Assembly: GCA_965235115.1 (NCBI GenBank)
Contig: OZ249436.1
Location: 21,020,001-21,084,000 of the forward strand
Length of the DNA: 64,000 bases
Direction of reading: 5' to 3'
DNA from: Laetmonice hystrix
Lineage: Eukaryota
In this document: positions 1 through 64,000 of the stretch, piece after piece
Position numbering within the stretch: position 1 is the stretch's first letter
How the letters are laid out: each line of letters opens with the position of its first letter
Notes under the pieces: model-generated
The model's input: only the letters and a program-made list of their open reading frames with translations
What the model was told of the DNA's origin: nothing
Databases searched by the model: none
Made by a program: the position numbers and the translations under genes

Positions 1-174
1 CCAAATCGGACATTTTTCATTGACATGAAAAGTCTTTTACCCGGTTTGTTTTGGTCTTTTTATAGTCACAAGAAAACAATTATATCTCTACTTAATTAAG
101 GCTTCTGAGAAGTCTATCTTATCTGTAGTAGGTTGGCCTACAACTAGAACCTTTGGAACCCTTGGTGATAAGAC

Positions 175-2189
175 CAGGGCCGTAGCCTGAAGGGGGTCAA
201 GGGGGGCAACTGCCCCCCTAGGATTTCCAGTTAAAAAAAATTGGGCCTCATATTGACACCTGGGCTGCGTTTGACTTAGCCCGAAAGACGTCTTTGAAAT
301 GGTCGCTGAGCCAAAGAGGTCTTTGCGGCGACGGGTGTTTCAGTTAAGTCAGCATGAACAGGACAAACATCTTTTAGACAAATTCACCGTAATATCTTTG
401 TCAGGTATCTCACCTGACCTGTTTGAACTTTCTTTTCTCTCCGTGTCAGGATCTACTGACCATAACCCCCGCCACACCGCCACCCAAAATGCAACATACT
501 TTAAAGGAACTCCTTTTATTTTCAACCGTTTGGCTAATTTTATTGGGCAATAAATGGGCACGAGTGGTTGTTTTCTATAGACCTTCCGTGTAAAGGCCAG
601 TTTTACCGTGGCCAGCGCGAGTCTGAGGTGTTCAGCTGGGACAAGCTTCAAAAGGCATTGTCTTCTGCCGTTCTGCAAGAGATTGATTAAAAAATATGGC
701 ATTTCGTAAAAAAAAGTTAGGTGATCCTTTCTTTCATGGGATTTAGTAGGGTTGAAACGATACACTTGTGCCACGATAAGTTACGTATCACGATACAACA
801 AACCATACGATATATCTCACGATAGTTTCCCAGTTGTATAGTATACGTGATTTATGCTTAGACTGCCACAGAGAATCGGGACTCAGAAGCTTGGGTCAAA
901 ATACTGTGTAATGTATTGTGAGCTATTCCAGCGACCGATTGCACCTGAGGAATCAAGTTCTGTGACTAGAGTGTCTCAGGACACTTTTTATTATCATTTG
1001 TATCGAGATGAAAGTACATGTAACTAAAAAATTCAGAGTACTAAAAAAATGGGAACTGATCCTGGAGACTTGGTCCAAGTCCTATACCGTTCGAAGATCT
1101 GGCGTCTGGAGAACACACGATAGCCCATTGAGAGTCAACTGATTTGGAACCTTGCCGCAGATTGAGCCCACTGACGGGGTACGGGTTGTATTGCTACATC
1201 CCTTTAGAAGAGTTGTGTCACACTTATCGCCGAGTTACACCCTCACCTCTCCAAGTGGACACATACCAACCGAGCCGAACTCTTCGTACTGTCAGGTTTT
1301 CAACAGCGTCTGTTTCCAGACTACGACCGAACGTGGAGACCGGCGCCTCGCTGTTCCCTACATTACTACAGTGGTGGTAATTGCTTTATATATCCCCCTC
1401 CAGGTCGAGGACCACAGAAAGGGTGTGGAAATACACTCAACGTTATGCTAGGATAAAAACAGAGTTCCGGCAAAATTAGAAGTATTCAAGTACTACAAGT
1501 CTTAGGTAAAGATTAAAAGCAAATTTTGATAGACATTTTACGTCTGTAAAATTTGTTTTAGTGAACATAAACAGATACATTTGTGTATTTTGAAAACTAC
1601 CCAGCAAAATTGCGACGTGAGCGCCCTCTCTAATCACGTGAGCATGTCTTGATACCTATTTGATATGCAAATAAGAGTGCCAGTCGCAGGGACAGACTAT
1701 TATTAGACGCTCTATTGTTTGGGTCTGTTGTTTTGCGACTCACTGACGTGTGAAGAAATGTCAGTAGCCTTTGCCTGCATGAAACATCGAGCAGGCCTAT
1801 GTGGATCTCTTCGTATATTTAGCCATCAGGTGTGAAGCTTGCTTTTAGGAAAGTATGGGTGCAATATACCTGCAACCACCAGAGCTGCAACGCCATGCTA
1901 CAGGGACGGGTACATACTCTCCCACCTAAAAGAAATTCAAAGAAAAGTTCATTTCCCTACATTCTGTGAACACCAATGTACAATTTCCTGGTGTCGAACT
2001 ATCACATGTGGCCGTAGCCCGCGGGGGGGGGGGGGGCAAGGGGGGCAAATGCCCCCTGGGATTTCCATTTTTCGTAACCCAGACTCCCAGCTCGACCGGC
2101 GCAATGACGCGCTGTCACACGTTAGGCCTATCTGGTTAATGTTCATAGGACACTGCCCCCCTGGGATTTTTGGGCAGGCTACGGCCCTG
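175..2189 (+). mobile_element. Non-autonomous TIR DNA transposon, ~2 kb, copy 1 (hAT-like termini, 5-bp TSD)
   Basis: 15-bp TIR CAGGGCCGTAGCCTG (175-189) / CAGGCTACGGCCCTG (2175-2189); flanked by a perfect direct repeat AAGAC (170-174, 2190-2194); near-identical second copy at 61361-63348; no transposase ORF. Confidence 0.9.
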
Positions 2190-4117
2190 AAGACTGGTTG
2201 CAATTTTGAATGCGGTAACTTTAGCCTTCTGTAGTATTTAGCAATAATCCGTATCCAGCAGATTTTGGGAGACGATAGAAACATAGTCCCACTACCTGAC
2301 AGAGTGCCAATGACTTGCCTAATGCCGCGGCAGTAGTATCTTTTGTTAGGACACCATTTACTGCATGCAGATGCCCACTTTATGGAATACATGTCAGGAC
2401 CGACTAAATCCCATTCATTATCACGTACGGGACCCTTTATTACCTCGTTATGAGTGTTTGCCTTTATGGCGTTAAGTTCGTCTGTATCCCACGAAAACAG
2501 GCTTGGTGCCCCAATCAGTTTTATGGCATGTTTCTCATGGTATAGGCCTACAAAGCGTGATGAAGTGTGCACAATCGACGCGTAGAAATGGTCCTCGAGG
2601 AATTGTATGATACCCTTATAGAGATCCTAGATAGGTTTGTTAGTGCATGGATTGTGGGTCAGCCCACTAACCAACAATTCGTTTACCCTCCTACAATCGC
2701 ACCAATGACGTTACCCCAATGAAATCACGGTGGAGCGCATTTATATTTAAAAGGCGTTGGCCGTAGAAACCCCACGCGGACAACCAATCTGTATGGTAAT
2801 GTACCCACCGTCTGTCCTGCCTCAGGGTATGCAAGGGACAAAATCATGTCGGTTGCGCTTTGCCCTATTATATAGGTGCTCGATCCACTTAGATTACTAG
2901 GCGTGCACGTCGGTTGAGGTTCTCTGGACACCCAGCCTGCGGATATCCGAACCTCCGGTCAATTTAGACCCGCTTGATTCAGGTTGAGCCGGGAGAGAAG
3001 GGTGGCGCTGTCGACCTCTCGCTGGGGCAATATCTCCCCGTTATCCAAGAGAATCAAATGGCACAAATGGCTTCGGCCCAGAACCACATTGCTCATGGCT
3101 TCCTCAGGTTATTTTCCATAACTTCATATTTGAGAGTTACAAAATAAAATGACACACGTATTCACCCGCTTTCAAACATTTTTTCGCGAGAGTTTTTGTA
3201 ATATTACGCTTCAAGATCTTCTTTTCTTTGAGAAAACAATTGTCACGTAACCGATGTCTGATGATGTTGAGTAGAAATACCGAAGATGCTAGGTCTAAAA
3301 GGCCGCCATAATACAGATTATAGAACCTGATAAAACAAGAGATACGTATACGTGATACCGGCCCCCTTTGTACTTTAAGGAGGGTATCGTCTTGGGTAGG
3401 CCATTCTTCAGTGTATAGAGACAGGAGTACCTGCCACTCCGTGATATTAATGGTTCACTACGTCTTCCTGTCCACATATTTACGATTGTACACCTGGGGC
3501 CGTGCACACGCCTGCGCCCTTTGATGAAAGCGTTTCCCACAGAATATGCACCCGTTGTGGGACGTCCACAGCCTGTTATCTTCGCAGGTTATTTGGGATT
3601 TTTACTTTGGGGAATGCGCCATACGTGAGGGTTCCATACGTGTGTCTTGATGAAAATCGATAATTTCACTTTTTGCGGTGTATAATTAATTACTTGGTGT
3701 TTGTTTGGTAGATCGTAATCAATAATGAGAAGGGAGAACCGTTTTGATTTGATAACTTAGTATGATTACGGCCCGGACAATCAAGGATACGCTTTGATAA
3801 CTTAGTATGATTACGGCCCGGACAATCAAGGATACACTTCATATGACATTTTATTTGGCATATTGGCAGTTGACAAGCCTTGGCACATAAAATGATACAA
3901 AATAAGTTCAACATGAACCATGTTTTTGAGGATTATTTTGAATATACGAAGAAAACCTTTCATGCGAATGCTCAATGAGGAAGCAAAGAAACACTTAAAT
4001 CTGTGCTCAGACAGAGAGCGGTATATCGGCTACGTGGTCTAGTCCGGCTGGGACCACGGTTTAGTGGCCCGGAACATCGGTTAGACCTCTGCCTGAACAC
4101 GCAGTTTGCCGGATTAA

Positions 4118-4443
4118 AGGGAACCGATCGCAGCTCATGGTAAAAAAATCCTACTTTTAGCTATCTGCATGTTTGCAAATTCATTCAGACCAGATGCCAA
4201 TCATGTTTGGTAGGGTATCGCCTTGTAGCCTGTCGTATACGTGAAAAACGGTTTCAGTACATCGGGGTCCTGCATGGTTTCTGTTTTTGGGTGCGACTAA
4301 ACACCGAAACTGAGCCAATTTACCGAAATTTACCGCTTTTGTTTGAAGTGAATAGACACATAGAAGTAGATCGTTGTAATATGATATATTTCTGTGCAGA
4401 CAGCACAGGTTATCTCTGAAAAGGTTGATGCAATTGGATCCCG
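4118..4443. mobile_element. Possible decayed Kolobok-like non-autonomous element
   Basis: TTAA on both sides (4114-4117, 4444-4447); imperfect TIR AGGGAACCGATCGCAGC vs reverse complement CGGGATCCAATTGCATC (12/17 match). Confidence 0.3.
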
Positions 4444-5266
4444 TTAAAAGCTAAACAACGGGGTACTGTCGGTGGCGATTCTCATGAGAAGACAGGTCGC
4501 TTCGCTGCCGGTATATTGTCTGAGTCTGAACACTAGACGGTATAGCGGATCGGTATTAAAGCTCATCGAGGTACTGTTGCCAAGAACAACGAGCAGTAAG
4601 ACGACATGTAAGCCCTACCTATGATTACTTCGGTTCGTGTCAGTCAAAGAGCATGGCCCATGTTCTGGCCTGCACTGACCCTTCTAATAATGATCGCCGT
4701 GGAATCTCCTGCCAACTATCGTATGACATTGGTGTCGGAACTGCCAGAACAAAGTTTCATATGAAAGGTCAACGTTTAGCCACAGTCACCAGTCCTCCAT
4801 CTTACTCAAACTATCGCCCAAACTTACATATTTAGGTCACAAGTTTTCAATCATTGGCGCGCGACCTTGTAAAGATGGCGCTTGATTGGTTGAAACCAAG
4901 GTATTCAAATAGGGATAAATTAACGCTGGCCTCTTCCGTGATTCTACGTCTGTCAAAGACAGCAAGAAGGAACATAGTGGTCAGGTAGCCTAATTATCAA
5001 TTAGAGCAGCATAATGATTTAATGGGACTAACGATCTCGCACAGGTATACAAACTGTCAGTTTGGTTGTTGTGTAAGCATCGATCACTGTATATTGTACC
5101 GGTAACCAGTGCAGTAGGAGTAGTACCCGGTCGTGTGGGGTGGTGGGTCGTAATAGGCCTACATTCCACTACGAGTGTCATCCAGGTGCAGAATGCAAAG
5201 TTTCGTGAACCGGAAGGTGAATTCATCAATGTTATTAGAGCGGGAACCTTTTCGCACAGGATGTGA

Positions 5267-5370
5267 ATCAGGGTCGGGTGGGGCCTCACCACAGGAAGAC
5301 ATTATCAGGGTCGGGTGGGGCCTCACCACAGGAAGACATTATCAGGGTCGAGTGGGGCCTCACCACAGGA
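5267..5370. repeat. 37-bp tandem repeat, ~2.8 copies
   Basis: ATCAGGGTCGGGTGGGGCCTCACCACAGGAAGACATT recurs at 5267, 5304 and 5341. Confidence 0.85.
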
Positions 5371-6387
5371 GGGCGTCGGAATGTTGAACGCGGCTGCACT
5401 CAGGCCGCGTCACGCGATGCGATCATCGCGGAGGTCGTGACACGGACCGACCGACACGATCCCCTGTCCGGAATGAGGGGCTCCGCGGCCGACTAGGATC
5501 AGCCTCTGTAATATCCGGCGCTCAATGAGCCCACCCAGGTCCATTCGCGGTGTCAATCTTATATACTGCAAGCTAACGTTTCCCGTGACCCTTTTAGACC
5601 ATCATCGACCGTCTGTCGCTGCCACGCCTTGTTCAGTTCTAACTGTGGCGTGTTACCAGTGTGATCTGTGCCCATTCCAACAATCACGAACGTATTCTTC
5701 CTTTGAAGTCCGATCAGGTTAATGCATCCGTTCACATTATATTCTTATTATTCCCACAAAAAAAAACTTTTTTAATGGTTCTGCATCTGCTTCCAGAAAA
5801 CATTATAGTATACAGGTGCAGGCCGGTTATGTGCTGCGGTATATGTGCTTATATATACATGTACATAGTAATTGGATGTTTGCATTGTTGTGTCAGTAAC
5901 CAACCCCCTAGATAAGACATGTACAGGCTCGGACATCATTAACATACCCCCCTTATTTCATTGAATAAATGTTATTTTTTTATTTGGTCTCTAGAAAGAG
6001 GAATTTGAAATACATCGTATTATGATTTATTCTGGTGAACCCGAGAAAACAAAAAAAAACTAGTGTGGTTCAAGACTTTCATGTCGAATGACATTGTTAT
6101 TCCACCGAATATGCTTCTCCCCACAGCATTGTAAAGTTTGATATTATGTTTAAATTTAGATCACAACAGGTATTACGTAACAATCAATATAACAAGAATA
6201 CCATCCCAATATTGTTGCTATATAAGTTGAGCGAGCGCCTATACTCAGATGCAGGTGTTGGCGTCCTGTTTAGTGATAACTAATTTGGTCTGGTGGTGAC
6301 ATGCACACACAAATGTGTGTGCGTGTGTGTGGGTGTAGGGCAATAAACAGCTCAGTGCACACACACACACACACAAATTTGTGTGTG

Positions 6388-6582
6388 TATTAAATACAAA
6401 AACTTTTTGTATTTAATGCAAAAACCTTTTGTACTAAATACAGAAAGTTTCTGAATTAATTACAGAAACTTATTGTATTAAATACAAAAGGTTTTTGTAT
6501 TAAATACAAAAAGTTTTTGTATTTAATACAAAAAGTTTTGTATTTAATACAAAAAGTTTTTGTATTTAATACAAAAAGTTTT
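6388..6582. repeat. AT-rich ~20-bp quasi-palindromic tandem repeat
   Basis: Units like TTTTTGTATTTAATACAAAAAG are nearly self-complementary and occur in both orientations. Confidence 0.75.
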
Positions 6583-8259
6583 CAGCACGCAAACAAACAA
6601 ACAAACAAACAAAGGCCCCCGACATGAGGCATGCATTGGCCGAAGGGGGAACTACTTTCTTTGACCTGGAATGGCCCGTTACCTCGAACAAACCTAATTG
6701 TTCTATTATCGTTCGTATATAATTATAAAAGAATATATTAAAATAATTCTTTGAAAGATAATGCTGTAAAAAGTAATCAGACGGCTAGTACTGTATGTCA
6801 ATTTCCTGCAACTGTCTCCTTTTTAAAATCGTCATGTAAAACGCTACCGGCCCCATCACAGTCCAATCAAAGAAGTAAAAGAGAAATGTTGTGGTGCTGA
6901 CGTCTGTATTTCTTTGAGGCAATATCAGGTGAACGGTCTACCATATCAAAAAGGTATCACTGCTCACCATGGCATTTTCGGTAGCATGACCAATTCAGAA
7001 AGTTCTACTGAGAAAAAAAAAGAAAAATTAACTGCCTGGGGGGTTTAACCCCCTCCCCCGCCATCCCCCCGGTCGAACCACAACTGGTAATTGCTACATG
7101 CCCCGAGGGTTGCAACCAGTGGCTTAGATTTTTGCGAACATTTTTGGCGTACATGATTAGAAAAGCGAACATGTTCTTGCTAGCACCGTGACCCTGTTTT
7201 CCTATTTTACTGAAATGTAAAACTCGGATATAAAAACAATAGCTATTGTAACGTCATACAGCGATAGTTGGCGCTGGCTTTCGTGCTCTGGTCACTGTAT
7301 ACTCATTCTAGGAGTTACAATAGGGAATTTGAAACCCGTCGCTTATGCTGAGATTCGAAGCTGGATTCTGGTTTTAAATTAATATCTAGAAGTTGGGATA
7401 CTCTCTTGATGGGAATGGGTTTATGAAGATTACATCCTGATATTGATATTTTTGAATTCTGTGTAATAATTAGTGTGGCTTTCAGTGTGATTTTGAGCTT
7501 TTAACAAATTTTATTTTGTACATTCTTGGAAACTCGGATCATTTTGCACCAATTATTTGCATGATACAATCGAAGGCAACTCGATACTGATATACAGATC
7601 TTTTTTTACTGGTACCGTAATTCTGACGTTTCATATTAAATTCAAGCCTGGCAGAAAACCATAATAATTCCGGATCAGCATGTACCGGCTATCGAGGGTC
7701 CACATATACGAGCAGAGTAATTATTCTTCAATTTTATCAAGGGACAGCCATTCCTGGGTGACCGACATTCTTAACTTCAATGATTTTTGACCTTCCATTC
7801 TGAGAAACACCGACACAGCCTCTTGTTTTCCTCCATCATGGCGGTCTATTCCTATCTAAGTCACGGTGCCTGAAACACGAACTGCTCCCTTCCTGACCTC
7901 TGACCCCAGTCGTAGTAGCAATGGGCCGCCATGACAGAATTCAACGCGACTGCCGTTTTGAATATGAAAACTGTGCGAATCTTACTTCAACAGGGATATG
8001 AGATAGATGTATTTGGTTCAATAGCTGCCCGTGATGGTCATCTAAACTTTGAAGGCATATGATAATATGTTATCACTCATTCTGCGGGTTCGAAAAAGTG
8101 CACACCACGAATATAATAATGACGAAATTCCCCCTACCAGTATGTCCCCATAGCACGGTCTATCTCCTGTGAGCCAGCCGTACCTCTGCTTAGCTAAACT
8201 TTCTGCTTACAGCCTTTCTGAATCAGGGGCCAGATCGACCCCCCCCCCCTTAGAAAAAA

Positions 8260-8915
8260 TGACGAGTTTATATTTCTGTATTGTGTTATTAGACATGAAG
8301 TGACGAGCTTATATTTCTGTATTGTGTTATTAGACATGAAGTGACGAGCTTATATTTCCGTATTGTGTTATTAGACATGAAGTGACGAGCTTATATTTCC
8401 GTATTGTGGTATTAGACATGAAGTGACGAGTTTATATTTCCGTATTGTGTTATTAGACATGGAGTGACGAGTTTATATTTCCGTATTGTGTTATTAGACA
8501 TGAAGTGACGAGTTTATATTTCCGTATTGTGTTATTAGACATGAAGTGACGAGTTTATATTTCCGTATTGTGTTATGAGACATGAAGTGACGAGTTTATA
8601 TTTCCGTATTGTGTTATTAGACATGAAGTGACGAGTTTATATTTCCGCATTGTGTTATTAGACATGAAGTGACGAGTTTATATTTCCGTATTGTGTTATT
8701 AGACATGAAGTGACGAGTTTATATTTCCGTATTGTGTTATTAGACATGAAGTGACTAGTTTATATTTCCGTATTGTGTTATGAGACATGAAGTGACGAGT
8801 TTATATTTCCGTATTGTGTTATTAGACATGAAGTGACGAGTTTATATTTCCGTATTGTGTTATTAGACATGAAGTGACGAGTTTATATTTCCGTATTGTG
8901 TTATTAGACATGAAG
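8260..8915. repeat. 41-bp minisatellite, 16 copies
   Basis: Unit TGACGAGTTTATATTTCCGTATTGTGTTATTAGACATGAAG; 656 bp / 41 = 16. Confidence 0.97.
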
Positions 8916-11220
8916 TGCCACGTCATAGTGGTTTGGGCCTCAAAATGAGGCTGCCAATTGCAAGTGATACGGGCACATCGGTTGACGTCAAACATGTAAT
9001 GAAACATGTAATGCAGGAAATACCGCGCTGGGACTTTCAATCCTGGATCAAACATGCAAGACGGGAATATATTTCGGAAGAGCTCACTAATCATCTGAAG
9101 GCTTTTAAAATCTTGAAAGCTTGAAACCCCCACTTAGAAACAGGTCAGCAGCCCCCCCCCCCCCCCCCATATATTGACCCCCGTAGAAAAGGTTCAATTT
9201 GAGTCATCAGGCCCACATTGAGGTATCCAGGGACTGTGGCCTTAGAAGACAGAGATATAATAAAGTCCACCCGAAAAGCCGATATACTGCAGTCCTGTGA
9301 AAAAAATCCTTTTACTAGTTTCAGAGTTCTTAGTAGTTCATACCTGCACTATACGAAAGTGTAATATGAAACATGCACTTATGGAGAATGTAATGCTCAT
9401 GTTTCGTTATACAAAAGTCATTACAGTTCACCTTAAAAGTAACTGGAGCAAGTATTCTGCCAAGAAGTCAGATGTGAGGGACTTTCTGCCCGCAACATCG
9501 TGCCAGATCCATCTTTCTAGTCCTTCAGTTCGACGATTGTACCGTTCGAACGTTCATCGGTGACTGTGGTTTTAGTAATCTTTGCACTGAGTCTGAGATT
9601 GATACATGTAATGTATACTACTGATACCTTTATAATCAAATATAGCCAGATACAATCAGCGACGTCGGGCAGAATGATGTGTTCATCTCTGGTGATTCTA
9701 GCCAGAGAAATGGCACTTTCTTAAATGTAAATGGAGGAGCGATACGAGTCTGTGAACAGTCCGGATTCATGCATCTGAATGACATTGTGTGGGTTAAAAT
9801 TTCAATCGGCCAGCAATTGTCATGTATTCTTGGACGTGAGATTTTTCTAGACATAAATGTGACTGTGCAGAGAAAAATAATACGAAAAATAAGAATAAAC
9901 GATTTTTCGCTATACACCAATACCAAAGAGAGAGGTACGTGTATAGTTGAAAGTCACATACAACCAGTGCGATATCAAAGGATATGTCTGACTAAAAAGG
10001 ATGGAAACGGTCTGCAAGCGAACATTTCCGGGCTTTGAGCGCAGAATCGAAAACATATCCATTCGAGAAGAAATGGCGGGTCTCAGAATGGGGTAGTTTT
10101 ACACATGGGATTCATGACGTGATTCACATCTACGCTACAGCCGACATATTCTACATCAAGGAGCCGTTAAAAGTAAGCATGATTATGCACAGAAAGTATC
10201 CTACTTTCGCACTTCTACGTATACACTACACCAAGAGGAGAGGTCTTGATGGCAGGGTAGTTACGACGATTGATCTAAGGATACCAGAGGCGAAAGTGTG
10301 TCGGCATTTATCAAAGAGAAAGGCTTTAAGGGACCGCTGGCGGGGCTCTATCTCATCATCACCACACGGAATACGTTAAAAGCCGTTAATGTTGCCCTTC
10401 GCGAAGTGACCTTGGGACGTGCCCCCGCGTTAAACCTGCAATAATCAATCGGCCAAGCCGATTCCGAACGTCTGCATGTCCACCTAACGTGCGCTCCTTT
10501 TACACGGCACTCACAGAGCTCCCTCGATCACGTGACTATCTCCTCACAGCTCCAAGTGCATGGGCTTACAGCTGCGCACTGTATTTCCGGTCAGGCCGAA
10601 CTGAATCCGGTCTGGCTCGGACTCCAATATTGCTCCTTCTGTCTCGTTGGTCTGAATGACCGGCAGATTCGGTGAACTACCGTCTTCATCCATTCGGAGA
10701 TGGCCTCAATTTGACCTTTATGTTCTCGGTAAACGGTATTATCTAGAATTACAGTGTTCATACTCTCCCACCGCACCGTATTAATTGGTCTGAGCCAGAT
10801 GTTTGACTCTGATATCTTCTTCATGTCCAGATTGCTGACCCTAATTTTTAACTTTAGGAGGTGTTATTGTTGTTTTGTGAATTTGGCGTCATTGCAAACA
10901 ATATATGACATTTTGGTCAGAAATGTAAACAATACTGATCTCGACTTCCTTGTTCATGTTAAGGTACTTTCTGAAAGGTAAAAGTAAAAGGAAAATGATC
11001 TATCTTCAAATATTATCAGTCTTCTTCTTCCCAGGCTTTCAATCTTCAGGTACTTCTAGATTTGTAATTTATCGGGTACAAAAAAAAACTCGTTATTTCT
11101 GGCACAGAAAGTCTCAATAGAAAGGCATGGTGGGTGAAAAGATTTTGTTCAAGATTGTAATCGTTAAAATGGGAACTGCACATGTGGTGAGATCACGTAC
11201 ACGGCACTATATCTTTCCTT

Positions 11221-11230
11221 TCTCTCTCTC

Positions 11231-11279
<49 letters not shown>

Positions 11280-11334
11280 CTCTCTCTCCCTCTCTGTTCC
11301 TCTCTCTCTCCTCTCTAACTCTCTATCTATCTCT
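11221..11334. repeat. (TC)n microsatellite
   Basis: Read directly from the sequence. Confidence 0.95.
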
Positions 11335-12779
11335 CCCCCCAACCCAATCCCTGTCTCTCTCACACACACAGATCAACCATTCCCAATAATAACTTCACTG
11401 CTGCATTAAATCCCGCATTAATCCATGCATGACCTTTGTAAGTGCCATGTATCCGGAATGGTCGACAGAGCGCAAACACGATGCCTCTACACCGTCACCC
11501 CGGAGTTATTAATATATCACTTTTTTCTGTATATTTGTCGGTGAACAAGTGCATAGATTTCAAAGAACGGGTGTCGATAACTCGATATCACACCAATAAC
11601 ACCGCTCCTCAGGTTGGTGTGAGAGCGTCATAATGTCTAATCGTTTGTGAGTTTTCTGCTGCATGATTGGTAGATTTTCTAAACGTATAGTCCAATGTCT
11701 TCCACCAGTAACACTGACAGCCTATTATATTACCCTGCCTAGTGATGAGGGGTAAAATCTGAATCCAAATCAAACTAACAAACTGTGGTCTATCGACGAA
11801 CATGGCTTTCGCATTCTGTGCAGCAGCACCACCCCCCACCCCCACCCCCACACACACACACACCCCACCCCACCCCCCAGCAAAAAAGTATCGTCCTGTC
11901 GATCGACGCCTATGTCGATTTCTAATTACAAATACATGACACACTCTGCCCAACAACATAAATATAATGTTGAATTGACATACCTATTGGGTGTATACAT
12001 ATAGCTATTGTATATGGCGACACCTGCTCCAAATAATGATACTCTGATTTAACTGCCCCATGTATTGTCCACTTGTCCACAGTGCCCGTTTTAGCTTTGT
12101 GTCGGTGGTGTTACGTTCATTGCGAACTGACAACAGTCCAGACAATAGTGACATCTCGGGTCATCACCTGCCTGACACCTCGAGGCCACACTTTATCCCC
12201 TGACACTCTTCATTTCCGTTAAACGTTTTACCGGATTGGACAAACCAACTCAGCCCCCTCCGGCACACCCATTACAGATGGCCAAGGACATATAGCTTGT
12301 CCTGCCCTGACTCTTGGCGGTGTTAGTGTGGACGATAATCGAATCGTAGGTGGAGAGGCGATCAAAGATATACGTGGGAGAAGGGCCGACATGACAGTTT
12401 GCTCTGTCCGCTACCGTTTGCGGAAAGGAGCGGAGGAGTGATCCACGGGTCCCACGGGGGAAGAGATCTTTTTTTTTGGTGGGACAACTTGGCCATGCGG
12501 CGGATGTCACCCGCCCGACTCGATGAGGACGAAAAATCATGGTCGTTTTTCCGTCAATGCATGATTATTCGCCCAAGTGGATGTATACCATACAAAGCTT
12601 GTTATCCACCTGTAGCTCATATTTTTAAGTTTCTGACTCCTCAGCTCCTGGCCTCGTTAGAGACCTCCAGGGCTTTCTGTTGTTCAATCCGTTGATTATA
12701 CGTCGGGGACCGATCAGTGGCTGTACAAATTTCGAATTAACGGAAGCGGACGGGACGAGAGCAATCGCTTCATTCAATT

Positions 12780-13304
12780 GACAGGGTCTTGGTTTGTGAA
12801 TCCTGGAGTGTCGACAGGTTTGTGGATCCTGGGGTGTCTAGGGTCTTGGTTTGTGGATCCTGGAGTGTCGACAGGTTTGTGGATCCTGGGGTGTCGACAG
12901 GGTTTGGTTTGTGGATCGTGGAGTGCCGACAGGGTCTTGGTTTGTGGATCCTGGAGTGTCGACAGGTTTGTGGATCCTGGGGTGTCGACAGGGTTTGGTT
13001 TGTGGATCCTGGAGTGTCGACAGAGTTTGGTTTGTGTATCCTGGAGTGTCGACAGGGTTTGGTTTGTGTATCCTGGGGTGTCGACAGAGTTTGGTTTGTG
13101 TATCCTGGAGTGTCGACAGGGTTTGGTTTGTGTATCATGGAGTGTCGACAGAGTTTGGTTTGTGGATCCTGGAGTGTCGACAGTTTGGTTTGTGTATCCT
13201 GGAGTGTCGACAGGGTTTGGTTTGTGGATCCTGGAGTGTCGACAGGTTTGTGGATCCTGGAGTGCCGACAGGGTCTTGGTTTGTGGCCCCTGGAGTGTCG
13301 ACAG
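12780..13304. repeat. Minisatellite with constant core and variable linker (~26-33 bp units)
   Basis: Core TTTGTG(G/T)ATCCTGG(A/G)GTGTCGACAG joined by short alternative linkers (G, GGTTTGG, GGTCTTGG, AGTTTGG). Confidence 0.95.
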
Positions 13305-15040
13305 CAGCAAGAAGGGGCTGGTTGCTCCAGGGTACTGCATGCTCTTAAAGGTGTTTTCTTCTCTGTCCTTCGCCATAGTATAGTGAAACTCCAATGCCAT
13401 TCATTGGTCCGTTCTGATTCCACACATAAGATATTCCCGAGTGCACATCGCTAAAAAAAAGTCAGAGCTATATCAAAACAGCCCGTGCCATATCAACATG
13501 TGTTATCGCCTTGGACTAGAAATGGAAAAGCATTTAACGTTCAAACATTAGCTTCATCAACCTATACAATTGGTGTGATATCTGTGGCAGGGCCCGGCTA
13601 AGTGTTTCTTGTCGAGTGGGATTTGCTCGCGGTCCTTGTTGACGAGGGAAAGTGGCCGTAAATGGACGGTTACCATGACAAGGTGAGGATTCTCCCGGTG
13701 TGAACCACAACGCCACCTAGTGGTGGACAGAGAGTCCACTGTGGCAACAAACACTCCTGCCAACATTAATTGTAAGCCTTATACCGGCAGGCAAGACAAG
13801 CGCAAATATTTTATCATCACCCAAAGTACGCGTGCACACTTTAAATAAATCCATCGACTCTAGTACCGGGAAACGTTTCCGTTGTACACAAGTCTGAACT
13901 AAATTGAAAACTTTTTGAAATTATTTACAGAAGTACCGATATCTGCAGATAATGCAAATTGTCTTCCTGAAATCTCATTCGGTGTCAGGCGCGGCCTGAG
14001 AGCTCGTATAATTCTTGCGTTTGTACAGCTGCGATATGATTACTTGTGTGCACCGCAAAACTCATGTTGTGCCTATTGCAATGAGAACGCCGTCTTTCAA
14101 TACCTTTTTCTATCATGGCAACAATTTGCCGCCATCATAGAGAGTGATGAATACATGCATACCGCGGACGGAGAATCCTCCCACTTAAATGACATAAGTG
14201 TCGGCAGTAAACGAGGCCTCCGGCTCCACAATCAATCTCCATCTCACTCTGCTGGTTATCTGCCGACATGCCCCCCTCTTCCAGACACGCCCAGTCTACC
14301 GTATCCCTTTATCCATTTTGTTTTAAGTATACGTCAGGAAGGATTAAGTTCGAGGATTGTGTATCCAAGCATTTTACGGCGCACGGATCTCACGCCATGA
14401 TGTTATTTGAAAGGAGTGGGGAGTTTTAAAGGGTGTTTGTCATACTCGCAGACGATATTTCTTGTAATAGAACGGCTATAGTTACATCCCATAGTACCAT
14501 CTCAGAGCTGACGTTGTCCGGTGACGTTTGTCTGGCCTTTGCACGATGAGAGAGAGTGAGAGAGCTGAAAGCACTCCTGTGTACTAAAACACATGTATGT
14601 AAGGGAAGGGATGAGTGCATACATTATGTACGCCGGGCGCAAGCAATCATCCTCAAGCGAACATATACATTGTACATAATGTGTTACCGTATGTATCCAC
14701 ATAATATGTATATCGGCCTACATACATCGTACAACAGTATGTAGCGCCATGCATCCAGATAGACACTGAATCCAGTAATTATAATTTCCCATTTTTTAAA
14801 CGCGTTCCACAAATTTATGGACTCTCCTGAGTGTTCCTGTATACATTGTATATGAAACCTGTATGGGTACGTGAATCATGCATGCACGCGCATGGTTCAA
14901 ACACGGTATAATCTTTCCGGCTGTGTGATGACAGGGTATTGTAACAGGTCAGGAGATAATGGATGGTCTATAATAAACCCAGACTCTAAACCAATCTCAT
15001 CATGGCCAGGTACCAGAGGCGATCGACGTGCACGTGTCGG

Positions 15041-16099
15041 CATGGTGGATCACGTTCTGAGACCGGCGGCTGGCTCGGCCTCAACCAGCCACCATGGTGG
15101 ATCACGTTCCGAGACTCCACTGTCTCGGCCTCAACCAGCCACCATGGTGGATCACGTTCTGAGACCCGCCACTCGGCCTCAACCAGCCACCATGGTCATC
15201 ACGTTCTGAGACTCCACTGTCTCGGCCTCAACCAGCCACCATGGTGGATCACGTTCCGAGACCGGCGGCTGGCTCGGCCTCAACCAGCCACCATGGTGGA
15301 TCACGTTCTGAGACCCGCCACTCGGCCTCAACCAGCCACCATGGTGGATCACGTTCTGAGACCCGCCACTCGGCCTCAACCAGCCACCATGGTGATCACG
15401 TTCTGAGACCCGCCACTCGGCCTCAACCAGCCACCATGGTGGATCACGTTCTGAGACCGACCGCTGGCTCGGCCTCAACCAGCCACCATGGTGGATCACG
15501 TTCTGAGACCGACCGCTGGCTCGGCCTCAACCAGCCACCATGGTGGATCACGTTCTGAGACCGACCGCTGGCTCGGCCTCAACCAGCCACCATGGTGGAT
15601 CACGTTCTGAGACCGACCGCTGGCTCGGCCTCAACCAGCCACCATGGTGGATCACGTTCTGAGACCCGCCACTCGGCCTCAACCAGCCACCATGGTGGAT
15701 CACGTTCCGAGACTCCACTGTCTCGGCCTCAACCAGCCACCATGGTGGATCACGTTCTGAGACCGGCGGCTGGCTCGGCCTCAACCAGCCACCATGGTGG
15801 ATCACGTTCCGAGACCGGCGGCTGGCTCGGCCTCAACCAGTCACCATGGTGGATCACGTTCCGAGACCGACCGCTGGCTCGGCCTCAACCAGTCACCATG
15901 GTGGATCACGTTCTGAGACCCGCCACTCGGCCTCAACCAGCCACCATGGTGGATCACGTTCTGAGACCGACCGCTGGCTCAGCCTCAACCAGTCACCATG
16001 GTGGATCACGTTCTGAGACCGACCGCTGGCTCAGCCTCAACCAGTCACCATGGTGGATCACGTTCCGAGACCCGCCACTCGGCCTCAACCAGCCACCAT
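15041..16099. repeat. GC-rich minisatellite with constant core and four linker variants (~45-52 bp units)
   Basis: Core CTCGGCCTCAACCAGCCACCATGGTGGATCACGTT(C/T)GAGAC-like, followed by CGGCGGCTGG, TCCACTGT, CCGCCA or CGACCGCTGG. Confidence 0.95.
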
Positions 16100-16271
16100 A
16101 CTGTTGAATGAGTGGCCGGGTTGGTTAGCTGGGTCCTGCTGACCCTTGGATAGGTCAAATACCCGCTCTGAGGTCATTCCGAGGCTGATGCCATCTTTAC
16201 CCACCCTCAATCTCATCCACGTGGTATAGGCCTAATAAGACTTCAAGGGTGTTTATAATTACCGGACAGAA

Positions 16272-17071
16272 TGTACCGGACACTGACCGCCTACTACCCG
16301 GCCTAGTGTACCGGACACTGACCGCCTACTATCCGGCATAGTGTACCGGACACTGACCGCCTACTACCCGGCCTAGTGTACCGGACACTGACCGCCTACT
16401 ACCCGGCATAGTGTACCGGACACTGACCGCCTACTACCCGGCATAGTGTACCGGACACTGACCGCCTACTACCCGGCATAGTGTACCGGACACTGAGTGC
16501 CTACAACCCGGCATAGTGTACCGGACACTGACCGCCTACTACCCGGCATAATGTACCGGACACTGACCGCCCACTACCCGGCATAGTGTACCGGACACTG
16601 ACCGCCTACTATCCGGCATAGTGTACCGGACACTGACCGCCTACTACCCGGCCTAGTGTACCGGACACTGACCGCCTACTACCCGGCATAGTGTACCGGA
16701 CACTGACCGCCTACTACCCGGCCTAGTGTACCGGACACTGACCGCCTACTACCCGGCATAGTGTACCGGACACTGACCGCCTACTACCCGGCCTAGTGTA
16801 CCGGACACTGAGTGCCTACAACCCGGCATAGTGTACCGGACACTGACCGCCTACTACCCGGCATAATGTACCGGACACTGACCGCCCACTACCCGGCATA
16901 GTGTACCGGACACTGACCGCCTACTACCCAGCATAACGTACCGGACACTGACCGCCTACTACCCGGCATAGTGTACCCGACACTGACCGCCTACTACCCG
17001 GCCTAGTGTACCGGACACTGACCGCCTACTACCCGGCATAGTGTACCGGACACTGACCGCCTACTACCCGG
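16272..17071. repeat. 35-bp minisatellite, ~23 copies
   Basis: Unit GTGTACCGGACACTGACCGCCTACTACCCGGCATA. Confidence 0.97.
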
Positions 17072-17878
17072 AGACATTCAATTGTATTAACAGCACCTCA
17101 CATGTTTGAGACATTCAATTAACAGCACCTCATATTTTCAAGCCTATACGGTATATACAAGTACTTGTATACAAAAAAATGTACTGCATTTGATGTAGGT
17201 TGTCAAAAGTGTTTTATGGTTGCTTTCCCCCTGTAGTTTGGTTGCCTGTTGAGCGCCGCATCCCAGTACTAAATGGTTAACGTTCACAGCGCCCTACCAG
17301 ATGGACCATCTGTGTACGTCTCTTCTAAAAAAATGCCCAATCATCTTACAAATCAACACCTGGAGAAACTACGTTTAACATAGGAAGATATGAAGGATAG
17401 CCACGGCACGAATTCAGTTGTATTATGAAGTAATAGCAGCTTCGAGCGAGTCCTTGCTACTATGTGCCCCACCCACACACACCCACACACACACAAAGAA
17501 AAAGCAACAGAAAAGTTCTTCTCTCTCCAAAGTTTATAGGCAGAAGGTCGTCCAACCAATTTTACATATTATCTTCCACTAAGGCTAATTTTATATCATG
17601 AGAAAAGTTAAATCCGCAAGACCGAGGTTTGCCCGTACATATCGATGTGTTTACAAACGTAGCCACTAGATGTCGTTGCGGTATTGCTGCGACTCGCAAT
17701 AATATTGCCTACGGCGATGGCATTGTATGTAGTTGTTCATGGTGATACAATGACCAGGTGAATAGTTCAGTATTAGAAGGTGATAGAATGTATGGTGTTT
17801 GTGTAATTACACAGTCGGGTCGGGTGACATGAGGATGACGCGAACGTGCCAATGTCAATGTAAGCAAACACCACTCAC

Positions 17879-18344
17879 CTTGGGCGAAGCTATTGAAACG
17901 ACAGAAGAAAGCTCCCAACACCCAGCCTTCTGTCACATCGTTGACGAGGTGCACCCACGTACACGACACTGTGACCATTACATCAGATACGGCCAAATTA
18001 ACTATGTAATAATTAGTGGTCGTTTGCATCCGTTTGTTTTTCCACACAATAAAGATCACTAGGGCGTTGCCGACCAGTGCCACCACGATGGTAATCACGT
18101 AGAACATTATCTTAAGTGTAACTTCCCAAGTGGGTGGTCGTCTGACGTCGATGGGGTACGGCAGACATGACGTGTCCCACTGGTCGGCGCTGCATGGCCC
18201 AAACAAACTGCCGTTAGCAAACGGTCCGGCTGGCCCTGGTCCGGCAGGGCCTCCTCCTGCCGGCCCGGGCCACAGGTTGTCAGAATCCGGGAAACTGTAC
18301 GGCACCGAACCGTTCGCAACCAACACGGTTCGATTGGACTCCAT
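17879..18344 (-). CDS. First coding exon of a class A (rhodopsin-like) neuropeptide GPCR (N-terminus, TM1, TM2, start of TM3)
   Basis: ATG at 18344 (MESNRTV...); N-glycosylation sequons NRT and NGS; TM1 ...VALVGNALV; ICL1 KNKRMQTTTNYYIVNLAVSD (NLAxxD); ECL1 WVLGAFFC; homology ends at a canonical donor CAAG|GTGAGT (GT at 17878-17877, phase 1). Later exons were not recognised in the window. Confidence 0.93.
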
Positions 18345-20819
18345 CACTGCCTTAAAGTGAATTTCACGTTGATTGCTCAACGATGGCGACTAGATGAGCA
18401 CTGTAATTCATTACAGAAGTTCGATATGAACAGGCTTGTGGCAGCAACAGTAGATTTATGCCCCTTGGTAAGGTGTATGCCGATCCGGAGACGTCTACGT
18501 CACTGCAAAATTACAGAGAATCATCGCGATTTTCGTAGGTTCAAGCCTTGAGTAAATGTTTTAGGAAGAATGTGGCAGACTTTGATGTTCTCCTGCTTGT
18601 TCCTGGCCACCAATTGATTGTTTGATGATGCGACCAGTCTGCTTACCTCTTATTGCTAATACTCCAATCAGCTAAGTGTGGAATCTTTGCCACTTCTTGC
18701 CTGTAGACGCGGCTGTTGGGAATGAGGGACGTGAAGGTAACAACACCATCCTGTAATCACTCAGGCCGGGCCGCCACCGGTGGCAGACAGCGGCGGAGAG
18801 CAGTGTTTCCTGTCCTGGCGCTCAGTAAACCCGGGGTCGTGAGTGGCGCTGATGAGATGAGGGTCTATCATCAGAAATTCGCGGTCTGCTACTGTTGGTT
18901 ACCTGGGCGGTCGACCTCATACATATTATCTTCCGACACGCTGAGCACCCGGCCGCCACACCATCGACATGCAAATTGCCCCCTTGTTTTCCTGGTGTCA
19001 TATTTTAACACCTAGAGCCATGCGTGAAATATATATTGGCGAAATGGAAACTATACATTTTACAGCCACAACTTTCGCACAGCGTGAACTTCTTTGCCAG
19101 GAGGTCTAACACCGCAATGCCGGTATCCCATTTCTTAAACCTTTGACCGACGGTCGACCATTTGGGTGGTGGCGGGTAGTGGTCGCATTCGTCGGAATAA
19201 TTTAGTGGTCACCGTCAATCAAACGATCCCCGCGGGGCAGATATAAGAACGACCACCCTGGCGTTAGGAGTGAGACAGGAAACGGTGCAGTGACATGAGT
19301 GCCTGGCCGGCCGTGCAGCAATCTAACTTTTTTCCACCATCGATCTAAGTAAAGTACAGGCAGCGAACCGGGCTGATCGACATGCCTCGGGCTCTCATAG
19401 TTCACATGAAGTCCGCCAGGAGGCTTCCTGGCATCGGCTGAAATGGCGCAGGGAGGTTTTAAAAAAAGTGCAAAAAGTGCGTGTGTTACGCCATTCCACC
19501 ATTAACCGTGTCAATTTTTATACATTATTTCACAGTATCTCTCCCTCCCCAATGCTCGATTTAGTCCCTTTTTTATCCTATTTATTTATAATTCCTTTGC
19601 CATTCAATATTAGACCTACAAGATTACCAACGTGCCGCCCTGCAAGCGAAAGTATATCTAGAAGTGGAAATTTACGAAGCATTCTAATGGGAAAATTTCA
19701 GTTTGATATCTCGGCAGTATAAAGTCAGACATTCGATCAATATGTTAAGTAATGGCCGACGATTATATCATGCCAAATCAGCGCCGTGGGGCTGCTAGAG
19801 GGGCGGCGGTCTATCCATTGGTGACATCCTACCTTATAGTGGCAAGTCTCCCCTGTACAGTAGCCTAGAGTCATGTCCTCGGGCGTTTCAAGTCCAAATT
19901 AATGTCTTGAGTTCTAACTCTATAGGTCAGATATCGAGGTCTCCTCTCGGTATGTCAACGAATTATTTTAAACAACTTTCATCAGCAACCAATGGTGTAG
20001 ACAGTCGGCGTGCGAAGCTGACTTTAACGAACAAATTATGGACTCGTATAGGTCCGGTGGTCCTTCTGGCCCCTGTCGCCGCTGGGTATCGCTCTCGTCA
20101 TAATTTCTTCCCTGATAAAAATTGTTGGCGGCCGAAGAACGTGCCCTGTGTTTTAATATCTTTCCACAGCCTGTCAGAAGTGGGTGCACGGGTCAGCGTT
20201 ATTTAATGACTACACTGTGTGTCGTAAAAAACTCTTTGTTCTTCATGGCATGACGTATAGAGTTGACGGTTTGACACCCCTGAACGGTTCCATCCAAGTG
20301 ACATGACTGTGTGACATTTGAGACCCACGTTCTGCGTCACGCCTGAGGTAGTTTCAGTATACAATGATATATTAGCAGGACTCCACGGGAGACCATCCTC
20401 TCATTTCCCTGATCGGAATATCCCGCTAGCCTGCTCTGTGTTCTACTGCAGGGCGATAATTAGGGAAACGCTATGCCGATAGCCCTATACGTACGGTAGA
20501 CACTAATTAATTGAAACTGGCTATTTGAAAATCATCAAAGAACAATAAATGCCGTGCAAAATTATTGTGATAAATGGAATTTAACAAGCAACACGAATAA
20601 AACTAAAAGTGTTATATTTTCCAGGGGTAAGGTTAGGAGTTTTCCTATATTTGTATTAAGAAATGTACCAATATAAGTCATAAACAACTCTCACCTATAG
20701 CTGCATACACAGGGAAAGCAAAGTAAAATTTCATGTGTTATGTATAAACTCCTTAGAGGAATGATGGAAAAGGGAATCTATCAGTCTAAAATCAGTCTAA
20801 ATTGAATCTACATTGAACG

Positions 20820-21300
20820 ACTGTGGTTATTCAAATTTGTGGTATGAAGAGAATGTGGTTCTGAGTGGGTCAAATTATAGGTTTAAAACTGAATGATATC
20901 TTTATGCAAAAATGGAGCGAAGAGGTTTCTGAGAATAGATTATGTAGACGTTATAGAATATCCAAACATGAATATAAACTAGAAAAATATCTAATACTTT
21001 TAGATTTAGTTCATAGAATTAATTTGAGAAAGTTTAGATGTGGTAATCATAAGTTGCCTGTAAATTCAGGTATATTCCAAGGAGTACCAAGGCATGAAAG
21101 ATCGTGCTGTTTGTGTAATTCAAATGACACAGGGGTTGAATATCACTATTTATTTATATGTTGTCATTTCAAAGACGAAAGTAAGTCTTCTATCAAACCG
21201 TATTTCTGGAGACGTCCAACCATACACAAAATAGACAAGTTATTTAATATGACGAGTAGAAAATAGCTTTAAAATTGTCAAATTTTGTTAAGATCATAAG
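20820..21300 (+). mobile_element. Decayed 3' fragment of a non-LTR retrotransposon ORF2 (RTEX-like C-terminal Cys/His domain)
   Basis: ORF 20865-21266 contains LRKFRCGNHKLPVNSG...RHERSCCLCNSNDTGVEYHYLFIC, a typical LINE ORF2 C-terminal CCHC-type motif; 5' truncated. Confidence 0.75.
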
Positions 21301-21732
21301 GAATCTTTTTTAGGGACAATTACGTGTGATGTATTGCTAGTATCGGGAGTTTTCTTTGTGTGTGGCCGTGCACTGTGATGTTTCAATTATGTATGGTGTG
21401 GAACTTTCTCCTATAGCCTACCCCGGAAGGGGTTTGTTGTGAGAAAAGAAAACTTTTTAAAAGACGACACGTAGGAATGGAGTTCTAGTCAGTTTAATGA
21501 CACTAAATTAAATGCGCGCGCTGTTGACACGATTCAAGGAAATATAAACTGTGCGCCTGCACACGTAACCGCGCTGACAACTTGCGTAATATAGGGGGCC
21601 TACATAAACATGACAATGATAAGGTAATTACATTTTAGTTGAGTCCGCTGCAGTTCTACAGGTAACACCGCGCAAATATGGAAAATTTGACGTCACGCTG
21701 GCTGGTGACCGGAAACTGTGCTCCTGTTCGCC

Positions 21733-22531
21733 CCGGTGTAACAATTTCAGATTACCCCCCCCCCCCCCATTGAACATACCTCCCCCGGTAATCTGAAGTT
21801 AATTTCAAATGACCCCCCCCCCCTAATTTCGAAGTACCCCCTTCCATTCCCTTTAATAACTCAATAAAACTTGGAACAAAGAATGTTTGGTGATACATGA
21901 ACCCCATTAACAATGCAATAAGTCCAAGACTCCTTTACATTCAACTTCGGTAAGCATTCTGTACCTATTTTTTACTCTGAGTCAGGCTCACTTGTCTTAT
22001 GACAGCGAACTCGCCAATCTGCTTTTCCAACTTTATACCTTGGTAATTTTAACGGCTGGGAGGCTTAGTCCTTCAGTTATTTGGTAAAGATCTAAAATAA
22101 TAATTATTATCGTATATAAATGGTTTACTGTCCAAAAATCAATCAGATGTGTAGAATTTTTATGTATAGTATATGTATGCTCTATAGTATGTAGTACCAT
22201 CTCCCATAGCGTTTTTCAGATTTACTGCTATTACGGAGAAAGCTATAGACTGACTGGAAAGAAAAAAAAGTCCACTCCTGCTCCTACAATCAAAATTCAG
22301 TTGACTAAATTGGGGGGTAATCTGAAACTGGAGGGGGTATATTGAAATTAACTTCAGATTAACCCCCCCCCCCCCTTTGAAACTAACTTCAACATACCGG
22401 GGGGTATGTTGAAGTTAGTTAATCCAACTTCAACGTACCGGGGGGGTATGTTGAAGTTAGTTAGGCCAACTTCAACGTACCGGGGGGGGGGGGTAACCTG
22501 AATGGGGGGTATAATAAAATTGGGACACCGG
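21733..22531. mobile_element. Putative non-autonomous TIR element with G/C-run subterminal repeats
   Basis: CCGGTGTAACAATTT at 21733 vs AAATTGGGACACCGG ending at 22531; subterminal TTCAGATTACCCCC / GGGGTAATCTGAA motifs at both ends; no clear TSD. Confidence 0.55.
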
Positions 22532-23129
22532 CTAGCCAGCGGGCCAGCCAATCAGCAGCGGCACCCGCGCCCCCAAGCGGGGTACGCGCTAACCGTGAGT
22601 CTTTTAAATTCAGTTAATGAATTAACACCCCAAAACTTTCAAAACACTCATCACAAGGTGTGCTATGTCGGACATGAGGATAAATAAGTGCGAAACCCGG
22701 TCCTGTTGTCGGAAAGTTGTTCTGTTCAGGACCGGATTCAAACGAGTCGCCCAGGATTATGGATGCCCACATTGTAGGCGGTATACTTAAGGGCAAGTGC
22801 TAGTGTGAGGCCAAAACATTTTTTGAGACAGATTTTTTTTAATTTTGCAGATAAACAGAGTATGTTCTCCTCTTTCAAAATTCAGCAAAAAAAAGATACC
22901 TCACCGGCTTCGTTTGAAGTTGGTATGTTCTTCATGTTCACTGTTTGCAATTTTTTTTACCACTTTTATTTGTCAGAACGGTGTTATGACAAATAGAAGT
23001 GGTTAAAAGAAATTGACTTTGAACATTTGCACTGGTGTAAATGAGCAAAAGTGAAAATGTTCAAAATCAAACCTTTTTTTACCACTTCTATAACTTCAAC
23101 ACCGTTATGACAAATAGAAGTGGTAAAAA

Positions 23130-23873
23130 TAACACACGTTAACCACCTGGTTGTAATAAAACACGTTAACCGCCCGGTTGTAATAAAACACACGTTAATC
23201 ACCCGGTTGTAATAAAACACACGTTAACTACCCGGTTGTAATAAAACACACGTTAACTACCTGGTTGTAATAAAACACACGTTAACCGCCCGGTTGTAAT
23301 AAAACACACGTTACCCACCCGGTTGTAATAAAACACACGTTAACTACCCGGTTGTAATAAAACACACGTTAACCGCCCGGTTGTAATAAAACACACGTTA
23401 CCCACCCGGTTGTAATAAAACACGTTAACCGCCCGGTTGTAATAAAACACACGTTAACCGCCCGGTTGTAATAAAACACACGTTAACCACCCGGTTGTAA
23501 TAAAACACATTTAACCACCCGGTTGTAAAAAATCATACGTTAACCACCCGGTTGTAATAAAACACATATAACTACCCGGTTGTAATAAAACACACGTTAA
23601 CCACCCGGTTGTAATAAAACACGTTAACCACCCGGTTGTAATAAAACACGTTAACTACCCGGTTGTAATAAAACACACGTTAACCGCCCGGTTGTAATAA
23701 CACACACGTTAACCGCCCGGTTGTAATAAAACACACGTTAACCGCCCGGTTGTAATAAAACACACTTTAACAGCCCGGTTGTAATAAAACACACGTTAAC
23801 AGCCCGGATGTAATAAAACACACGTTAACCACCCGGTTGTAATAAAACACACGTTAACCACCCGGTTGTAATA
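23130..23873. repeat. 27/29-bp minisatellite, ~26 copies
   Basis: Unit AAAACACACGTTAACCACCCGGTTGTAAT with AC-length variants. Confidence 0.97.
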
Positions 23874-24659
23874 ATATACCAGCCCCCCGAATTGGTACGA
23901 AAATATGGCAAGACGACAATGTCAGGGATAAAATGTCTCAATCTTAATTCGATCATGACAAAGAATCCGCTAGAAAAGACTAATTATGTACCTTCGCATC
24001 TTGTAATAGAGAAGTGACATGACGGCATGTACAAAGAACAGGACGATGCGCTTTTTGTATGGTAGTTCTATTACTAGTTCAATTCATCACATTTAGCAAG
24101 ACAATGCTAGGTCTATCCATCCCGTAGGAGGTAGATTACAGTATTCTTACTTGTCTCACAGATCTTATATCCTCTAATTTGATCACTAGTTAGACTAGAG
24201 TAACCATATTTAGCAACAATCCATGTGAACAACTTCAAAGTTGGATGTGCAGAGGTTGGGCTGAATTAAATAATTACGTACAGATAAAGTGAGACCGATC
24301 ATTCCAGAATACGATTCACGAGAGTCCAATGACATTTTCTCTCAGCGAATTAAGCGCTATTCAAAGTTCTGTTAATTGATTATCCTACGTTCCACAGATA
24401 CATTAGATAAAATCGTGCTGGGATGATCATCCATGACTACAAACTGATACAATTCTGTTCGAAAGTAACCCCGGGTGAAATCAGCGCCATTTTGAGCATT
24501 GCATCGCGGGTACATTGAGCCGGAAATCTGGCCATCATGGCAGTGGTTGCAGTATTTTGTCTGCATCAGGCATTGAAGCAACTAAAATAGGCCTCTAGTG
24601 CTCTTCCTAAAGCCAGTGGGCAATATTGGGATAGTATAATGTTCATGATACAAGTAGCC

Positions 24660-25200
24660 CTAGGAAAGCTGTATTGCCGTATCTTTCAAGGCTTTTGATG
24701 CCATTAATCACCCAATATTACTCTCTAATTTAAATCATTATAGTATAAGAGGTAAAGCCCTGGAATGGTTTGAAAATTATTTAAGTAACTGAGTGATTCA
24801 ACAGGGTATCATTAATGATGACTTCTTAGAACAAGTGCAATATACTAAATTCCTAGGTGTTATTATAGATGACAAACTAATGTGGAATAAACATATTAAT
24901 CATTGTTCGAGTAAGGTGGCTGTTGGAATTTACGCCATGAATATGGCTAAATAATTACTATCATCTGATCATTTAAAATTAATTTATTACAGTTTAGTTC
25001 ATCCATATTTGATTTATGGTAATATTGTACAGGGAAACACCTATACAAAATACACTAAAAGATTGGAGGTCTTACTAAAAAAGGCCATACGTGCGTGTTA
25101 TCACGAACTCTAAATATAATGAACCATTTTCTCCGTTCTTTAAACGGGCAAATATACCCAAGCTGATTGATATCTACCGTGAACAAATTACTATGTAATC
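24660..25200 (+). mobile_element. Decayed CR1/L2-type reverse transcriptase fragment
   Basis: Broken frames read LSRLL/AFDAINHPILLSNL...IRGKALEWFENYLSN and TKFLGVIIDDKLMWNKHIN...LIYYSLVHPYLIYGNI; stops and frameshifts present. Confidence 0.8.
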
Positions 25201-26470
25201 GATACATTCATGCTAACCTTCCGTGTCCACTGAAGGTCCTAAACTCTGGCTGACTCTTGGTCAGACTATTAAAGCTGCTAGACAAGAAATATTTTAAATC
25301 ATTCCCTAAGAATCAAATTTATGGATGTATATTGATGAATTTATATTTGATTGAATTCATATAAATTTAGAAATGACTATAATAACATGGCTACACATAT
25401 GACTAGATATAGCTATTCTGAGAGTTTGGTAGTGGTACAGCTTCCTATATGAAGTTCCGCTATAGCTATTATTCAACTGTGACTACACTCGAGTTTGTAT
25501 ATTATCATGTTCTTTCGGTTGCCCATTTGCCCCGAGTGATCTCTGCCATTTTACCTACCCACCGACCTACCAATTACGATTTTTTAAATGGCATCTTAAT
25601 TTTAAATCTCTAAATGTATAATAACGTGTCTTCATCGTCACGGGATAAAAATGTTGGTGATATCGTCCATGTCTGCTCACGTCAAACATATCAGATCATA
25701 TCAGATGTTGGAGACTTGCATATTTGTTGATTGAGGCTTTCCTCCACGAAACCGTGAAATAGAGAATGTTGAACTCCGAATTGCACGAGAAACGCACTCG
25801 AGCTGTGGACTGGTGCTGAGAGAAGACGTGCACCCCGTTGGCGCTGCTGTTATCTTATTGGTTTATCCATAATACCGAGACGTGACTAAACGCGCCCAGT
25901 GCCTTCCATTACTCTAGTACACAACATGTGCATTTGACAGTCTGCTAGCTGGAGGCGACGTTACGGGATCCACTTATACTGACCTTTTCACGTCTACCCG
26001 ATTTGTGGGTCCACGGTCTGTCATCGGGGACACGCGAGACAGCTTCTTTTATTGCTGAATATAGCAAACTCAGTCAAACCGGAAGTTCTTAAAGCCAACA
26101 CAAGAACGCACTGATTTTAGGGAGGGGCGTCACACATGGGCATGCGCACGCCGCTTCTTTCAACCAGCGTGTTCTGTTCTTGATCAAAGTCTGACTAGGA
26201 GAAGCCTTTATTCGTAAAAACACAGGAAAAAGATTTGATGACCAAACGCCCGAGCTCCACTCGCCGTAGAGATTATAGCATAGTTACCACGTATTCTTCA
26301 TCACGAGAAGAGAAGTTGTTTGAAACCGTGCGAACCTTAACTTCCAATGTAGCTCAGTTACTACATCACATTTACTCCGTTTCAACTATACTGCGCGCGC
26401 CCTCATTTCCTATATAGGATTTTCGACTCCCAAGGCTAAATGATGTGTTTCCCTTGCCCTACAACTATGA

Positions 26471-26688
26471 AGGCCGCGACACACTATGCGACTATATCGC
26501 TTGACTTGTCGCAGCAACAGGAAAATATTCAACATGTTGAATATTTGTCGCTGCATTTGTCGGGCCAAGTTACGACAACTCAAGCGACAGAATTTCTGGC
26601 GACAGCCGGGACACACTAGCCGACAACAGAAGCGGTAGCTGTCGCTTGTGTTATCGGCTGAAAAAAATCGCATAGTGTGTCGCGGCCT
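26471..26688. mobile_element. MITE (PIF/Harbinger-like)
   Basis: TIR AGGCCGCGACACACTATGCGA / TCGCATAGTGTGTCGCGGCCT; flanks TGA / TAA. Confidence 0.85.
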
Positions 26689-26691
26689 TAA

Positions 26692-27193
26692 AGGGCCTGG
26701 GCCCCGTTTCATATATAACTAACAGCGAACGCACACTAATAACGCACAAGTGCGTTATTAGCGAACGATGAAGATAGCGATAGTTGCGTTAAAGTGTTTC
26801 ATAAGCATGTTACAATTGTCCCCGGTCTCCCCTGCTTTTCAATTTAAGTATCCACGTTACGTATTTTCGTAGAATTGCCAGCTAATATGTCTCATAATGG
26901 GAAGTTAGCGCAGACCCTTATAGGTGCGCGTTAATTAAACGATTTTAGAGCCAGACAACGCGCGCTATGAACGCATAGTGCGTGGCGTTATTAGTTATGC
27001 AACACATTAACCTCAAATGAAGCTATTTGCGCAGCTGCGTTAATAACGCAGCTGCGTTATTAGTTATGAAACGGGGCCCTGATCCACAGACCGATTTACG
27101 GCCGATTTTCACATACGGCTGATTTTTCTCCATTGGAAAAGTATCTCGTCGTATCACAAAATCGGCTGTAAATCGGTCTGAGGATCAGGCCCT
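26692..27193. mobile_element. MITE (PIF/Harbinger-like, TAA TSD) interrupted by a nested MITE
   Basis: After removing 26700-27081 the ends read AGGGCCTGATCCACAGACCGATTT / AAATCGGTCTGAGGATCAGGCCCT; TAA on both sides. Confidence 0.85.
26700..27078. mobile_element. Nested MITE with CTG TSD (Harbinger-like)
   Basis: TIR GGCCCCGTTTCATA / TATGAAACGGGGCC; CTG duplicated at 26697-26699 and 27079-27081. Confidence 0.88.
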
Positions 27194-27519
27194 TAAAAGA
27201 CTTCACCACTGATGGCGAATGAAATTTAACCCTCCCTTTAAGACGGTGTTTCCGTCGTGTAATGTAACATGTAGCATGGCCACGTCTCTTGAAGATTTCG
27301 TCACAGGAATCTATCATCAACTCCCAGTAGGGGTTGGCCCATTTCTACGAGGACATGTACAAACACACTTCATCAATAAGGGGCACATCTCTCCTAGGAC
27401 ATGTATCTTTCATAAGGCCGACAGACATGTGCCCTGGGACATTAAACTACCTCCTGGAGTAATGTCTCCAAGGAAATGTCAACAGATACAGAATAAGTAC
27501 ATTAGTCTAGTGGAATGAA

Positions 27520-27524
<5 letters not shown>

Positions 27525-27608
<84 letters not shown>

Positions 27609-27620
27609 TCTCTCTCTCTC
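27525..27620. repeat. (TC)n microsatellite
   Basis: Read directly from the sequence. Confidence 0.95.
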
Positions 27621-28348
27621 TTTCAAAGACCGGAAACAGACCTACCGGACCTAAGAGACCTTTAAGGTTCAAACAGGATGAAGGATGTTGACAAGATAAA
27701 TTATGTCTCAAATCACCAAGAAAGAAAAAACATAACATCTTGATATCATCTTGATAAAATAACTTGGAACAAAATTTATACGATGTATAGAAACTTAAGG
27801 AAGAGAAAAAAGAATACATGAATTTCAATACAACGTTTTGCACAATATAGTTGCCTTAAATCCCCTCTTACTTAAAATGGGCTTTAAAGATATCAATGTA
27901 CATTTTGTAACGCTGAAAAAGAAACACTGTACCACTTACTATATGCCATGTGTATAGGCCTACGCAAGTAAATGTATTTTTGTAAATATGTCAATGGTCC
28001 TGGTAATCCGGTACTTATAAATATACCGTTCTGAAGAAAGCACTTTATCACAGTTCCAGCAACAATGCCGCTTTCTGATTGGTCCAGGCCCACGCGATAT
28101 GAAGCCGCACTCGGTGACATCGCACCAAACGGGTAGGATGGGCCATCCTATAGTAGTAGTCGTCGCGCCATCTGCCGGTCAAACAGGTCATTTTTCTATC
28201 CTACCGTTTTGGCTGCAGCGCCCTGTGCCTCGTTTTCATGGTGGCGTAGATCTATGCAAACGCAGCGCGACTGCAAAACTTCCAAAAGTCGTTTTGCCGA
28301 ATTCAATGACCACGTCTATAATGTGAGGATTGGAACTGTGATAAAATC

Positions 28349-28489
28349 GTTGCCCCATGTTTGCTTTTACGAAGTACGGAGTATAACCTAGCCTTGGTTG
28401 GCCATACCACATTCGGGCTTCGCCCTCATGTGGTATGGCCAACCAAGGCTAGGTTATATTCCGTACTACGTAAGCAAACATGGGGTAAC
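28349..28489. repeat. Near-perfect ~140-bp palindrome (foldback/MITE-like)
   Basis: GTTGCCCCATGTTTGCTT...CCTAGCCTTGGTTGGCCATACCACAT pairs with ATGTGGTATGGCCAACCAAGGCTAGG...AAGCAAACATGGGGTAAC around a short loop. Confidence 0.85.
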
Positions 28490-28640
28490 TGTTAGTACCC
28501 TTGGTGTAGAAAGTAAAAAATATTAATAAAAAGGGAGGAAAAATGTCAAATAATTGTTTTACTCTCCATACTTCCAGACGACATAATGCTTCCTTTAATT
28601 CAGTGTTCATATGCAGGGACACACATTCTACAGCGAATTT

Positions 28641-28776
28641 AGGGCCGGTTCACACTGAGGATTTCCCCCGGGTAATACCCGGGGCCGTGGTGGTGAGCTA
28701 GTATCTTCACATACAGCTCACCACCATCATTGACCCGGGTATTACCCAGAGGAAATCCTCAGTAGGAACCTGACCT
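28641..28776. mobile_element. Short MITE (Harbinger-like)
   Basis: Arms CTGAGGATTTCC...GGGTAATACCCGGG / CCCGGGTATTACCC...GGAAATCCTCAG; T/A-rich flanks. Confidence 0.7.
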
Positions 28777-29391
28777 TAATTTCAATATTTGTGTCCGAAT
28801 TACATTAGGTAACCAGCTGACAATATTGAAGTCCACCCGGATCAATGACATAATAATGACGACTACTGACGACGTAGGATAGGATGAACAGGATATCTAC
28901 TAACTCACACTCTAGAGAGGCAAACACATCGCGGTGGCGTTTGTCCTGAGTATCTGTAACACAGATAACTCGCCACGTCTCCGACTGAAGAGCTTATATA
29001 GATTTAGAGTACGATCTCTGCCATCCGAATAATTTCCCACCGGCCTCCAGAATATATGCCAGGGAGGTGACAGCCGACTTAAACGGACGCTGGTGTCGTG
29101 AAGCCCCCTGGTGGTCACTGCTGGTCAGATGATGAAATCGTCCACGTGACCCCAACGGGCCAATAGACAGCTTATTGCCTGAGCGACGAGATCCGCTCAC
29201 GGGTAATATAATCAGTAACTTATTCCATATCTAGGATTTCAATTACGGGGGCGTTCCTGACCTCAAGGTCCCACTCTGTCCTTAATGTCCAACTCATATT
29301 CCCGTAAGAAGGTAAAGTCCTTATCAATAATACTGACACCTGCACCAAATGTGCATATATCAATAATTGCTGCTCACTACTTAAAAGTTTT

Positions 29392-29838
29392 GTAAAAACA
29401 AAAACACGGCGTGTTTGATACAAGTACCCCAAGATGGTAACGGTAAAAACAAAAACCAGGCATGTTTGATACAAATACCCCAAGATGATAAACGGTAAAA
29501 ACAAAAACCAGGCATGTTTGATACAAATACCCCAAGATGATAAACGGTAAAAACAAAAACCAGGCATGTTTTATACGCTTACCAAGCAGAAGATAATAAA
29601 CGGTAAAAACAAAAACCAGGCCTGTTTGATACAAATACCACAAGATGATACACGGTAAAAACAAAAACCAGGCCTGTTTTATACAAATGCCCCAAAATGA
29701 TAAAGGGTAAAAGCAAAAACATGGCGTGTTTGATACAAATACCCCAAGATGATAAACGGTAAAAACAAAAACCAGGCGTGTTTGATACAAATACCCCAAG
29801 ATGATAAACAGTAAAAACAAAAACATGGCGTGTTTGAT
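29392..29838. repeat. ~52-bp minisatellite, ~8 copies
   Basis: Unit GGTAAAAACAAAAACCAGGCATGTTTGATACAAATACCCCAAGATGATAAAC. Confidence 0.93.
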
Positions 29839-30640
29839 AAATATTTTGGCCAAAACAAATCTTCCTTTCCCTCTTCAAAGATAAATGGTCAGCCCCAATC
29901 CGTGTGAAACACACGCCCAGTCGCCACCAAACACGTGCTTGTTGTACACGAACACACGCGCTCACAACATGAAGGACTCATGGTGTCTCACCCATGCAAT
30001 ATCCGGTCAATTCGATTTCCACACTTGGTGTGCATTGAAACCGATCCAACATCCACAAACCATGGCACTCATCTGGGTACATCAATATATGCATATTAGC
30101 TGGGGTCCGACAACAGATGCTAACTCCGTCGCCTTAGAGGTAGAGGTCCCGAGGCGCAGATGGAGTCAGCCAATAGAAACCTGATGGATGATACAGGACC
30201 ACCAGTTAGAAATACTGCTCTGAACTAGGCATGGTGAACTTACACTCAGTGCCCTGCCAAGGGACTTTGTTAGGGAATCCCAAGGAATGGATCGCCCGGA
30301 GAATCAACCTTTTAGTATAAGCATGGGGACGAGCGAACATTGCTGATTTTACTGACCACACTGTCAGCATCCTTCTTACATAAAACCCGCTATATGATCT
30401 GTGCGGCTGTGCTGAGCAGCAGAAGTCAGGAGGCTTTACAAGACTTCACTACTGCCACATACCGAATATAGGCTTCTATTCATGGGTATATCCACATTTA
30501 TATCCCGTTCTCTGAGGGGTACGCAACATCTATTATAGGAGAATATGGACCGGGAGATGTGTGTTCCATTAGACGTCTTCAGACCCATTGTACAGACACC
30601 CAGATAACCATGAGTGCTTGTCTAGACCAGCTGACCACCA

Positions 30641-30670
30641 TTTTTTTTTTTTTTTTTGTTTTTGTTTATT
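30641..30670 (-). terminator. LINE polyadenylation signal and poly(A) tail
   Basis: TTTATT at 30665-30670 (AATAAA on minus) followed by ACAAAAAC-like bases and T17 at 30641-30657. Confidence 0.85.
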
Positions 30671-30924
30671 TCCACAACAATCGCCTAGCATGGCGTTCTT
30701 CCTTGAGTGGTTAAAGGAAGTGTAACAGAATTCAACCTAGTTAAGACAATTAAGCATTAAAACACATTTTCACTTCCATCTGAACAGTAAACACAACCAA
30801 AAATATGACTTATGTACAAATGGTTCAACAAATGACTAACATGAATAAAGTACAGAATTACAATAATACAGTGGGTAATGGCCAGGAGTTAATGTACAGG
30901 AAGCAAAGGAAAATTGCAAGGGAA

Positions 30925-33779
30925 TTATAAGATCTGGTCAATGGCTCTTTTGAACGATTTTGGGCACGGAATGTGCTGAATATCAGCATGTAGCTTGTCC
31001 CATTCTTTCAAACCTCGTTGCATGGGACTTCTCAAAAAAAAGGCAGTGTGGGCTCGCCGCCGTTCAAAGCGCAGTTTACGATCACCTCTGGTTCTCTGTC
31101 TATTATTAACTATGGTTTTGCCTGCTATTGCTCTTTTATGCATTATCCGGAGTAGTTGCCTTTTCCTGCGGGTGGTTAAGAGATCTATTCCGGTTAGTGC
31201 ATGTAGTTCGGCTATGGAATATTGTTAGCCCGTAGGCAGAGGCGTAATCCTCGATTTTGGAGTTTTTGTAAGCGGTCATACTCAACGCGATTTGCGCTTT
31301 CGTGCATGAATCCACAATAATCAAAAATTGGCAGTATTGTTTGTTTGTAGATTGCTAAACATACCTCGTTTGTTAGGGATTTCCGGAGTTTACCCAGCTT
31401 AAAAATACGGTTACTTGTCTGCTTGACTACTTTGTTAATGTTTTGTTTGAGTGTTAGTTGTCCGTCTAGTTCAACACCTAGATAGCAGTAGGTTGTAGTA
31501 TGAGGTAACAGTGTATCACCCATGGTAATATTGAGATCATTCAAATTCCCGATCTTATTTAAAGCCCCAAACCACATGACCATTGTTTTCTTCCTGTTAA
31601 TGGTTAGACCATTAGTAATTGACCAGCGGTACAGTCGGTCAACATCTACCTGCAGTCGGGCCTCAGCAATAGCCGCTGAGTTGGCACTAATATACAACAT
31701 GATGTCATCAGCAAACATAAAACATTTACAGTATATGAATTGCTGAGTGACATCATTAATAAATAGGATAAATAAGAGCGGTCCGAGTGTTGAGCCTTGT
31801 GGAACCCCAAATTTGACATCTGTGACCGGTGACTTGATGTTATTAGCCAGAGTACATTGCTTCCGACCACTGAGATAGCTAGTCACCCAATTCATAATGT
31901 TGGTGGGGATACCAAGTTCCGATACCTTTCGCAATAACAGCGGGACCGAGACGCTATCGAATGCTTTTTGAATGTCTATAAAAGCTGCAGCTGTTACCAG
32001 ACCCTGATCCCTTGCAGTATAGAGGTCATTTGTGACATCAAGTACAGCGTCACTTGTGCTAAGTCCACTGCGAAAACCAAACTGGCAGGGTGATAGAAAT
32101 TCCTTTTCCTCTAGGATTGCAGTTAAATAACGATGTACGACCTTTTCTAGTAACTTGCCTGGTAATGGTAGTAGAGTTATGGGACGCCAGTTAGAAACCA
32201 TTCTCAGGTTACCTTTCTTGGGAATAGGAATTACCTTGCCCACACACCAAGCACTTGGGAATATTCCAGAGTCTAAGGAGTTAATGAAAATTGTCACAAG
32301 TCTACGGGTTAGTAGCTGAAAGGCATCCTTTAGCACTCTGGCGTTAACACCGTCCACGCCCGATGATTTGTGTACGTCTATGTCGCTAACTAATTTACGT
32401 ATAATCTGTTCGTTTACAAGCTCGGCACCACTGAGTTTAGGACCCGACAGAGAACCATCATAGTGACCCAACCACATATCGGGTTCCACTTCAGTTAGTT
32501 TCCGGAATAAGCTTTCCCCAATACCTGCAAAGTATTCATTAATGTAAGTGGCCGTTTCCGCGTGTGGAACATCGGAACCAGTGTTTTCATTTATCAGGGA
32601 GATTACTGCGGTTGCTTTACCAGGGTCAAGTATTTTGTTTACCTCCCTCCAGAATTTCTTGGGTTCGGGCCGTGCCTCTTCTAGCTTGTTCTTGACCCAG
32701 TCTGCCTTGGCATTACGCAACATTCTTTGTATGGTTCGCCTGAGGCCTTTGGCTATGGTCCACTCTGACTGGTCACCAGTGTTTTGGTAGAGTTTGATAT
32801 GATCTTTCCTATCGGCTATCGCTTCACGTATGTCATTTGTTATCCACTCTTCTGTGTGTTTCTTAACCCTGCGTGGTTGGTAGGGACAACTATAATCAAG
32901 GTAGTTCTGGATATTGTTTATCATGTTAGTCCACTGTAGTTCAGGGTTTGCAGTGCTATCAAAGGCCGACCAATCAGAGTGGATGAGGTAGTCCCACAGA
33001 TCATATGTATTGTAATTTCTATAAGACCTACCATAAAAAGACTCGTACTCTCTTCTAGTTCTGGTTTTCTTTTTGATCGCAAAGACAGGGATGTGGTCAC
33101 TAATGAGGTGGTCAATAGTACCACATGCGGAAACGACTTCACAGTTAGTTAGGATATTATCTATACATGTGCCACTTCCAGCTGCTAATCTCGTCGATTG
33201 GGTAATTAAATGTTTGAGGCCTGTCTGGCGACAGAATTCAAACATCTTTTTAGGGTTTGGGGAATTGCGCTTTTTAACATCGATGTTGTAATCACCTACG
33301 AACCATAGCTCTCTATTTTTACAGGACTCATGTTCAAGTATATATGTTAGGTGATCAAAGAAAGCAGCTACATTGCCTGCTGGTGGTCTGTAAATAGTTA
33401 CAATCATTAACTTTTTATGGTTTGGCTGGTCTACCAGGATGCATAGTGTTTCAATATCGCTGTTGCTGAGGCATAGTTCATTGACCCGACTGCTGAAATG
33501 GGTTATTTTATCCTTAAGATAACAGGCGACACCTCCTCCCCTACCACGCTCCCTATCATTTCGGTAAATTGTTCGTCCTCTCCAATACAACAGACTATCA
33601 TCTTAATTATTATTTAACCAAGTTTCGGAGATACACACAACATCGTACCCATCTAGTTGTACCTGAACATCATGCAACTTCGGAAAAAGACTCCTGGTAT
33701 TTAACCCACAGATCTTAAATCCCCTTGCAATCTCCTTTAAGTCATCCTGCTGGGTAAGCAGGTACTGAAATGTGGCCAT
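30925..33779 (-). pseudogene. LINE ORF2 (APE endonuclease + reverse transcriptase), disabled by one nonsense and one frameshift
   Basis: ATG 33779 (MATFQY...GLNTRSL...CISETWL) is in frame with ORF 31212-33590 except for TAA at 33605-33603. APE motifs GGGVA, IYRPP, GDYN, CIDNI, SDH; RT motifs WRPITLL, QFGFR, DIQKAFDSV, GVPQGSTLGPLLF, FADD, YLGV. A 1-nt frameshift near 31221 leads into YSIAELHALTG...RAIDQIL* (stop at 30925). Confidence 0.93.
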
Positions 33780-34384
33780 TTACCCATGTTGATGGTTCAA
33801 GTGATATACAATGAAAGAAATAAAGTGTTTTAAACGATTCCCTCATTGAGACTATTGTCTGAACAGGGGAGAGAAGGGTGAGGCGAGGATTAGTCTCAAC
33901 TTGCCGCACTGATCTGTTGAGTGCATAAATATATAATTAAACAGAACTACAGATTCATATATATACAAGTTAGGGCTCCTCTGCCCTATACGAAGGACTT
34001 CACATACTGGTAACAAGTTACAGATTCAAGCTGAGTGCATTAGAAAGGGCCAAGAAGGCCAAGATAATAGCACCACAATAATCACTGCATTGTGATTGTT
34101 GTGTTATACAACACGGTATACGCATATAGTACACAAGTATAGGACTTAGCATGCCATCCAAGTGTGGGTACATTTTACAATTCACTTTAAAGATGCATTC
34201 GCATATCAAGGATATCCTAAGATGTAGTTTTACACATTCCGGAATTCATTTTAGATCTTCCTATCACGGTTGTGAGTTAAGCGAATGTGCAGCAGTAAAC
34301 GTAGTATGGTAACAGTAGTCGTATACGCAGTATGGTGCTAGATTCGAATGTTACAATAATATTGCTTCAATACTTCCATTTAAT

Positions 34385-36157
34385 TTAATTAGTAACACGC
34401 AAACGTTGACGGATATCAACCAAAAGTTTACCGAGTTCATTACGACCGGTGTACACCCCCTGTGTCAGGTGTTCACTTGCATAGTTCTCGCCTGCTCCCC
34501 AGAAGGGGTCCCGGGTCGATTCGACTAGTGGTTCAGGATAAGTGCTTAATAGTTCGTTACGTAGGCGGTCATGCTGCAGGTATTTGCACATATTGATTTC
34601 CATCATTACTCTAAGGCGAGCGTTATACCAGGGATGGTCATCGGGGAGGACAACTCGTTTCCCGATCTCTAGTATTTTGTAGGGATTTTGTTCACTTAGT
34701 ACCTCTTTGCCCCTTTTGTATTGCCCACAGAAAATACATTTAGCGTACTGATATGCCATTTCATTGCAGCTAAAGTTCATAGCATCCAGTGTAGTACCAT
34801 CTTCCTTAGCAGGGGCGTATGATATGGTGGCTTCGTACATATTACTGAGGGGTGCATTGGGTCCGTTAAAGATTAGCCCCGAAGCAGTTTTACGGACTCG
34901 CTGAGTTGCGGTACTTGGCCGGTCACGATGATCGGTTGCTGCAGCATCATTTTGGCGTCCAGTGCCCTGGTCCTTGTCGGCTCCTGTACCGGTGTCCGTG
35001 TTTTCCTGTTGGAGATCACGGGCATTTATGTCTAGGCGTAACGACATAGGCATGATGTCATCCGGGAGCTGTGAACTTTGACTGATGTCGTACAGTTTGC
35101 CATTAATTGTTATTCCTTCAGCATGAAGAGAAACCTTCGCCCCCTGACGTCTGTGGTATCTGGCAATCTGCCTGTATTTCCAGCGGGTTCTCCTTATCTC
35201 TGGAGGTTCGTCATAATTAAACCACACGTGTTGGCCCTCATTTGCAAGATTTTTCAGTTTCGCCTTTATCCGCATTACCTTTTCTAAGGCAGTCTTATTG
35301 CTAAAGCATACGATGATTTTGGGAGGTCGTCCGGGGTCAAGTTTGGCGTCTTTGCTGATGAGTCTCGATATTCTTAACACGTCAGGCTCATTGAGAGTTA
35401 CTCCGAGTTGTGCTATCAGCTGCCAGAATTGTTTTTTGACATCTTCATTTGTAGTCATTTTGAGGCCACTTATGATTAGATTTCGGCCTCGGTCTTCATG
35501 CGCATAAAGAAGCCCGGCACTGTCCTTCCCTTTAAGGGCACAAGCATAAGTCTTAGTACTATTGAGCTCTTCTTTAATTGAGTATTGCGCTCTAGTCAGT
35601 TCATCTATTTGCTTCTGTTGGGAGGCTAGTTTTTTATTGAGCAATTTATTCACCTCATTACTTTCGTTTTGGTAGTTCTTATTATCAGCCTTCACTTTCT
35701 CGATTTCCGATGAAACATGTGTATACATCTGTGTAAACTTAGCATCTAACTCGTGCTGCATGGCTAAAATATCTTCCTTTTTCGCCATAGTTGAAAGTTG
35801 GTTGTTCATATTTGCAAGTAGTGCAGAAATGTTACCCAGCTCTATGTTTGTCGCAGGAGTGCAGGCGCTTGTAACAGAGTCACTATTGCTGGGCATATGT
35901 TCGGTCACACCTGGGTGATCATGTGTAATAGGTAAGGGTGTCTTTTCGGGCTCCCCACCTGTGCTCAACTCGTTGTGTGATACTTCATTATCAGACATAT
36001 TTTCACGGATTTCACTTTCAGTATGAGTATTTACATGGTCTTTTACACGTTTTGATTGGTTTCCCACACTGTTCGGTGATAGTTGGCCGGATCGCGACCG
36101 TTTTTTCCTTCCCCTAGGTTTGGTTTGCTTACCGGGGCCTACTTGCTGTTGACTCAT
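34385..36157 (-). CDS. LINE ORF1 protein, 590 aa: coiled coil + L1-type RRM/CTD + C-terminal NADAR (YbiA-like) domain
   Basis: Heptad-rich region aa ~105-205; ORF1 RRM signature RGRNLIISGL...RPPKIIVCF...VWFNYD...ITINGKLY; low-complexity linker; aa ~428-587 carry NADAR motifs PLSNMY, NEMAYQYAK, W...RLRVM...KYLQHDRLRNELLST, LVESTRDPFWGAG, GRNELGKLLVDIRQRL. Confidence 0.92.
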   Translation of the reverse strand: MSQQQVGPGKQTKPRGRKKRSRSGQLSPNSVGNQSKRVKDHVNTHTESEIRENMSDNEVSHNELSTGGEPEKTPLPITHDHPGVTEHMPSNSDSVTSACTPATNIELGNISALLANMNNQLSTMAKKEDILAMQHELDAKFTQMYTHVSSEIEKVKADNKNYQNESNEVNKLLNKKLASQQKQIDELTRAQYSIKEELNSTKTYACALKGKDSAGLLYAHEDRGRNLIISGLKMTTNEDVKKQFWQLIAQLGVTLNEPDVLRISRLISKDAKLDPGRPPKIIVCFSNKTALEKVMRIKAKLKNLANEGQHVWFNYDEPPEIRRTRWKYRQIARYHRRQGAKVSLHAEGITINGKLYDISQSSQLPDDIMPMSLRLDINARDLQQENTDTGTGADKDQGTGRQNDAAATDHRDRPSTATQRVRKTASGLIFNGPNAPLSNMYEATISYAPAKEDGTTLDAMNFSCNEMAYQYAKCIFCGQYKRGKEVLSEQNPYKILEIGKRVVLPDDHPWYNARLRVMMEINMCKYLQHDRLRNELLSTYPEPLVESTRDPFWGAGENYASEHLTQGVYTGRNELGKLLVDIRQRLRVTN

Positions 36158-36378
36158 GTCATGTAGCTTGTTTCTACAGCGTTGGTAGAGTTGATGGCGT
36201 CAGGTACATATATCCGTTGATCAGAGTCCAGTAGGGTGCCACATGTGGTATTTGGTCACTTATATCACATCAGCACATATTGGGTATAGATCCGTGTTAT
36301 TGGCGCATTGTGATTCCCCCTAGATTCCACGTAAAAAAGAAACTTTCAGGAGCCCTAAAACGCCGCGTCTCAAACGGC

Positions 36379-36388
36379 CGCCATCTTG
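36379..36388 (-). promoter_or_regulatory. YY1-type motif at the LINE 5' end (candidate internal promoter element)
   Basis: CAAGATGGCG on the minus strand, followed by a CpG-rich patch, ~220 bp upstream of the ORF1 ATG; the mammalian L1 5'UTR has a YY1 site in the analogous position. Confidence 0.55.
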
Positions 36389-36775
36389 ATATTGTATTGT
36401 GATGACCATTGATGAGTGCTGGCCACCTTTTGATGCTTGTCTAGACCAGCTGGCCACCATTAGGTAACCATTGATACTTGTCTAGGCCAGGTGACCACCA
36501 TTTGATAACTAATCAAGTATGTCTAAGCGAAACATCAAATGCAAATCTACGTTTTTTTTATAGGACATGTAATTATATCTCCGTAAGTACAGTGTACTGC
36601 GGTGTGGAGGTGCGGTATACTCAGTGTATTGTGGTGTGGATTCGCGCCAGAAGTTTGATGCGGGCAAGGCATATTATGAAGGGCATTAGAGGCATAAACC
36701 TCTATCCCCAAAGGGGGGAGGGCTGACCAAATGCCTGCCCCTCCCCCCAATAGGCTTGTGGCCTAGACTTGTATG

Positions 36776-37517
36776 CACGGATTACCCCCGCTAGCCCCCC
36801 GCCCGCTAGCCCCCCGTTTAGACAAGGCCGAAGGTGTGAGAAATCTGTGCCGGTAGCCCCCCGCTCGGCTGTTCCACTCCCTGACACTACCCCCCCCCCA
36901 CACACACACACACACCCACACACCCACCCCCCCCACACACACACCACTGAGGCGTGGACGGAGTTGGGGGGGGGGGTCAACGGCGGGACTTGGCGGCTCA
37001 TATGCTGCCGATGCAGGCAAGTCAGCCAGCCCCCAAAAGAAAGAAAAAGTATTGACTCCCGACTGCACCAGTTAGGCTTAGACTATGATATGCCACAGAA
37101 TGATGGAGTCCTATATGAAGGCGGTTGGCCATATGATGGACAATACTACTGGTACTAAGTAAGGCAGTGGTTGAGTGTATAACTGTGATTCTAACCATAG
37201 ACTACGTCTATGTTCTAACTAACACCATAATACAGATTCAGTCCCGTAACACCCGTAATCAGTCATTTATATATCTAGTAACACCCCCTAATTATTTGTC
37301 GCTTGCCTTTTAGTTATCCCTTAACAAAGAACTATACATTACAATGCAAGTTCCTTGCCCTTACCATCCCTGACCGCTGACCACCCCAAATCTCATAAGG
37401 GGGTAGTGTCTGATAGTGGAACAGCCGAGCGGGGGGCTAGCGGCACAGATTTCTCACACCTTCGGCCCTGTCTAAACGGGGGGCTAGCGGGCGGGGGGCT
37501 AGCGGGATGATACCGTA
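36776..37517. mobile_element. Non-autonomous element with ~100-bp TIRs (CAC-ended, possible 2-bp TG TSD, EnSpm/CACTA-like)
   Basis: 36776-~36878 is an inverted copy of ~37415-37517 (CCCGCTAGCCCCCC...GGCCGAAGGTGTGAGAAATCTGTGCCG...GCTCGGCTGTTCCACT); TG on both flanks. Confidence 0.8.
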
Positions 37518-38149
37518 TGCACAATGATGTCACGGTCTGTCAGTTGGTGATGAAGGAGTCCCTCAGATTGGCTCAAGGAAGAAAAACAATAAAATTAGCG
37601 CCACCTGTACCATGGGGCTTCCAGGACATTCACAGAGACGATTCTATGCCATCAGTGCCTGCAACAATGACAAGGATATTCAGTCACCAGCAGGTTAAAG
37701 CCATCTCTGGGGCAGGTCGGCCATCGTCTACCCTACAACTAGCCCTTGATCTAGAGCTATGAATGAGAACCCCGTTCACGTTTATCTTTATATGGAGCCA
37801 TTTAACCCCCAACTGCAAAAAAAAATTATCTTTTATTAATGTCTTTCCGTATTTTTCCTCTTCCATCTTAGGGGGTTGCGTACATTTTGTAGAGGTAAAT
37901 ACCACAATTATACAGAAATCTTCCTCTATTCTTCTGATATTTTGATGTGGCCATAGTCATGGCCATGGTCGAGTTTTCTTTTGATATATATTCAGTGGAC
38001 TTAACACACACAAAAACCATCCAACTAAGAAATAGAAAGAGCAGGTATTTTTATTGTGATGTCCAGATCCGTAATTGATATTCCCATGTTGACCTCGGAC
38101 ACTGCTCGATTCGCCAGCCGGAATTTAGCTGTTCTTGATACATGTAATA

Positions 38150-39330
38150 TGTTGTTTTCACCTTTCGGTATGTATGATGAGGAACCTGAAATAGAAGAAT
38201 CCGATTTATGCTATTTAAATCAGAATGAATATTTCAAGGCAGGCCATTGTCAGTATAACACGGAAGACAATTTCAATGACGATTTATCTATGATTTATCT
38301 CAGTCGACAGCACATTTATATAATTTTGATGGATACATTCAGTTTGTACATATCGCTATGGAAAAAGAGGTGGCGGAGTCAGTTTGTATATTCATAAATG
38401 CATTATGTACATTAAGAGAAAGGATATGACTCTCAACCTACCCTTTATCGAAGCAACTTTTGTCGAAGTTGAGAAAGAATTTTTCGGACTGGGAAAAATT
38501 ATATCATTGGTGTCATTTACAGATCCCAAAACACTGATGTAGAATTGCTCAACGAGCGAATGCTACATCTGTTAGAGTTTATAAATCAGGAACGTAAGCT
38601 CTGGGCCCGGTTTTTTTGTTTACTTTTCCACCGTGAGCAAGGGTGAGCTGAGCTGAGCAAGGGTGAGCATGAGCTCATTCTCACCGTTTTCGTGGTTTTT
38701 AGGGTTGCATTTTATCATGAGGCGTGCTCATGGTGAGCAAGCTGGCGGAAAAACACCCAAAAAAACGAAAACAGTGAGCAAAAGGGTGAGCATGAGCTTT
38801 TGCTCACCCTTGCTCAGCTCAGCTCACCCTTGCTCACGGTGGAAAAGTAAACAAAAAAACCGGGCCCAGTTATTTGATGGGTGACTATAACCTGAACTTG
38901 TTATATGCTTGCTAGTTACTGTTTAACCAGTCGAACATCTACTGTTATTGAAACTACAGATATGAAAGAGGAAAATGTAGCCAGGAAGCTTTTACGTTAT
39001 TGCATAGTATCATTATTAATGCATTTCATGTATCATTTCCTAGAAAAATAAATACAAATTGGATACGGAATATTGGTACCTTGACGTATAAACTTAGAAA
39101 CTCATTATTAACAAAGTTTTCGATTAAGTCAGTTCATATGTATAACACACGTCAATCCACATATTATCATGTTCCCACGGGTCGAACTAATGTTGTATAC
39201 TCTTCAATGAGATACAAACGTGTAGAATTTACAATAATATTGTTAGCAGTCTTGGAACTAACTGTAGTTTGGGTACATTTAAACGATCTCTTAAAGGGAA
39301 ACTTATTCAGTAACCTATCTGTCGAAACGG
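38150..39330 (+). mobile_element. Heavily deleted CR1/L2-type LINE relic (APE piece + 3' end)
   Basis: FVEVEKEFFGLGKNYIIGVIYRSQNTDV...ERKLCYLMGDYNLNLL (after removing the MITE), then the ORF2 C-terminal motif HMYNTRQSTYYHVPTGRTN...SMRYK. Confidence 0.75.
38604..38866. mobile_element. Palindromic MITE inserted in the LINE relic (Harbinger-like, CWG target)
   Basis: ~65-bp perfect TIRs GGCCCGGTTTTTTTGTTTACTTTTCCACCGTGAGCAAGGG...; flanks CTG/CAG; excision restores AAG CTC TGT TAT TTG ATG GGT GAC (KLCYLMGD). Confidence 0.9.
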
Positions 39331-39409
39331 AATTACTGCGAAAAGTTACCTTGATCTTTCTTCCTGTTTTGTTGTTGTTCTTCTTCTTCTTCTTTTTCAT
39401 GTTTCCCCC

Positions 39410-39487
<78 letters not shown>

Positions 39488-39500
39488 GTCTCTCTGTCTC

Positions 39501-39576
<76 letters not shown>

Positions 39577-40538
39577 TGTCTCACGCTATATGAGATTTTT
39601 TATTCTTTTACCTGCATAGGCCTTTGTGTAAAGATAACTAAGTCGGCAGGGATTCACAAACCTTCGTGTTTCACATCTCTTTTCCAGTGTACGTCTTTTT
39701 CTTCTTTGGAATAAACTTATTCATAATATGAATAAGTTTATTCCAAAGAACAAATATTATATATATAAATAACTCAAGGGCACTGTAGAGATTAAATAAC
39801 AGCGAATTCTCACTTCAGAAAACTAGGAATTTCTCGATATTTCACATTTATATTGCTCACAAATCACAGGGACCCATAGGGAAACTAGGCATCCTCGAGG
39901 GGCCTGTGTTGATTTCATGCTATTCAGGAAATCCAATAAAGCGCTTTGTGAGTACAACAGCGTGAGGTACAAGTTACGAAAGTAAGTATACCTGGACGAC
40001 TCTAGTCTATCTTTTGTAGCGGTACTCCAAGCTAGCAAACGGTATTGCAACTGTTTTCGGAGTGTTTTTTTTTAAATTAGTATTACTGTATTTCTTCCAG
40101 ATTTCCTCATCAATTATATTATAATGGAAATCATAACTTATTATATGACCACGTGGCTTTGGTTCACATTGGCACTAGTCATTGGCGTATCAATGCCATT
40201 GATCAACAAAGTAAATTTAACCGAATATCAAATCAATATCAAATCACTACCATTTCATCATCTCTGCGATAACAAACAATCATTTTGGAATGGTTAATTG
40301 ATCGAACCTTTTTTTATAACAATCAATCAATTAAAATATAATAGGAAGTTTCGATGTTGTCACACGTTCTACTCACACCTTTATTCACACCTTACTATGC
40401 GGCGTTTTCACACCTTATTGGCGAACGGTAAACTTCACAAGGTGCCGCACTGCTTCAAAGGTTCCACATCAAAGACAGGAAAAGCTGCGAAGGTAATGTT
40501 TGAGACAGAACGCGGAAGATGATCTGGTCTTCAGCTTG

Positions 40539-40574
40539 TATATATAGGCCCTAATATTCATGGACTAGTCATTC
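40539..40574 (+). promoter_or_regulatory. TATA box + initiator of PLK4-like copy 1
   Basis: TATATATAG at 40539; TCATTC (Inr-like) with A at 40571, 32 bp downstream. Confidence 0.55.
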
Positions 40575-40646
40575 AACATTCAGTTCAGCTCAGAGACTGT
40601 GCCTTGGCTTATCCTGCACTTACCGTTAAGAACTACACTTGGCTGA

Positions 40647-42853
40647 ATGTTTTCAAACATGTCTCAAATGGGATTTAGTGACTCCATACAGGATTACCAA
40701 CTTCTTGAGTTGCTCGGTACCGGCGGTTCGCACAGGTCTATCGAGCACTGTGTCTTTCCAACAACTTGGAGGTCGCAGTGAAGATGATTGACAAGTCGAA
40801 GATGAACACAGACTCTAAGATCACGAGGGTCCGTAAGGAGCTCCAGATTCATTCGTGTCTTCGGCATCCAGCAATCGTCGAACTGTACACCTACTTCGAG
40901 GACGACTCCCACATCTACTTGGTGCTGGAGCTGTGCCATGGCGATCTCTACTCGTACCTTGGCACCAACAGAGGTCTCAGTCAGGATCAAGCCAGGGATT
41001 TCACAAAGCAGGTCATCGAGGGCCTTCAGTACCTCCACTCCAAGGGGATAATGCACAGGGACATCACCCTCCCGAACCTCCTTCTGACGTCGGACTATGA
41101 AGAGAAGATCTCCGACTTCGGACTGGCGACCCAACTTACCGGACCCGGGGACAGGCGCCTCACCATGTGCGGCACGCCCAACTACATGGCCCCCGAGGTG
41201 GTCCTGCGGGACCCTCACGGCCTGGAGGCAGACATCTGGGCTGTGGGTTGCATGCTCTACACACTCCTGGTGGGACGGGCTCCATTCAACACCCACAGCG
41301 TGAAGGCCACCCTGGAGAAGGTCGTACGGGCCGAGTTTACATTCCCATCTTACATGCCAGCACATGCTCAGAACCTTGTCCAGGCCTTGTTGAGGAAGAG
41401 CCCCGAGGAGCGGCTCACCCTTGAGGAAGTCCTGAAGCATCCATTCATGACGGGAACCTTAACGTCAACTGTTGACCTCAACCATTGCAGTGACCTCAGC
41501 GACCCACTGGCGGACAGTAATGATGTCAGCAGTTGTGACGCCAGCAGTGAAGGTCTTCCAGACGGCACGTCTTGGTCACAGGGATCATCAACCACGTCAC
41601 AGTCAGATATAGATAGTGAGGAGGGTCAGACTGTAGTGTTTAGACCATACATAACATACAACAGTCAATCTCCGAGACACGCACAGGGCTTGTATCAGGA
41701 TCCCCATGAAACCAAGTTAATCCAGGACATGTTCAAGCGTGGTTATGATCTTATTGCCCAGAAAATCGATTTAGATTTGAGTATTGTAGTCCAGGAGGGG
41801 GACTCGGGGCGTCCAAGCTCCCGACTTGACGCCCCCTGGCGGAGACCTGCTGCAGGGGTTAGTATCGAGGGGACACCTCCCAGAAACGGTCAACCATGTC
41901 CAGACGTATGCAGTGACTTCCCTGTATCATCCCAGCATGAAACAAATAACATTGAGGCTACTGGTCCAACGTCCCCCCGTGAACCCACAACGAGCCCGAC
42001 AATATCGTATGGTAAAACTGTGACGAACAAAGAAGGAAAGAGACTACGAGATTACACATCACCATTGAGTTCCAGCCGACTACGACCAATGAGACAGAGG
42101 ACCAAGAATGCTATCGTCAGCATCCTCGAGGATGGCTTTGTGCGTCTTGAGTTCACGAAAAGAACTGCTGAACAGAGTTGTCTTCTTGACACACTCAAGA
42201 TTTCACCGAATGGTCAAACCATTGAAGCCTCACGTCCAAACAGAGACGATTTCTCCACAAATGACACATCGCCAAACAGCTCTTCTCCTGCAGAAAGTAC
42301 TACAAAAACGTACCGGTTTGCTGACCTGCCAGTGAAGTACTGGAAACGCTACGAGTTCGCTGTGAGGTTTATCCGTCTGGTGAAGTCCAAGACGCCCAAA
42401 GTCACTTTGTACACCGAGAAGGCAAAGTGTATGCTTATGGAGAACGGCCCAGACGCCGACTGTGACGTCATCTTCTATGATGGCGCCAAGTTCAGCGTGA
42501 CGTCAGACGGTACACGCGTCATGGAGCAGGAGGGCGTGACACTGATTCTGGAACCTGGACGAGGAACGCAGCACCTTGGTCCATACACACAACAACTCTG
42601 GAAGTTCGTCACCGACTGCCACACGTTCTGTCACAGCCTCGAGTCGTTACTCACCTCCATAGATTACTACTCGTCCGACACTGAGCAGTTCCCGGTAACT
42701 GTCGGACGTCGGCAAGGCGTCCCGGAGGTGGATTTTGTACACAGACCAGACATTGCCACACCCATCGCTACCTATCAACCAGATCGTCTTGGGAAGTCCA
42801 GCCGAGGGCCGTGTCGATACGTCCCTGAACCAACAGAAGAACGACCTCAATAA
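40647..42853 (+). pseudogene. PLK4: Intronless PLK4-like kinase, copy 1, frameshifted in the Gly-rich loop
   Basis: ATG at 40647; GGCGGTTCGC versus GGCGGTTTCGC in copies 2 and 3 (1-nt deletion at ~40727); rest of ORF open to 42853; also a V>E change before KISDFG. Could be an assembly error. Confidence 0.85.
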
Positions 42854-43125
42854 CCTGAGCTTCCTTGAACAACAATTATTTGTGAAGGGTCGACCCGTGT
42901 AAACGATGGACTACATGTCATCATGGCCACTAGTACTGAGCGTAATCGATCATCATCTGTCAGAGGGCAAATCTTTCACCCGCCAATTCACTGACCATCT
43001 CTCTCACGTGTACCTGTGTGATGTCGGACTTGTGGTTCGCTACGTGAGGACCTTTTCTCGGGACACTGTGTTATATACTACACCTACGTGGGACAATATC
43101 ACGGAAGAAAAGTGACGTCTCAATG

Positions 43126-43678
43126 CTTGGCGCACAAGGAGTCTTCGCCCCTAGTAGGGGCAATAGTACATACCGTCCATTATCATTGTATATATTTCAC
43201 GTGTCTTTGTCATCAGTCAATAAACTACTGTATAATGCTTGATGCACAAGGAGTCTTCGCCCCAAGTAGGGGCAATAGTACATACCGTCCATTATCATTG
43301 TATATATTTCACGTATCTTTGTCATAAGTCAATAAACTACTGTATAATGCTTGACGCACAAGGAGTCTTCGCCCCAAGTAGGGGCAATAGTCCATACCGT
43401 CCATTATCATTGTATATATTTCACGTATCTTTGTCATAAGTCAATAAACTACTGTATAATGCTTGACGCACAAGGAGTCTTCGCCCCAAGTAGGGGCAAT
43501 AGTCCATACCGTCCATTATCATTGTATATATTTCACGTATCTTTGTCATAAGTCAATAAACTACTGTATAATGCTTGACGCACAAGGAGTCTTCGCCCCA
43601 AGTAGGGGCAATAGTCCATACCGCCCATTATCATTGTATATATTTCACGTGTCTTCTGTCATCAGTCAATAAACTACT
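43126..43678 (+). repeat. 112-bp tandem repeat x5 containing AATAAA (3' region of copy 1)
   Basis: Starts at 43126, 43238, 43350, 43462, 43574; each unit has GTCAATAAACTAC. Confidence 0.93.
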
Positions 43679-43826
43679 CTACATATATCTGTAACTGATA
43701 TGATGAGTTCCATGGCTTTCTTTCTTGAGACCTTGGTTTGTGATCCGGGCCATTATATATTCTAAATCTAATGGACAGGAACGAAAACAAATGACAAAAT
43801 ACTAGTAAATGTTGTTTCACCAGGAT

Positions 43827-43994
43827 CGGGGTGTCGGAACAGAGGGGGCCATGGTCGGGGGGGGGGCATACCCACCACCCCCAATATCTAGCTCCGCCCC
43901 CATCAAGGCATAGACTTGCCCCCCCCCCCCCCCCAACTATCAATAGCTTCCGGACCTTGCCCACCCCAACTATTAATAGCTCCCGACACCCCTG
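43827..43994. mobile_element. Small hAT-like MITE relic carried in each PLK4 unit
   Basis: CGGGGTGTCGGAA ... TCCCGACACCCCTG; homologues at ~49107-49277 and, 5'-truncated, ending near 54941. Confidence 0.55.
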
Positions 43995-44062
43995 GAAAGG
44001 TATTAGGAACTGCCGCAAAGTATCGTGATACAGGGTGTACCAAAACTCTGTCAGTACCTGTA

Positions 44063-44323
44063 AACTGATAGCATCATACCGATCATCTTAACTTATAGCA
44101 TCATACCGATCATTTTAACCGACAGCATCATACCGATCATGTTAACCGACAGCATCATACCGATCATGTTAACTTACAGCATCATACCGATCATGCTACG
44201 TGATAGCAGCATACCGATCATATTAATTTACAGCATCATACCGATCATATTAATTTACAGCATCATACCGATCATGTTAACCGATAGCATCATACCGATC
44301 ATGTTAACCGATAGCATCATACC
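44063..44323. repeat. 24-bp minisatellite (unit 1 end)
   Basis: Unit AGCATCATACCGATCATGTTAACC(GAT)-like. Confidence 0.93.
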
Positions 44324-45837
44324 TTTATGTAGACCTATAAACTTAGAAACCCATTGTTAACAAAGTGTTTCGATTAAATGTTTAGAGTTAACCAGTCAGT
44401 TCATAATGCATAACGCACGTCAATCCTCATATCATCATGTTCCCATAGGTCGAACTAATGCTGTATACTCTTCAATGAGATACAAAGGTGCAGAAATTAC
44501 AATAATATTGTTAGCAGTCTTGGAACTAACTGTAGTTTGGGTACATTTAAAAGATCTCTTAAAGGAAAACTTATTCAGTAACCTATCTGTCGAAACCTAA
44601 TTACTGCGAAAAGTACCTTGATCTCTCTTCCTGTTTTATTGTTGTTTTTTGTGCTCTCTCTCTCTTCTTGTCTCACGCTATATGAGTTTTTTTTTTATTC
44701 TTTTACCTGCATAGCCCTTTGTGAATAGGCCTTTGTGTAAAGATAACTAAATAGGCATTCACAAACCTTCGGGTTTCACATCCCTTTTCCAATATATGTC
44801 TTTTTGTTCTTTGGAATAAACTTATTCATATATATATATATAAAACAAAGAAATCTCACTTCAGAAAACCAGGAATGTCTCGGCATCTCACATTTTATTG
44901 CTCACAAATCACAGGGAGCCGTAGGGAAACTAGGCATTGTATCCTCGAGGGGCCTGTGTTGATTTCATGCTATTCATGCTAATCCAATAAATCGCTTTGT
45001 GAGTACCACATAATGAGGTAGGATTGGTAACCTAAATCAATGAGTGGATACGAAAGTAAGCATACTCTAGTCATGTTTTGTAACGGTACTCCAAACTAGC
45101 AAACTAAGTATTGCAAATGTTTTTGGAGTGTTTAAAAGGAGGGTAAACACACACACACAAGCAGAGCAAAGTTAGAACCAGCGACGTCACACATCGGGCA
45201 GTTACACGTTAATTACTTCATTCAGACAACGTAATTGTAGCATTTATCGCCCTGAGGTAAATGCTGGTGTTTCATTTGGTCTAAGAAAACTTATTTGCCG
45301 TGTTGTTGTTGTTGTTGTTTATTTTGTGTTGTGTTTTCCATCCTTTTAAAAAATATTATTATTGTATTCCTTCCAGAACTGCACATCAATTATATAATGG
45401 AAATCATAACTGCACCTACTTCACCACTGCGACAACGAAAAAACAAAATTATATGACCACGTGGCTTTGGTTCACATTGGCACTAGTCATTGGCGTATCA
45501 CTGCCATTGATCAGCAAAGTAAATTTAACTAAACAATATCAAATCACTACGATCTCATCATCTCTGCGATAACAAACAATCATTTTGGAATGGTTAATTG
45601 ATCGAACCTTTTCTATAACAATCAATCAATTAAAATATAATAGGAAGTTTCGATGTTGTTACACGTTCTACTCACACCTTTATTCACACCTTACTATGCG
45701 GCGTTTTCACACCTTATTGGCGAACGGTAAACTTCACAAGGTGCCGCACTGCTTCAAAGGTTCCACATCAAAGACAGGAAAAGCTGCGAAGGTAATGTTT
45801 GAGACAGAACGCGGAAGATGATCTGGTCTTCAGCTTG

Positions 45838-45873
45838 TATATATAGGCCCTAATATTCATGGACTAGTCATTC
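45838..45873 (+). promoter_or_regulatory. TATA box + initiator of PLK4-like copy 2
   Basis: TATATATAG at 45838; TCATTC with A at 45870; CGGAAG (ETS-like) just upstream; ATG 76 nt after the putative TSS. Confidence 0.55.
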
Positions 45874-45945
45874 AACATTCAGTTCAGCTCAGAGACTGTG
45901 CCTTGGCTTATCCTGCACTTACCGTTAAGAACTACACTTGGCTGA

Positions 45946-48132
45946 ATGTTTTCAAACATGCCTCAAATGGGATTTAGTGACTCCATACAGGATTACCAAC
46001 TTCTTGAGTTGCTCGGTACCGGCGGTTTCGCCCGGGTCTATCGAGCACTGTGTCTTTCCAACAACTTGGAGGTCGCAGTGAAGATGATTGACAAGTCGAA
46101 GATGAACACAGACTCTAAGATCACGAGGGTCCGTAAGGAGCTCCAGATTCATTCGTGTCTTCGGCATCCAGCAATCGTCGAACTGTACACCTACTTCGAG
46201 GACGACTCCTACATCTACTTGGTGCTGGAGCTGTGCCATGGCGATCTCTACTCGTACCTTGGCACCAACAGAGGTCTCAGTCAGGATCAGGCCAGGGATT
46301 TCACAAAGCAGGTCATCGAGGGCCTTCAGTACCTCCACTCCAAGGGGATAATGCACAGGGACATCACCCTCCCGAACCTCCTCCTGACGTCCAACTATGA
46401 AGTGAAGATCTCCGACTTCGGACTGGCGACCCAACTTACCGGACCCGGGGACAGGCGCCTCACCATGTGCGGCACGCCCAACTACATGGCCCCCGAGGTG
46501 GTCCTGCGGGACCCTCACGGCCTGGAGGCAGACATCTGGGCTGTGGGTTGCATGCTCTACACACTCCTGGTGGGACGGGCTCCATTCAACACCCACAGCG
46601 TGAAGGCCACCCTGGAGAAGGTCGTACGGGCCGAGTTTACATTCCCATCTTACATGCCAGCACATGCTCAGAACCTTGTCCAGGCCTTGTTGAGGAAGAG
46701 CCCCGAGGAGCGGCTCACCCTTGAGGAAGTCCTGAAGCATCCATTCATGACGGGAACCTTACCGTCAACTGTTGACCTCAACCATTGCAGTGACCCCAGC
46801 GACCCACTGGCGGACAGTAATGATGTCAGCAGTTGTGACGCCAGCAGTGAAGGTCTTCCAGACGGCACGTCTTGGTCACAGGGATCATCAACCACGTCAC
46901 AGTCAGATATAGATAGTGAGGAGTGTCAGACTGTCGTGTTTAGACCATACACAACATGTAACAGTCCATCTCCGAGACCCGTCCAGGGGTTGTATCAGGA
47001 TCCCCATGAAACCAAGTTAATCCAGGACATGTTCAAGCGTGGTTATGATCTTATTGCCCAGAAAATCGATTTAGATTTGAGTATTGTAGTCCAGGAGGGG
47101 GACTCGGGGCGTCCAAGCTCCCTACCTGACGCCCCCTGGCGGAGACCTGCTGGACCTCCCAGAAACGTTCAACCATGTCCAGACGTATGCAGTGACTCCA
47201 CTGTATCATCCCAGCATGAAACAAATAACATTGAGGCTACTGGTCCAACGTCCCCCCGTGAACCCACCACGAGCCCGACAATATCGTATGGGAAAACTGT
47301 GACGAACAAAGAAGGAAAGAGATTACGAGATTACACATCACCATTGAGTTCCAGCCGACTACGACCAATGAGACAGAGGACCAAGAATGCTATCGTCAGC
47401 ATCCTCGAGGATGGCTTTGTGCGTCTTGAGTTCACGAAAAGAACTGCTGAACAGAGTTGTGTTCTTGACACACTCAAAATTTCACCGAATGGTCAAACCA
47501 TTGAAGCCTCACGTCCAAACAGAGCCGATTTCTCCACAAATGACACATCGCCAAACAGCTCTTCTCCTGAAGAAAGTACTACAAAAACGTACCGGTTTGC
47601 TGACCTGCCAGTGAAGTACTGGAAACGCTACGAGTTCGCTGCGAGGTTTATCCGTCTGGTGAAGTCCAAGACGCCCAAAGTCACTTTGTACACCGAGAAG
47701 GCAAAGTGTATGCTTATGGAGAACGGTCCAGACGCCGACTTTGACGTCATCTTCTATGACGGCGCCAAGTTCAGCGTGACGTCAGACGGTACACGCGTCA
47801 TGGAGCAGGAGGGCGTGACACTGATTCTGGAACCTGGACGAGGAACGCAGCACCTTGGTCCATACACACAACAACTCTGGAAGTTCGTCACCGACTGCCA
47901 CACGTTCTGCCACAGCCTCGAGTCGTTACTCACCTCCATAGATTACTACTCGTCCAACACTGAGCAGTTCCCGGTAACTGTCGGACGTCGGCAAGGCGTC
48001 CCGGAGGTGGATTTTGTACACAGACCAGACATTGCCACACCCATCGCTACCTATCAACCAGATCGTCTTGGGAAGTCCAGCCGAGGGCCGTGTCGATACG
48101 TCCCTGAACCAACAGAAGAACGACCTCAATAA
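45946..48132 (+). CDS. PLK4: Intronless Polo-like kinase 4 (SAK)-like protein, copy 2, 728 aa (kinase + PB1-PB2)
   Basis: PLK4-type motifs LGTGGFARVY, VAVKMIDK, HRDITLPNLLL, DFGLATQL, CGTPNY, HGLEADIWAVGCMLYTLLVG; cryptic polo box RLRPMRQRTKNAIVSIL, LPVKYWKRY, LVKSKTPKVTLYTEKAKCMLMENGP, FYDG, FPVTVGRR; 21-bp in-frame deletion in the linker relative to the other copies. Confidence 0.95.
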   Translation: MFSNMPQMGFSDSIQDYQLLELLGTGGFARVYRALCLSNNLEVAVKMIDKSKMNTDSKITRVRKELQIHSCLRHPAIVELYTYFEDDSYIYLVLELCHGDLYSYLGTNRGLSQDQARDFTKQVIEGLQYLHSKGIMHRDITLPNLLLTSNYEVKISDFGLATQLTGPGDRRLTMCGTPNYMAPEVVLRDPHGLEADIWAVGCMLYTLLVGRAPFNTHSVKATLEKVVRAEFTFPSYMPAHAQNLVQALLRKSPEERLTLEEVLKHPFMTGTLPSTVDLNHCSDPSDPLADSNDVSSCDASSEGLPDGTSWSQGSSTTSQSDIDSEECQTVVFRPYTTCNSPSPRPVQGLYQDPHETKLIQDMFKRGYDLIAQKIDLDLSIVVQEGDSGRPSSLPDAPWRRPAGPPRNVQPCPDVCSDSTVSSQHETNNIEATGPTSPREPTTSPTISYGKTVTNKEGKRLRDYTSPLSSSRLRPMRQRTKNAIVSILEDGFVRLEFTKRTAEQSCVLDTLKISPNGQTIEASRPNRADFSTNDTSPNSSSPEESTTKTYRFADLPVKYWKRYEFAARFIRLVKSKTPKVTLYTEKAKCMLMENGPDADFDVIFYDGAKFSVTSDGTRVMEQEGVTLILEPGRGTQHLGPYTQQLWKFVTDCHTFCHSLESLLTSIDYYSSNTEQFPVTVGRRQGVPEVDFVHRPDIATPIATYQPDRLGKSSRGPCRYVPEPTEERPQ

Positions 48133-48404
48133 CCTGAGCTTCCTTGAACAACAATTATTTGTGAAGGGTCGACCCGTGTAAACGATGGACTACATGTCAT
48201 CATGGCCACTAGTACTGAGCGTAATCGATCATCATCTGTCAGAGGGCAAATCTTCCACCCGCCAATTCACTGACCATCCCTCTCACGTGTACTTGTGTGA
48301 TGTCGGACTTGTGGTTCGCTACGTGAGGACCTTTTCTCGGGACACTTTGTTATATACTACACGTACGTGGGACAATATCACGGAAGAAAAGTGACGTCTC
48401 AATG

Positions 48405-48951
48405 CTTGGCGCACAAGGAGTCTTCGCCCCAAGTAGGGGCAATAGTACATACCGTCCATTATCATTGTATATATTTCACGTATCTTTGTCATAAGTCAAT
48501 AAACTACTGTATAATACTTGGCGCACAAGGAGTCTTCGCTCCAAGTAGGGGCAATAGTACATACCGCCCATTATCATTGTATATATTTCACGTATCTTTG
48601 TCATAAGTCAATAAACTACTGTATAATGCTTGGCGCACAAGGAGTCTTCGCCCCAAGTAGGGGCAATAGTCCATACCGTCCATTATCATTGTATATATTT
48701 CACGTATCTTTGTCATAAGTCAATAAACTACTGTATAATGCTTGGCGCACAAGGAGTCTTCGCCCCAAGTAGGGGCAATAGTACATACCGCCCATTATCA
48801 TTGTATATATTTCACGTATCTTTGTCATAAGTCAATAAACTACTGTATAATGCTTGGCGCACAAGGAGTCTTCGCCCCAAGTACGGGCAATAGTACCGTC
48901 CATTATCACTGTATATATTTCTCGTGTCTTCGTCATCAGTCAATAAACTAC
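48405..48951 (+). repeat. 112-bp tandem repeat x5 containing AATAAA (3' region of copy 2)
   Basis: Starts at 48405, 48517, 48629, 48741, 48853. Confidence 0.93.
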
Positions 48952-49345
48952 TCTATATATATCTGTCACTGATATCATGAGTTTCATTGCTTTCTTTCTT
49001 GAGACCTTGGTTTGTGATCCGGGCCATTAGGCCTATATATTCTAAATCTAATGGGCAGGGGCGAAAACAAATGACAAAATACTAGTAAATGTTGTTTCAC
49101 CAGGATCGGGGTGTCGGAAGAGAGGGGGCCATGGTCGGGGGGCATACCCCCCCCCCCCACACACACACACACAATATCTAGATCTGCCGCCATCAAGGCA
49201 TAGACTTGCCCCCCCCCAACTATCAATAGCTTTCGGACCTTGCCCACCCCAACTATTATTAGCTCCCGACACCCCTGGACAGGTATTAGGAACTGCCGCA
49301 AAGTATCATGATACAGGATGTACCAAAACTCTGTCAGTACCTGTA

Positions 49346-49792
49346 AACTGATAGCATCATACCGATCATGTTAACTTACAGCATACCGATCATTTTAACC
49401 GACAGCAGCATACCGATCATGTTAACCGGCAGCAGCATACCGATCATATTAATTTACAGCATCATACCGATCATTTTAACCGACAGCAGCATACCGATCA
49501 TGTTAACCGGCAGCAGTATACCGATCATATTAATTTACAGCATCATACCGATCATGTTAACCGATAGCATCATACCGATCATGTTACCTGATAGCAGCAT
49601 ACCGATCATATTAATTTACAGCATCATACCGATCATGTTAACCGACAGCATCATACCAATCATCTTAACTTACAGCATCATACCGATCATGTTAACCGAT
49701 AGCATCATACCGATCATGTTAACCGATAGCATCATACCGATCATGTTAACCGATAGCATCATACCGATCATGTTAACCGATAGCATCATACC
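49346..49792. repeat. 24-bp minisatellite (unit 2 end)
   Basis: Same unit as 44063-44323, more copies. Confidence 0.93.
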
Positions 49793-50123
49793 TTTATGTA
49801 GACCTATAAACTTAGAAACCCATTATTAACAAAGTGTTTCGATTAAATGTTTAGAGTTAACCAGTCAGTTCATATGCATAACGCACGTCAGTCCTCATAT
49901 TATCATGTTCCCATAGGTCGAACTAATGTTGTATACTCTTCAATGAGATACAAAGGTGCAGAAATTACAATAATATTGTTAGCAGTCTTGGAGCTAACTG
50001 TAGTTTGGGTACATTTAAAAGATCTCTTAAAGGAAAACTTATTCAGTAACCTATCTGTCGAAACCTAATTACTGCGAAAAGTACCTTGATCTCTCTTCCT
50101 GTTTTATTGTTGTTGTTTTTTTT

Positions 50124-50212
<89 letters not shown>

Positions 50213-51086
50213 TCTTGTCTCACGCTATATGAGTTTTTTTTTATTCTTTTACCTGCATAGCCCTTTGTGAATAGGCCTTTGTGTAAAGATAACTAAGTAG
50301 GCAGGGATTCACAAACCTTCGGGTTTCACATCCCTTTTCCAATATACTGTATGTCTTTTTGTTCTTTGGAATAAACTTATTCATATATATATATATATAT
50401 AAATAACTCAAGGGCACTGTAGAGATTAAAAAACAAAGAAATCTCAAATCAGAAAACCAGGAATGTCTCGGCATCTCACATTTTATTGCTCACAAATCAC
50501 AGGGAGCCGTAGGGAAACTAGGCATTGTATCCTCGAGGGGCCTGTGTTGATTTTATGCTATTCAGGAAATCCAATAAATCGCTTTGTGAGTACCACATAA
50601 TGAGGTAGGATCGGTGACCTAAATCAATGAGTGGATACGAAAGTAAGTATACTCTAGTCTATCTTTTGTAACGGTACTCCAAACTAGCAAACTAAGTATT
50701 GCAACTGCTTTGAAGTGTTTAAAAGGAGGGTAAACACACACACACAAACAGAGCAAAGTTAGAAACAGCGACGTCACACATCTGGCAGTTACACGTTAAT
50801 TACTTCATTCAGACAACGTAATTGTAGCATTTGTCGCCCTGAGGTAAATGCTGGTGTTTCATTTGGTCTAAGAAAACATATTTGCCGTGTGTGTTTTCCA
50901 TCCCTTTAAAAAATATTATTATTGTATTCCTTCCAGAATTGCACATCAATTATATAATGGAAATCATAACTGCACCTACTTTACCACTGCGACAACGAAA
51001 AAACAAAATTATATGACCACGTGGCTTTGGTTCACATTGGCACTAGTCATTGGCGTATCACTGCCATTGATCAACAAAGTAAATTT

Positions 51087-51669
51087 CAGTCAGACAAACG
51101 CGCTATACCGTTTTTGTAGAAATTTTATTTCTACTATTCAACAACAAAGTTTTCCCCCAGTTTACAGATTGATGTTTGGGGTACAGGTCGTCCTCCCGAT
51201 GCCTCGGGCATGGACAACAATATGTCAACAAGTCCTCTACAATCATGAAATGAAAGTCTAATATCGGAGACAGTCTTTAAAGATTACAATAACCTTCACC
51301 CCGTGGCTACGGGAAGTGGGATAACGTAGTGAAATCGTTGTCCAGAAGGCGGATCTCCCTTCCAGTTACTCCCGTGGCTACTGGAAGAGTAACGTCAGAC
51401 TCCTGTAGCAGTTGGGCCCGACGGCCTCTGAAGGCCAAAGGACACCTTCCAAGAACAGGAGGCGTTAGGGGTGGCGGCGGGTAACAACTTGATCAAACAG
51501 TGTCTTGATGTAAAGTGACCGATCTCAAACACGTATATGCGACAGTTAAAACTCCCGCCAGGGGAATTCCCATCATGCTCTACCCAACATGCAGTTCCGT
51601 CATATGTGCACTCAAAACTCGCGCTTGTTGTCCGACTGAAATGCTATTTCGGTCTCGAAATTCCGTTTT
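51087..51669. mobile_element. 583-bp segment unique to unit 3, mostly a TIR element
   Basis: Absent from units 1 and 2; TIR-like CAGTCAGACAA (51087) / TTGTCCGACTG (ends 51638); TTT at both junctions. Confidence 0.65.
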
Positions 51670-51981
51670 AACTAAACAATATCAAATCACTACCATCTCA
51701 TCATCTCTGCGATAACAAAGAATCATTTTGGAATGGTTAATTGATCGAACCTTTTTTTATAACAATCAATCAATTAAAATATAATAGGAAGTTTCGATGT
51801 TGTCACACGTTCTACTCACACCTTTATTCACACCTTACTATGCGGCGTTTTCACACCTTATTGGGAAACGGTAAACTTCACAAGGTGCCGCACTGCTTCA
51901 AAGGTTCCACATCAAAGACAGGTAAAGCTGCGAAGGTAATGTTTGAGACAGAACGCGGAAGATGATCTGGTCTTCAGCTCG

Positions 51982-52017
51982 TATATATAGGCCCTGATAT
52001 TCATGGACTAGTCATTC
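51982..52017 (+). promoter_or_regulatory. TATA box + initiator of PLK4-like copy 3
   Basis: TATATATAG at 51982; TCATTC with A at 52014. Confidence 0.55.
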
Positions 52018-52089
52018 AACATTCAGTTCAGCTCAGAGACTGTGCCTTGGCTTATCCTGCACTTACCGTTAAGATCTACACTTGGCTGA

Positions 52090-54297
52090 ATGTTTTCAAA
52101 CATGCCTCAAATGGGATTTAGTGACTCCATACAGGATTACCAACTTCTTGAGTTGCTCGGTACCGGCGGTTTCGCCCGGGTCTATCGAGCACTGTGCCTT
52201 TCCAACAACTTGGAGGTCGCAGTGAAGATGATTGACAAGTCGAAGATGAACACAGACTCTAAGATCACGAGGGTCCGTAAGGAGCTCCAGATTCATTCGT
52301 GTCTTCGGCATCCAGCAATCGTCCAACTGTACACCTACTTCGAGGACGGCTCCCACATCTACTTGGTGCTGGAGCTGTGCCATGGAGATCTCTACTCGTA
52401 CCTTGGCACCAACAGAGGTCTCAGTCAGGATCAAGCCAGGGATTTCACAAAGCAGGTCATCGAGGGCCTTCAGTACCTCCACTCCAAGGGGATAATGCAC
52501 AGGGACATCACCCTCCCGAACCTCCTCCTGACGTCGGACTATGAAGTGAAGATCTCCGACTTCGGACTGGCGACCCAACTGACCGGACCCGGCGACAGGC
52601 GCCTCACCATGTGCGGCACCCCCAACTACATGGCCCCCGAGGTGGTCCTGCGGGACCCTCACGGCCTGGAGGCAGACATCTGGGCTGTGGGTTGCATGCT
52701 CTACACACTCCTGGTGGGACGGGCTCCATTCAACACCCACAGCGTGAAGGCCACCCTGGAGAAGGTCGTACGGGCCGAGTTTACATTCCCATCTTACATG
52801 CCAGCACATGCTCAGAACCTTGTCCAGGCCTTGTTGAGGAAGAGCCCCGAGGAGCGGCTCACCCTTGAGGAAGTCCTGAAGCATCCATTCATGACGGGAA
52901 CATTAAAGTCAACTGTTGACCTCAACCATTGCAGTGACCTCAGCGACCCACTGGCGGACAGTAATGATGTCAGCAGTTGTGACGCCAGCAGCGAAGGTCT
53001 TCCAGACGGCACGTCTTGGTCACAGGGATCATCAACCACGTCACAGTCAGATATAGATAGTGAGGAGGGTCAGACTGTAGTGTTTAGACCATACACAACA
53101 TGCAACAGTCCATCTCCGAGACCCGTCCAGGGGTTGTATCAGGATCCCCATGAAACCAAGTTAATCCAGGACATGTTCAAGCGTGGTTATGATCTTATTG
53201 CCCAGAAAATCGATTTAGATTTGAGTATTGTAGTCCAGGAGGGGGACTTGGGGCGTCCAAGCTCCCGACCTGACGCCCCCTGGCGGAGACCTGCTGGAGG
53301 GGTTAGTATCGAGGGGACGCCTCCCAGAAACGTTCAACTATGTCCAGACGTATGCAGTGACCTCTCTGTATCATCCCAGCATGAAACAAATAACATTGAG
53401 GCTACTGGTCCAACGTCCCCCCGTGAACCCACCACGAGCCCGACAATATCGTATGGTAAAACTGTGACGAACAAAGAAGGAAAGAGATTACGAGATTACA
53501 CATCACCATTGAGTTCCAGCCGACTACGACCAATGAGACAGAGGACCAAGAATGCTATCGTCAGCATCCTCGAGGATGGCTTTGTGCGTCTTGAGTTCAC
53601 GAAAAGAACTGCTGAACAGAGTTGTGTTCTTGACACACTCAAGATTTCACCGAATGGTCAAACCATTGAAGCCTCACGTCCAAACATAGCCGATTTCTCC
53701 ACAAATGACACATCGCCAAACAGCTCTTCTCCTGCAGAAAGTACTACAAAAACGTACCGGTTTGCTGACCTGCCAGTGAAGTACTGGAAACGCTACGAGT
53801 TCGCTGCGAGGTTTATCCGTCTGGTGAAGTCCAAGACGCCCAAAGTCACTTTGTACACCGAGAAGGCAAAGTGTATGCTTATGGAGAACGGCCCAGACGC
53901 CGACTTTGACGTCATCTTCTATGACGGCGCCAAGTTCAGCGTGACGTCAGACGGTACACGCGTCATGGAGCAGGAGGGCGTGACACTGATTCTAGAACCT
54001 GGACGAGGAACGCAGCACCTTGGTCCATACACACAACAACTCTGGAAGTTCGTCACCGACTGCCACACGTTCTGCCACAGCCTCGAGTCGTTACTCACCT
54101 CCATAGATTACTACTCGTCCGACACTGAGCAGTTCCCGGTAACTGTCGGACGTCGGCAAGGCGTCCCGGAGGTGGATTTTGTACACAGACCAGACATTGC
54201 CACACCCATCGCTACCTATCAACCAGATCGTCTTGGGAAGTCCAGCCGAGGGCCGTGTCGATACGTCCCTGAACCAACAGAAGAACGACCTCAATAA
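52090..54297 (+). CDS. PLK4: Intronless Polo-like kinase 4 (SAK)-like protein, copy 3, 735 aa (kinase + PB1-PB2)
   Basis: Same motifs as copy 2; catalytic VAVK, HRD and DFG intact; single uninterrupted ORF. Confidence 0.95.
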   Translation: MFSNMPQMGFSDSIQDYQLLELLGTGGFARVYRALCLSNNLEVAVKMIDKSKMNTDSKITRVRKELQIHSCLRHPAIVQLYTYFEDGSHIYLVLELCHGDLYSYLGTNRGLSQDQARDFTKQVIEGLQYLHSKGIMHRDITLPNLLLTSDYEVKISDFGLATQLTGPGDRRLTMCGTPNYMAPEVVLRDPHGLEADIWAVGCMLYTLLVGRAPFNTHSVKATLEKVVRAEFTFPSYMPAHAQNLVQALLRKSPEERLTLEEVLKHPFMTGTLKSTVDLNHCSDLSDPLADSNDVSSCDASSEGLPDGTSWSQGSSTTSQSDIDSEEGQTVVFRPYTTCNSPSPRPVQGLYQDPHETKLIQDMFKRGYDLIAQKIDLDLSIVVQEGDLGRPSSRPDAPWRRPAGGVSIEGTPPRNVQLCPDVCSDLSVSSQHETNNIEATGPTSPREPTTSPTISYGKTVTNKEGKRLRDYTSPLSSSRLRPMRQRTKNAIVSILEDGFVRLEFTKRTAEQSCVLDTLKISPNGQTIEASRPNIADFSTNDTSPNSSSPAESTTKTYRFADLPVKYWKRYEFAARFIRLVKSKTPKVTLYTEKAKCMLMENGPDADFDVIFYDGAKFSVTSDGTRVMEQEGVTLILEPGRGTQHLGPYTQQLWKFVTDCHTFCHSLESLLTSIDYYSSDTEQFPVTVGRRQGVPEVDFVHRPDIATPIATYQPDRLGKSSRGPCRYVPEPTEERPQ

Positions 54298-55009
54298 CCT
54301 GAGCTTCCTTGAACAACAATTATTTGTGAAGGGTCGACCCGTGTAAACGATGGACTACATGTCATCATGGCCACTAGTACTGAGCGTAATCGATCATCAT
54401 CTGTCAGAGGGCAAGTCTTCCACCCGCCAATCCACTGACCATCCCTCTCACGTGTACTTGTGTGATGTCGGACTTGTGGTTCGCTACGTGAGGACCTTTT
54501 CTCGGGACACTTTGTTATATACTACACCTACGTCGGACAATATCACGGAAGAAGAGTGACATCTCAATGCTTGGCGCACAAGGAGTCTTCGCCCCAAGTA
54601 GGGGCAATAGTCCATACCGTCCATTATCATTGTATATATTTCACGTGTCTTCTGTCATCAGTCAATAAACTACTGTACATATCTGTAACTGATATGATGA
54701 GTTTCATTGCTTTTTTTCTTGAGACCTTGGTTTGTGATCCGGGCCATAATATATTCTAAATCTAATGGATAGGAACGAAAACAAATGACAAAATACCACA
54801 ATATCTAGCTCCGCCCATGTCAAGGCATGGGCCCCCCCCCGCCCCCCCCCCCAAAAAAAAAAAAAAACTGCCAATAGCTTACGGACCTTGCCCACCCCAA
54901 CTATCAATAGCTTCAACTATCTATAGCTTCCGGCACCCCTGGACAGGTATTAGGAACTGCCGCAACGTATGATGATAGAGGGTGTACCAAAACTCTGTCA
55001 CTACCTGTA

Positions 55010-55440
55010 AACTGATAGCAGCATACCGATCATGTTAACTGATTGCAGCATACCGATCATGTTAACTGATAGCATCATACTGATCATGTTAACTTACAGC
55101 ATCATACCGATCATGTTAAGCAATAGCATCATACCAATCATGTTAACTTACAGCATCATACCAATCATGTTAACTTACAGCATAATACCGATCATGTTAA
55201 CTTACAGCATAATACCGATCATGTTAACTTACAGCATAATACCGATCATGTTAACTTACAGCATAATACCGATCATGTTAACTCATAGCATCATACCAAT
55301 CATGTTAACTTACAGCATCATACCTATTATGTTAACCAATAGCATCATACCGATCATGTTAACTTACAGCATCATACCAATCATGTTAACTTACAGCATA
55401 ATACCGATCATGTTAACTGATTGCAGTATACCAATCATGT
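55010..55440. repeat. 24-bp minisatellite (unit 3 end)
   Basis: Same family as 44063 and 49346. Confidence 0.93.
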
Positions 55441-55625
55441 ACGCCCGATCTTGATCTATTCCCGGAATGGAATTTAGAATTTATTTCTAAAAGTACGAAA
55501 TGATTCCGATGGGCCGTACAAGAACAGTCCGGGGATAACCTTCACGAATATCAAAGACGTGATTAATTTCCCTTTGACAGGGTGTGCCTTTGCAAATAAA
55601 ATAATTAGGTAAAAAGAAATGTTTG

Positions 55626-56066
55626 TAAGCCGGCCATATAGGCCGACACGTACCTACCCGAACGTAGGGCCTACCGGTTTAATATGCGTTGAAAAATCCC
55701 ATTCAGAGCCGGTCGGAGCTAGATGAATGGAGTCGGCTTGGCCGAGGCGGTATAGTATGTGGTTTTCAATGCATAAAAAATAAATTAGTTGGATGGCGTT
55801 GAGTTGAGTCGGGTCGGTACAGCCGGAATCACATTGACCGATTTACAGGATCGGCCGACAAAGTCGCCTGACAAAAGTCTGACATTGTCAGACTCTTGGC
55901 GACGCCGATTTTTGGGGGGCCGACACCGATTAAATCGGGTCGCCTGGTGTCTCACACTGACCAATTTTGCCCTAAATACGGCTGATTTTTTTATTTTTTT
56001 TAATTTTTTTATTATCGGCCGACTTATGAGTCGGGCGATAATATCGGGCAATGTGAGGCCGGCTTA
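55626..56066. mobile_element. Putative MITE (Harbinger-like ends)
   Basis: TAAGCCGGCC ... GGCCGGCTTA; an additional TIR-like TATGACCGGCCTTA lies just downstream. Confidence 0.45.
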
Positions 56067-56695
56067 CGTGTATGACCGGCCTTACACGTATGGATCATAC
56101 AGGTCAATTAGTATTTTTACATACGCCTACATAATAATACCCATACCTGAGTGATTGCACATGAAGACATGACCAATTCCGACCGTTCTGCTTGGAATAA
56201 CCAATTATTGACCACTTCGGATACGTATTACAACTCATCAGGTAGCAATCAGGTAGACCTCCGGTTATGGCCATTCGCAGGAGAAAACACCGTGCCACAG
56301 AATGTTATTATCATGGTTATTCAACACTGCAGCAAGTGCTTTAGGGGAATATATATGATTGATCTGTTATGGGGGGACGGTTTATACCAATGGGAATTAG
56401 AATGAAACCAGCAATGTAATAACCTAACGAGCTGGTATTGGTAAAACCATGTTTGGAATCAAAGCAATGTTTTCCTACATACAGGTACTTAGTATGATCT
56501 ACCCGTTTCTGTAATATACCTAGCTGTTCCCGGAACTAAGCAGTGGGGGGGGGGGGGGGTTAGTCTGGCGTTGAGGGAGATCATTAACGTTTGAGATGCA
56601 CACAGTGTTCGTAAAATGGGGGTCGCCGTCTGCAACCAGCTTATCGTCATCCTTCATGGTCGACTGGCCAGAGGAAACATTATGGTGGCCGCCAA

Positions 56696-59020
56696 CATGA
56701 TTATCAGTCCGAGCAGACGGAGGATGGGCACAATATCGTGGCGATTTCACGGAGTCCCAGCCCCCACATTCACTATTCTCCTAGACATTCCTTTCAACTA
56801 CGACAAAATCGTGGCGATTTCAGGGAGTCCCAGCCCCCACATTCACTATTCTCCCAGACATGCCTTTCAAGTACGACAAAATCGTGGCGATTTCAGGGAG
56901 TCCCAGCCCCCACATTCACTATTCTCCTAGACATGATTATCAGTCCGAGCAGACGGAGGATGGGCACAATATCGTGGCGATTTCAGGGAGTCCCAGCCCC
57001 CACATTCACTATTCTCCTAGACATTCCTTTCAAGTACGACAAAATCGTGGCGATTTCAGGGAGTCCCAGCCCCCACATTCACTATTCTCCTAGACATTCC
57101 TTTCAAGAACGACAAAATCGTGGCGATTTCAGGGAGTCCCAGCCCCCACATTCACTATTCTCCTAGACATTCCTTTCAAGTACGACAAAATCGTGGCGAT
57201 TTCAGGGAGTCCCAGCCCCCACATTCACTATTCTCCTAGACATGATTATCAGTCCGAGCAGACGGAGGATGGGCACAATATCGTGGCGATTTCAGGGAGT
57301 CCCAGCCCCCACATTCACTATTCTCCCAGACATGCCTTTCAAGTACGACAAAATCGTGGCGATTTCAGGGAGTCCCAGCCCCCACATTCACTATTCTCCT
57401 AGACATGATTATCAGTCCGAGCAGACGGAGGATGGGCACAATATCGTGGCGATTTCAGGGAGTCCCAGCCCCCACATTCACTATTCTCCCAGACCTTCCT
57501 TTCAAGTACGACAAAATCGTGGCGATTTCAGGGAGTCCCAGCCCCCACATTCACTATTCTCCCAGACATTCCTTTCAAGTACGACAAAATCGTGGCGATT
57601 TCAGGGAGTCCCAGCCCCCACATTCACTATTCTCCCAGACCTTCCTTTCAAGTACGACAAAATCGTGGCGATTTCAGGGAGTCCCAGCCCCCACATTCAC
57701 TATTCTCCTAGACATTCCTTTCAAGTACGACAAAATCGTGGCGATTTCAGGGAGTCCCAGCCCCCACATTCACTATTCTCCTAGACATGATTATCAGTCC
57801 GAGCAGACGGAGGATGGGCACAATATCGTGGCGATTTCAGGGAGTCCCAGCCCCCACATTCACTATTCTCCCAGACCTTCCTTTCAAGTACGACAAAATC
57901 GTGGCGATTTCAGGGAGTCCCAGCCCCCACATTCACTATTCTCCCAGACATGATTATCAGTCCGAGCAGACGGAGGATGGGCACAATATCGTGGCGATTT
58001 CAGGGAGTCCCAGCCCCCACATTCACTATTCTCCCAGACCTTCCTTTCAAGTACGACAAAATCGTGGCGATTTCAGGGAGTCCCAGCCCCCACATTCACT
58101 ATTCTCCCAGACCTTCCTTTCAAGTACGACAAAATCGTGGCGATTTTAGGGAGTCCCAGCCCCCACATTCACTATTCTCCTAGACATTCCTTTCAAGTAC
58201 GACAAAATCGTGGCGATTTCAGGGAGTCCCAGCCCCCACATTCACTATTCTCCTAGACATGATTATCAGTCCGAGCAGACGGAGGATGGGCACAATATCG
58301 TGGCGATTTCAGGGAGTCCCAGCCCCCACATTCACTATTCTCCTAGACATTCCTTTCAAGTACGACAAAATCGTGGCGATTTCAGGGAGTCCCAGCCCCC
58401 ACATTCACTATTCTCCCAGACATGCCTTTCAAGTACGACAAAATCGTGGCGATTTCAGGGAGTCCCAGCCCCCACATTCACTATTCTCCTAGACATGATT
58501 ATCAGTCCGAGCAGACGGAGGATGGGCACAATATCGTGGCGATTTCAGGGAGTCCCAGCCCCCACATTCACTATTCTCCCAGACCTTCCTTTCAAGTACG
58601 ACAAAATCGTGGCGATTTCAGGGAGTCCCAGCCCCCACATTCACTATTCTCCCAGACATTCCTTTCAAGTACGACAAAATCGTGGCGATTTCAGGGAGTC
58701 CCAGCCCCCACATTCACTATTCTCCCAGACCTTCCTTTCAAGTACGACAAAATCGTGGCGATTTCAGGGAGTCCCAGCCCCCACATTCACTATTCTCCCA
58801 GACATTCCTTTCAAGTACGACAGAATCGTGGCTATTTCAAGGAGTCCCGGCCCCCACATTCACTATTCTCCCAGACATTACGACAAAATTGTGGCGTTTT
58901 CAGGGAGTCCCAGCCCCCACATTCACTATTCTCCCAGACATTACGACAAAATCGTGGTGTTTTCAGGGAGTCTCAGCCCCCACATTCACTATTCTCTTAG
59001 TCCTTCCATTCAAGTACGAC
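56696..59020. repeat. Satellite array of ~30 cores with 73-bp and 90-bp unit variants
   Basis: ~54-bp core ATCGTGGCGATTTCAGGGAGTCCCAGCCCCCACATTCACTATTCTCCYAGACAT followed by a 19-bp linker (TCCTTTCAAGTACGACAAA) or a 36-bp linker (GATTATCAGTCCGAGCAGACGGAGGATGGGCACAAT). Confidence 0.97.
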
Positions 59021-60776
59021 CCGAATGCACTGACCACGGCTTCAAACATTTTTAAGAAGGGCTAATTTAACTCTTCAAATGAACGCTTCCGTCCAAGCCA
59101 GCCTAAGGTTTATTAATATTTATAATATCTCCAACAGAACCTGCACCCCCAAAAAAAGATTTTTCTTTGCGTCCTCTCAAGTCGAATTCATCCACGCACA
59201 CCTCCAGGCAATCCCTATCAGGCCTACCGTGTTTTGCAAAATCTGTCTATTTGGCAGCAACAAACATTGCAACAACTAAAAATTGTATGTTATTTCCTTT
59301 GTGTGTTGACCTCATTTGTTCGGTGCACAGAGATAAAAGAAAAAACCTTTTATTGTCGCCAAAGTTCCCAGCCGAGGCCATACAAATTACAGGCCACATG
59401 CTATTCCGTCTTCTGTTGTTGTTGATATTTTTGTAAAGTTTAAAGCCGCTGTAAGCTGCTTTCTCCAATCTCGATTGGTCCCTGGAGAAGCAGATTACTG
59501 ATCCTCGTCCTTTGGGGGGTCAATGTTCATTTTACATGTAAGGGCCTCGTGTGGGCAGATACCAGGCAGCTGCCGTGGACGCTAAAACAGCTGCTGGCAG
59601 GCTACACGGTTTAATCCAGCAGGCCGATATATGCTGTGGTTTCGAATATCCCATCCTCACTGCACGGATCCACAGCACCCAGTTCAACTCAGAATAATTC
59701 CACTGCCTCTAATCGCCATGTCGAGTTATGGTTAGGTATCCACCATGTCGAGTTATGGTGGAGGTAACAGGCCACAGAACAGTGCCTTGTCCTCATAGAG
59801 CATCTCTTAAAACACACACAGAACTCTTAAAACACACAGAACACGTCTGTGAACCAAGCTCCAGAATATATAATACAGTCATCATGTTTATGAAAACCGT
59901 GGCGGAAATATTTCACTGCTATAGTGGCCCCTAATATAAGAAATATAATTTTACCTCTTCTATAGTTTTGGTTGAATAGAGGAATGTTTACTATCACAGC
60001 CAGTGCTGCAGTGTAGGTAATGTGCTGGCGGGTTAAAATTCCCATTTTCTCGGAAATTACGATCAGGAATTACTAACCATAAATAGTATCGACGTAACTG
60101 TGGATAGTCAGTACTGCATTGAGAAGTTTATATAATTCCATGTGCTTTCTGATCAGCAGCGTTTGGATTTATTAAAACGATATGTGTCACTCAATGACTG
60201 CCGGGTATTCCCAGCTGTAGATGATAATAATTAATAATTTAAAATCCAATTTGGTTTGTAGTTCTTAATGCATCCCCCAAAAAGGTGTAACGGGACCTCT
60301 GAGCATTAAAACTCACATTCGGGGTGAAAAAGATACGTCTTCTGACAGGCCAGGGTGTCCGTGATAAAATCTTCCCTCACGCTCCTTCATCAGTCATGTA
60401 TGAATAGTGCAGTGAATAATTAGGGAGTAGCTAACAAAATAGCAAACCTTTGGGGGGTATTGGGGGCACTGGGTCAAAACATCACCTCTGCCAACGTCAC
60501 CTCTCTGACGAAACAAGAATATTGTGCTGAAATTGAGCAGGACTGCTCTGATAGGGATCCAGTGTTGATGATCGACTCCCCGATTTGTTGGTCTTTCGTG
60601 AAGTGACCCCACTGCCCGATTTTCTAGCCACGGATCTATACTGAATTCCGTGCGGTGTGCACACAAAATCGCCACTACGAATTTACGATCCTGTGCCAGC
60701 CAATGGGCATGCGAGAGTGTGTCACGTGATAACATGTTTTAACCTCCCGCCAAATTTCGGGAATGACACAGCGTTT

Positions 60777-60893
60777 CGTACAGTGCCGTGGTCGTACAGT
60801 GCCGTGGTCGTACAGTGCCATGGTCATACAGTGCGTACAAGTGTCGTGGTCTTACAGTGCTGTGGTCGTACAGTGTCGTACAGTGCCGTGGTC
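60777..60893. repeat. Degenerate 16-bp tandem repeat
   Basis: Unit CGTACAGTGCCGTGGT. Confidence 0.8.
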
Positions 60894-61360
60894 AAGGAGG
60901 TCGTTGAGTCAAGCCACACCCGAGCCGCTATTCAGCCGCTATACAGCATTATTCTGCTGTACGAATGTGTCGAATGAAAGGAAAGCGTGCTTTCATTTTC
61001 GCCTGGCCGTCTCATAGGGCCCATGTTCCAAGCAACACGAATGTCACTCAGATTGCCGCACAAATTACAGAACTTCTTGATGTCAGAGATAATGTTAGAC
61101 ACATATAGGGCTACCAGGTTTTTGTTACTCGGACATTGTTTTGATGATTGGCCAATAATTAGATCTCTATGCTGTAAATAAAGCTCATGTAAATATCCTA
61201 TAACTGTACATATTATGTATGAATAAATGATATAATTATGTTTTTCTAAGATGTGAAGTAACCGAGCGATACGTGTCTGTCCCCAGCCAGTGCAGGCTAC
61301 TTCTGGGCAGAGTCGTACATAAATATACAGTTCTGTTACTTCGTGGACGTTATAATATGC

Positions 61361-63348
61361 CAGGGCCGTAGCCTGAAGGGGGTCAAGGGGGGCAACTGCC
61401 CCCCTAGGATTTCCAGTTAAAAAAAAATTGGGCCTCATATTGACACCTGGGGTGCGTTTGACTAAGCCCGAAAGACGTCTTTGAACTGGTCGCTGAGCCA
61501 AAGAGGTCTTTGCGGCGACGGGTGTTTCAGTTAAGTCAGGATGGACAGGACAAACATCTTTTAGACAAATTCACCGTCATAATCTTTGTCAGGTATCTCA
61601 CCTGACCTGTTTGAACTTTCTCTTCTCTCCGTGTCAGGATCTACTGACCATAACCCCCGCCACACCGCCACCCAAAATGCAACATACATTAAAGGAACTC
61701 CTTTTATTTTCAACCGTTTGGCTAATTCTATTGGGCAATAAATGGGCACGAGTGGTTGTTTTCTATTGACCTTCCGTGTGAAGGCCAGTTTTACCGTGGC
61801 CAGCGCGAGTCTGAGGTGTTCAGCTGGGGCAAGCTTCAAAAGGCATTGTCTTCTGCCGTTCTGCAAGAGATTGATTAAAAAATATGGCATTTCGTAAAAA
61901 AAAGTTAGGTGATCCTTTCTTTCATGGGATTTAGTAGGGCTGAAACGATACACTTGTGCCACGATAAGTTACGTATCACGATACAACAAACGATACGATA
62001 TATCTCACGATAGTTTCCCAGTTGTATAGTATACTTGATTTATGCTTAGACTGTCACAGAGAATCAGGACTCAGAAGCTTGGGTCAAAATACTGTGTAAT
62101 GTATTGTGAGCTATTCCAGCGACCGATTGCACCTGAGGAATCAAGTTCTGGGACTAGAGTGTCTCAGGACACTTGTTATTATCATTTGTATCGAGATGAA
62201 AGTAACTAAAAATTCAGAGTACTAAAAAAATGGGAACTGATCCTGGAGACTTGGTCCAAGTCCTACACCGTTCGAAGATCTAGCGTCTGGAGAACACACG
62301 ATAGCCCATTGAGAGTCAACTGATTTGGAACCTTGCCGCAGATTGAGCCCACTGACGGGGTACGGGTTGTATTGCTACATCCCTTTAGAAGAGTTGTGTC
62401 ACACTTATCGCCGAGTTACACCCTCACCTCTCCAAGTGGACACATACCAACCGAGCCGAACTCTTCGTACTGTCAGGTTTTCAACAGCGTCTGTTTCCAG
62501 ACTACGACCGAACGTGGAGACCGGCGCCTCGCTGTTCCCTACATTACTACAGTGGTGGTAATTGCTTTATATATCCCCCTCCAGGTCGAGGACCACAGAA
62601 AGGGTGTGGACATACCCTCAACGTTATGCTAGGATAAAAACAGAGTTCCGGAAACATTAGAAGTATTCAAGTACTACAAGTCTTAGGTAAAGATTAAAAG
62701 CAAATTTTGATAGACATTTTACATCTGTAAAATTTGTTTTAGTGAACATAAACAGATACATTTGTGTATTTTGAAAACTACCCAGCAAAATTGCGACGTG
62801 AGCGCCCTCTCTAATCACGTGAGCATGTCTTGATACCTATTTGATATGCAAATAAGAGTGCCAGTCGCAGGGACAGACTATTATTAGACGCTCTATTGTT
62901 TGGGTCTGTTGTTTTGCGACTCACTGACGTGTGAAGAAATGTTAGTAGCCTTTGCCTGCATGAAACATCGAGCAGGCCTATGTGGATCTATACGTATATT
63001 TAGCCATGAGGTGTGAAGCTTGCTTTTAGGAAAGTATGGGTGCGGTGAAATACCTGCAACCACCTGCAACGCCATGCTACAGGGTCGGGTACATACTCTC
63101 CCACCGAAAGAAAAGTTCATTTCCCTACATTCTGTGAACACCAATGTACAATTTCCTGGTGTCGAACTATATGGCCGTAGCCCGCGGGGGGGGGGGGCAA
63201 GGGGGGCAACTGCCCCCTGGGATTTCCATTTTTTGTAACCCAGACTCCCAGCTCGACCGGCGCAATAACGCGCTGTCACGCGTTAGGCCTATCTGGTAAT
63301 GTTCACAGGACACTGCCCCATGGGATTTTTGGGCAGGCTACGGCCCTG
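61361..63348 (+). mobile_element. Non-autonomous TIR DNA transposon, ~2 kb, copy 2 (5-bp TSD)
   Basis: Same TIRs as 175-2189; TSD TATGC (61356-61360, 63349-63353); differs from copy 1 only by scattered substitutions and small indels. Confidence 0.9.
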
Positions 63349-63352
63349 TATG

Positions 63353-63512
63353 CAGTGGCGGATCGGGGTGGGGGGCTTTGGGGGCTTAAGCCCCCACCCA
63401 GCTGATTCAAGGGTTATCATTTTGCAGTGTGTCTACGGCGCACCTAAGAGGTTTTACACATGCATCAGCCCCCCCCCCCCCTTCGCCCTGCAAAATTCTG
63501 GATCCGCCCCTG
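63353..63512. mobile_element. 160-bp MITE with hAT-like ends
   Basis: CAGTGGCGGATC ... GATCCGCCCCTG; reconstructed flanks ATATG / TTATG. Confidence 0.75.
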
Positions 63513-64000
63513 TTATGTGTGTGACCACGGCCATGTTAGGGCCAGGCCCTGGATCCTTACCAGTTCAGAGAGCGTGTCACTCCAGAATAATGATTGATGA
63601 CATGAAATGATGACAGGTCCTATCAAATATGTAGAAAGTACACGGAATAATACACTAATACAAAACCCAATCCATTGAGATGAACATTTAATATTTATGT
63701 TTCTGTTTTCAGACAGGACTGGGCTGGGCTTTTACCAACCTAATGGGTGGCATGAAAAGGGTTTGAATCATTCATTCTGCTTTTATCACACCCGTTTTAT
63801 TGAACTGTATACCACTTGGTAAGAATCTTTTCTATAGCCTTGCGGTGGAAATGTGTCCGTTCGGTATACCGTCAGAGAATAATGCGAATAGTTCAGAGAA
63901 TCATGTTTCAAACCCATGTCAGGGCTGTTAGCTGAAAACGCTCTCTGAATGATACTATAAAGATGAATAATGATGACATTAGGATTGACGTGTAGGGACC

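What the first reader, a model, noticed from the sequence alone, without database searches (positions are those of the whole stretch)
34385..36157. LINE retrotransposon whose ORF1 is fused to a complete NADAR (YbiA-like) hydrolase domain
Seen: the intact 590-aa ORF1 has the usual coiled coil and RRM/CTD, a low-complexity linker, then ~160 aa (aa ~428-587, nt ~34397-34876) with all NADAR blocks in order: LSNMY; E466-x-x-Y-Q-x-x-K473; W..RLRVM..KYLQH..LR..LLST; LVE..D550-PFWGAG; GRNELGKLLVDIR. Established: NADAR proteins include the E. coli YbiA N-glycosidase and the DarT1 antitoxins that remove ADP-ribose from guanine in DNA; guanine-specific DNA ADP-ribosyltransferases exist in animals (butterfly pierisins, clam CARP-1); the accessory domains I know in CR1/L2 ORF1s are PHD, esterase and zinc knuckles. 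Inference: since ORF1 coats the element's RNA, the fusion would deliver a de-ADP-ribosylase or N-glycosidase to the RNP and nascent cDNA, i.e. a transposon-encoded counter-defence against host nucleic-acid ADP-ribosylation. I do not recall a characterised example, but cannot verify novelty.
Basis: partly seen in the sequence, partly recalled or inferred. Interest (0 to 1): 0.92.

Follow-up and report, generated by a model that had tools for sequence, protein, structure and literature searches.

The report
LINE ORF1 protein carrying NADAR hydrolase
A young jumping gene in this animal genome has an RNA-coating protein fused to a complete NADAR enzyme domain, a kind that strips ADP-ribose from DNA and RNA bases; the fusion is real, old and widespread, was noted briefly in print in 2025, and its function is untested.

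Summary
Window 34385-36157 (-) is an intact 590-aa ORF1 of a 5.75-kb poly(A)-tailed LINE (30641-36393). Its parts are a disordered N-terminus, a long helix, an RRM and CTD like human L1 ORF1p, a disordered linker, and a complete NADAR domain. The NADAR evidence: Pfam E 5e-28; structural Z 19.1 to Phytophthora NADAR with ADP-ribose and 16.0 to E. coli YbiA.

The catalytic residues E466, K473 and E546 are kept across ORF1s only 25-29% identical. E546, not D550, is the family-defining Glu. This is the YbiA type, not the DarT1-antitoxin type.

The fusion is family-wide. The genome gave 741 NADAR candidates. All 21 sampled ~450-aa ORFs have ORF1 core plus NADAR, as do 143 of 151 database proteins examined (that set was chosen with a profile that includes NADAR). 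Two different LINE clades carry the fusion, and a Gypsy-like Pol in the same genome also holds a NADAR.

It is not new in kind. A 2025 Genome Biology paper notes NADAR domains in ORF1 of oyster Tx1 LINEs. The window family is a different, non-L1 clade.

Function is inferred only. My best guess (~0.4) is removal of base-linked ADP-ribose from the element's RNA or cDNA. No host enzyme that would write such marks was found.

The parts
30641..36393 (-). Whole LINE copy, about 5.75 kb: 5' UTR, ORF1, spacer, broken ORF2, 3' UTR with AATAAA and poly(A).
   Evidence: aligns at 99.4-99.5% identity to three other genomic copies (L031, L032, L033) from window 36392/36393 down to 30641; the 3' end reads ...GGAAATAAACAAAAAC(A)n.
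36158..36393 (-). 5' UTR, about 236 nt.
   Evidence: shared with copies L031 and L032 up to the point where the flanks diverge.
34385..36157 (-). ORF1, 590 aa plus stop, intact.
   Evidence: Intact in 3 of the 4 copies.
35846..36157 (-). ORF1 aa 1-104: disordered, basic, low-complexity N-terminus.
   Evidence: pLDDT 29-34, no secondary structure; poorly conserved columns.
35561..35845 (-). ORF1 aa 105-199: long helix, presumed coiled coil.
   Evidence: helices 105-123 and 127-199, pLDDT up to 90; residues 159-376 align to the human L1 ORF1p trimer at Z 10.0.
35210..35494 (-). ORF1 aa 222-316: RRM domain.
   Evidence: Z 10.2, rmsd 2.5 over 91 residues to the human L1 ORF1p central domain 2w7a. 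Many other RRMs score Z about 7.
35030..35209 (-). ORF1 aa 317-376: C-terminal domain of the ORF1p-like core.
   Evidence: strands 342-357 and helices. Covered by the alignments to 2ykp (159-376) and to the RRM-CTD structure 2ldy (224-379, Z 8.9).
34898..35029 (-). ORF1 aa 377-420: disordered low-complexity linker.
   Evidence: pLDDT below 50 for 379-418; unalignable, length-variable columns. The linker is only about 10 aa in the ~450-aa ORF1 families.
34388..34897 (-). ORF1 aa 421-590: complete YbiA-family NADAR domain. Key residues: E466, K473, W510, R514, E546, D550, W553.
   Evidence: Pfam E 5e-28. (YbiA 9.2e-6; 8bau 1.2e-3). (Z 19.1 and 16.0). (residue conservation).
33780..34384 (-). ORF1-ORF2 spacer, about 600 nt, present in all four copies.
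30925..33779 (-). ORF2 (APE-type endonuclease plus reverse transcriptase). It is 953 aa where whole. In this copy it is broken by a premature stop at 33603-33605 and a 7-bp deletion near 31226.
   Evidence: One search printed window positions one too low; they are corrected here using window = 36394 minus element coordinate.
30641..30924 (-). 3' UTR with AATAAA signal and poly(A) tail.

Best explanation
SHOWN. This is the first ORF of a young, low-copy, poly(A)-tailed non-L1 LINE. Its product is an L1-ORF1p-like RNA-binding protein: a disordered N-terminus, a long helix, an RRM and a CTD. A flexible linker joins this core to a complete YbiA-family NADAR domain whose catalytic and ADP-ribose-contacting residues are all present. 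The fusion is old, is found in hundreds of copies and many deeply diverged families, is at least as constrained as the RNA-binding core, and occurs in two different LINE clades.

INFERRED MECHANISM. ORF1p coats the element's own RNA as it is translated, as established for L1 ORF1p (recalled, not tested here). Every RNP would therefore carry many tethered NADAR domains. NADAR enzymes, including YbiA-type and one animal enzyme, hydrolyse the N-glycosidic bond between ADP-ribose and guanine or cytosine in DNA and RNA. I propose the tethered domain strips such base-linked ADP-ribose from the LINE RNA, the nascent cDNA or the nicked target, so that reverse transcription is not blocked. That would make it a built-in repair or counter-defence enzyme, working like phage AdfN NADAR against DarT1 or viral macrodomains against PARPs.

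The anatomy is near certain (>0.95). The confidence value below is for the mechanism.
For: Anatomy: (values are in the observation check).

Residue map from the HMMER alignment to 8bau and the residues named in passages of PMC11543638: E466=E43, K473=K50, W510=W89, R514=R93, E546=E125 (the YbiA-family Glu), D550=D130, W553=W133.

Conservation:
- In 13 ORF1s only 25-29% identical to the window protein, E466, K473 and E546 are invariant.
- In 25 own-genome NADAR domains and 150 database representatives: E466 25/25 and 145/150; K473 24/25 and 107/150 (plus 21 Arg); E546 23/25 and 148/150; W510 25/25 and 147/150.

Selection:
- Window ORF1 against a 60%-identical relative: dN 0.30, dS 3.07 over 458 codons.
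- Three inter-family pairs: NADAR dN 0.24, 0.27, 0.40 against core dN 0.28, 0.28, 0.55, with dS saturated.

Spread:
- 741 first-look NADAR candidates in the genome; all 150 scored are above Pfam's cut-off.
- 21 of 21 sampled ~450-aa ORFs have core plus NADAR.
- A search with the core alone gave 142 matches, 111 of them in open frames of at least 400 aa (my count from the table).
- 143 of 151 database proteins examined (the 150 listed representatives plus P0001) have core then NADAR. That list was ranked with a profile that includes NADAR, so the share is biased upward.

Independent carriers:
- An L1/Tx1-like LINE with a 446-aa ORF1-NADAR and a 1249-aa ORF2.
- A Gypsy-like Pol with NADAR between protease and RT.
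- Invertebrate nidoviruses, including one from Pacific oyster, carry NADAR in their replicase (passages).

Biochemistry from papers:
- NADARs, including E. coli YbiA, remove ADP-ribose from guanosine in DNA and in RNA, but not from phosphate ends.
- YbiA-type and a sponge NADAR remove it from cytidine (abstract).
- Phage NADAR AdfN is a proven counter-defence.
Against: - No activity was measured. All of the function is inference from homology.
- No host enzyme that would write base-linked ADP-ribose has been identified. Profile searches of this genome for Scabin-like (pierisin family), DarT and Enterotoxin_a found nothing. The controls rang nowhere and intron-split genes can be missed, so this is lack of support, not absence.
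- The domain is YbiA-type. It lacks the Asp (L544 here) and the association with DarT that mark antitoxin NADARs. E. coli YbiA is a weak RNA/DNA de-ADP-ribosylase and does not rescue DarT1 toxicity (passages). The YbiA branch is regarded as housekeeping (riboflavin damage control) in bacteria and plants (passage).
- The authors who first noted the oyster fusion suggested RNA processing instead.
- K473 is replaced in 43 of 150 representatives (21 by Arg) and D550 in 54 of 150.
Confidence: 0.4

Rival explanations
1. RNA-end or metabolite processing. The NADAR acts on an ADP-ribose- or NAD-derived group other than a modified base, for example a 5' NAD cap on the LINE transcript, or ADP-ribose 1''-phosphate or cyclic phosphate left by RNA repair or splicing chemistry. 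It would prepare the element RNA for translation or priming rather than counter a host attack.
For: The only paper that notes the fusion proposes RNA processing (PMC12477816, passage). In nidoviruses NADAR co-occurs with macrodomains, RNA 2'-phosphotransferase and 2'-5' RNA ligase, which looks like an RNA-repair toolkit (passage). YbiA itself is a general N-glycosidase on ribosylamines (passage). No host base-ADP-ribosyltransferase was found (weak).
Against: The NADARs tested so far were inactive on phosphate-end ADP-ribosylated RNA and DNA (passage). No NADAR has been shown to act on NAD caps or Appr>p in any passage I read. All ADP-ribose-contacting residues of the Phytophthora enzyme are kept, which fits either reading.
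Confidence: 0.25
2. Protein or chromatin de-ADP-ribosylation. The domain removes PARP-type marks from ORF1p or ORF2p, or from chromatin at the endonuclease nick, and so modulates the DNA-damage response during target-primed reverse transcription.
For: LINE integration makes nicks that PARPs sense (recalled, not tested here). The domain is delivered to the integration site with the RNP (inference).
Against: In the passages I read, NADAR activity is described only on base-linked ADP-ribose. Macrodomain and ARH enzymes handle the other linkages.
Confidence: 0.1
3. Non-enzymatic reader. The domain only binds ADP-ribose, NAD or a nucleotide and serves to target or regulate the RNP.
For: Some representatives have substitutions at K473 (43 of 150) or D550 (54 of 150).
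Against: E466 and E546 are kept in 145 and 148 of 150 representatives and in 25 and 23 of 25 own-genome domains. That pattern is expected for catalysis rather than binding alone.
Confidence: 0.07
4. Housekeeping N-glycosidase hitch-hiking. The domain is a YbiA-like damage-control enzyme of flavin metabolism with no role in transposition, kept by chance or because it benefits the host.
For: It belongs to the YbiA branch, which is housekeeping in bacteria and plants (passages).
Against: It has been retained across families 20-40% identical, in two LINE clades and a Gypsy Pol. Its dN is no higher than that of the RNA-binding core. That is not what a passenger would show.
Confidence: 0.05
5. Not a transposon protein. 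The ORF is a host gene, or an assembly or annotation chimera that happens to lie next to a LINE.
For: None found.
Against: The same ORF lies at the same place in four 99.4-99.5% identical poly(A)-tailed copies on two contigs. Diverged ORF1-NADARs are followed by the endonuclease start of ORF2 in 13 of 26 loci whose flanks reach only 1.5 kb.
Confidence: 0.01

Closest known systems
ORF1 proteins of Tx1 LINEs of the Pacific oyster with YbiA-family NADAR domains (noted in Genome Biol 2025, PMC12477816; main-text passage and Fig. S2 legend read)
   Same: The same fusion: a LINE ORF1 ending in a YbiA-type NADAR. This genome holds such an L1/Tx1-like family: a 446-aa ORF1-NADAR with a 1249-aa ORF2 that matches human L1 ORF2p at E 2e-106. 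Its ORF1 core is homologous to the window's (core profile E 1e-9 to 1e-36).
   Different: The window family's ORF2 is 953 aa. It is only 25% identical to that family's ORF2, over the RT core alone, and matches L1 ORF2p only at E 8e-18, so it is a different LINE clade. Its ORF1 is longer, with a 104-aa disordered head and a 40-55-aa linker instead of about 10 aa. The paper gives no analysis of catalytic residues, selection or copy number in the parts I read.
Human L1 ORF1p (structures 2ykp, 2w7a, 2ldy)
   Same: Coiled coil, RRM and CTD in the same order. Z 10.0-10.2. Foldseek E 3e-4, probability 1.00.
   Different: There is no sequence-level match: no Pfam Transposase_22 hit at E<=0.1 and no PDB sequence hit to ORF1p. 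L1 ORF1p has no enzymatic domain.
E. coli YbiA and Phytophthora nicotianae NADAR (2b3w, 8bau)
   Same: The fold (Z 16.0 and 19.1). E/K catalytic pair with 7-residue spacing. Glu in the last strand. The Trp, Arg and Asp residues that hold ADP-ribose.
   Different: Those are free-standing single-domain proteins. Here the domain is the C-terminus of a transposon RNA-binding protein. Sequence identity is 26-27%.
Phage AdfN (T4 gp30.3) and DarG1 antitoxin NADARs
   Same: AdfN is a NADAR carried by a genetic parasite and is used to remove ADP-ribose from its own nucleic acid (PMC11825919, abstract and passages). This is the functional model for the proposed mechanism.
   Different: Those enzymes have His (phage) or Asp (DarG1) in place of the YbiA-type Glu. 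They counter a known writer, DarT1. Here the Glu type is present, position 544 is Leu, and no DarT was found in the genome.
[quoted passage not shown]
   Same: Retroelement capture of a YbiA-family NADAR. This animal genome also has a Gypsy-like Pol with NADAR at aa 349-490, between protease and RT.
   Different: A different element class and a different host protein (Pol, not ORF1). The animal Gypsy NADAR has His at the family Glu position.

Membership tests
NADAR superfamily (Pfam PF08719) | Profile match above the curated cut-off over the whole domain | tested here: met
   98.8 bits against a cut-off of 35.1, E 5e-28, profile positions 9-163 of 163.
NADAR superfamily (Pfam PF08719) | YbiA fold (helical core flanked by two small sheets) | tested here: met
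   model pLDDT 85-96 in this part. Z 19.1 (164 residues, rmsd 2.7) to 8bau and Z 16.0 to 2b3w.
NADAR superfamily (Pfam PF08719) | Conserved catalytic Glu and Lys seven residues apart (E43/K50 of the Phytophthora enzyme; E88/K95 of E. coli C7 NADAR) | tested here: met
   E466 and K473. Invariant in alignment A1. 25/25 and 24/25 own-genome domains.
NADAR superfamily (Pfam PF08719) | ADP-ribosyl or N-glycoside hydrolase activity | not testable with these tools
   Needs purified protein and modified substrates.
YbiA family of NADARs | Glutamate in the last beta strand (E125 of the Phytophthora enzyme) | tested here: met
   E546 aligns to that Glu (alignment, numbering). 23/25 own-genome domains and 148/150 representatives keep it.
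DarT1-associated (BC4488 / DarG1) NADAR antitoxins | Catalytic Asp two residues before the conserved Glu position (D171 of E. coli C7 NADAR) | tested here: not met
   Position 544 is Leu. It is L or I in 25/25 own-genome domains and L in 132/150 representatives.
DarT1-associated (BC4488 / DarG1) NADAR antitoxins | Genetic linkage to a DarT transferase | tested here: not met
   The neighbour is a LINE ORF2. The DarT profile found nothing in the genome, though that search cannot prove absence.
L1-ORF1p-like ORF1 (coiled coil, RRM, CTD) | RRM followed by CTD, preceded by a long helix | tested here: met
   Z 10.2 to 2w7a (model 222-316), Z 10.0 to 2ykp (model 159-376), Z 8.9 to 2ldy; helix 127-199.
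L1-ORF1p-like ORF1 (coiled coil, RRM, CTD) | Sequence-profile match (Pfam Transposase_22) | tested here: not met
   no such hit at E<=0.1. The relationship is seen at fold level only.
L1-ORF1p-like ORF1 (coiled coil, RRM, CTD) | Trimerisation and RNA binding | not tested
   No complex prediction or assay was run.
Non-LTR (LINE) retrotransposon | ORF2 with APE-type endonuclease and reverse transcriptase | tested here: met
   RVT_1 E 5.7e-38, Exo_endo_phos E 1.8e-7 and Exo_endo_phos_2 E 2e-6 in the 953-aa ORF2 of copy L031.
Non-LTR (LINE) retrotransposon | Dispersed near-identical copies ending in a 3' tail | tested here: met
   four copies on two contigs, 99.4-99.5% identical, each ending in poly(A).
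Non-LTR (LINE) retrotransposon | Target-site duplications | tested here: inconclusive
   no clean TSD in 4 of 4 copies. The window copy's flanks share a 19-nt exact match inside a longer imperfect repeat.
L1/Tx1 clade (the clade named in print for the oyster fusion) | Close ORF2 similarity to L1-superfamily ORF2p | tested here: inconclusive
   E 8e-18 to human L1 ORF2p, against 2e-106 for the other NADAR-bearing family in the same genome. No labelled RT reference set was available for a tree.
   The 3' end is AATAAA plus poly(A), which does not fit the recalled CR1/L2 habit. More distant ORF2 relatives carry N-terminal PHD fingers, a CR1-like trait by recall. No reference tree was made.

The most novel reading that the evidence does not exclude
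Invertebrates of this lineage have an undiscovered innate defence that ADP-ribosylates bases in the RNA or cDNA of genetic parasites. Unrelated parasites have each captured a NADAR eraser to escape it: two LINE clades (in ORF1), Gypsy-like LTR elements (in Pol) and nidoviruses (in the replicase). That would be a eukaryotic counterpart of the DarT1 / phage AdfN conflict. The hundreds of NADAR-bearing ORF1s would then be the footprint of that arms race and a handle for finding the host writer enzyme.
Probability: 0.25. Interest if true: 0.85.

Novelty: new member of a known kind. Interest (0 to 1): 0.58.

Why it matters
Accessory enzyme domains in LINE ORF1 proteins are rare. By recall, esterase is the main known one. 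Each such domain says something about what limits retrotransposition.

A catalytically intact NADAR has been kept for a long time in the RNA-coating protein of two LINE clades. A NADAR also sits in a Gypsy Pol in the same genome and in RNA viruses of the same kind of host. Together this suggests that base-linked ADP-ribose, or a related ribosyl adduct, on parasite nucleic acids matters in these animals.

NADARs are absent from vertebrates (passages). Their roles in animals are described as poorly understood (abstract of PMC11125620).

The ORF1 fusion gives a ready experimental entry: a small soluble domain, clear catalytic residues to mutate, and a natural tether that points to the substrate. 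If the counter-defence reading holds, it would extend the phage-bacterium ADP-ribosylation conflict to transposons and animal hosts.

Tried and rejected
- Word-index homologue searches were nearly blind here. The full ORF1 gave 1 hit (P0001) among 7999 candidates. The NADAR part against shorter proteins gave none of 41 candidates. The origin of the domain (host gene or bacterium) is therefore open.
- Taxonomy of the database relatives could not be read. 20 representatives were looked up; 18 came from ENA and 2 from Logan, and none had a name. The protein Atlas gave only 'Eukaryota, commonest Annelida', based on 1-3 recorded members.
- Earlier findings of this scan: nothing.
- dN/dS between families: 0 of 210 pairs had usable dS. 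Sampled families are either 20-60% or 95-100% identical. Near-identical pairs have too few changes: in NADAR, 0-5 synonymous and 1-8 non-synonymous codons per pair. Among the three intact copies of the window family there are 7 variable codons, 5 non-synonymous and 2 synonymous, none at a catalytic residue.
- Expression: no RNA holder listed.
- Host writer enzymes: profile searches for Scabin-like PF22596, DarT PF14487 and Enterotoxin_a PF01375 gave 0 matches. The controls rang in no genome and exon-split genes can be missed, so nothing follows about absence.
- LTRs of the Gypsy-like element: no direct repeat of 80 nt or more within the 9.9 kb fetched, so its ends were not defined.
- TSDs were not resolved.
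- NADAR tree of 41 domains. The window family's NADAR sits in a supported clade of 11 rows (98/94). The Gypsy NADAR falls in an unresolved polytomy with the Tx1-like ORF1 NADARs. There was no cellular outgroup, so single versus multiple capture cannot be told.
- Literature searches were badly framed and returned noise. Searches were mostly author-name noise.
The presence of NADAR behind each core match was judged from open-frame length and from overlaps only.
- Rejected: that the ORF is a host gene or a chimera, and that D550 is the key catalytic residue.
Full report
**What is there.** Window 34385-36157 on the minus strand is an uninterrupted 590-aa ORF. Pfam finds one family in it, NADAR (PF08719): E 5e-28, 98.8 bits against a cut-off of 35.1, residues 433-587 on profile positions 9-163 of 163. 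The ORF downstream carries a reverse transcriptase (E 2.7e-38) and an endonuclease match.

**The element.**
- The ORF belongs to a LINE of about 5.75 kb, window 36393 to 30641. It aligns at 99.4-99.5% identity to three other copies on two contigs of the 627-Mb assembly.
- Each copy ends in AATAAA and a poly(A) tail.
- ORF1 (590 aa) is followed by a spacer of about 600 nt and by ORF2, which is 953 aa where whole and has an APE-type endonuclease plus RT.
- State of the four copies: ORF1 is intact in three and ORF2 in two.
- In the window copy ORF1 is intact. ORF2 has a premature stop at 33603-33605 and a 7-bp deletion near 31226.
- A DNA search found only these four ORF1 copies plus two short fragments at 81-85% identity. 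The family is young and low in copy number.
- Clean target-site duplications were not found.

**Architecture of ORF1.** An AlphaFold2 model built on 13 diverged homologues (mean pLDDT 68.3) gives:
- a disordered head (1-104);
- a long helix (105-199);
- an RRM-like domain and a small C-terminal domain (about 222-376);
- a disordered linker (379-418);
- a well-predicted C-terminal domain (421-590, pLDDT 85-96).

Against the PDB (Foldseek, re-aligned):
- the last domain matches Phytophthora nicotianae NADAR bound to ADP-ribose (8bau; Z 19.1, rmsd 2.7, 164 residues) and E. coli YbiA (2b3w; Z 16.0);
- residues 222-316 match the RRM of human L1 ORF1p (2w7a; Z 10.2);
- residues 159-376 match the L1 ORF1p trimer (2ykp; Z 10.0).

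There is no sequence-level match to L1 ORF1p. The protein is an L1-ORF1p-like RNA-binding protein with a NADAR domain on a flexible tether.

**Catalytic residues.**
- I read the HMMER alignment to 8bau against the residue numbers in passages of Schuller et al. 2023 (PMC11543638).
- This gives E466=E43, K473=K50, W510=W89, R514=R93, E546=E125, D550=D130 and W553=W133.
- E125 is the Glu in the last strand that defines the YbiA family.
- DarT1-associated antitoxin NADARs instead use an Asp two residues earlier, and phage NADARs use a His (passages). Here that earlier position is L544.
- The domain is therefore YbiA-type, not DarT1-antitoxin type.

**Is the fusion family-wide and selected? Yes.**
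- A protein search of the genome gave 106 matches, many at 28-36% identity across residues about 76-587 in open frames of 430-630 aa.
- In 13 of the 26 diverged loci the start of an ORF2 endonuclease lies within the 1.5-kb flank.
- In an alignment of the window protein with 12 others (11 diverged ORF1s from this genome plus one database protein), each 25-29% identical to it, E466, K473 and E546 are invariant.
- The Pfam NADAR profile found 741 first-look candidates in the genome. All 150 that were scored pass the curated cut-off, and most lie in stop-free frames of 420-480 aa.
- I fetched 21 of these. All 21 have the ORF1 core followed by NADAR, with a linker of only about 10 aa. They are mostly 20-40% identical to each other.
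- A search with the ORF1 core alone, which NADAR cannot bias, gave 142 matches. 111 of them lie in open frames of 400 aa or more (my count). At least 8 of the 31 shorter ones have an adjacent NADAR hit.
- Synonymous sites are saturated between families, so a proper dN/dS could not be obtained (0 of 210 pairs usable).
- Where it can be read: dN is 0.30 against dS 3.07 for the window ORF1 and a 60%-identical relative.
- In three inter-family pairs the NADAR dN (0.24, 0.27, 0.40) is no higher than that of the RNA-binding core (0.28, 0.28, 0.55).
- Across 25 own-genome domains and 150 database representatives, E466 is kept in 25/25 and 145/150, E546 in 23/25 and 148/150, W510 in 25/25 and 147/150, and K473 in 24/25 and 107/150 plus 21 Arg.

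**Beyond this genome.**
- A profile of the 13 ORF1s was searched against 1.84 billion representative proteins. It gave 43,682 hits at E<=1e-3 and 1,803 at E<=1e-30.
- Of the 151 proteins I examined (the 150 listed plus P0001), 143 have core then NADAR, 7 have NADAR only (some with 3-7 tandem NADAR domains), and 1 has core only.
- The profile included NADAR, so this share is biased upward.
- None of the 20 representatives looked up carries a name or taxon. 18 come from ENA assemblies and 2 from Logan.
- The Atlas points to eukaryotic clusters, with Annelida named for 1-3 members.

**Two LINE clades and an LTR element.**
- The ~450-aa ORF1 families include one with a 446-aa ORF1-NADAR and a 1249-aa ORF2. 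That ORF2 matches human L1 ORF2p at E 2e-106. This fits the 'Tx1' label used in print.
- The window family's ORF2 matches L1 ORF2p only at E 8e-18. It shares 25% identity with the other ORF2 over the RT core alone.
- The window family's more distant relatives include PHD-bearing proteins.
- The same ORF1-NADAR module therefore serves two different LINE clades. I could not name the window family's clade without labelled references. Its poly(A) tail does not fit the recalled habit of CR1/L2 elements.
- Separately, two loci encode a Gypsy-like Pol of about 1650 aa with protease, NADAR (aa 349-490), RT, RNase H and integrase. Its NADAR has His at the family Glu position.
- In a tree of 41 NADAR domains without an outgroup, the window family sits in a supported clade of 11 rows. 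The Gypsy domain falls in an unresolved polytomy with the Tx1-like ones.

**What is already known.**
- Full-text searches found one paper that links NADAR domains and transposons. This is Genome Biology 2025 on Ectocarpus (PMC12477816; passages, Fig. S2 legend).
[quoted passage not shown] - It states that the role is unclear and suggests RNA processing.
- The kind is therefore in print, in passing. Not reported in the parts I read: the non-L1 clade, the animal Gypsy case, the scale, and the residue and selection analysis.
- The library lacks most subscription journals and Repbase itself, so earlier notes there cannot be excluded.

**How it may work.**
- From papers: NADARs, including E. coli YbiA, remove ADP-ribose from guanosine in DNA (PMC11125620, passages).
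- They also remove it from guanosine in RNA, and are inactive on phosphate-end ADP-ribosylation (PMC11833690, abstract and passages).
- YbiA-type and a sponge NADAR also remove it from cytidine (PMC12945103, abstract).
- T4-like and other phages carry orphan NADARs (AdfN) that strip DarT1-made ADP-ribose from phage DNA as a counter-defence (PMC11825919, abstract and passages).
- Invertebrate nidoviruses, including one from Pacific oysters, carry NADAR domains in their replicase (PMC11848433 and PMC12377751, passages).
- Putting these together, the most likely mechanism (about 0.4) is that ORF1p, which coats the element's RNA, holds many NADAR domains on the RNP. These remove base-linked ADP-ribose from the RNA template, cDNA or target so that reverse transcription can proceed.

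Weaknesses of this reading:
- no activity was measured;
- the domain is of the YbiA type, which is a weak de-ADP-ribosylase in E. coli and is seen as housekeeping in bacteria and plants;
- no host writer enzyme was found (which cannot show absence).

Rivals:
- processing of NAD- or ADP-ribose-derived RNA ends or metabolites (0.25);
- action on protein ADP-ribosylation at the integration site (0.1);
- a binding-only role (0.07);
- a hitch-hiking metabolic enzyme (0.05).

**Verdict.** The feature is real and its anatomy is near certain. It is a new member, in a different LINE clade, of a kind noted once in print. Its function is open and directly testable. The convergent presence of NADAR in LINEs, a Gypsy element and RNA viruses of related hosts is the most interesting aspect. 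Interest 0.58.

Noticed in passing
L035:2824-7794 (+) and L036:2255-7192 (-), own genome C1:23.02 Mb and C8:28.86 Mb: A Gypsy-like Pol of about 1650 aa with protease, NADAR (aa 349-490), RT, RNase H and integrase, preceded by a ~520-aa gag-like ORF. Its NADAR has His where the YbiA family has Glu, as phage NADARs do. No LTRs were seen within the 9.9 kb fetched.
   Followed up: partly
L065 (own genome C11:29556600-29566500, minus strand); also L034 and L066: An L1/Tx1-like LINE of about 6.7 kb with a 446-aa ORF1-NADAR, a spacer of about 1.3 kb containing internal repeats, and a 1249-aa ORF2. Copies are 98.7-99.8% identical. L034 carries an insertion of about 1.9 kb in the spacer.
   Followed up: partly
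window 40784-42853, 45946-48132, 52090-54297 (+): Three tandem, uninterrupted ORFs of 689-735 aa, each with a protein kinase domain and Polo-like kinase 4 polo boxes PB1 and PB2. This looks like a tandem array of intronless PLK4-like genes next to the LINE.
   Followed up: no
database proteins P0002 (4240 aa), P0003 (1075 aa), P0064, P0065, P0084: Giant or repetitive proteins from other assemblies with 3-7 tandem NADAR domains and no ORF1 core. Their context is unknown.
   Followed up: no
window 36394-36453 and 30581-30640: The two flanks of the window LINE copy share a 19-nt exact match (CAGCTGGTCTAGACAAGCA) inside a longer imperfect direct repeat. This may be an unusually long, imperfect duplication, or the copy may have inserted into a local repeat.
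   Followed up: partly
L005 and L010 (own genome C19:23212642-23214021 and 23219074-23219478): A 61-64%-identical relative of the window ORF1 whose core and NADAR parts lie about 5 kb apart. It is probably one ORF1 split by a later insertion.
   Followed up: no
L037:3763-4407 (-) and L037:504-2927 (-): A 215-aa ORF that is almost only NADAR (Pfam E 1.5e-44, the best NADAR score seen in the genome), followed by an 808-aa endonuclease/RT ORF. It may be a 5'-truncated copy or a LINE whose ORF1 is reduced to the enzyme.
   Followed up: no
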